DNA of 11,698 nucleotides from an uncultured Bifidobacteriales bacterium (GTDB lineage Bacteria; Fibrobacterota; Fibrobacteria; UBA11236): NCBI GenBank assembly GCA_964401245.1, contig CAYNXV010000001.1, positions 1-11,698 of the forward strand, in the 5' to 3' direction. A program made the position numbers and the translations under genes. The notes beneath the pieces were generated by a model, which made no database searches, had not been told where the DNA came from, and saw nothing but the letters and a program-made list of their open reading frames with translations. Shown here piece after piece: positions 1-11,698 of this stretch. Numbering within the stretch: the first letter of the stretch is position 1; each line of letters opens with the position of its first letter.

Positions 1-1
1 A

Positions 2-106
2 ATTGCCTCTGAAGATGCTTCGACTCGCATTGGTTTACCAGAAACAAAATTAGGCATAATTCCTGGCTTTGGCGGTTGCGTTCGATTACCTAGATGTTTG
101 TGGTAG
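2..106 (+). CDS. 3' end of a crotonase-fold (enoyl-CoA hydratase/isomerase family) reading frame; 5' part lies outside the window. The frame stops right after the conserved oxyanion-hole segment, so it is C-terminally short for the family (possible pseudogene or remnant).
   Basis: Frame 2 translates to [34 protein letters not shown]. This matches the crotonase signature (A-x-E-D-A ... FGLPE-x-LGxxPGxGGTQRLPRxVG). An in-frame TAG at 104-106 falls where family members continue for about 100 more residues. None of the three frames downstream shows crotonase-like sequence. Confidence 0.45.
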
Positions 107-181
107 CCTGCCTGGGAAGAAAGCAGAAGTTTAGGATTACAAAATAATGTCCAACTATTTATTAACAGAGGCAGGCCCAAC

Positions 182-1120
182 CTAGTCCGGATCAACACTC
201 CGAAGATATGTTCTAACCTGGTGCCGGAACTGATCATAGCTCAGTTTAAGACGTTGGGAAGCCTCCTTCTGGTTACCGGAACTTTCCTCCAAAGCTCGAA
301 CCAATAACTGACGTTTGAAAGCCACCACCTGTTCCTCATACCCGCTTTCACTCGGCATGCGCGACCCGGAAATTTCCGGTGGGAGGTCTTCCACCGAAAT
401 GACTTCGTCCAAGGAGTAGCAACAGCACCGTTCCACGACATTTTTCAGTTCCCGGATATTCCCCGGCCAGTGATACTCCTGCAAACGTTTCATAGCGTGA
501 GGACTAAAACTTGCGGCCTCCAGATTTGGAATTTCCTCCTTCAAAACCTTTACGAAATACTCGACCAGGAGAGGGATTTCCTCCCTTCTATTACGAAGTG
601 GGGGCAATTCCAAGGTGGCGAAGGCCAACCTGTCATATAAATCCGCCCTGAAGTCCCCGCTCGATATAAGTGCTTCCAGATCCGCGTTGGTCGCGCTCAC
701 TATGCGTACGTCAACCTTGATGGTCTCGTTGCCCTTCAGTCTTTGAAATTGCTGGTACTCGACTACACGGAGAATTCGTTCCTGGAAGGTCGGGCTCATG
801 TTCCCCACCTCGTCCAAAAAAAGGGTTCCGCCATTTGCCTGTTCCAACTTGCCGGAATACCGACGGTCGGCTCCGGTGAAGGCCCCCTTTTCGTGGCCAT
901 ATATCTCGGCCCCCGACAACTCGTCGTTGAAACCGGCACAATTCAAAGCGACGAAAGTCCTCTCCGCCCTCGGACTCCGGTCATGGAGATTCCGGGCAAT
1001 CAACTCCTTGCCCGTACCCCGCTCACCCCGGATCAAAACGGGCCGGGGAAGGCGGGCCACTCTCTCCAATTGCTGAAGCAGTGTTACCATGGCCGGTGAT
1101 GAGGCGATTCCTGGAAACAT
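182..1120 (-). CDS. pspF: PspF-type sigma54-dependent transcriptional activator (AAA+ enhancer-binding protein without an N-terminal receiver domain, with a C-terminal HTH).
   Basis: 312 aa. Walker A GERGTGKE. GAFTGA sigma54-contact motif in ...EIYGHEKGAFTGA... Walker B TLFLDEV. Conserved LRVVEY, RVGG-like segment, RADLYDRLA, WPGNIRELKNVVER. C-terminal HTH NQKEASQRLKLSYDQFRHQV. The length and the lack of a regulatory N-domain match PspF rather than NtrC. It is divergent from pspA. Confidence 0.88.
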   Translation of the reverse strand: MFPGIASSPAMVTLLQQLERVARLPRPVLIRGERGTGKELIARNLHDRSPRAERTFVALNCAGFNDELSGAEIYGHEKGAFTGADRRYSGKLEQANGGTLFLDEVGNMSPTFQERILRVVEYQQFQRLKGNETIKVDVRIVSATNADLEALISSGDFRADLYDRLAFATLELPPLRNRREEIPLLVEYFVKVLKEEIPNLEAASFSPHAMKRLQEYHWPGNIRELKNVVERCCCYSLDEVISVEDLPPEISGSRMPSESGYEEQVVAFKRQLLVRALEESSGNQKEASQRLKLSYDQFRHQVRTYLRSVDPD

Positions 1121-1192
1121 GGTTGATAATTATATCAAAAACCGTAGGAAATGTGTGATCCCGATCGGAATTGCCAGGCTTTTTCAAAAAAG

Positions 1193-1227
1193 TGGTGATT
1201 TTCACCAATGAGTGGCGTAATTCACCA
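1193..1227. promoter_or_regulatory. Two adjacent 15-bp inverted repeats, putative PspF upstream activating sequences (UAS). The first is the perfect palindrome TGGTGA-TTT-TCACCA (1193-1207). The second is the imperfect TGGCGT-AAT-TCACCA (1213-1227).
   Basis: A perfect 6-3-6 palindrome and a near-copy 20 bp away centre to centre (two helical turns). They lie about 70-85 bp upstream of the sigma54 -24 element, in the pspF/pspA divergent intergenic region. This geometry is typical of enhancer-binding-protein dimer sites. Confidence 0.4.
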
Positions 1228-1277
1228 TCGAAAAATGTTAAGATTTATGTTTTCAAGACGATTTTATGAATTCCGAT

Positions 1278-1292
1278 TGGCACAATAATCGC
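1278..1292 (+). promoter_or_regulatory. sigma54 (RpoN) -24/-12 promoter for the pspA operon.
   Basis: TGGCAC-aataa-TCGC: GG (1279-1280) and GC (1291-1292) are separated by exactly 10 nt, matching TGGCAC-N5-TTGCW. It lies about 45 bp upstream of the pspA ATG and downstream of the palindromes. A divergent sigma54 activator gene sits next to it. Confidence 0.6.
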
Positions 1293-1336
1293 GTTAACCT
1301 CCTTACAAACCTGTACACCCGATAAGGAGGCCGGTC

Positions 1337-2074
1337 ATGGGCATACTCAAGCGTTTAAAGGAAATCATCGAAGGTAATATCCACGAGCAACTGGATAGGG
1401 TAGACGATCCTGAAGCCCGGATCAATCAGATTCTCAGGGACCTCGAAACCGGTTTGGTTGAATTACGACAAACATTGGCCAATGCCATGGCCAACCATCA
1501 TATCAGCCTCCAAAACCGAGATAACCTGGTAAAAGAAGCCCAGGAATGGGACGACCACGCCGCCCGTGCGCTCAAAGCCGGTGACGAACCCCTAGCGCTG
1601 AAAGCCCTGGAAAAAAAACTGTATTACAAAAATAGAATTCATATGGCCGAGGAACAGGTCGCAGATGACGCCGCGCTTGTCGAACAGATAAGAGGTGACC
1701 TGCTCCGGGTGGAGGAGCGATACCACGAAGTCCGAGTCCGCAGAGACACGCTGGTTGCGCGCAATCGCAGTGCCTCCGCTAGAGGACGAGTTTTGGGAGC
1801 CACCGACAAGTTAGAGGGTCGATTACCCGGATTGGGCCATGCCGACGATGCAGTGCGCCGGATGGATGATTTGGAAACAAAGCTGGATCATACCTATGCC
1901 CAATATCAGGCCCGGGTACAATTGGCTACCGAAGGGATTGCGGGCGACGTCGAGCGTCAGGTAAAGGCGCTCAAGGCCAAGGAGGACTTAGACGCTGAAA
2001 TGGCCTCGCTAAAAGCGAGAATTTCGAGAACGGATTCCCAATCCAGTGGCGATACGAGTCCGTACAATGGCTGA
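1337..2074 (+). CDS. pspA: Phage shock protein A (PspA/IM30/Vipp1 family, ESCRT-III-like coiled-coil membrane-stress effector).
   Basis: 245 aa. N-terminus MGILKRLKEIIEGNIHEQLDRVDDPEARINQILRDLETGLVELRQTLA aligns with the E. coli PspA N-terminus ([44 protein letters not shown]). Predicted all coiled coil. AAGGAGG RBS at 1324-1330. Directly downstream of the sigma54 promoter. Confidence 0.88.
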   Translation: MGILKRLKEIIEGNIHEQLDRVDDPEARINQILRDLETGLVELRQTLANAMANHHISLQNRDNLVKEAQEWDDHAARALKAGDEPLALKALEKKLYYKNRIHMAEEQVADDAALVEQIRGDLLRVEERYHEVRVRRDTLVARNRSASARGRVLGATDKLEGRLPGLGHADDAVRRMDDLETKLDHTYAQYQARVQLATEGIAGDVERQVKALKAKEDLDAEMASLKARISRTDSQSSGDTSPYNG

Positions 2075-2107
2075 CGGAAGAACGAGGGCGGAGCAACGGA
2101 GGAGATT

Positions 2108-2743
2108 ATGGCGCTAGGGTTTCTTTTACCGGAATGGTTGCGTGAGTTCCTGATTTTTTCGGTCCAAAGGTCTCAGCTACCCTATACCATTATCCTGTTA
2201 TGCCTGCTCGTGTACTGGGTTCTGGTGATTGCCGGGGCTTTCGATATCGAGTTTTTCGGGGTGGATGTCGACGCGGATTTGGAAACACCCGAGGGCCCAT
2301 TCCAATGGCTCCTTTCTCTATTCAACATCGGCGAGCTGCCAGTAATGGTGATCATATCTTTCATGATATTGGGACTTTGGACCACTGCCATGATCACGGG
2401 CATGTTTATGCCGGAAGGAGTATCCTGGCTTTTCCGGCTGGCTTTATTGCCGGCCAATATCATCATCGGAGCGATGCTGGCATTGCCTTTAATAAAGCCG
2501 GTAGCCTGGCTGTTCCGCCAGAACGCGGCATCCCGGGAGATAATCAGGGAGGAAGGAAGCCTGGCAAACCTGCGCTCCTCTCTCGAACCTGGATTTATGG
2601 GCCAGGCGCTGATAAACCGAAGGGGAACCCCCGTGATTCTTAATGTGAAACTGGCGGAGGGAGAAGCATCCCTCAATTCGGGTTCCGAAGTAGTTGTCCT
2701 TGCCAAAGAAGGTGATTTTTACCGCGTCAAAAGGTTCAGCTGA
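2108..2743 (+). CDS. YqiJ-like (DUF1449 / NfeD-type) inner-membrane protein, the usual partner of YqiK flotillin. Multi-pass membrane N-terminal part and C-terminal OB-fold-like soluble domain.
   Basis: 211 aa. Hydrophobic helices (IILLCLLVYWVLVIAGAF; LPVMVIISFMILGLWTTAMITGMF; LALLPANIIIGAMLALPLI). Acidic D-x-D-x-D loop FFGVDVDADLETPEG. C-terminal beta-rich tail (TPVILNVKLAEGEASLNSGSEVVVLAKEGDFYRVKRF). GGAGG RBS at 2098-2102. 33 bp after pspA and immediately before the flotillin gene, the same order as the E. coli yqiJ-yqiK pair. Confidence 0.65.
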   Translation: MALGFLLPEWLREFLIFSVQRSQLPYTIILLCLLVYWVLVIAGAFDIEFFGVDVDADLETPEGPFQWLLSLFNIGELPVMVIISFMILGLWTTAMITGMFMPEGVSWLFRLALLPANIIIGAMLALPLIKPVAWLFRQNAASREIIREEGSLANLRSSLEPGFMGQALINRRGTPVILNVKLAEGEASLNSGSEVVVLAKEGDFYRVKRFS

Positions 2744-2765
2744 ACCGCAAATAGGAGATAAAACC

Positions 2766-4862
2766 ATGTTAGATAATTTCATCAACCTCATTGGGGGACT
2801 GGGAGCCGTGCTGGCCATCATCAGCGTTTTGCTGTTCTTCGGCATCATGGCTTTCGTAGTCAAGCTTTTCAAAAAGGTTCCCCAGGGTCAGGCCATTGTC
2901 CGGACCGGTTGGGGTAAGCCTAGAGTCAGTTTTACCGGCATGTTCGTCATACCAGTCCTCCACCGCATGGAAGTCATGGATATAAGCGTCAAAAGGGTTG
3001 ATATAGATAGGATGAAGGAGGATGGGCTGATTTGCCGCGACAACCTTCGAGCGGATATTAAGGTGACCTTTTTCGTCGGAGTTAATAATACCGAGCAGGA
3101 TGTGCTCAAAGTGGCCCAATCCCTGGGGGTTTCCAAGGCGAGCGATCCACAGGCATTGCGCGATTACTTCGATTCCAAGTTCTCGGACGCCCTGAAAACA
3201 GCGGGGAAACAGTTTGACTTCGTTGACCTTTATGAAAAGCGCAATGGTTTTCGCAGCGCCATTCTGGGAGAAATTGGAACCGATCTGAACGGCTACCATC
3301 TCGACGATGCCGCCATCGACTATCTTGAGCAAACCGCCTTGGAGCATTTGAATACCAAAAACATTCTCGATGCCGAGGGAATCAAGAAGATCACGGAATT
3401 GACTGCAGCCCAGAACATCCTGGCGAACAATATTCGCAATGAAGAGAAAAAAGTCATAACCAAACAGGACGTGGAAGCGCGGGAAGCCATCCTGGAACTG
3501 GAAAGGCAATTGGCGGAAGCGGAGGAAAAACAACGTCGCGAGGTTGAATCGGTGAAGGCAAGGGAAGTCGCCGAAACCCGTAAAATCCAGGAGGAGCAAC
3601 GTCTCAAATCCGAAAGAGCTCGCATAACCAGCGACGAGGAAATCGCCATCGCTGAGGAGAACAAGGACAGGCAAATCATTGTCGCCCAAAAGAACAAGGA
3701 ACGTACCGACGCCGTAGAAACTGAAAGAGTGAAGAAGGATCAGGAATTGGAAGCGACGGAGCGAATAAAGGCAGTAAGTCTGGCCGACATCGAAAAGGAC
3801 AAGGCCATCGAAGTGGAAAAGAAGAACATCCAATTCATCATAAAGGAACGGGTGGTGGTGGAAAAGGCCGTAGTGGTCGAAGAGGAGAAAATCAAAGATA
3901 CCCGCGAATGGGCCGAGGCGGATCGTATCAAAAAGGTCGCCATTACCGGAGCCGAACAATTGGCTGAGGAGGCGCTCATAGCCGAAGTGAAGGCTGCCGA
4001 CGCCAAACGCCAATCAGCGGAGCTCTATGCCAAGGAAATCATCATCAAATCGGAAGCCGAAAGGGAAGCTAGCGCGCGCAAGGCCGAGGCTATGAAGCTT
4101 TTGGCCGAAGGACAAGTGGCCGAGGTGGCTGCACCTGGATTGGGCAAGGCCAAGATACAGGAAGCCATGGCCGACGCCCTGCAAAAAGAAGGGACGGCGG
4201 AAGCAACTGTAATAGAACGCAAGGGATTCGCTGCAGCCACGGTCACCGAAAAACAAGGAACCGCAGAAGCTGCGATCATCCAGAAAAAAGGCACCGCTGA
4301 AGCCAACATCATGCACGCCAAGTACCACAGCGAAGCGGAAGGTATCAAGGAAAAGGCCGACGCCATGAAAATACTGGACGCCGTCGGAAAGGATCACGAG
4401 GAGTTCAAGCTCAAGCTCGACAAGGAACTCCAGGTCGATCTGGCGGGCATAGATATGCAGCGTCAACTGGCGGAATCGCAGGCAGAAGTCATACGTGAAG
4501 GCCTCAGAACCGCCCGCATAGACATAGTGGGAGGCGAAAGTACGTTTTTCGAGCAAATCGCCGGGGCCATCACCAAGGGGAAAACCTGGGATCGCATGGT
4601 CGACAATTCCGCTGTGCTCAGAGACGTGAAGGACACCTTCTTCAATGGCGACGGAGAATACTTCAAGTCCCAAATGAAAAAGTTCGTGGAGCAATTCGCT
4701 ATCAGCTCGGACGACGTGAAGAATATGAGCGTGGCAGCCTTGCTTGCCAAGATGGTCCAGCTCGCGGATGACAAAAAGGATCGTACCGCCTTGCAATCCA
4801 TGCTTTCGGTGGCCGACGGGATGGGAATGGGAGGCAAAAAAGGCTTCTCACTGCTGGGATGA
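2766..4862 (+). CDS. yqiK: Flotillin-family SPFH/Band-7 protein (YqiK-like): N-terminal TM anchor, SPFH domain, long E/A/K-rich coiled-coil region with EA repeats.
   Basis: ATG at 2766 preceded by AGGAGA (2752-2757). The track's upstream extension begins with TTG at 2694 and overlaps the yqiJ-like gene, so 2766 is preferred. TM segment LIGGLGAVLAIISVLLFFGIMAFVV. SPFH signature QGQAIVRTGWGKPRVSFTGMFVIPVLHRMEVMDISVKRVDI. About 450 aa of charged alpha-helical sequence and a terminal flotillin-like tail. Confidence 0.85.
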   Translation: MLDNFINLIGGLGAVLAIISVLLFFGIMAFVVKLFKKVPQGQAIVRTGWGKPRVSFTGMFVIPVLHRMEVMDISVKRVDIDRMKEDGLICRDNLRADIKVTFFVGVNNTEQDVLKVAQSLGVSKASDPQALRDYFDSKFSDALKTAGKQFDFVDLYEKRNGFRSAILGEIGTDLNGYHLDDAAIDYLEQTALEHLNTKNILDAEGIKKITELTAAQNILANNIRNEEKKVITKQDVEAREAILELERQLAEAEEKQRREVESVKAREVAETRKIQEEQRLKSERARITSDEEIAIAEENKDRQIIVAQKNKERTDAVETERVKKDQELEATERIKAVSLADIEKDKAIEVEKKNIQFIIKERVVVEKAVVVEEEKIKDTREWAEADRIKKVAITGAEQLAEEALIAEVKAADAKRQSAELYAKEIIIKSEAEREASARKAEAMKLLAEGQVAEVAAPGLGKAKIQEAMADALQKEGTAEATVIERKGFAAATVTEKQGTAEAAIIQKKGTAEANIMHAKYHSEAEGIKEKADAMKILDAVGKDHEEFKLKLDKELQVDLAGIDMQRQLAESQAEVIREGLRTARIDIVGGESTFFEQIAGAITKGKTWDRMVDNSAVLRDVKDTFFNGDGEYFKSQMKKFVEQFAISSDDVKNMSVAALLAKMVQLADDKKDRTALQSMLSVADGMGMGGKKGFSLLG
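4186..4320 (+). repeat. Degenerate tandem 33-nt (11-codon) repeats inside the flotillin CDS, encoding KEGTAEATVIER / KGFAAATVTEK / QGTAEAAIIQK / KGTAEANIMHAK.
   Basis: Four consecutive units with conserved G-T/A-A-E-A core at both nucleotide and protein level. This is typical of flotillin C-terminal EA repeats. Confidence 0.5.
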
Positions 4863-7800
4863 GCGCGGAGACCAAGCAACCCGTAGAAGTCCTCGAACAG
4901 GGCACCTACGAGATTATCCAGGCACGCCTGCGGGAACAGACCGAAAACCTGCGGCAGCGCCTGGATAATCTCAATTCGGCTCGTAAGGAGGTTTTCGGGT
5001 CCATCGAAACGACCTTGCTCGGTAACTCCCGGCTCACCACCGAGTATAATTGCAAGCCACGGGATATGGTTAGCATCGGGTCCCGCTTCCTGTTCGGCTT
5101 CAATATCCATATGGGCCTGAAAAGCGTCACCCGCCCGGAAGACGTGTTTTCCATTTATCGCTACTCGGAACAGGAGTTGCTCCCCGATAGTCTTGACGTC
5201 ATCAATGACCCGAGATTCCAGGAAAATTTTCAGGATCTGTACAAGTACTACAAAGACACCGCCTTTAAGCGCTTTTCTCGCCAAGGACCCTTTCTTTTCA
5301 TGGTGTTCCGGGTCGGCAAAGTTGTATCCGACATCAAGGTCTTCAAATGGCTGGTAGAAGGGGAGAACCTGCGCTACGTGGACAATCGGTCCGAGAGCGA
5401 ATACAGGTACCCGTCTCAGCATGAATTCGAATGGACCCGCACCCACCGGGATCGCCATCGTAGCGGCCGCCATCCTCACGTAAGCATCGAGGATAAGGTC
5501 TTTGTCGAAACCGTCGGGGGTAATCTCACCGTCAAAATCGAGGACAATACCGATGATGGAGAGGGGGTTTTCAGCGAACCCGTGGTCAACGCCGATCAAA
5601 CACTGGACGATGCGGAGATCTTTTACGCCTCTCTGGGAAACCTCATCCTCATGAAAATCCGGCCCTACCTTGAGGAGAAATACCGCTATTTCGTTTTCAG
5701 CCAGAAGACCCGGACCTGCCTCAGAATGGACGGTATCGAAAAGGCCTGCGTACTTTTGCCGGACGACCACGGTATCATCTTCTCCAACGGCTATTTTCTA
5801 CAAAATGGAGAGGCCAAGGTATTCGAAAACCCGGCTGCGGACATGCTTTTCGATCGCCGTGTCGCAAGTCCCAATGGCGAAGATACCTTGTTCGCCTTCC
5901 ATGATCGCCAAACGGGCGCTTATAATTTGTTGAGCTACAATCTCATTGAACAAACGGTCGAAATCCCCATAACCTGTCACGGCTTTACGCTTTTCGAGAA
6001 TGGGGTGATGTTGGTATTCCGCGACTCCGGCGAATCTCAGAAGCACCATATGGTTCAGTTCTGGAGAACGCCTTTCACCGGATCGTCCCATATTCTCACA
6101 TCGGAGGAGACCACTTCGGAGGCCCACCGCTTTCTGCTGAAACTGGGCAACAAGGACGTCGTACGGGCCATGGCCGAATGCAGGGAATTGATTACCCTGG
6201 TGGTGAAAGGCGAATCCTACGCCGACGTCTATGCTGACCTGGTTCGCAAATCCGGAACAATCCTCGACACCTATTTCTGGCTCGGAGACGAAAAGGCCGA
6301 AAACCTTGCGGCTGCGGTTTCCTCCTTACGGGATACGAGTAAACAGGCCTTGGATGAATTCGAAAAAGTCAGACGGGTTCGAATCCATACAACCCAGGAG
6401 ATTCACCGCGTTTCCGAAGTCTGCCGCAAGACTCTGGCCGCCATCGCAGCGACCGCATTTTCCGAAATGCAGGAGTTTGTGGATAATCTGGGAAAACTGC
6501 GCACATTGCGGGGGGAGACAATCACCCTGAAGAATTTGCGATATGCGGACCTACCCCAAATCGAAGGGCTTGAAAAGGAGATTGCGGAGGCGCTGTCCCA
6601 CCTCAGCCGGCGCTGCGTCGAATTCCTCCTGCAGCCCGATTCCCTCGATGGGTACCGTACATCCATTCAGGAGGTGGAATCACAAATCCCCGCCATCGCG
6701 AAGGTTGCCGAAGCCGATGAACTCGATAAGCGGCTTGTGCAAAGCGGATCCGAACTGGAACTCCTTATCGATATCGTCTCCAATCTTAAAATAGACGATA
6801 CTACCCAGAGCACTGAAATTGTCGACCGCATCAGCAGCCTGTTTGCGGAGCTCAACAAGTGCAAGGCTTTGTTGCGCAATCGGCGCCAGCAACTTGCGGG
6901 TGTCGAGGCCGCGGCTGAGTTCAACGTGCAAATGAAGCTGCTTGGCCAATCAGTGGTGAATTTTCTCGACTTGGCCGAAACACCCGAGCGGTGCGATGAA
7001 TCGCTTTCCAAGCTCATGGTGCAGCTGGAAGACCTGGAAGGCAAAGTAGCGGGATTCGACGAGTTTCTAGATGAAATTGGTCGTAAACGGGAAGAAATTT
7101 ACGGGGCCTTCGAAAGCCGCAAGATCCGGATTGTCGAGGATCGCAACCGTCAGGTGCAATCCTTGGAGCGTAGCGCCGAACGTATTCTCAAAAGCGTGGC
7201 AAATAAAGTGTCCCACATGGCCACCCCGGTGGAAATTAATGGGTACTTCGCCTCAGACCTCATGGTGGATAAGGCCCGCAGTCTTATAAAGCAGCTGAGA
7301 ACCCTGGGCGATCAAATCAAAGCCGATGGAATCGAAGCCAAGCTCAAGGCCTTGCAGGAGGAAGGACAACGCCAACTCAAGGATAAGCTCGATTTATACG
7401 AAGAGGGACAGGATGTCATCAAGCTGGGACGACATCGCTTCAGCGTCAATCGACAACCTTTGGAATTGACCACGGTACTCAAAGACGATGAATACTGGTT
7501 CCACCTGGGCGGAACCCGCTATTTCGAAAAAATCGAAGACTCTGCGTTTTTAGCCACCCGGCCGGTTTGGGTGCAAACTCTGGTCAGCGAAAATGACTCC
7601 GTGTACCGCGGAGAATACCTGGCATGGCAATTCCTCAAACAGGCCAGGGCCGGTCGCCTTTCGGGCCCTGACGGCGCACTCCTTTCCTGGGTGGAGGCCA
7701 GCGGATTGCGCGGCGAATTTCTGATGATTGTCCTGCATACCTTTATGGCCGGACGATATTCCGAAGGATACGTGAAAGGCCAACACGATGTGGATGCAGC

Positions 7801-10138
7801 CCGGATTCTTGAAGCCCTGCTTCCAATGGTGGCTTCGGCTGGACTGATGGTCCATACCAGTGCTGCTAGAACTGCCGGGCTTTACTGGTGGCATTTCCGC
7901 TTCGACCCCATAAAGCGTGATTTGATGGAAAATCGCTTGCGGGGCCATGCGGAAATCCTGTCGGTCTTTCCGGATGCTCCGGGCTCGCATGTTTATCGGG
8001 AAGAAATCCAAAAGTATTTGATCCCGGTTCTTGAGGAGGATGCCCTCTTCTTGGAATCCGGGAGTAGCGTCGAATCCCTTAGCACCGAAGCCGCGGGCTT
8101 TATTTTCGATTGGCGGATCTCAAGCGTATTGCGTCCGCCCGTTGACGCTGAAACCGCGGGCCTCTTGGAAGCCTTCGGAGATTCACTTCGCCTGAAAGGT
8201 CGATTGGCCGGATTTGAGAATATGCTCAAAGACCTCTCGGACCATCCCCGCGAAGCATTTTTACTGGCTCGCCATTGGCTTGCCGCAACCGCCGCCTCCC
8301 GCCCGGATAAAACTGGCTGGCAAAGCAGAGTGGATGAGTCCTGCCTCTGGGCTTTACTGGGGGGAATGGAACCCGGGCAGAAATCGGGTGCCTCCATGCA
8401 GGTCGAAGTGATTGGCATGCTGGGTGAACACAAGCAAATCGTAGATGGTCGCTATAATCTCGCTTACGATGATTTCGTGCAAAGATTGCTGGGATTCGAG
8501 AATGAAACCGTTCCCCGTTTTCAGGATTTTGAATCGCTTAGAAAGCAGCTTTCCGACGAAAAATCGGCTTCGTTGCGGCTCGATGAATTCAAACCCAGGG
8601 TTTTGGGCAGCTTCGTACGCAATCGGCTCATCGACAAAGTCTATCTACCCCTGATTGGCGACAACCTCGCCAAACAAATGGGCGTCGTGGGCGACAAACG
8701 CCGTACCGATTTGATGGGATTACTGCTCCTAATCTCCCCGCCCGGATACGGAAAAACCACACTTATGGAATACGTTGCCAGCCGCCTTGGCCTGGTTTTC
8801 ATGAAAATAAACGGTCCTGCCTTGGGGCATGAAGTCACCAGTCTCGATCCTTCACAGGCTCCTAACGCGAGCGCGGCCCAGGAAGTCGACAAACTGAACC
8901 TTGCCCTGGAGATGGGCGACAATGTCATGATTTACCTCGATGACATTCAGCATTGTCATCCCGAGTTTCTGCAGAAATTCATAAGCCTCTGCGATGGACA
9001 GCGGAAAATGGAAGGCCTGTGGCGAGGTAAGACGCGTACTTATGACCTACGCGGTCGCAAAGTCGCGGTGGTAATGGCCGGAAATCCCTATACTGAAATC
9101 GGAGAGACGTTCCGCATCCCGGATATGTTGGCTAATCGTGCGGACACCTATAATCTTGGCGACATCATCGGGGAGAATACAGGGCATTTCGAGCTCAGTT
9201 ATATCGAGAATGCAATGACATCCAACGTAGTTCTCCAGTCTCTGAACAACAAAAGCCGACAGGATCTCTTTCCCATGTTGCAGTTGGCCACAAATGGGAG
9301 TCGCGAGGGTCTGGAGTTCGAAGGTGCCTTCAGTGCGGAGGAGACCCAGGAAATCGTGGGAGTCCTCAAAAAAATGATCAGGGCCCGTGACGTCATTTTA
9401 AAAGTAAACCTCGAATATATCCGTAGTGCATCCCAAAGCGACGCATACAGGAGCGAACCCAGCTTCAAACTCCAGGGATCCTACCGGAACATGAACAAAA
9501 TAGCGGAGAAGATTCTTCCCGTGATGAACGATTCCGAGTTCGAAGCTTTATTGGCTGGGCATTATGAGGGAGAAAGTCAGACACTGACGGCAGGTGCGGA
9601 AGCGAATTTGCTCAAGTTCAAGTCCCTGAATGGCGTCTTGACCAAGGATGAGGCAGTTCGGTGGAAAGAAATATGCGAGTCCTTCAAGGCGCAAAATAAA
9701 GTTAAGCAACTTGGAGGCGACGCCATGGGGGCGATGCTGGGAGAAGTCATGACACTTGGAACCCGCCTGGGTGATATCGGCTCCATTCTGGAAAAAGGCA
9801 TAAATAATACAGGCGAACCTCGCATTCTTCGTCAGGAAATCGATTTGGGATGGGTGGAAAAAAACTACGACATGGGATGGGACACCATCAAGTTTGAAAT
9901 GGGAGATTGGATTGAAAGTCCGGAATTCTGGAAACGAGTTCGTTATTATGTCAGAACCATCCAACCTATTGTCCAGGAACTGGAACCCCTGCGCCGAACC
10001 CTTCTTGAAACCCCTATCGAAAATTGGCCCGCCGGTGAACAGGGCGAAAAATTAGAAGGTTTCAGACAAACCATGAATCGCATCCTTTGGACATATGGTG
10101 GCATGGTCAAGCTGCTGCGAATGGCTGGAAAAAAGTGA
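4859..10138 (+). CDS. Giant (1759 aa) uncharacterised multi-domain protein with one C-proximal MoxR/dynein-type AAA+ ATPase module. Translationally coupled to flotillin.
   Basis: A single uninterrupted 5.28-kb ORF. ATG 4859-4861 overlaps the flotillin stop TGA 4860-4862 (ATGA). N-terminal coiled coil, then a beta-rich region (about aa 60-410), then about 800 aa of alpha-helical sequence. AAA+ motifs: Walker A LISPPGYGKTT (GYGKTT at nt 8744-8761); Walker B VMIYLDDIQ (DD at 8939-8944); NP-type sensor VVMAGNPYTE; arginine-finger-like IPDMLANRAD. An alpha-helical tail of about 280 aa follows. Confidence 0.82.
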   Translation: MSAETKQPVEVLEQGTYEIIQARLREQTENLRQRLDNLNSARKEVFGSIETTLLGNSRLTTEYNCKPRDMVSIGSRFLFGFNIHMGLKSVTRPEDVFSIYRYSEQELLPDSLDVINDPRFQENFQDLYKYYKDTAFKRFSRQGPFLFMVFRVGKVVSDIKVFKWLVEGENLRYVDNRSESEYRYPSQHEFEWTRTHRDRHRSGRHPHVSIEDKVFVETVGGNLTVKIEDNTDDGEGVFSEPVVNADQTLDDAEIFYASLGNLILMKIRPYLEEKYRYFVFSQKTRTCLRMDGIEKACVLLPDDHGIIFSNGYFLQNGEAKVFENPAADMLFDRRVASPNGEDTLFAFHDRQTGAYNLLSYNLIEQTVEIPITCHGFTLFENGVMLVFRDSGESQKHHMVQFWRTPFTGSSHILTSEETTSEAHRFLLKLGNKDVVRAMAECRELITLVVKGESYADVYADLVRKSGTILDTYFWLGDEKAENLAAAVSSLRDTSKQALDEFEKVRRVRIHTTQEIHRVSEVCRKTLAAIAATAFSEMQEFVDNLGKLRTLRGETITLKNLRYADLPQIEGLEKEIAEALSHLSRRCVEFLLQPDSLDGYRTSIQEVESQIPAIAKVAEADELDKRLVQSGSELELLIDIVSNLKIDDTTQSTEIVDRISSLFAELNKCKALLRNRRQQLAGVEAAAEFNVQMKLLGQSVVNFLDLAETPERCDESLSKLMVQLEDLEGKVAGFDEFLDEIGRKREEIYGAFESRKIRIVEDRNRQVQSLERSAERILKSVANKVSHMATPVEINGYFASDLMVDKARSLIKQLRTLGDQIKADGIEAKLKALQEEGQRQLKDKLDLYEEGQDVIKLGRHRFSVNRQPLELTTVLKDDEYWFHLGGTRYFEKIEDSAFLATRPVWVQTLVSENDSVYRGEYLAWQFLKQARAGRLSGPDGALLSWVEASGLRGEFLMIVLHTFMAGRYSEGYVKGQHDVDAARILEALLPMVASAGLMVHTSAARTAGLYWWHFRFDPIKRDLMENRLRGHAEILSVFPDAPGSHVYREEIQKYLIPVLEEDALFLESGSSVESLSTEAAGFIFDWRISSVLRPPVDAETAGLLEAFGDSLRLKGRLAGFENMLKDLSDHPREAFLLARHWLAATAASRPDKTGWQSRVDESCLWALLGGMEPGQKSGASMQVEVIGMLGEHKQIVDGRYNLAYDDFVQRLLGFENETVPRFQDFESLRKQLSDEKSASLRLDEFKPRVLGSFVRNRLIDKVYLPLIGDNLAKQMGVVGDKRRTDLMGLLLLISPPGYGKTTLMEYVASRLGLVFMKINGPALGHEVTSLDPSQAPNASAAQEVDKLNLALEMGDNVMIYLDDIQHCHPEFLQKFISLCDGQRKMEGLWRGKTRTYDLRGRKVAVVMAGNPYTEIGETFRIPDMLANRADTYNLGDIIGENTGHFELSYIENAMTSNVVLQSLNNKSRQDLFPMLQLATNGSREGLEFEGAFSAEETQEIVGVLKKMIRARDVILKVNLEYIRSASQSDAYRSEPSFKLQGSYRNMNKIAEKILPVMNDSEFEALLAGHYEGESQTLTAGAEANLLKFKSLNGVLTKDEAVRWKEICESFKAQNKVKQLGGDAMGAMLGEVMTLGTRLGDIGSILEKGINNTGEPRILRQEIDLGWVEKNYDMGWDTIKFEMGDWIESPEFWKRVRYYVRTIQPIVQELEPLRRTLLETPIENWPAGEQGEKLEGFRQTMNRILWTYGGMVKLLRMAGKK

Positions 10139-10229
10139 CCCTAGTACCCATGAATAAGCGCAATGCCAGAAATGAGCACCCTAAGTACCCGGCTTGGATT
10201 TAGCCATCTCCCTAACGAAAGGAAACACT

Positions 10230-10607
10230 ATGAAATGCGCCAAATGTAAATCCCAAATGGATAAAATCGGTTACATGGGGATCGAAGTGGATAGATGTAA
10301 ATCCTGCTTTGGTATGTGGTTCGACGTGAATGAATTGCAGGATATTCTCAAACTAAAAGGCGGAACGGCCGTGGATATCGGCAATGAGTGGGAATTCAAA
10401 AATTCAAGCCAGATTGAAGATTACAGTTGCCCTGAAGATGGTTTCAAAATGATCAAAATGGTGGATCCAAAGCAAAGCCACGTTTGGTACGAATCATGTG
10501 GGCATTGTAAGGGTATTTTTTTGGATGCCACGGAGTTGAAAAAATTGAATGAAAGAACCCTGGTTTCGCTTTTCAAATCCATTACGGCGCCCGAAAGAAG
10601 AATTTGA
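10230..10607 (+). CDS. Small tandem zinc-ribbon protein (two TFIIB-type / PF13453-like CxxC...CxxC zinc ribbons).
   Basis: ATG at 10230 with AAAGGAAA about 8 nt upstream. The track's longer form from 10194 adds 12 aa lacking an RBS. Repeat 1: CAKCKSQM...VDRCKSCFGMWFDVNEL. Repeat 2: CPEDGFKM...YESCGHCKGIFLDATEL. Both have the zn-ribbon family WFD/FLD...EL motif. Visibly lower GC than the flanking genes. Confidence 0.72.
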   Translation: MKCAKCKSQMDKIGYMGIEVDRCKSCFGMWFDVNELQDILKLKGGTAVDIGNEWEFKNSSQIEDYSCPEDGFKMIKMVDPKQSHVWYESCGHCKGIFLDATELKKLNERTLVSLFKSITAPERRI

Positions 10608-10874
10608 ATATCGAATAGAAGACTACTTGCGAACATTGCAGTTCTAGCGGTTCCGCGAACATTCCCTGCAGAAGGAAGCTTAGATTGACATAGGCCGCAT
10701 TCACGTTCTCCTTTTGGTAAATATGCACTATGTTGCCGGATGCGCCGAAACGCAGGCGTACCGGCCCAAAAGGATCCATTTTCTCGTGGCAGGGGACTGG
10801 CAATGCGAATTCATCCCTTTCCGGATACTTGTTATATTCCTTAGCACTCCAAAACCTCTAGTTCCGGTGTCGCC

Positions 10875-11698
10875 ATGCTCATATTTCGGATCGTATCTCT
10901 ATGCCTGCTTTTCTGCCTCACCCAATCCTTCGCCGAGCCGCCGCGTAACCTTACCTCCGGTGAAATCCATCTCGCCCTCCGCAAGCTCAAGGTCCTGGGC
11001 ACGGTACTCTATGTGGCGGCCCATCCCGACGACGAAAACACCCGCCTTCTTTCGTATTTCGCCGGAGAAAGGCTATTGCGCACCGGATACCTTTCCCTCA
11101 ATCGCGGCGAGGGCGGGCAGAATCTTATCGGCCCGGAATTGGGCACGCTCCTAGGTGTCATCCGGACGCAGGAATTGCTGCGAGCCCGCTCCATCGACGG
11201 GGCGGAACAGTTTTTCACCCGGGCCATCGATTTCGGTTACTCCAAGTCGTCGGAAGAAAGTCTTTCCAAATGGGGGCACGAAGAAATCCTCTCCGATGTG
11301 GTGCGGGTAATCCGGAAATTTCGTCCCGACGTCATCGTAACCCGATTCACTCCCGAAGTGGGTGGGCATGGACACCACCTCGCATCGGCCATGCTGGCGA
11401 AGGAGGCTTTCGTCGCGGCCGCCGATTCGACCCGCTTCACCGATCAGCTTAGGGAGCTTCGACCTTGGCAGGCCCGGCGGGTTTATTGGAATGCATGGCG
11501 ACCGGGGGAGAGAACGGATTCGGCTTCGCTGCTGGGAGGGATTGACGGCGGTATTTTCAATCCCATATTGGGAGAATCTTATTCCGAAATCGCGGCGCGG
11601 AGCCGTAACAGCCATAAGAGCCAGGGATTCGGAACCATTCCCGTGCGAGGGACGGAGCCGGAAAAGTTCCAATATCTCGCGGGCGACAGCGTGTCGGG
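10875..11698 (+). CDS. PIG-L / LmbE-family (GlcNAc-PI de-N-acetylase-like) deacetylase with N-terminal signal peptide. Partial, continues past the window end.
   Basis: My own frame-0 translation: MLIFRIVSLCLLFCLTQSFA|EPP... gives a signal peptide. Zinc-binding signature VAAHPDDE, then LNRGEGG and GGHGHH, all hallmarks of the PIG-L superfamily. The frame is open through nt 11698, which is why the ORF track omits it. The overlapping track ORFs 10714-11154(+) and 11151-11672(-) are low-complexity alternatives. Confidence 0.8.
   Translation, partial: MLIFRIVSLCLLFCLTQSFAEPPRNLTSGEIHLALRKLKVLGTVLYVAAHPDDENTRLLSYFAGERLLRTGYLSLNRGEGGQNLIGPELGTLLGVIRTQELLRARSIDGAEQFFTRAIDFGYSKSSEESLSKWGHEEILSDVVRVIRKFRPDVIVTRFTPEVGGHGHHLASAMLAKEAFVAAADSTRFTDQLRELRPWQARRVYWNAWRPGERTDSASLLGGIDGGIFNPILGESYSEIAARSRNSHKSQGFGTIPVRGTEPEKFQYLAGDSVS

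Follow-up and report, generated by a model that had tools for sequence, protein, structure and literature searches.

The conserved unit at this locus is a triad of YqiJ-like protein, flotillin and giant ATPase, not a Psp system. With moderate confidence, we propose that a stress-inducible PspF/sigma-54 operon here joins pspA to this ancient module, in which the ATPase would act as a flotillin remodeller. In a neighbourhood survey of 84 loci from many phyla, the flotillin gene (ORF4) lies before the giant gene in 64 of 65 loci and the YqiJ-like gene (ORF3) precedes ORF4 in 62 of 62, whereas PspA is nearby in 11 of 60 triad loci and 49 have no adjacent PspA. Thus, the ATPase keeps the constant company of the flotillin pair, not of PspA, and, judged by this pattern, appears to co-evolve with the pair. 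No other recurrent neighbour of the triad was found across phyla, and none of the surveyed triad loci has a PspF-like gene beside the module; the sole such gene found (L073) is on the opposite strand, ~2-3 kb past the giant gene, and is unlinked to any pspA. A sequence-only reading of the window (the whole stretch of 11,698 nucleotides analysed here) had taken a rewired Psp system as the unit, which these counts do not support; the search that it suggested, for pspA near SPFH/flotillin and giant AAA+ genes, is answered by the 11 loci among the 60.

The same reading had placed five genes, and we found all of them with the identities and positions that it gave. The pspF-like gene (182-1120, minus strand) encodes a 312-aa sigma-54 enhancer-binding protein with an AAA+ sigma-54 interaction domain (Pfam Sigma54_activat, E 2.6e-60), a lid (AAA_lid_14) and, weakly matched, a Fis-type HTH (HTH_8 at 19.2 bits, where the cut-off is 22 bits); the Pfam scan detected no N-terminal regulatory or sensory domain. 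It shares 45% identity with E. coli PspF and keeps the GAFTGA motif, and its top NCBIfam match is TIGR02974 PspF at 342 bits, below the cut-off of 443.55. A sigma-54 type -24/-12 promoter, TGGCAC-N5-TCGC (TGGCACAATAATCGC, 1278-1292, plus strand), lies 45 bp upstream of the pspA ATG and is the sole exact match to TGGCAC-N5-TYGC in the window. The pairing of a PspF-type activator with a sigma-54 promoter is therefore borne out. The promoter is kept in two relatives, L086 (TGGCACAATACTCGC) and L088 (TGGCATCATTTTCGC), and a match is found upstream of none of the 60 other triad loci; the broader pattern TGGCA[CT]-N5-T[TC]GC has a background of ~0.002 per 440 bp, derived from the 84 related loci.

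Two 15-bp dyads stand in tandem at 1193-1227 (inverted repeat I1), ~50-85 bp upstream of the promoter: dyad 1 (TGGTGATTTTCACCA, 1193-1207) and dyad 2 (TGGCGTAATTCACCA, 1213-1227), both strandless candidate activator-binding sites. Both are kept in L086 and L088 (TGGTG-N5-CACCA / TGGCG-N5-CACCA), where promoter and dyads form conserved islands within diverged intergenic DNA. We propose that the PspF-type activator would bind the two dyads and fire the promoter.

Downstream, the genes are tightly packed on the plus strand. The gene pspA (1337-2074), encoding a 245-aa ESCRT-III-like PspA/IM30 protein (PF04012, E 2.9e-35), is followed after 33 bp by ORF3 (2108-2743), after a further 22 bp by ORF4 (2766-4862) and, through a 4-bp ATGA overlap, by the giant gene (4859-10138), in exact agreement with the spacing reported earlier. 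As had also been claimed, there is no convincing plus-strand intrinsic terminator between 1337 and 10138, and terminator-like sites in total do not exceed the count in shuffled sequence. A single transcript, which we infer, would carry pspA, the yqiJ-like gene, the flotillin gene and the giant ATPase gene. It could possibly extend to a gene for a 125-aa protein with two zinc ribbons (10230-10607, plus strand; Pfam Zn_ribbon_TFIIB in two stretches), which starts 91 bp past the giant gene stop with no terminator in between; its membership in the operon is uncertain, and it was not found near the triad in other loci.

This layout could instead reflect chance: the flotillin module would be expressed on its own, and a monocistronic pspA under PspF/sigma-54 control would happen to precede it. 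In bacteria other than Enterobacteria, pspA is often the sole partner gene of PspF (Ravi et al. 2024, PMC11237479), and the triad must carry its own promoter in most genomes because it functions there without adjacent PspA; a promoter within pspA may serve it here. However, the 33-bp gap is too short for an intergenic promoter, a terminator was not found, and the pspA-ORF3 junction is kept in three relatives (L086, L087 and L088) at ~67-70% DNA identity. Furthermore, PspA-triad fusions arose independently in Bacteroidota, which makes a chance arrangement unlikely. We consider this reading unlikely overall. The gene order is also co-conserved, as the sequence-only reading had supposed: L086 and L088 contain pspF'-pspA-ORF3 and L085 contains ORF4-giant. 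L086 aligns to window positions 870-2720 and L085 to 2766-9138, and the start of L085 overlaps the end of L086 by 136 bp at 92.6% identity. The window arrangement is thus collinear in at least one related lineage.

Across the survey PspA is joined to the triad in three forms. In 10 Bacteroidota loci (e.g. L083, L001 and L061), CesT/Tir-PspA lies upstream and shares the strand of the triad, a divergent pspA-x-rhodanese operon lies beside the triad in a Polyangia MAG, and PspF-PspA precedes it in the window. The PspA subfamilies differ between these forms, showing that different subfamilies were recruited independently to the triad.

The upstream part of the window resembles E. coli pspF-pspABCDE in its divergent pspF without a sensory domain, its sigma-54 promoter with upstream dyads and its pspA in first place. 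The PspA is 26% identical to E. coli PspA over its full length (E 1e-17), its N-terminal helix resembles that of the E. coli protein in sequence, and it gives no match to YjfJ. In contrast to E. coli, none of pspB, pspC, pspD or pspE follows pspA in the window (the earlier reading had noted that pspB and pspC are missing), and the flotillin module stands in their place. The position of E. coli PspF W56, a residue required for PspA binding in E. coli, is Ala in the PspF-like protein, so PspA feedback on this protein is an assumption. Because W56 is not kept and neither PspF nor PspA reaches its NCBIfam equivalog cut-off, the locus may not use the PspA-PspF switch known from E. coli.

These differences bear on a second interpretation, put forward in the sequence-only reading, in which YqiJ and flotillin replace PspB and PspC as the sensors that free PspF and the giant AAA+ protein is a Vps4-like disassembly factor for PspA. 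Consistent with it, pspA is part of the tight cluster and follows the one promoter that can be recognised, the triad acquired PspA more than once, and MoxR-type AAA+ proteins are also remodellers, which makes PspA a possible target. Published work places PspA among the ESCRT-III homologues and suggests that YdjI, an SPFH protein of B. subtilis, connects PspA with the membrane. Weighing against it are the scarcity of PspA and lack of PspF-like genes beside the module elsewhere, the missing W56 equivalent, and the PspA C-terminal tail, which varies even in close relatives and therefore offers no evident MIM-like docking motif. Although PspA, an ESCRT-III-superfamily protein, and an AAA+ protein are encoded side by side, as in a Vps4/ESCRT-III pair, the AAA+ module falls outside the Vps4/classical type, clades other than the classical AAA one head its fold matches, and the Pfam scan found no MIT domain in the giant protein, which travels with flotillin; this weakens the Vps4 analogy. 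We consider this interpretation rather unlikely as a whole, and the sensing role that it gives to YqiJ and flotillin, which they may have, is speculative. Of the claim that the ATPase remodels PspA and/or flotillin, the flotillin half retains support, with the pair as constant partner, and the PspA half is weakened.

Returning to the flotillin-centred operon that we favour, the two membrane proteins required sensitive comparison. Direct Pfam and NCBIfam scans gave no support to the labels 'YqiJ-like' for ORF3 and 'flotillin' for ORF4 that had been assigned earlier, yet profile and fold comparisons agree with both. By hydropathy, ORF3 (211 aa), a YqiJ/YuaF-like protein, contains three hydrophobic segments; it also has an acidic loop, and its C-terminal domain is soluble. 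Its profile, built from 36 sequences, matches E. coli YqiJ (hhalign probability 97.5%, E 8.6e-12), and its L083 orthologue contains Pfam YqiJ_N. In ORF4 (698 aa), an N-terminal TM helix is followed by an SPFH domain (~aa 35-190) and a very long helical region, an architecture (TM helix, SPFH domain, long helix) that its AlphaFold model shares. ORF4 is too diverged for Pfam Band_7, which was found in 1 of 46 family members, and its profile matches E. coli YqiK (probability 100%, E 4.6e-38). The order of the pair is that of E. coli yqiJ-yqiK and B. subtilis yuaF-floT, with clear homology at the profile level; the E. coli K-12 locus, unlike the window, has no downstream giant ATPase gene, and E. 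coli YqiK is shorter (553 aa). The motif KLFKK follows the N-terminal TM helix of the flotillin, and the SPFH and coiled-coil parts should therefore face the cytoplasm.

The giant protein (1759 aa), predicted to be cytoplasmic and without any TM segment, consists of DUF3686 (aa 31-473, 4949-6277, plus strand; Pfam E 4.4e-183), a helical region that includes DUF7902, and a single AAA+ module (AAA and AAA_5) set between a variable middle and a variable tail. The DUF3686 region has been described as a beta-propeller, in a 'Betapropeller+Coiled-coil+AAA-ATPase' architecture (Ravi et al. 2024, Table S3, PMC11237479). Pfam finds a single AAA+ region (aa 1289-1419), as the sequence-only reading had stated, within a core at aa 1241-1460 (8579-9238, plus strand) that carries Walker A GYGKTT, Walker B DD instead of DE, N1409 as candidate sensor-1 and R1427 as candidate arginine finger. 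More than 3,700 homologues at ~50% identity occur across phyla; with invariant catalytic residues and 88% conservation of its core, the protein is predicted to be a live ATPase. MoxR-family AAA+ proteins (NorQ, CbbQ and RavA) show negligible sequence similarity to it (13-16% identity); the giant protein is ~1,450 aa longer, lacks a VWA partner gene and has the Walker B DD.

Databases suggest another function, in DNA repair, by which the ATPase would have no tie to the membrane genes: the Pfam name of DUF3686 is 'ATPase involved in DNA repair', many NCBI members are called 'DNA repair ATPase', and the fold and Walker A searches gave weak RuvB/MCM-like matches. We regard this as highly improbable, since the RuvB/p97 sequence matches span only ~40 residues around Walker A, the Pfam scan found no nucleic-acid-binding domain, and flotillin and yqiJ-like genes almost always precede the giant gene. 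DUF3686, PF12458 and DUF7902 are not mentioned in papers of the literature searched.

Rather, the gene neighbourhood points to a link between ATPase and flotillin, and solved structures suggest what form it may take. Foldseek matched the ORF4 model to prohibitin, flotillin, HflK/C, stomatin and erlin in the PDB (E ~1e-9), including HflK/C-FtsH (7wi3, 9cz2), an SPFH cage with an AAA+ partner, and QmcA-YbbJ (8z5g), an SPFH-NfeD complex. The triad thus resembles these systems in combining an SPFH scaffold, an NfeD-type partner and an AAA+ enzyme. In contrast to FtsH, to which it is unrelated, the ATPase here is soluble and has a beta-propeller and coiled coils but no protease domain; its association with the scaffold is predicted from the genes. 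We propose that the yqiJ-like, flotillin and ATPase genes make up an ancient and self-contained membrane module, in which flotillin and the YqiJ/NfeD-like protein would build a probable SPFH cage or scaffold at the inner membrane face, and the cytoplasmic beta-propeller/coiled-coil/AAA+ protein would serve as its dedicated ATP-driven remodeller, helping to assemble or disassemble it or to handle clients. A classical-type PspA would, in this lineage, have been set before the module under PspF control, so that membrane damage, the presumed signal, would jointly induce an ESCRT-III-like repair polymer and the flotillin machine.

The pspA-YqiJ-flotillin-ATPase partnership is not new: CesT/Tir-PspA-YqiJ-flotillin-propeller/AAA+ operons have been described, and the triad partners with PspA were proposed to mediate sub-membrane dynamics (Ravi et al. 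2024, mSystems, PMC11237479). Compared with the CesT/Tir-PspA-YqiJ/YuaF-flotillin-AAA+ operon of Bacteroidetes and others (e.g. Dokdonia donghaensis ANH61663.1), the window shares the three downstream genes and their order, and a PspA-family gene likewise lies immediately upstream of them. It differs in lacking a CesT/Tir gene, in its divergent regulator (a PspF-type sigma-54 activator instead of an XRE-HTH protein), in its sigma-54 promoter and in the PspA subfamily, the protein scoring 65 bits to classical E. coli PspA and 28-35 bits to CesT-linked PspAs. What appears to be new is the PspF/sigma-54 control of this other, classical-like PspA subfamily, without CesT/Tir.

In the window, a pspF-like gene for a 312-amino-acid sigma-54 activator (182-1120, minus strand) diverges from pspA (1337-2074, plus strand; PF04012), which is followed on the same strand by a yqiJ-like gene (ORF3; 2108-2743), a flotillin gene (ORF4; 2766-4862, with its ATG at 2766) and the gene for the giant ATPase, a 1759-amino-acid AAA+ protein (4859-10138; Pfam DUF3686, DUF7902 and AAA). 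All five genes lie where the sequence-only reading had placed them, and the spacing it gave is exact: 33 bp from pspA to ORF3, 22 bp from ORF3 to ORF4, and an overlap of 4 bp between ORF4 and the giant gene. As it had also reported, no convincing plus-strand terminator is visible in 1337-10138; terminator-like sites in the window are no more numerous than in shuffled sequence. No ORF lies between pspF and pspA, and no RNA genes were found in the window.

ORF3 and ORF4 give no significant Pfam or NCBIfam match in searches to E≤10. The direct match of ORF3 to Pfam YqiJ_N reaches only E 0.56, ORF4 does not match the Band_7 or Flot models even at E≤10 (one of 46 family members reaches Band_7), and neither the ORF4 sequence alone nor a profile built on it drew anything useful from the PDB by sequence search. 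Where these databases are silent, profile and fold comparisons establish the YqiJ-like and flotillin labels of the sequence-only reading. In hhalign comparisons, ORF4 as a profile of 46 sequences pairs with E. coli YqiK over 411 columns (probability 100%, E 4.6e-38), and ORF3 as a profile of 36 sequences pairs with E. coli YqiJ over 181 columns (probability 97.5%, E 8.6e-12); ORF3 has three hydrophobic segments, in keeping with a YqiJ-like protein whose N-terminal part is multi-TM and whose C-terminal domain is soluble. The AlphaFold model of ORF4, which like our other structure model is of moderate confidence only, places an alpha/beta domain at aa 35-190 (pLDDT about 85) after a TM helix and continues in a very long helical stretch (aa 203-582), and in Foldseek it matches the cage proteins prohibitin, flotillin, HflK/C, stomatin and erlin (E 6e-10 to 1e-7). 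Counting its hydrophobic segment at aa 1-39 as the membrane anchor, ORF4 has the three parts of a YqiK-type flotillin, the others being the SPFH (band-7) domain and the long coiled-coil/flotillin stretch. Because a basic KLFKK follows the TM helix, the positive-inside rule predicts that the SPFH part faces the cytoplasm.

The activator has the build of PspF. Its Pfam domains are Sigma54_activat (aa 6-170, E 2.6e-60), AAA_lid_14 (aa 176-255) and HTH_8 (aa 270-299), the last a weak match to a Fis-type HTH at 19.2 bits, below cut-off; Pfam reveals no N-terminal sensory domain, and the protein consists of a sigma-54 AAA+ domain and a C-terminal HTH only. It is 45% identical to E. coli PspF end to end and contains GAFTGA. 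PspF is its top-ranked NCBIfam model, despite scores below the equivalog cut-offs (TIGR02974, 341.8 bits against 443.55; NF008622, 285.8 against 529). In E. coli PspF, the surface tryptophan W56 is needed for inhibition by PspA. The equivalent position in the window PspF is Ala (SPRAERTF, as against SSRWQGPF in E. coli), which weakens the case for feedback of PspA on this activator.

Upon examination of the pspF-pspA intergenic region, we found a sigma-54 promoter, TGGCACAATAATCGC, at 1278-1292 on the plus strand, 45 bp before the pspA ATG. Nowhere else does the window match TGGCAC-N5-TYGC exactly, and the broader pattern TGGCA[CT]-N5-T[TC]GC occurs about 0.002 times per 440 bp in the 84 related loci. 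Two 15-bp dyads, TGGTGATTTTCACCA (1193-1207) and TGGCGTAATTCACCA (1213-1227), lie 50-85 bp upstream of the promoter, giving the divergent pspF/pspA layout with a sigma-54 promoter and candidate upstream activator sites. The promoter and both dyads are conserved in L086 and L088 (L-numbers denote the related loci and contigs used for comparison), and when these two sequences are aligned with the window, conservation is concentrated at the dyads, the -24/-12 elements and the ribosome-binding site, the DNA around them having diverged. We regard this pattern as good evidence of a functional, activator-dependent sigma-54 promoter. Of the canonical PspF-sigma-54 arrangement claimed in the sequence-only reading, the divergent activator, the promoter and the upstream dyads stand; the sub-equivalog score and the alanine at the W56 position set this PspF apart from that of E. 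coli.

The window PspA is secure at the family level (PF04012, E 2.9e-35, 122 bits against a cut-off of 33.9) and misses the TIGR02977 equivalog cut-off (104 against 243). Aligned along its whole length with E. coli PspA it shows 26% identity, and it scores higher against that protein (65 bits) than against the CesT-linked PspAs found at other loci (28-35 bits); E. coli YjfJ gives no BLASTP match. Close relatives of it, at 73-76% identity, sit on the short contigs L086 and L088, where the 5' end of a divergent activator gene is followed by pspA and a homologue of ORF3; two scans of metagenomes for PspA patterns yielded no relatives. As in the classical E. coli psp operon, pspA comes first in the cluster and a pspF gene diverges from it. 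Unlike in that operon, no pspB or pspC is adjacent: 2075-10138 is filled by the yqiJ-like, flotillin and giant ATPase genes, and none of the window proteins scanned matches PspB or PspC, so that the claimed absence of both genes holds for the window.

To place this cluster among its relatives, we compared 84 loci carrying a giant-gene homologue. Of the 65 loci with sufficient sequence, 64 have the flotillin gene directly upstream of the giant gene, and a yqiJ-like gene lies upstream of the flotillin gene in 62 of 62; no other neighbour recurs across phyla. The three genes therefore form a near-obligate triad. In several Bacteroidota loci, those of Pontibacter (L008-L014) and L035, the flotillin-to-giant gap is 0.7-3 kb rather than a few bases, which may reflect inserted genes or an extended start of the giant gene. 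Two Bacteroidota loci, L083 (4568-5116, plus strand) and L001 (6963-7514, plus strand), carry an extra SPFH-only gene between the yqiJ-like and full-length flotillin genes; its product, of about 182 aa, resembles ORF4 in the N-terminal SPFH region (E about 1e-20).

PspA is a far less constant companion. The pairing of pspA with the flotillin module recurs at 11 of 60 loci, and the other 49 have no adjacent PspA gene. This count weighs against the model put forward in the sequence-only reading, in which the giant ATPase is a Vps4-like disassembly factor for PspA and the YqiJ/flotillin pair replaces PspBC. Ten of the 11 PspA-bearing loci are from Bacteroidota and encode a CesT/Tir-PspA on the same strand together with a divergent XRE-HTH gene. 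This gene, for an XRE-type HTH protein of 236-240 aa, occupies the position of pspF (L083, 1484-2206, minus strand; equivalents in L001, L004, L030, L031, L034, L035, L055, L061 and L072), which suggests that the regulator has been swapped around a common module. The eleventh locus, a Polyangia MAG (L022), carries a pspA-x-rhodanese operon (3862-5801, minus strand) divergent from the triad; the rhodanese recalls PspE, and the arrangement is a third kind of PspA association. Because the window PspA differs in subfamily from the CesT-linked PspAs, PspA joined the triad independently at least two or three times, as judged from these protein comparisons.

The sigma-54 promoter pattern is present upstream in none of the 60 other triad loci, and we therefore rejected sigma-54 control as a general trait of the triad. 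The sole PspF-like gene found at these loci, which in L073 lies some 2-3 kb past the giant gene and on the opposite strand, was judged unrelated. The window-type cluster is itself kept in order in a lineage that has about 70% DNA identity to the window: there, L086 covers window 870-2720 and L085 covers window 2766-9138, and because these contigs share a 136-bp overlap (92.6% identity), the collinearity extends to the whole cluster. A chance juxtaposition of pspA and the flotillin module is unlikely, since the 33-bp junction is kept in relatives and PspA-triad fusions have arisen repeatedly. The window's independent recruitment of PspA strengthens the case for a functional link between PspA and the triad.

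Comparative genomics had anticipated this partnership. Ravi et al. 2024 (mSystems, PMC11237479; preprint 2020) described operons combining a CesT/Tir-PspA with a YqiJ/YuaF 3TM protein, a flotillin and a beta-propeller/coiled-coil/AAA+ protein, exemplified in their Table S3 by Dokdonia donghaensis, and reported that abbreviated operons without PspA are more widespread. The window shares the gene order of this class, and L083 and nine other loci have like families; the CesT/Tir gene and the yjfJ-family pspA are missing from the window. The section on pspF variants in the same paper does not list the flotillin/AAA+ combination. Because the partnership was predicted in 2020-2024, the window is not a new kind of system; it is a new regulatory and PspA-subfamily version of a known one. 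An SPFH protein has also been linked to PspA in B. subtilis, where YdjI potentially recruits PspA to the membrane (Popp et al. 2022).

The main attraction of the locus is its ATPase, which is highly conserved and uncharacterised. Pfam assigns it DUF3686 (aa 31-473, E 4.4e-183), DUF7902 (aa 594-678) and one AAA+ region (aa 1289-1419), where AAA and AAA_5 both match above their cut-offs. It contains no hydrophobic segment and is therefore probably cytoplasmic. Its family is large and unusually conserved: clustering at 90% identity leaves more than 3,700 clusters, and members from Planctomycetota, Bacteroidota, Verrucomicrobiota, Calditrichia, Polyangia, Desulfobacterota and Acidobacteriota still have about 50% identity to one another. 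Most homologues are labelled 'DNA repair ATPase', a label for which we found no support. In the literature searched we found no papers on DUF3686, PF12458 or DUF7902 and no experimental paper on the giant ATPase, and a survey of P. aeruginosa SPFH proteins does not mention it.

The AAA+ core displays 88% column conservation, and 37 diverse members keep the Walker A GYGKTT, an invariant DD Walker B, N1409 and R1427. In all 37 the Walker B is Asp-Asp rather than Asp-Glu (YLDDIQH, aa 1361-1362; window 8939-8944), which is unusual in an AAA+ protein that otherwise appears catalytically intact. A search of 1.84 billion representatives with the AAA+ module gave 906 matches at E≤0.001, 367 of them at E≤1e-30. 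Because all full-length relatives are 1,600-2,000 aa, the module is confined to the giant architecture; the shorter ones resemble contig fragments. The Vps4 analogy was not borne out. Pfam finds no MIT domain in the giant protein, sequence similarity to p97 and RuvB is limited to about 40 residues around Walker A, and the best fold matches of the moderate-confidence module model are NorQ and CbbQ (MoxR family), then ClpB-NBD2 and midasin, rather than members of the classical clade to which Vps4 belongs. This non-classical fold, with no MIT or MIM features, further weakens the model of a Vps4-like factor acting on PspA.

If an SPFH scaffold lacks a known partner that consumes energy, the giant ATPase, with its near-obligate linkage to the flotillin/NfeD pair, is a strong candidate for that role. 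In the mechanism we consider most probable, the module would be autonomous: a scaffold of flotillin/NfeD type, lying against the membrane on its cytoplasmic side, would have its own cytoplasmic propeller/coiled-coil/AAA+ remodeller, much as the SPFH scaffold has an AAA+ partner in HflK/C-FtsH. PspA would be an add-on effector in some lineages, bringing its own stress-responsive regulator in that of the window. There, the PspF-like activator would bind the two dyads and fire the sigma-54 promoter, and a single transcript, which we infer together with its inducing signal and the substrate of the ATPase, would yield PspA and the flotillin module. Going further, it is possible, if somewhat doubtful, that the propeller/coiled-coil/AAA+ protein of about 1,700 aa is the dedicated motor of flotillin cages from Planctomycetota to Bacteroidota, that PspA has been plugged in repeatedly, and that the window encodes a version triggered by sigma-54/PspF, a single inducible device for membrane repair made up of a flotillin scaffold, a remodeller driven by ATP and a polymer of PspA. 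Membrane integrity has been tied both to bacterial flotillins and to PspA, and the giant ATPase may bear on their remodelling or recycling. With PspF, two dyads and a sigma-54 promoter, the window offers a clean, inducible handle on this ATPase that would simplify induction experiments.

An anti-phage defence reading of the locus was rejected; in PADLOC, PspF showed no more than a generic likeness to activators, and the other matches were noise. Downstream of the cluster, a gene whose 125-aa product carries two zinc ribbons of TFIIB type (PF13453; 10230-10607, plus strand) starts 91 bp past the stop of the giant gene with no terminator in between, and may be a fifth operon gene. Zinc-ribbon proteins, such as B. 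subtilis YdjG, are among the PspA neighbours in Ravi et al. (PMC11237479). As a conserved member of the triad the gene was rejected, being found at none of the 84 related triad loci. At the window's left edge, the 3' end of a gene (1-103, plus strand) has a translation that by eye resembles enoyl-CoA hydratase/isomerase. A PIG-L/LmbE-type deacetylase gene (10875-11698, plus strand; PF02585, E 7.8e-14; AHPDDE motif) runs off the right end, and the N-terminus of its product is hydrophobic and signal-peptide-like.

What the first reader, a model, noticed from the sequence alone, without database searches (positions are those of the whole stretch)
4859..10138. 1759-aa protein of unrecognised architecture: coiled coil, beta-rich domain, long helical scaffold, single MoxR/dynein-type AAA+ module
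Apart from the AAA+ block I cannot match this sequence to a family I know. The N-terminal third (about aa 60-410) has repeated amphipathic beta-strand-like segments (FLFGFNIH, FLFMVFRVGKVV, VFVETVGGNLTVKIED, ACVLLPDDHGIIFSNGYFLQNG, TLFAFHDRQTGAYNLLSYNL, GFTLFENGVMLVFRD). These suggest a repeated beta-sandwich or propeller-like array. An 800-aa helical region follows, then one AAA+ domain and a helical tail. A lone AAA+ of the MoxR/dynein/McrB clade inside a protein this large, genetically coupled to flotillin and PspA, looks like a dedicated mechanochemical machine for membrane-associated polymers. If it is not already a named family it is a strong candidate for a new PspA/flotillin partner.
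Basis: inference. Interest (0 to 1): 0.85.

Follow-up and report, generated by a model that had tools for sequence, protein, structure and literature searches.

The report
Flotillin-operon giant MoxR-type AAA+ ATPase
The 1759-residue protein is real and belongs to a widespread but never experimentally studied bacterial family, wrongly labelled 'DNA repair ATPase'. Its gene almost always follows a flotillin gene and sometimes a PspA gene, so it probably acts on membrane scaffolds, and a 2024 comparative-genomics paper already pointed this link out.

Summary
ORF 4859-10138 (+) encodes 1759 aa with these parts:
- an N-terminal helix
- a beta-propeller (about aa 52-403)
- about 850 aa of helical bundles, with one small beta domain
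- a single AAA+ module (aa 1287-1620)
- a variable helical tail

The claim that it matches no family is wrong. It is a full-length member of Pfam DUF3686 + DUF7902 + AAA, which NCBI names 'DNA repair ATPase'. The family has at least 3789 database proteins, occurs in at least 585 species genomes and spans about 8 phyla.

The flotillin link is strongly conserved. In 74 of 84 loci a YqiK-type flotillin lies directly upstream, usually preceded by a YqiJ/NfeD-like gene. PspA is linked in 22 of 84 loci, mostly Bacteroidota. No DNA-repair or defence context was found.

Ravi et al. 2024 (mSystems) already described this operon type. In the loci I examined, only this window places it behind a PspF/sigma-54/PspA module.

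My best reading is an ATP-dependent remodeller or regulator of cytoplasmic flotillin (and PspA) assemblies. That is inferred, not shown. It is a new member of a known but uncharacterised kind, of moderate interest.

The parts
182..1120 (-). PspF-like sigma-54 activator (AAA+ domain plus Fis-type HTH, no receiver domain), divergent from the operon
   Evidence: Pfam Sigma54_activat E 2.6e-60 and HTH_8. The best NCBIfam hit is phageshock_pspF, TIGR02974, at 342 bits, which is below its equivalog cut-off of 443.
1193..1227 (+). Two similar inverted repeats (TGGTGATTTTCACCA and TGGCGTAATTCACCA); a putative activator (PspF) binding site
   Evidence: Read directly from the sequence. The first repeat was also picked up as a stem. 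The function is inferred.
1278..1293 (+). Sigma-54-like -24/-12 element TGGCACAATAATCGCG, 44 nt upstream of pspA
   Evidence: Pattern search. GG and GC have the correct spacing, with 2 mismatches to TGGCAC-N5-TTGCW. Matches of this quality are not rarer than chance across the window, so the argument rests on its position.
1337..2074 (+). PspA/IM30 (bacterial ESCRT-III) gene
   Evidence: Pfam PspA_IM30 E 2.9e-35, covering 1-217 of 220 profile positions. It belongs to an isolated lineage: only 4 relatives exceed 70% identity and the rest are at 30% or less.
2108..2743 (+). YqiJ/YuaF (NfeD-like) membrane protein with a C-terminal OB-type domain
   Evidence: hhalign of family profile A7 against E. 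coli YqiJ gives probability 97.3%, E 1.8e-11. The best PDB hit is the YuaF soluble domain 2k14, E 0.18. It is found upstream of the flotillin gene in 60 of 84 loci.
2766..4862 (+). YqiK-type flotillin (TM segment + SPFH domain + long coiled coil + family-specific C-terminal region), 698 aa
   Evidence: hhalign of profile A6 against E. coli YqiK gives probability 100%, E 6.9e-42, over 400 columns. The 698-aa protein is on record. Pfam Band_7 hits only 3 of 33 family members.
4859..10138 (+). The 1759-aa ATPase with DUF3686, DUF7902 and AAA+ domains (the finding itself)
4898..4996 (+). N-terminal long helix (aa 14-46)
   Evidence: AF2 model, DSSP helix H14-46.
5012..6067 (+). Beta-propeller (aa 52-403, about 29 strands, probably 7 blades); the core of Pfam DUF3686
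   Evidence: AF2 model with pLDDT mostly 85-93. Foldseek against PDB hits propellers at probability 1.0. Pfam PF12458 E 4e-183.
6119..7393 (+). Long-helix bundle region (aa 421-845), including DUF7902 (aa 594-678, nt 6638-6892)
7415..7531 (+). Small conserved beta domain (aa 853-891)
   Evidence: AF2 strands E853-891. Conserved motifs such as G857, F861, N864 and G885-T886 are invariant in 25 sequences.
7541..8608 (+). Helical domain preceding the AAA+ module (aa 895-1250)
   Evidence: AF2 models.
8717..9154 (+). AAA+ alpha/beta core (aa 1287-1432). Motifs: Walker A SPPGYGKTT (aa 1293-1301, nt 8735-8761); Walker B MIYLDDIQH (aa 1357-1365, nt 8927-8953); pre-sensor-1 beta-hairpin (aa 1383-1396); sensor-1 N1409; R1427.
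9155..9718 (+). AAA+ lid and helical extension (aa 1433-1620), with a sensor-2-like arginine in LQGSYR (R1543)
   Evidence: AF2 model with pLDDT 84-97. R1543 is invariant.
9719..10135 (+). Poorly conserved helical C-terminal tail (aa 1621-1759)
   Evidence: Low conservation in A1 and A4. pLDDT 39-76.
10194..10607 (+). Small protein with two TFIIB-type zinc ribbons, possibly the last gene of the operon; not conserved elsewhere
   Evidence: Pfam Zn_ribbon_TFIIB E 2.4e-20 with 2 stretches. It is the only member with this domain among 89 neighbouring ORFs.

Best explanation
The protein is a cytoplasmic, MoxR-class AAA+ ATPase. Its N-terminal beta-propeller and about 850 aa of helical bundles probably act as built-in adaptor arms.

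I propose that it works with the two proteins encoded just upstream, a YqiK-type flotillin and a YqiJ/NfeD-like membrane protein, as one three-part module. The proposed steps are:
1. The AAA+ domains oligomerise, presumably into a hexamer as in NorQ and CbbQ.
2. The propeller and helical arms dock on the cytoplasmic flotillin assembly.
3. ATP binding and hydrolysis control the assembly, disassembly or turnover of that scaffold.
4. In lineages where pspA is in the operon, the same activity also acts on the PspA (ESCRT-III) polymer recruited to the scaffold.

In this window the whole module sits behind a PspF/sigma-54 control region, so it would be induced by envelope stress.

What is shown: family membership, domain architecture, the MoxR-like fold, intact nucleotide-binding motifs with an unusual DD Walker B, and conserved gene linkage.

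What is inferred: oligomeric state, physical interaction with flotillin or PspA, the direction of remodelling, and stress induction.
For: **Gene linkage**
- A flotillin-like gene lies directly upstream on the same strand in 74 of 84 related loci. Most of the 10 exceptions are contigs cut off upstream. Three loci (L024, L039, L067) have enough upstream sequence and still lack it.
- The YqiJ-like gene precedes the flotillin gene in 60 of 84 loci.
- The three-gene unit is seen in Planctomycetota, Bacteroidota, Acidobacteriota, Desulfobacterota, Verrucomicrobiota, Kiritimatiellota, Omnitrophota and Clostridia.
- In the window the start and stop codons overlap (ATGA at 4859-4862).

**Identity of the neighbours**
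- The flotillin-like family matches E. coli YqiK at hhalign E 6.9e-42.
- The membrane protein family matches E. coli YqiJ at E 1.8e-11.

**PspA link**
- PspA is the only recurrent extra neighbour. Pfam finds it in 19 of 56 genes upstream of the YqiJ-like gene, and an iterated HMM finds it within 10 kb in 22 of 84 loci.
- It occurs in different positions: upstream in Bacteroidota and Kiritimatiellota, and directly downstream of the ATPase in L029.
- It comes from different PspA lineages. The window's PspA is only 20-24% identical to the Bacteroidota ones. This argues for repeated recruitment.

**The ATPase looks functional**
- The fold is MoxR-like.
- Walker A, sensor 1, R1427 and R1543 are invariant in 25, 62 and 32 sequences and in 18 distant homologues.

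**Architecture is constant**
- The N-terminal domain occurs essentially only in proteins of about 1550-1930 aa. There are 716 clusters at 50% identity.

**Literature**
- An SPFH protein is required to localise PspA in B. subtilis (PMC8581546).
- Ravi et al. 2024 made the same contextual prediction.

**Regulation in the window**
- A PspF-like activator, two inverted repeats and a -24/-12-like element lie upstream of pspA.
Against: - There is no experimental or structural evidence for any contact between the ATPase and flotillin, YqiJ or PspA.
- MoxR ATPases normally work with a VWA-domain partner, and none is present here.
- The Walker B glutamate is replaced by aspartate in every member (DDIQH). 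This may mean slow hydrolysis and switch-like behaviour rather than processive remodelling.
- Three loci with enough upstream sequence lack the flotillin gene (L024, L039, L067).
- E. coli yqiJK has no such ATPase downstream, so flotillins of this type can work without it.
- The sigma-54 element has two mismatches, and matches of that quality are not rarer than chance in the window (8 found, 5.1 expected).
- The relative arrangement of the domains in the model is uncertain (pTM 0.48).
Confidence: 0.5

Rival explanations
1. The ATPase's main substrate is the PspA (ESCRT-III) polymer. It would be a bacterial functional analogue of Vps4, and flotillin would only be the membrane platform.
For: - pspA is in the same operon here and in 22 of 84 related loci, in more than one arrangement.
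- A 2025 review states that a Vps4-like ATPase appears to be absent in bacteria, so PspA polymer regulation is an open question (PMC7619361).
- PspA could be encoded elsewhere in the genomes that lack it at this locus.
Against: - About three quarters of the loci have no PspA within 10 kb, whereas flotillin is nearly always present.
- No MIT domain or other known ESCRT-III-binding domain was detected.
Confidence: 0.2
2. It is mainly a structural, nucleotide-switched scaffold. The propeller plus long helical arms would build or tether a sub-membrane lattice, in a coat-like or dynein-stalk-like way. The DD Walker B would make ATP a slow timer rather than a fuel for unfolding.
For: - The invariant DDIQH Walker B lacks the catalytic glutamate. 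From my memory, DnaA also has DD at this position and hydrolyses slowly.
- A propeller followed by long helical bundles resembles the order of domains in clathrin, IFT-A and Elp1, which are among the Foldseek hits.
- About 850 aa of helical bundles with spectrin-repeat-like matches.
Against: - The Foldseek hits beyond the propeller have TM-scores of about 0.1 and large rmsd, so they are not evidence of homology.
- All the other catalytic elements (sensor 1, arginine finger candidate, sensor 2) are invariant. That is more typical of an active enzyme.
Confidence: 0.2
3. It is a DNA-repair ATPase, as the Pfam and NCBI names say.
For: - Only the database name 'ATPase involved in DNA repair'.
- Weak P-loop matches to RuvB (E 1e-4 to 1e-3).
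- A weak coiled-coil match to the SMC-like LmuB (E 0.001).
- One close homologue sits next to a convergent UvrD-type helicase gene.
Against: - No DNA-binding or nuclease domain was found.
- The RuvB matches cover only about 50 residues around the P-loop.
- No recurrent DNA-repair neighbour appears in 84 loci.
- The conserved neighbours are membrane proteins.
- No paper in the searched library mentions DUF3686 or PF12458.
Confidence: 0.03
4. The three-gene module is an anti-phage or other conflict system that senses or causes membrane damage.
For: - Large AAA+/NTPase proteins with repeat domains are common in defence systems.
- PspA has been linked to phage stress.
- One homologous locus has a toxin-antitoxin pair nearby.
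Against: - There is no meaningful PADLOC match for any of the seven window proteins.
- The flanking genes in the loci I looked at are ordinary housekeeping genes.
- Members from distant phyla are about 50% identical over the full length. In my judgement that fits a conserved cellular function better than an arms race.
Confidence: 0.05

Closest known systems
Pfam DUF3686 (PF12458) + DUF7902 (PF25472) + AAA proteins, annotated by NCBI as 'DNA repair ATPase' or 'AAA family ATPase'; this is the 'beta-propeller + coiled-coil + AAA-ATPase' of the PspA/flotillin operons in Ravi et al. 2024
   Same: - Full-length matches to both Pfam models.
- About 50% identity over 93-100% of the length to hundreds of members.
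- The same YqiJ-flotillin-ATPase gene order.
- The same invariant motifs.
   Different: - The nearest relative is only 54% identical.
- Among the related loci I examined (84 scanned systematically, plus L086 and L087), only the window has a PspF-like activator beside the operon together with a PspA. The one other sigma-54 activator hit, in L001, lies about 7.5 kb downstream of the ATPase gene.
- The published example (Dokdonia) uses a CesT/Tir-PspA pair instead.
MoxR-family AAA+ ATPases (NorQ, CbbQ, RavA)
   Same: - A pre-sensor-1 beta-hairpin, an NP(Y)TE sensor-1 motif and a sensor-2 arginine.
- Pfam AAA_5 is matched above its cut-off.
   Different: - About 13-14% sequence identity.
- Six times larger, with a propeller and helical arms fused in the same chain.
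- No VWA or MIDAS partner gene.
- Walker B is DD, not DE.
- No beta-hairpin is modelled at the helix-2 insert position.
HflK/C-FtsH, and SPFH-NfeD pairs in general (an SPFH cage working with an AAA+ machine or an NfeD partner)
   Same: An SPFH/flotillin protein and an NfeD-like protein are encoded together with an AAA+ ATPase. This suggests a scaffold-plus-motor logic. That part rests on my own knowledge of these systems.
   Different: - The ATPase has no protease domain and no membrane anchor detected.
- It is MoxR-like, not of the FtsH (classical) clade.
- YqiK-type flotillins face the cytoplasm, according to my knowledge of the literature; I did not test this here.
Vps4 with ESCRT-III
   Same: An AAA+ ATPase is genetically linked to an ESCRT-III-superfamily protein (PspA) in this window and in about a quarter of related loci.
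   Different: - No MIT domain.
- The link to PspA is facultative.

Membership tests
DUF3686/DUF7902 'DNA repair ATPase' family | Match to PF12458 over its full length, above the gathering score | tested here: met
   609.3 bits against a cut-off of 25; profile positions 2-448 of 448; aa 31-473.
DUF3686/DUF7902 'DNA repair ATPase' family | PF25472 (DUF7902) in the helical region, and one C-terminal AAA domain, in a protein of about 1600-1900 aa | tested here: met
   PF25472 scores 92.6 bits against a cut-off of 26. PF00004 scores 30.6 against 21.2. Homologues have the same set of Pfam domains. Lengths of full-length members are 1550-1930 aa.
DUF3686/DUF7902 'DNA repair ATPase' family | Family-invariant AAA+ motifs: SPPGYGKT, DDIQH, AGNPYT, PDML-NR and LQGSYR | tested here: met
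   All are present in the window protein. They are invariant in the alignments and in 18 distant members.
DUF3686/DUF7902 'DNA repair ATPase' family | The gene lies downstream of YqiJ-like and YqiK-like flotillin genes | tested here: met
   Window genes at 2108-2743 and 2766-4862. The same is seen in 74 of 84 loci for flotillin and 60 of 84 for YqiJ-like.
MoxR-class AAA+ | The AAA+ fold is closest to solved MoxR members | tested here: met
   [not shown]
MoxR-class AAA+ | Pre-sensor-1 beta-hairpin | tested here: met
   The model has two strands at aa 1383-1388 and 1391-1396, between helix 3 and strand 4. This is a prediction, not a solved structure.
MoxR-class AAA+ | Helix-2 insert in the form of a beta-hairpin | tested here: inconclusive
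   A conserved insert of about 18 residues (aa 1319-1336) is present at that position, but it is modelled as a loop with a short helix.
MoxR-class AAA+ | Canonical Walker B, hhhhDE | tested here: not met
   The motif is YLDDIQH, with D1361 and D1362 invariant across the family.
MoxR-class AAA+ | A partner protein with a VWA/MIDAS domain encoded nearby | tested here: not met
   No VWA domain was found in any window ORF. None appears among the families listed for the upstream, in-between or downstream genes of related loci (first 25 families shown).
MoxR-class AAA+ | Sequence-profile membership (Pfam AAA_3/MoxR or AAA_5) | tested here: inconclusive
   AAA_5 scores 27.3 bits against a cut-off of 22, but PF00004 scores slightly higher at 30.6. 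There is no hit to the MoxR-specific model.
Vps4 / classical AAA clade | An N-terminal MIT domain, and a fold closest to the classical clade | tested here: not met
   [not shown]
DNA-repair ATPases (RuvB, SMC/Rad50-like) | A DNA-binding or nuclease domain, or a repair gene context; for RuvB, a full-length match | tested here: not met
   RuvB models score 20-21 bits against cut-offs of 282-299, and only over aa 1276-1324. No repair genes recur nearby.
Classical Psp system (for the surrounding operon) | PspF + PspA together with PspB and PspC | tested here: not met
   PspF-like and PspA genes are present, but both score below the NCBIfam equivalog cut-offs. No PspB or PspC domain was found in any window ORF.
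Known anti-phage defence systems | A match to a PADLOC model | tested here: not met
   Only marginal hits of E 0.001-0.009, to a coiled-coil region or the P-loop.

The most novel reading that the evidence does not exclude
This family is the missing ATP-driven remodeller of bacterial membrane scaffolds. It would be a MoxR-derived machine that assembles or dismantles cytoplasmic flotillin cages and, where PspA is linked, ESCRT-III-like PspA polymers. It would then be the bacterial functional counterpart of Vps4, or of FtsH inside HflK/C cages, and here it would be wired directly into a PspF/sigma-54 stress circuit.
Probability: 0.35. Interest if true: 0.8.

Novelty: new member of a known kind. 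Interest (0 to 1): 0.45.

Why it matters
- **Open questions.** How bacterial flotillin assemblies and PspA polymers are taken apart or regulated is not known. A 2025 review notes that a Vps4-like ATPase appears to be absent in bacteria (PMC7619361).
- **A concrete candidate.** This family is large (at least 585 species genomes across about 8 phyla) and completely unstudied by experiment. It is almost always encoded right behind a flotillin gene.
- **A misleading name.** The database label 'DNA repair ATPase' has no support in the sequence or the gene context, and it steers annotation the wrong way.
- **A useful natural variant.** In this window the module sits behind a PspF/sigma-54/PspA unit. 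That gives a direct handle to test whether the module is part of the envelope-stress response.
- **Limit on novelty.** The association itself is already published as a comparative-genomics prediction.

Tried and rejected
- **Internal repeats in the beta region.** An hhalign self-comparison found none. I could not get the blade number from sequence or from coordinates, so it is estimated from the strand count.
- **Permissive Pfam scans of sub-regions.** Nothing appeared beyond DUF3686 and DUF7902.
- **PADLOC.** Nothing meaningful.
- **Literature.** Searches for 'DUF3686' and 'PF12458' returned no papers. 'YqiK' with 'AAA+' gave nothing relevant.
- **Source of the window.** An exact look-up of the window protein's contig failed.
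- **Other conserved neighbours.** Genes downstream of the ATPase, and genes between the flotillin and ATPase genes, are not conserved. The most frequent are DUF4178 (4 of 89) and DUF3592 (3 of 89).
- **RNA genes.** Rfam and tRNA scans of the window found nothing.
- **Flotillin C-terminus.** BLASTP of the flotillin C-terminal 179 aa against E. coli YqiK found no similarity. I take this only as a hint that the tail is family-specific.
Full report
**1. The observation**

The ORF at 4859..10138 (+) exists as described: ATG start, 1759 codons. Its start overlaps the stop of the preceding gene (ATGA at 4859-4862). It is a real gene. The identical protein is in the public collection (P0001). A database search returned at least 3789 homologues at E<=1e-5. 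The best 120 are all full length and about 50% identical.

**2. Family**

In fact Pfam DUF3686 ('ATPase involved in DNA repair', PF12458) matches aa 31-473 end to end (E 4.4e-183). DUF7902 (PF25472) matches aa 594-678 (E 1.8e-26). AAA (PF00004) and AAA_5 match aa 1289-1419 weakly but above their cut-offs.

NCBI names homologues 'DNA repair ATPase' or 'AAA family ATPase'. A search with the N-terminal 480 aa alone against 1.84 billion cluster representatives found 716 clusters at E<=1e-3 and 251 at E<=1e-30. The complete members are nearly all 1550-1930 aa long. So the N-terminal domain is confined to this one architecture.

They come from Bacteroidota, Planctomycetota, Verrucomicrobiota, Desulfobacterota, Kiritimatiellota, Omnitrophota and Clostridia. 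Acidobacteriota is added. The window protein is a divergent member, because its closest relative is 54% identical.

**3. Architecture**

I predicted two AlphaFold2 models from alignments of 62 sequences. The first covers aa 1-1200 (pLDDT 84.2, pTM 0.48). The second covers aa 1150-1759 (pLDDT 79.3). Together they give this layout:

| Region (aa) | Feature |
|---|---|
| 14-46 | long helix |
| 52-403 | about 29 beta-strands |
| 421-845 | helices of up to 58 residues |
| 853-891 | small beta domain |
| 895-1166 | helical domain |
| 1287-1432 | AAA+ alpha/beta core |
| to about 1620 | helical lid and extension |
| 1621-1759 | poorly conserved helical tail |

**4. The AAA+ module**

These motifs are invariant in alignments of 25, 62 and 32 sequences and in 18 distant members found through the N-terminal domain alone:
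- Walker A: SPPGYGKTT (K1299)
- Walker B: YLDDIQH (D1361, D1362)
- sensor 1: N1409 in AGNPYTE
- R1427 in PDMLANRAD
- R1543 in LQGSYR

The Walker B therefore reads DD instead of the usual DE in the whole family. From memory, DnaA has the same 'DDIQ' motif and hydrolyses ATP slowly. So this may be a slow or switch-like ATPase, but that is an inference. There is one AAA+ module only. No VWA partner, which is typical for MoxR proteins, is encoded nearby.

**5. Neighbours in the window**

- 182-1120 (-): a PspF-like sigma-54 activator without a receiver domain.
- 1337-2074 (+): PspA/IM30 (E 2.9e-35).
- 2108-2743 (+): a 211-aa membrane protein.
- 2766-4862 (+): a 698-aa protein.

The last two have no Pfam hit. 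Profiles built from their homologues in related loci match E. coli proteins. The 698-aa family matches YqiK, a flotillin-family protein, at probability 100%, E 6.9e-42. The 211-aa family matches YqiJ at probability 97%, E 1.8e-11. The best PDB hit of the YqiJ-like profile is the YuaF soluble domain. Pfam Band_7 hits only 3 of 33 family members.

Between pspF and pspA lie two similar inverted repeats (1193-1227) and a -24/-12-like element, TGGCACAATAATCGCG (1278-1293). This suggests PspF/sigma-54 control of the operon. The promoter match is statistically weak.

**6. Is the linkage conserved?**

I compared 84 related loci: 80 from the genome scan and 4 from contig look-ups.
- A flotillin-like gene lies directly upstream of the ATPase gene on the same strand in 74 loci.
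- A YqiJ-like gene lies upstream of that in 60 loci.
- Most loci without the flotillin gene are contigs cut off upstream. Three (L024, L039, L067) are real exceptions.

Contig look-ups in Desulfonema, Gimesia, Pontibacter and Sulfidibacter, and for the closest homologue, show the same three genes among otherwise unrelated neighbours.

PspA is the only recurrent additional neighbour. Pfam finds it in 19 of 56 genes directly upstream of the YqiJ-like gene. An iterated HMM finds it within 10 kb in 22 of 84 loci. Twenty of these are Bacteroidota. The others are a Kiritimatiellota locus and a Phycisphaerae locus in which pspA lies directly downstream of the ATPase gene.

The window's PspA is only 20-24% identical to the Bacteroidota ones, and it has few close relatives anywhere. 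So PspA seems to have been recruited to the module more than once. Among the 84 scanned loci, none has a PspF-like gene beside the operon together with a PspA. The one other sigma-54 activator hit, in L001, lies about 7.5 kb downstream of the ATPase gene. Genes downstream of the ATPase, and genes between the flotillin and ATPase genes, are not conserved. E. coli yqiJK has no such ATPase.

**7. What is already known**

No paper in the searched library mentions DUF3686 or PF12458. However, Ravi et al. 2024 (mSystems, PMC11237479; preprint 2020) describe operons that combine:
- CesT/Tir-PspA
[quoted passage not shown] - a YqiJ/YuaF-type protein

They note that shorter operons without PspA are widespread. 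Their Table S3 gives a Dokdonia example. So the family, its architecture and its contextual link to flotillin and PspA are already in the literature as predictions. I found no experimental work.

Two related facts are useful. An SPFH protein (YdjI) is required to bring PspA to the membrane in B. subtilis (PMC8581546). A 2025 review states that a Vps4-like ATPase appears to be absent in bacteria (PMC7619361).

**8. Most likely mechanism**

The strongest and most widely conserved signal is the three-gene unit of YqiJ-like, flotillin and ATPase genes. I therefore think the protein acts on, or together with, the cytoplasmic flotillin assembly. The MoxR-like domains would oligomerise. The propeller and helical arms would take the adaptor role that VWA partners play for other MoxR proteins. 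Nucleotide binding and hydrolysis would regulate the assembly, disassembly or turnover of the scaffold. Where PspA has joined the operon, the same activity would extend to, or be coordinated with, the ESCRT-III-like polymer. In this window, PspF/sigma-54 control would make the whole module stress-inducible. I put this at about 0.5.

The rivals are:
- a PspA-centred, Vps4-like role (0.2; PspA is missing at three quarters of the loci)
- a mainly structural, nucleotide-switched scaffold (0.2; based on the DD Walker B and the long arms)
- DNA repair (0.03; supported only by the name)
- a defence system (0.05; no PADLOC match)

**9. Verdict**

The flotillin link is real and strong, the PspA link is partial, and the claim of novelty fails. 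This is a divergent new member of a known but experimentally uncharacterised family, in an operon arrangement (a PspF/sigma-54/PspA unit in front of the three-gene unit) that I did not see elsewhere. Interest is moderate. The biological question is open and testable, but the lead is already published.

Noticed in passing
window 1193-1293: The pspF-pspA intergenic region holds two similar inverted repeats (TGGTGATTTTCACCA and TGGCGTAATTCACCA). A -24/-12-like element, TGGCACAATAATCGCG, lies 44 nt before pspA. Together they look like an activator-binding site plus a sigma-54 promoter for the whole operon.
   Followed up: partly
window 2766-4862 and alignment A6: This flotillin subfamily is invisible to Pfam Band_7 (3 of 33 members hit; the window protein gives no hit). 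It nevertheless matches E. coli YqiK at hhalign E 6.9e-42. Its conserved C-terminal 179 aa or so shows no BLASTP similarity to YqiK, so it could be a family-specific docking region.
   Followed up: partly
window 10194-10607: A small protein with two TFIIB-type zinc ribbons is encoded directly after the ATPase gene on the same strand. None of the 62 downstream ORFs from the related loci that I scanned had this domain. The next terminator-like hairpin on the + strand after the ATPase gene is at 11186-11205.
   Followed up: partly
window 10714-11698: ORFs of 146 aa (+) and 173 aa (-) have no hit in Pfam, NCBIfam or PADLOC. The 146-aa ORF has a Ser/Pro/Arg-rich composition that looks non-coding. 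GC content rises from about 0.47 to 0.54 across this stretch.
   Followed up: no
L029 6757-7476: In an Anaerohalosphaeraceae (Planctomycetota) contig the pspA gene lies directly downstream of the ATPase gene and overlaps its end, instead of lying upstream of the YqiJ-like gene. This is a second, independent arrangement of the same link.
   Followed up: partly
L003 7147-7875; L007, L026, L058, L079 between the flotillin and ATPase genes: Many Bacteroidota loci carry 0.5-2.3 kb of extra small genes between the flotillin and ATPase genes. One example is a PH_40-domain protein in Pontibacter. DUF4178 occurs in 4, and DUF3592 in 3, of the 89 in-between and downstream ORFs.
   Followed up: partly
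whole family (Pfam PF12458; NCBI product names): The name 'ATPase involved in DNA repair' or 'DNA repair ATPase' has no support in domain content or gene context. It appears to be a misnomer that has spread through annotation.
   Followed up: yes
P0074: One full-length homologue (1711 aa, 51% identity) comes from a eukaryotic proteome set (eukprot g33011.t1). It is probably bacterial contamination of that data set.
   Followed up: no
L086 15123-17093 and L087 8107-10050: In the closest homologue's contigs, a convergent UvrD-type helicase gene fused to an acyltransferase domain lies directly after the ATPase gene. This was seen only in that lineage.
   Followed up: no

What the first reader, a model, noticed from the sequence alone, without database searches (positions are those of the whole stretch)
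8640..9200. AAA+ module carries a D-D Walker B (LDDIQ) instead of the catalytic D-E
Walker A GYGKTT and the NP sensor (AGNPYTE, as in MoxR ATQNP / dynein AAMNP) plus L-ANR-AD (compare MoxR LLDRF) place this in the MoxR/midasin/dynein/McrB clade. The second acidic residue of Walker B is Asp (DD at nt 8939-8944) rather than the glutamate that normally activates water for hydrolysis. This could mean a slow or regulated ATPase (a nucleotide-gated switch rather than a motor). Alternatively the catalytic Glu may be supplied from elsewhere, as in some non-canonical AAA+ proteins.
Basis: partly seen in the sequence, partly recalled or inferred. Interest (0 to 1): 0.55.

Follow-up and report, generated by a model that had tools for sequence, protein, structure and literature searches.

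The report
Flotillin-linked AAA+ ATPase with Asp-Asp Walker B
A giant ATPase encoded right behind a flotillin-like membrane-scaffold gene in a phage-shock (membrane stress) operon carries Asp-Asp where related ATPases have the catalytic Asp-Glu; this holds across the whole family, but it is a sequence detail whose effect on ATP turnover is still untested.

Summary
In the 1759-aa ORF 4859..10138 (+), Walker A is SPPGYGKTT (nt 8735-8761) and Walker B is VMIYLDDIQH (nt 8924-8953), with DD at nt 8939-8944.

An AlphaFold2 model puts DD at the end of strand beta3, the expected Walker B position.

DD is neither an error nor strain-specific. In 270 homologues the two Asp are kept in 268/269 and 266/269 sequences, and none has Glu. 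In 81 genomes the second Asp codon alternates GAC/GAT and is never GAA/GAG.

The Walker A Lys, sensor-1 Asn, Arg finger and a candidate sensor-2 Arg are all about 100% conserved. The site therefore looks hydrolysis-competent, not degenerate as in NSF-D2.

The closest solved folds are the MoxR ATPases CbbQ and NorQ, and midasin is the best sequence-profile hit. However, the module lacks the MoxR helix-2 hairpin, the DE(I)NR box and any VWA partner.

The gene lies behind a flotillin/YqiK-like gene in 54 of 58 loci. Here it sits in a PspF/sigma-54/PspA operon.

Most likely this is a slow or partner-triggered ATPase acting on flotillin/PspA membrane assemblies. That is an inference, not a demonstration. 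Interest is modest.

The parts
4859..10138 (+). 1759-aa multidomain AAA+ protein (Pfam DUF3686 + DUF7902 + AAA/AAA_5; databases call it 'DNA repair ATPase')
   Evidence: ORF. Pfam hits: DUF3686 4.4e-183, DUF7902 1.8e-26, AAA 5.2e-07, AAA_5 4.1e-06. More than 3789 homologues.
4949..6277 (+). N-terminal DUF3686 domain (aa 31-473). Ravi et al. 2024 describe it as beta-propeller repeats.
   Evidence: Pfam hit. The architecture 'beta-propeller + coiled-coil + AAA-ATPase' comes from PMC11237479. The fold was not modelled here.
7436..8644 (+). Mostly helical middle domain (aa 860-1262) just before the ATPase module; no solved structural relative
8624..9169 (+). AAA+ alpha/beta core (aa 1256-1437)
8735..8761 (+). 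Walker A, SPPGYGKTT (K1299)
   Evidence: K1299 is conserved in 260/260 sequences.
8810..8812 (+). [quoted passage not shown]
   Evidence: N in 245/265 sequences. Strand beta2 spans model residues 83-88. The role is inferred from general AAA+ knowledge.
8882..8884 (+). E1342, an invariant Glu in helix alpha2; candidate alternative acidic residue
   Evidence: Conserved in 268/268 sequences. Lies in model helix 107-122. Its distance to the nucleotide site could not be measured.
8924..8953 (+). Walker B, VMIYLDDIQH, with the D-D pair at nt 8939-8944
   Evidence: Lies at the end of strand beta3 in the model. D1361 268/269, D1362 266/269. Codons GAC/GAT only, in 81 genomes.
9005..9046 (+). Pre-sensor-1 beta-hairpin (aa 1383-1396, KMEGLWRGKTRTYD) with an aromatic/basic tip
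   Evidence: Two strands at model residues 153-158 and 161-166. The tip position is Y, W or F in 242/266 sequences.
9074..9097 (+). Sensor-1 motif MAGNPYTE (N1409)
   Evidence: N in 268/269 sequences. Follows strand beta4 in the model. Aligns with midasin 'AAQNP'.
9119..9145 (+). PDMLANRAD with R1427, the candidate Arg finger
   Evidence: R in 269/270 sequences. Aligns with midasin 'LPKSFVNRF'.
9464..9496 (+). FKLQGSYRNMN with R1543, a candidate sensor-2 arginine
   Evidence: R1543 in 256/257 sequences; G1540, S1541 and Y1542 are nearly invariant. The assignment rests on resemblance to G-x-S-x-R sensor-2 motifs and is an inference.
2766..4862 (+). Flotillin/YqiK-like SPFH membrane protein. Its stop codon overlaps the ATG of the AAA+ gene (ATGA).
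   Evidence: Homologues are named flotillin or YqiK by their sources. Band_7 hits 1 of 36 homologues. A homologue lies upstream in 54/58 loci. Overlap shown.
2108..2743 (+). Multi-pass membrane protein, putatively NfeD/YqiJ-like
   Evidence: Sequence. The Pfam YqiJ_N hit is weak (E 0.56). A homologue lies upstream in 44/58 loci. A YqiJ/YuaF protein is part of the operon described in PMC11237479.
1337..2074 (+). PspA/IM30 (ESCRT-III-like) protein
   Evidence: Pfam PspA_IM30 2.9e-35. NCBIfam pspA 9.2e-30, below that model's cutoff.
182..1120 (-). PspF-like sigma-54 activator, transcribed divergently
   Evidence: Pfam Sigma54_activat 2.6e-60. NCBIfam phageshock_pspF 4.1e-102.
1278..1293 (+). Sigma-54-type -24/-12 element, TGGCACAATAATCGCG, upstream of pspA
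   Evidence: The match has 2 mismatches, and as a pattern it is not more frequent than chance (8 matches found, 5.1 expected). Only its position makes it credible.

Best explanation
The DD is the genuine, ancestral and selected Walker B of a large family of giant AAA+ proteins that travel with a flotillin/YqiK-like SPFH gene. In this window the gene is also part of a PspF/sigma-54-controlled pspA operon.

The ATPase module is a MoxR-like member of the pre-sensor-1-hairpin superclade. It keeps every other catalytic residue: Walker A Lys, sensor-1 Asn, Arg finger, and a sensor-2-like Arg.

The most likely mechanism is that ATP is bound and hydrolysed, but Asp1362 replaces Glu as the water-activating carboxylate. 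Its side chain is one methylene shorter. Basal turnover would then be slow and the ATP-bound oligomer long-lived, with hydrolysis probably triggered by a partner such as the flotillin or PspA assembly, or by the membrane. On this reading the protein is a timed assembly/disassembly or remodelling factor for SPFH/PspA membrane scaffolds rather than a fast threading motor.

Shown here: the motif, its position in the fold, its conservation, the fold affinity and the gene linkage. Inferred: slow or regulated hydrolysis and the identity of the substrate.
For: - Motif and coordinates.
- DD lies at the end of strand beta3 in a confident model.
- Conservation is 268/269 and 266/269 with no Glu.
- Only GAC/GAT codons occur in 81 genomes.
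- K1299 260/260, N1409 268/269, R1427 269/270, R1543 256/257.
- By contrast, the non-hydrolysing DD domain NSF-D2 reads 'GTTSRKD..LNAFST' in the corresponding stretch where D1 has 'TNRPD'. It has lost the sensor-1 Asn. From prior knowledge it has also lost the SRH arginines; the D1 stretch shown stops before them.
- DnaA carries LLIDDIQF. From established knowledge it is a regulated ATPase with low intrinsic activity.
- Linkage: flotillin-like gene upstream in 54/58 loci and NfeD/YqiJ-like gene in 44/58; ATGA overlap with the flotillin gene; PspA and PspF in the window.
- The same operon type is described in PMC11237479.
Against: - No biochemical data exist for any family member. Literature searches found none.
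- Asp can act as an efficient catalytic carboxylate in some P-loop enzymes, so 'slow' does not follow automatically.
- The model has no nucleotide and I had no coordinates, so the reach of D1362 could not be measured.
- The flotillin identity of the neighbouring gene rests on database names and on a Band_7 hit in only 1 of 36 homologues.
- PspA linkage is weak or absent in most other loci.
Confidence: 0.5

Rival explanations
1. ATP-binding-only module. As in the D2 ring of NSF, the DD site holds ATP permanently to stabilise an oligomer, and no hydrolysis cycle is used.
For: NSF-D2 has VVVDDIERL at its Walker B, whereas the hydrolysing D1 has IIFDEID. This shows that DD can mark a structural nucleotide site.
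Against: This family keeps the sensor-1 Asn (268/269), the Arg finger (269/270) and a sensor-2-like Arg (256/257). NSF-D2 has lost the sensor-1 Asn. The protein has only one P-loop domain, so no second ring is available to do the work.
Confidence: 0.2
2. The catalytic carboxylate is supplied from outside Walker B. The candidates are the invariant E1342 in helix alpha2, E1413 in NPYTE, or a residue from the neighbouring subunit. D1362 would then only help to bind Mg2+.
For: E1342 is conserved in 268/268 sequences and E1413 in 253/270.
Against: E1342 lies in the first third of helix alpha2, 19 residues before the DD, not at a strand end next to the P-loop. To my knowledge no AAA+ precedent exists for a catalytic Glu at that position. 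Its geometry could not be checked. The strict retention of Asp at 1362, never Ala, Ser or Asn apart from three outliers, argues that this carboxylate itself matters.
Confidence: 0.12
3. The DD is a sequencing error or a substitution specific to this strain.
For: None.
Against: DD is present in 266-268 of 269 homologues and in all 81 genomes inspected at the DNA level.
Confidence: 0.01

Closest known systems
MoxR-family AAA+ ATPases (CbbQ, NorQ, RavA) and the related midasin/dynein AAA modules
   Same: - Midasin is the best profile hit, with an alignment through 'NP..G..LP...NR'.
- The pre-sensor-1 beta-hairpin is present.
- Pfam AAA_5 hits all 21 tested family members.
   Different: - Walker B is DDIQH, not DE(I/M/F)N(R/L). 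MoxR proteins conserve the Glu and depend on it (PMC12657314).
- The model has no two-stranded helix-2 insert.
- No VWA/MIDAS partner is encoded in the window.
- The ATPase sits at the C-terminal end of a 1759-aa protein with a propeller, a coiled coil and a novel helical domain.
- Its genomic partner is a flotillin-like protein.
DnaA (replication initiator AAA+)
   Same: The Walker B core is identical: LLIDDIQF in DnaA (PDB 8bv3/8btg) against YLDDIQH here. From established knowledge, DnaA is a nucleotide switch whose hydrolysis needs an external trigger.
NSF D2 domain
   Same: A D-D Walker B (VVVDDIERL) within an AAA protein that acts on membrane-associated assemblies.
   Different: NSF-D2 has lost the sensor-1 Asn and, from prior knowledge, does not hydrolyse ATP. 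This family keeps the sensor-1 Asn and the Arg finger. NSF belongs to the classical clade, which lacks the PS1 hairpin.
[quoted passage not shown] 2024, mSystems, PMC11237479)
   Same: This is the same family and the same operon type: PspA + YqiJ/YuaF-like TM protein + TM-band-7-flotillin + AAA+. The linkage was reproduced here in 54/58 loci.
   Different: That paper describes only the architecture and the neighbourhood. It does not mention the Walker B variant (no hit in text or supplement). The paper's operon has a CesT/Tir-like gene, which was not detected here. Here the operon is headed by a divergent pspF and a sigma-54-type promoter.
Vps4 with ESCRT-III
   Same: An AAA+ ATPase genomically or functionally coupled to ESCRT-III-superfamily (PspA) membrane polymers. 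This is the analogy proposed in PMC11237479.

Membership tests
AAA+ superfamily | Walker A GxxGxGK[ST] on the loop after strand beta1 | tested here: met
   SPPGYGKTT. K1299 is conserved in 260/260 sequences. It follows strand beta1 in the model.
AAA+ superfamily | Walker B hhhhD(E) at the end of strand beta3 | tested here: met
   VMIYLD at the end of beta3. The first Asp is present. The second acidic residue is Asp rather than Glu.
AAA+ superfamily | Sensor-1 polar residue after beta4 and an Arg finger after alpha4 | tested here: met
   N1409 in 268/269 sequences and R1427 in 269/270. Positions in the model.
AAA+ superfamily | Alpha-beta-alpha core plus helical lid fold | tested here: met
   [not shown]
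MoxR / clade 7 (MoxR, midasin, dynein, MCM) | Pre-sensor-1 beta-hairpin | tested here: met
   Strands at model residues 153-158 and 161-166, between alpha3 and beta4.
MoxR / clade 7 (MoxR, midasin, dynein, MCM) | Helix-2 insert: a beta-hairpin inserted in alpha2 (definition from PMC7973254 and PMC12657314) | tested here: not met
   Between beta2 (83-88) and alpha2 (107-122) the model shows only short helical turns and loop, with no strands, at pLDDT about 90.
MoxR / clade 7 (MoxR, midasin, dynein, MCM) | Conserved catalytic Glu in the Walker B box DE(I)NR | tested here: not met
   The box reads DDIQH. Glu is never seen in 269 sequences. MoxR depends on this Glu.
MoxR / clade 7 (MoxR, midasin, dynein, MCM) | Pre-sensor-2 helical insert that repositions the lid | tested here: inconclusive
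   A long extra helix (model residues 263-295) precedes the GSYR motif, but no coordinates were available to judge lid placement. CbbQ, dynein and midasin themselves lack this insert.
MoxR / clade 7 (MoxR, midasin, dynein, MCM) | Adjacent VWA/MIDAS-domain partner | tested here: not met
   No VWA domain appears in any window ORF scanned. This was not examined in the 80 related loci.
MoxR / clade 7 (MoxR, midasin, dynein, MCM) | Closest solved structures are MoxR proteins | tested here: met
   [not shown]
Classical AAA clade (Cdc48, Vps4, NSF) | No pre-sensor-1 hairpin; second region of homology with two arginines | tested here: not met
   The hairpin is present. Only one conserved Arg occurs in that stretch; R1419 is variable, with Q, K or R. 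Pfam AAA nevertheless hits at 30.6 bits, mostly through the Walker A side.
DnaA/initiator clade | Fold affinity to the initiator clade (DnaA/Orc/Cdc6) | tested here: not met
   [not shown]
NSF-D2-type non-hydrolysing AAA domain | DD Walker B together with loss of sensor-1 Asn and Arg fingers | tested here: not met
   DD is present, but sensor 1 and the Arg finger are retained at about 100%. NSF-D2 sequence shown.
Flotillin/PspA-associated propeller-coiled-coil-AAA+ family (Ravi et al. 2024; Pfam DUF3686-containing) | DUF3686 N-terminal domain plus a C-terminal AAA+ domain | tested here: met
   DUF3686 4.4e-183, DUF7902, AAA and AAA_5. The listed homologues have the same architecture.
Flotillin/PspA-associated propeller-coiled-coil-AAA+ family (Ravi et al. 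2024; Pfam DUF3686-containing) | Gene directly downstream of a TM-band-7/flotillin gene, with a YqiJ/YuaF-like TM gene nearby | tested here: met
   The window order is 2108-2743, 2766-4862, 4859-10138. Flotillin is upstream in 54/58 loci and the NfeD/YqiJ-like gene in 44/58.
Flotillin/PspA-associated propeller-coiled-coil-AAA+ family (Ravi et al. 2024; Pfam DUF3686-containing) | N-terminal beta-propeller fold | not tested
   Taken from PMC11237479.

The most novel reading that the evidence does not exclude
The flotillin-coupled DUF3686 ATPases would be a distinct, previously uncharacterised branch of MoxR-like AAA+ proteins. In this branch a compensated active-site pair, Walker B E->D together with N->Q two residues later (DDIQH against DE-I-N-R), creates a long-lived ATP state. 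DnaA reached the same DDIQ solution independently. That state would time the assembly or disassembly of SPFH/flotillin cages and PspA (ESCRT-III-like) polymers during membrane stress, making the protein a bacterial counterpart of Vps4 or NSF built on a different AAA+ clade.
Probability: 0.25. Interest if true: 0.6.

Novelty: new variant of a known kind. Interest (0 to 1): 0.35.

Why it matters
Bacterial flotillins and PspA are central to membrane organisation and repair. No ATP-driven remodeller has been shown experimentally for them in bacteria.

This family is large: more than 3789 database clusters and at least 586 species genomes. It is almost always encoded behind a flotillin gene, yet it is annotated as 'DNA repair ATPase' with no supporting evidence.

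Knowing that its active site carries a selected Asp-Asp Walker B, with all other catalytic residues intact, gives a concrete and cheap experimental handle: D1362E/N, Q1364N and E1342Q variants. These can test whether the protein is a slow nucleotide timer or a motor, and whether flotillin or PspA triggers hydrolysis.

On its own, the motif variant is a modest finding.

Tried and rejected
- Literature searches for 'DUF3686' and for 'DNA repair ATPase' + flotillin returned nothing. YqiK/NfeD/AAA+ searches gave no paper on this protein.
- DnaC was considered as a DD precedent and rejected. It has E170, i.e. DE.
- PADLOC defence models gave no meaningful hit, so an anti-phage system reading is not supported.
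The source organism stays unknown.
- Pfam, NCBIfam and PDB sequence or profile searches with the flotillin-like protein gave no significant hit. Its identity had to be taken from homologue names and one Band_7 hit.
- The sigma-54 pattern search is not statistically enriched in the window. Only the position of the 1278-1293 site is suggestive.
- The position of E1342 relative to the nucleotide could not be evaluated, because the tools return no model coordinates.
Full report
**1. What is in the window**

The window encodes the following genes.

| Coordinates | Strand | Product |
|---|---|---|
| 182-1120 | - | PspF-like sigma-54 activator |
| 1337-2074 | + | PspA/IM30 |
| 2108-2743 | + | 211-aa multi-pass membrane protein |
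| 2766-4862 | + | 698-aa flotillin/YqiK-like protein |
| 4859-10138 | + | 1759-aa protein containing the finding |
| 10194-10607 | + | small Zn-ribbon protein |

The flotillin-like stop codon overlaps the start of the large gene (ATGA at 4859-4862).

Pfam finds the following in the large protein:
- DUF3686 (aa 31-473, E 4.4e-183)
- DUF7902 (aa 594-678)
- at aa 1289-1419, both AAA (30.6 bits) and AAA_5 (27.3 bits)

**2. The observation**

- Walker A SPPGYGKTT (nt 8735-8761)
- Walker B VMIYLDDIQH (nt 8924-8953), with GAT GAC = D1361 D1362 at nt 8939-8944
- MAGNPYTE (N1409)
- PDMLANRAD (R1427)

An AlphaFold2 model of aa 1231-1759 was built on 72 homologues. Its mean pLDDT is 79, rising to 85-97 in the ATPase core. 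The element order is beta1 / P-loop / alpha1 / beta2 / alpha2 / beta3 / alpha3 / beta-hairpin / beta4.
- VMIYLD forms beta3, so DD sits exactly where Walker B belongs.
- N1409 follows beta4, the sensor-1 position.
- R1427 follows a short helix, the Arg-finger position.

The refutation 'a model places another segment as Walker B' therefore fails.

**3. Is DD family-wide?**

Yes. The full-length search found more than 3789 homologous clusters. An exhaustive HMMER scan of 1.84 billion cluster representatives with the ATPase module found 361 representatives at E <= 1e-30. I aligned the 120 + 150 listed sequences, which reach down to 42% identity.

| Position | Conservation |
|---|---|
| 1361 | D in 268/269 |
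| 1362 | D in 266/269; exceptions N, A, G; never E |
| I1363, Q1364, H1365 | 265-267 of 269 |

The box is therefore DDIQH.

At the DNA level, 80 species-representative genomes plus the window all have DD. They come from Bacteroidota, Planctomycetota, Verrucomicrobiota, Desulfobacterales, Hydrogenedentales, a Clostridia-type isolate and others. The second Asp codon is GAC in 47 and GAT in 34. The wobble base has changed repeatedly, yet the change to a purine, which would give Glu, is never fixed. This is direct evidence of selection for Asp over Glu.

Sequencing error and strain-specific substitution are both excluded.

**4. Is the site otherwise intact?**

| Residue | Role | Conservation |
|---|---|---|
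| K1299 | Walker A Lys | 260/260 |
| N1409 | sensor 1 | 268/269 |
| R1427 | Arg finger | 269/270 |
| R1543 (in FKLQGSYRNMN) | candidate sensor 2 | 256/257 |
| N1318 (end of beta2) | glutamate-switch partner position in other AAA+ proteins | 245/265 |

This pattern differs from a degenerate, binding-only domain. NSF-D2, whose Walker B I confirmed as VVVDDIERL against IIFDEID in D1, reads 'GTTSRKD...LNAFST' where D1 has 'TNRPD'. It has lost the sensor-1 Asn.

I therefore favour a site that does hydrolyse ATP, with Asp as the carboxylate. The shorter side chain would plausibly make basal hydrolysis slow or dependent on a trigger.

DnaA provides a precedent for a DD switch-type AAA+. PDB entries 8bv3/8btg read LLIDDIQF, the same DDIQ core. 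DnaA's low intrinsic, externally triggered hydrolysis is established knowledge, not tested here. DnaC, which I first considered, is not a precedent because it has E170.

**5. Which AAA+ clade?**

- Foldseek lists NorQ, RuvB, MCM and CbbQ.
- A 21-sequence family profile hits midasin best. The AAA5 alignment covers Walker A, 'lLDEmN' opposite 'yLDDiq', and 'AAQNPqyqgGGrkgLPksfvNRF' opposite 'MAGNPytesGeafkiPdmLaNRa'.
- The model has a two-stranded pre-sensor-1 hairpin (aa 1383-1396) with an aromatic/basic tip.

Membership is not established:
- The helix-2 beta-hairpin that characterises MoxR is absent from a confident part of the model.
- The Walker B Glu, on which MoxR ATPase activity depends, is replaced.
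- No VWA partner is encoded in the window.
- Pfam's classical AAA model matches all members as well as AAA_5 does.

I file the module as a MoxR-like member of the PS1-hairpin superclade, not as a MoxR protein.

**6. A Glu from elsewhere?**

The only invariant Glu between Walker A and Walker B is E1342 (268/268). It lies in the first third of helix alpha2. E1413 (NPYTE) is 253/270. Without coordinates I could not measure distances to the nucleotide site. To my knowledge there is no AAA+ precedent for a catalytic residue at that spot. I keep this as a minor rival.

A more specific idea comes from the motif itself. MoxR, midasin and dynein read D-E-x-N, while this family and DnaA read D-D-x-Q. 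The acid is one methylene shorter and the amide one methylene longer. This may be a compensated pair, but that is speculation. The D1362E/Q1364N swap would test it.

**7. Context and likely role**

I examined 58 related genome loci with enough upstream sequence.

| Upstream feature | Loci (of 58) |
|---|---|
| homologue of the window's flotillin-like gene, same strand, often within 4-150 nt | 54 |
| homologue of the 211-aa membrane protein | 44 |
| weak PspA-like ORF | 6 |
| adjacent PspF | 0 |

Homologues of the flotillin-like protein are named 'flotillin family protein' or 'YqiK' by NCBI, JGI and UniRef. The window protein itself has no Pfam, NCBIfam or PDB sequence hit. Band_7 is detected in only 1 of 36 homologues, so it is a divergent SPFH protein.

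Ravi et al. [quoted passage not shown] They propose ATP-dependent membrane or scaffold remodelling. They do not mention the Walker B variant.

In this window the operon is preceded by a sigma-54-type element, TGGCACAATAATCGCG (1278-1293), and by two TGGTGA/TCACCA palindromes next to the divergent pspF. This fits membrane-stress induction, although the promoter match is not statistically significant on its own.

The database name 'DNA repair ATPase' has no support in any of this. PADLOC defence models do not match either.

**8. Other anatomy**

**9. Verdict**

- The clade assignment is supported as a resemblance but not as membership.
- The mechanistic reading (slow or triggered ATPase acting on flotillin/PspA assemblies) is the best-supported inference, at about 0.5 confidence, but it is untested.
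- Novelty is limited. The family and its operon are already catalogued, and non-canonical DD Walker B motifs are known in other AAA+ clades. What is new is the documentation of DDIQH as the invariant box of this MoxR-like, flotillin-linked family.
- Interest: 0.35.

Noticed in passing
window 1120-1337 (sites at 1193-1207, 1213-1227, 1278-1293): The intergenic region between the divergent pspF and pspA holds a sigma-54-type -24/-12 element, TGGCACAATAATCGCG, about 45 nt before the pspA ATG. It also holds two palindromes, TGGTGA-TTT-TCACCA and TGGCGT-AAT-TCACCA, that look like activator binding sites. The promoter pattern is not enriched over chance in the window (8 matches found, 5.1 expected).
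   Followed up: partly
window 2766-4862: The flotillin/YqiK-like protein has no Pfam, NCBIfam or PDB sequence hit. Homologues at 55-84% identity are named flotillin or YqiK, but Band_7 is detected in only 1 of 36 of them. This is a divergent SPFH subfamily that current profile libraries cover poorly.
   Followed up: partly
window 4859-4862: The stop codon of the flotillin-like gene overlaps the ATG of the AAA+ gene (ATGA). This suggests translational coupling and matched stoichiometry.
   Followed up: no
[not shown]
   Followed up: yes
window 4859-10138 and loci L001-L080: The database name 'DNA repair ATPase' (Pfam DUF3686 wording, PGAP product name) is not supported by any context. 54 of 58 loci place the gene behind a flotillin-like gene, and no repair genes were noticed nearby.
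   Followed up: partly
window 8939-8953: The Walker B box reads D-D-I-Q-H where MoxR, midasin and dynein read D-E-x-N-(R/L). E->D is accompanied by N->Q two residues later, and DnaA shows the same DDIQ. This may be a compensated pair.
   Followed up: no
window 8813-8884: A strongly conserved loop, GHxVTSLDPxxAPN, lies between beta2 and alpha2, where pore loops or helix-2 inserts sit in other AAA+ proteins. It is followed by the invariant E1342. The loop has no aromatic pore-loop residue.
   Followed up: partly
window 1337-2074 versus loci L028, L059, L066, L073, L075, L076: PspA linkage is the exception. Only 6 of 58 other loci have a weak (E about 1e-4) PspA-like ORF upstream, and none has an adjacent pspF. 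The PspF/PspA-headed version in this window is a lineage-specific arrangement.
   Followed up: partly
protein P0074: A EukProt entry (1711 aa, 51% identical, same domain set) appears among the closest homologues. It is either a eukaryotic member of the family or bacterial contamination of a eukaryotic assembly.
   Followed up: no
window 10194-10607, 10714-11154, 11151-11672: Downstream lie a protein with two TFIIB-type Zn-ribbons and two ORFs without any family hit. None of them is conserved next to the AAA+ gene in the 80 related loci.
   Followed up: partly
proteins P0232, P0261, P0270, P0268: Rare divergent family members deviate at the active site. P0232 has D-N. P0261 has D-A. P0270 has N-G and has lost the Arg finger. 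P0268 keeps DD but has lost the sensor-1 Asn. They may be inactivated paralogues or fragments.
   Followed up: no
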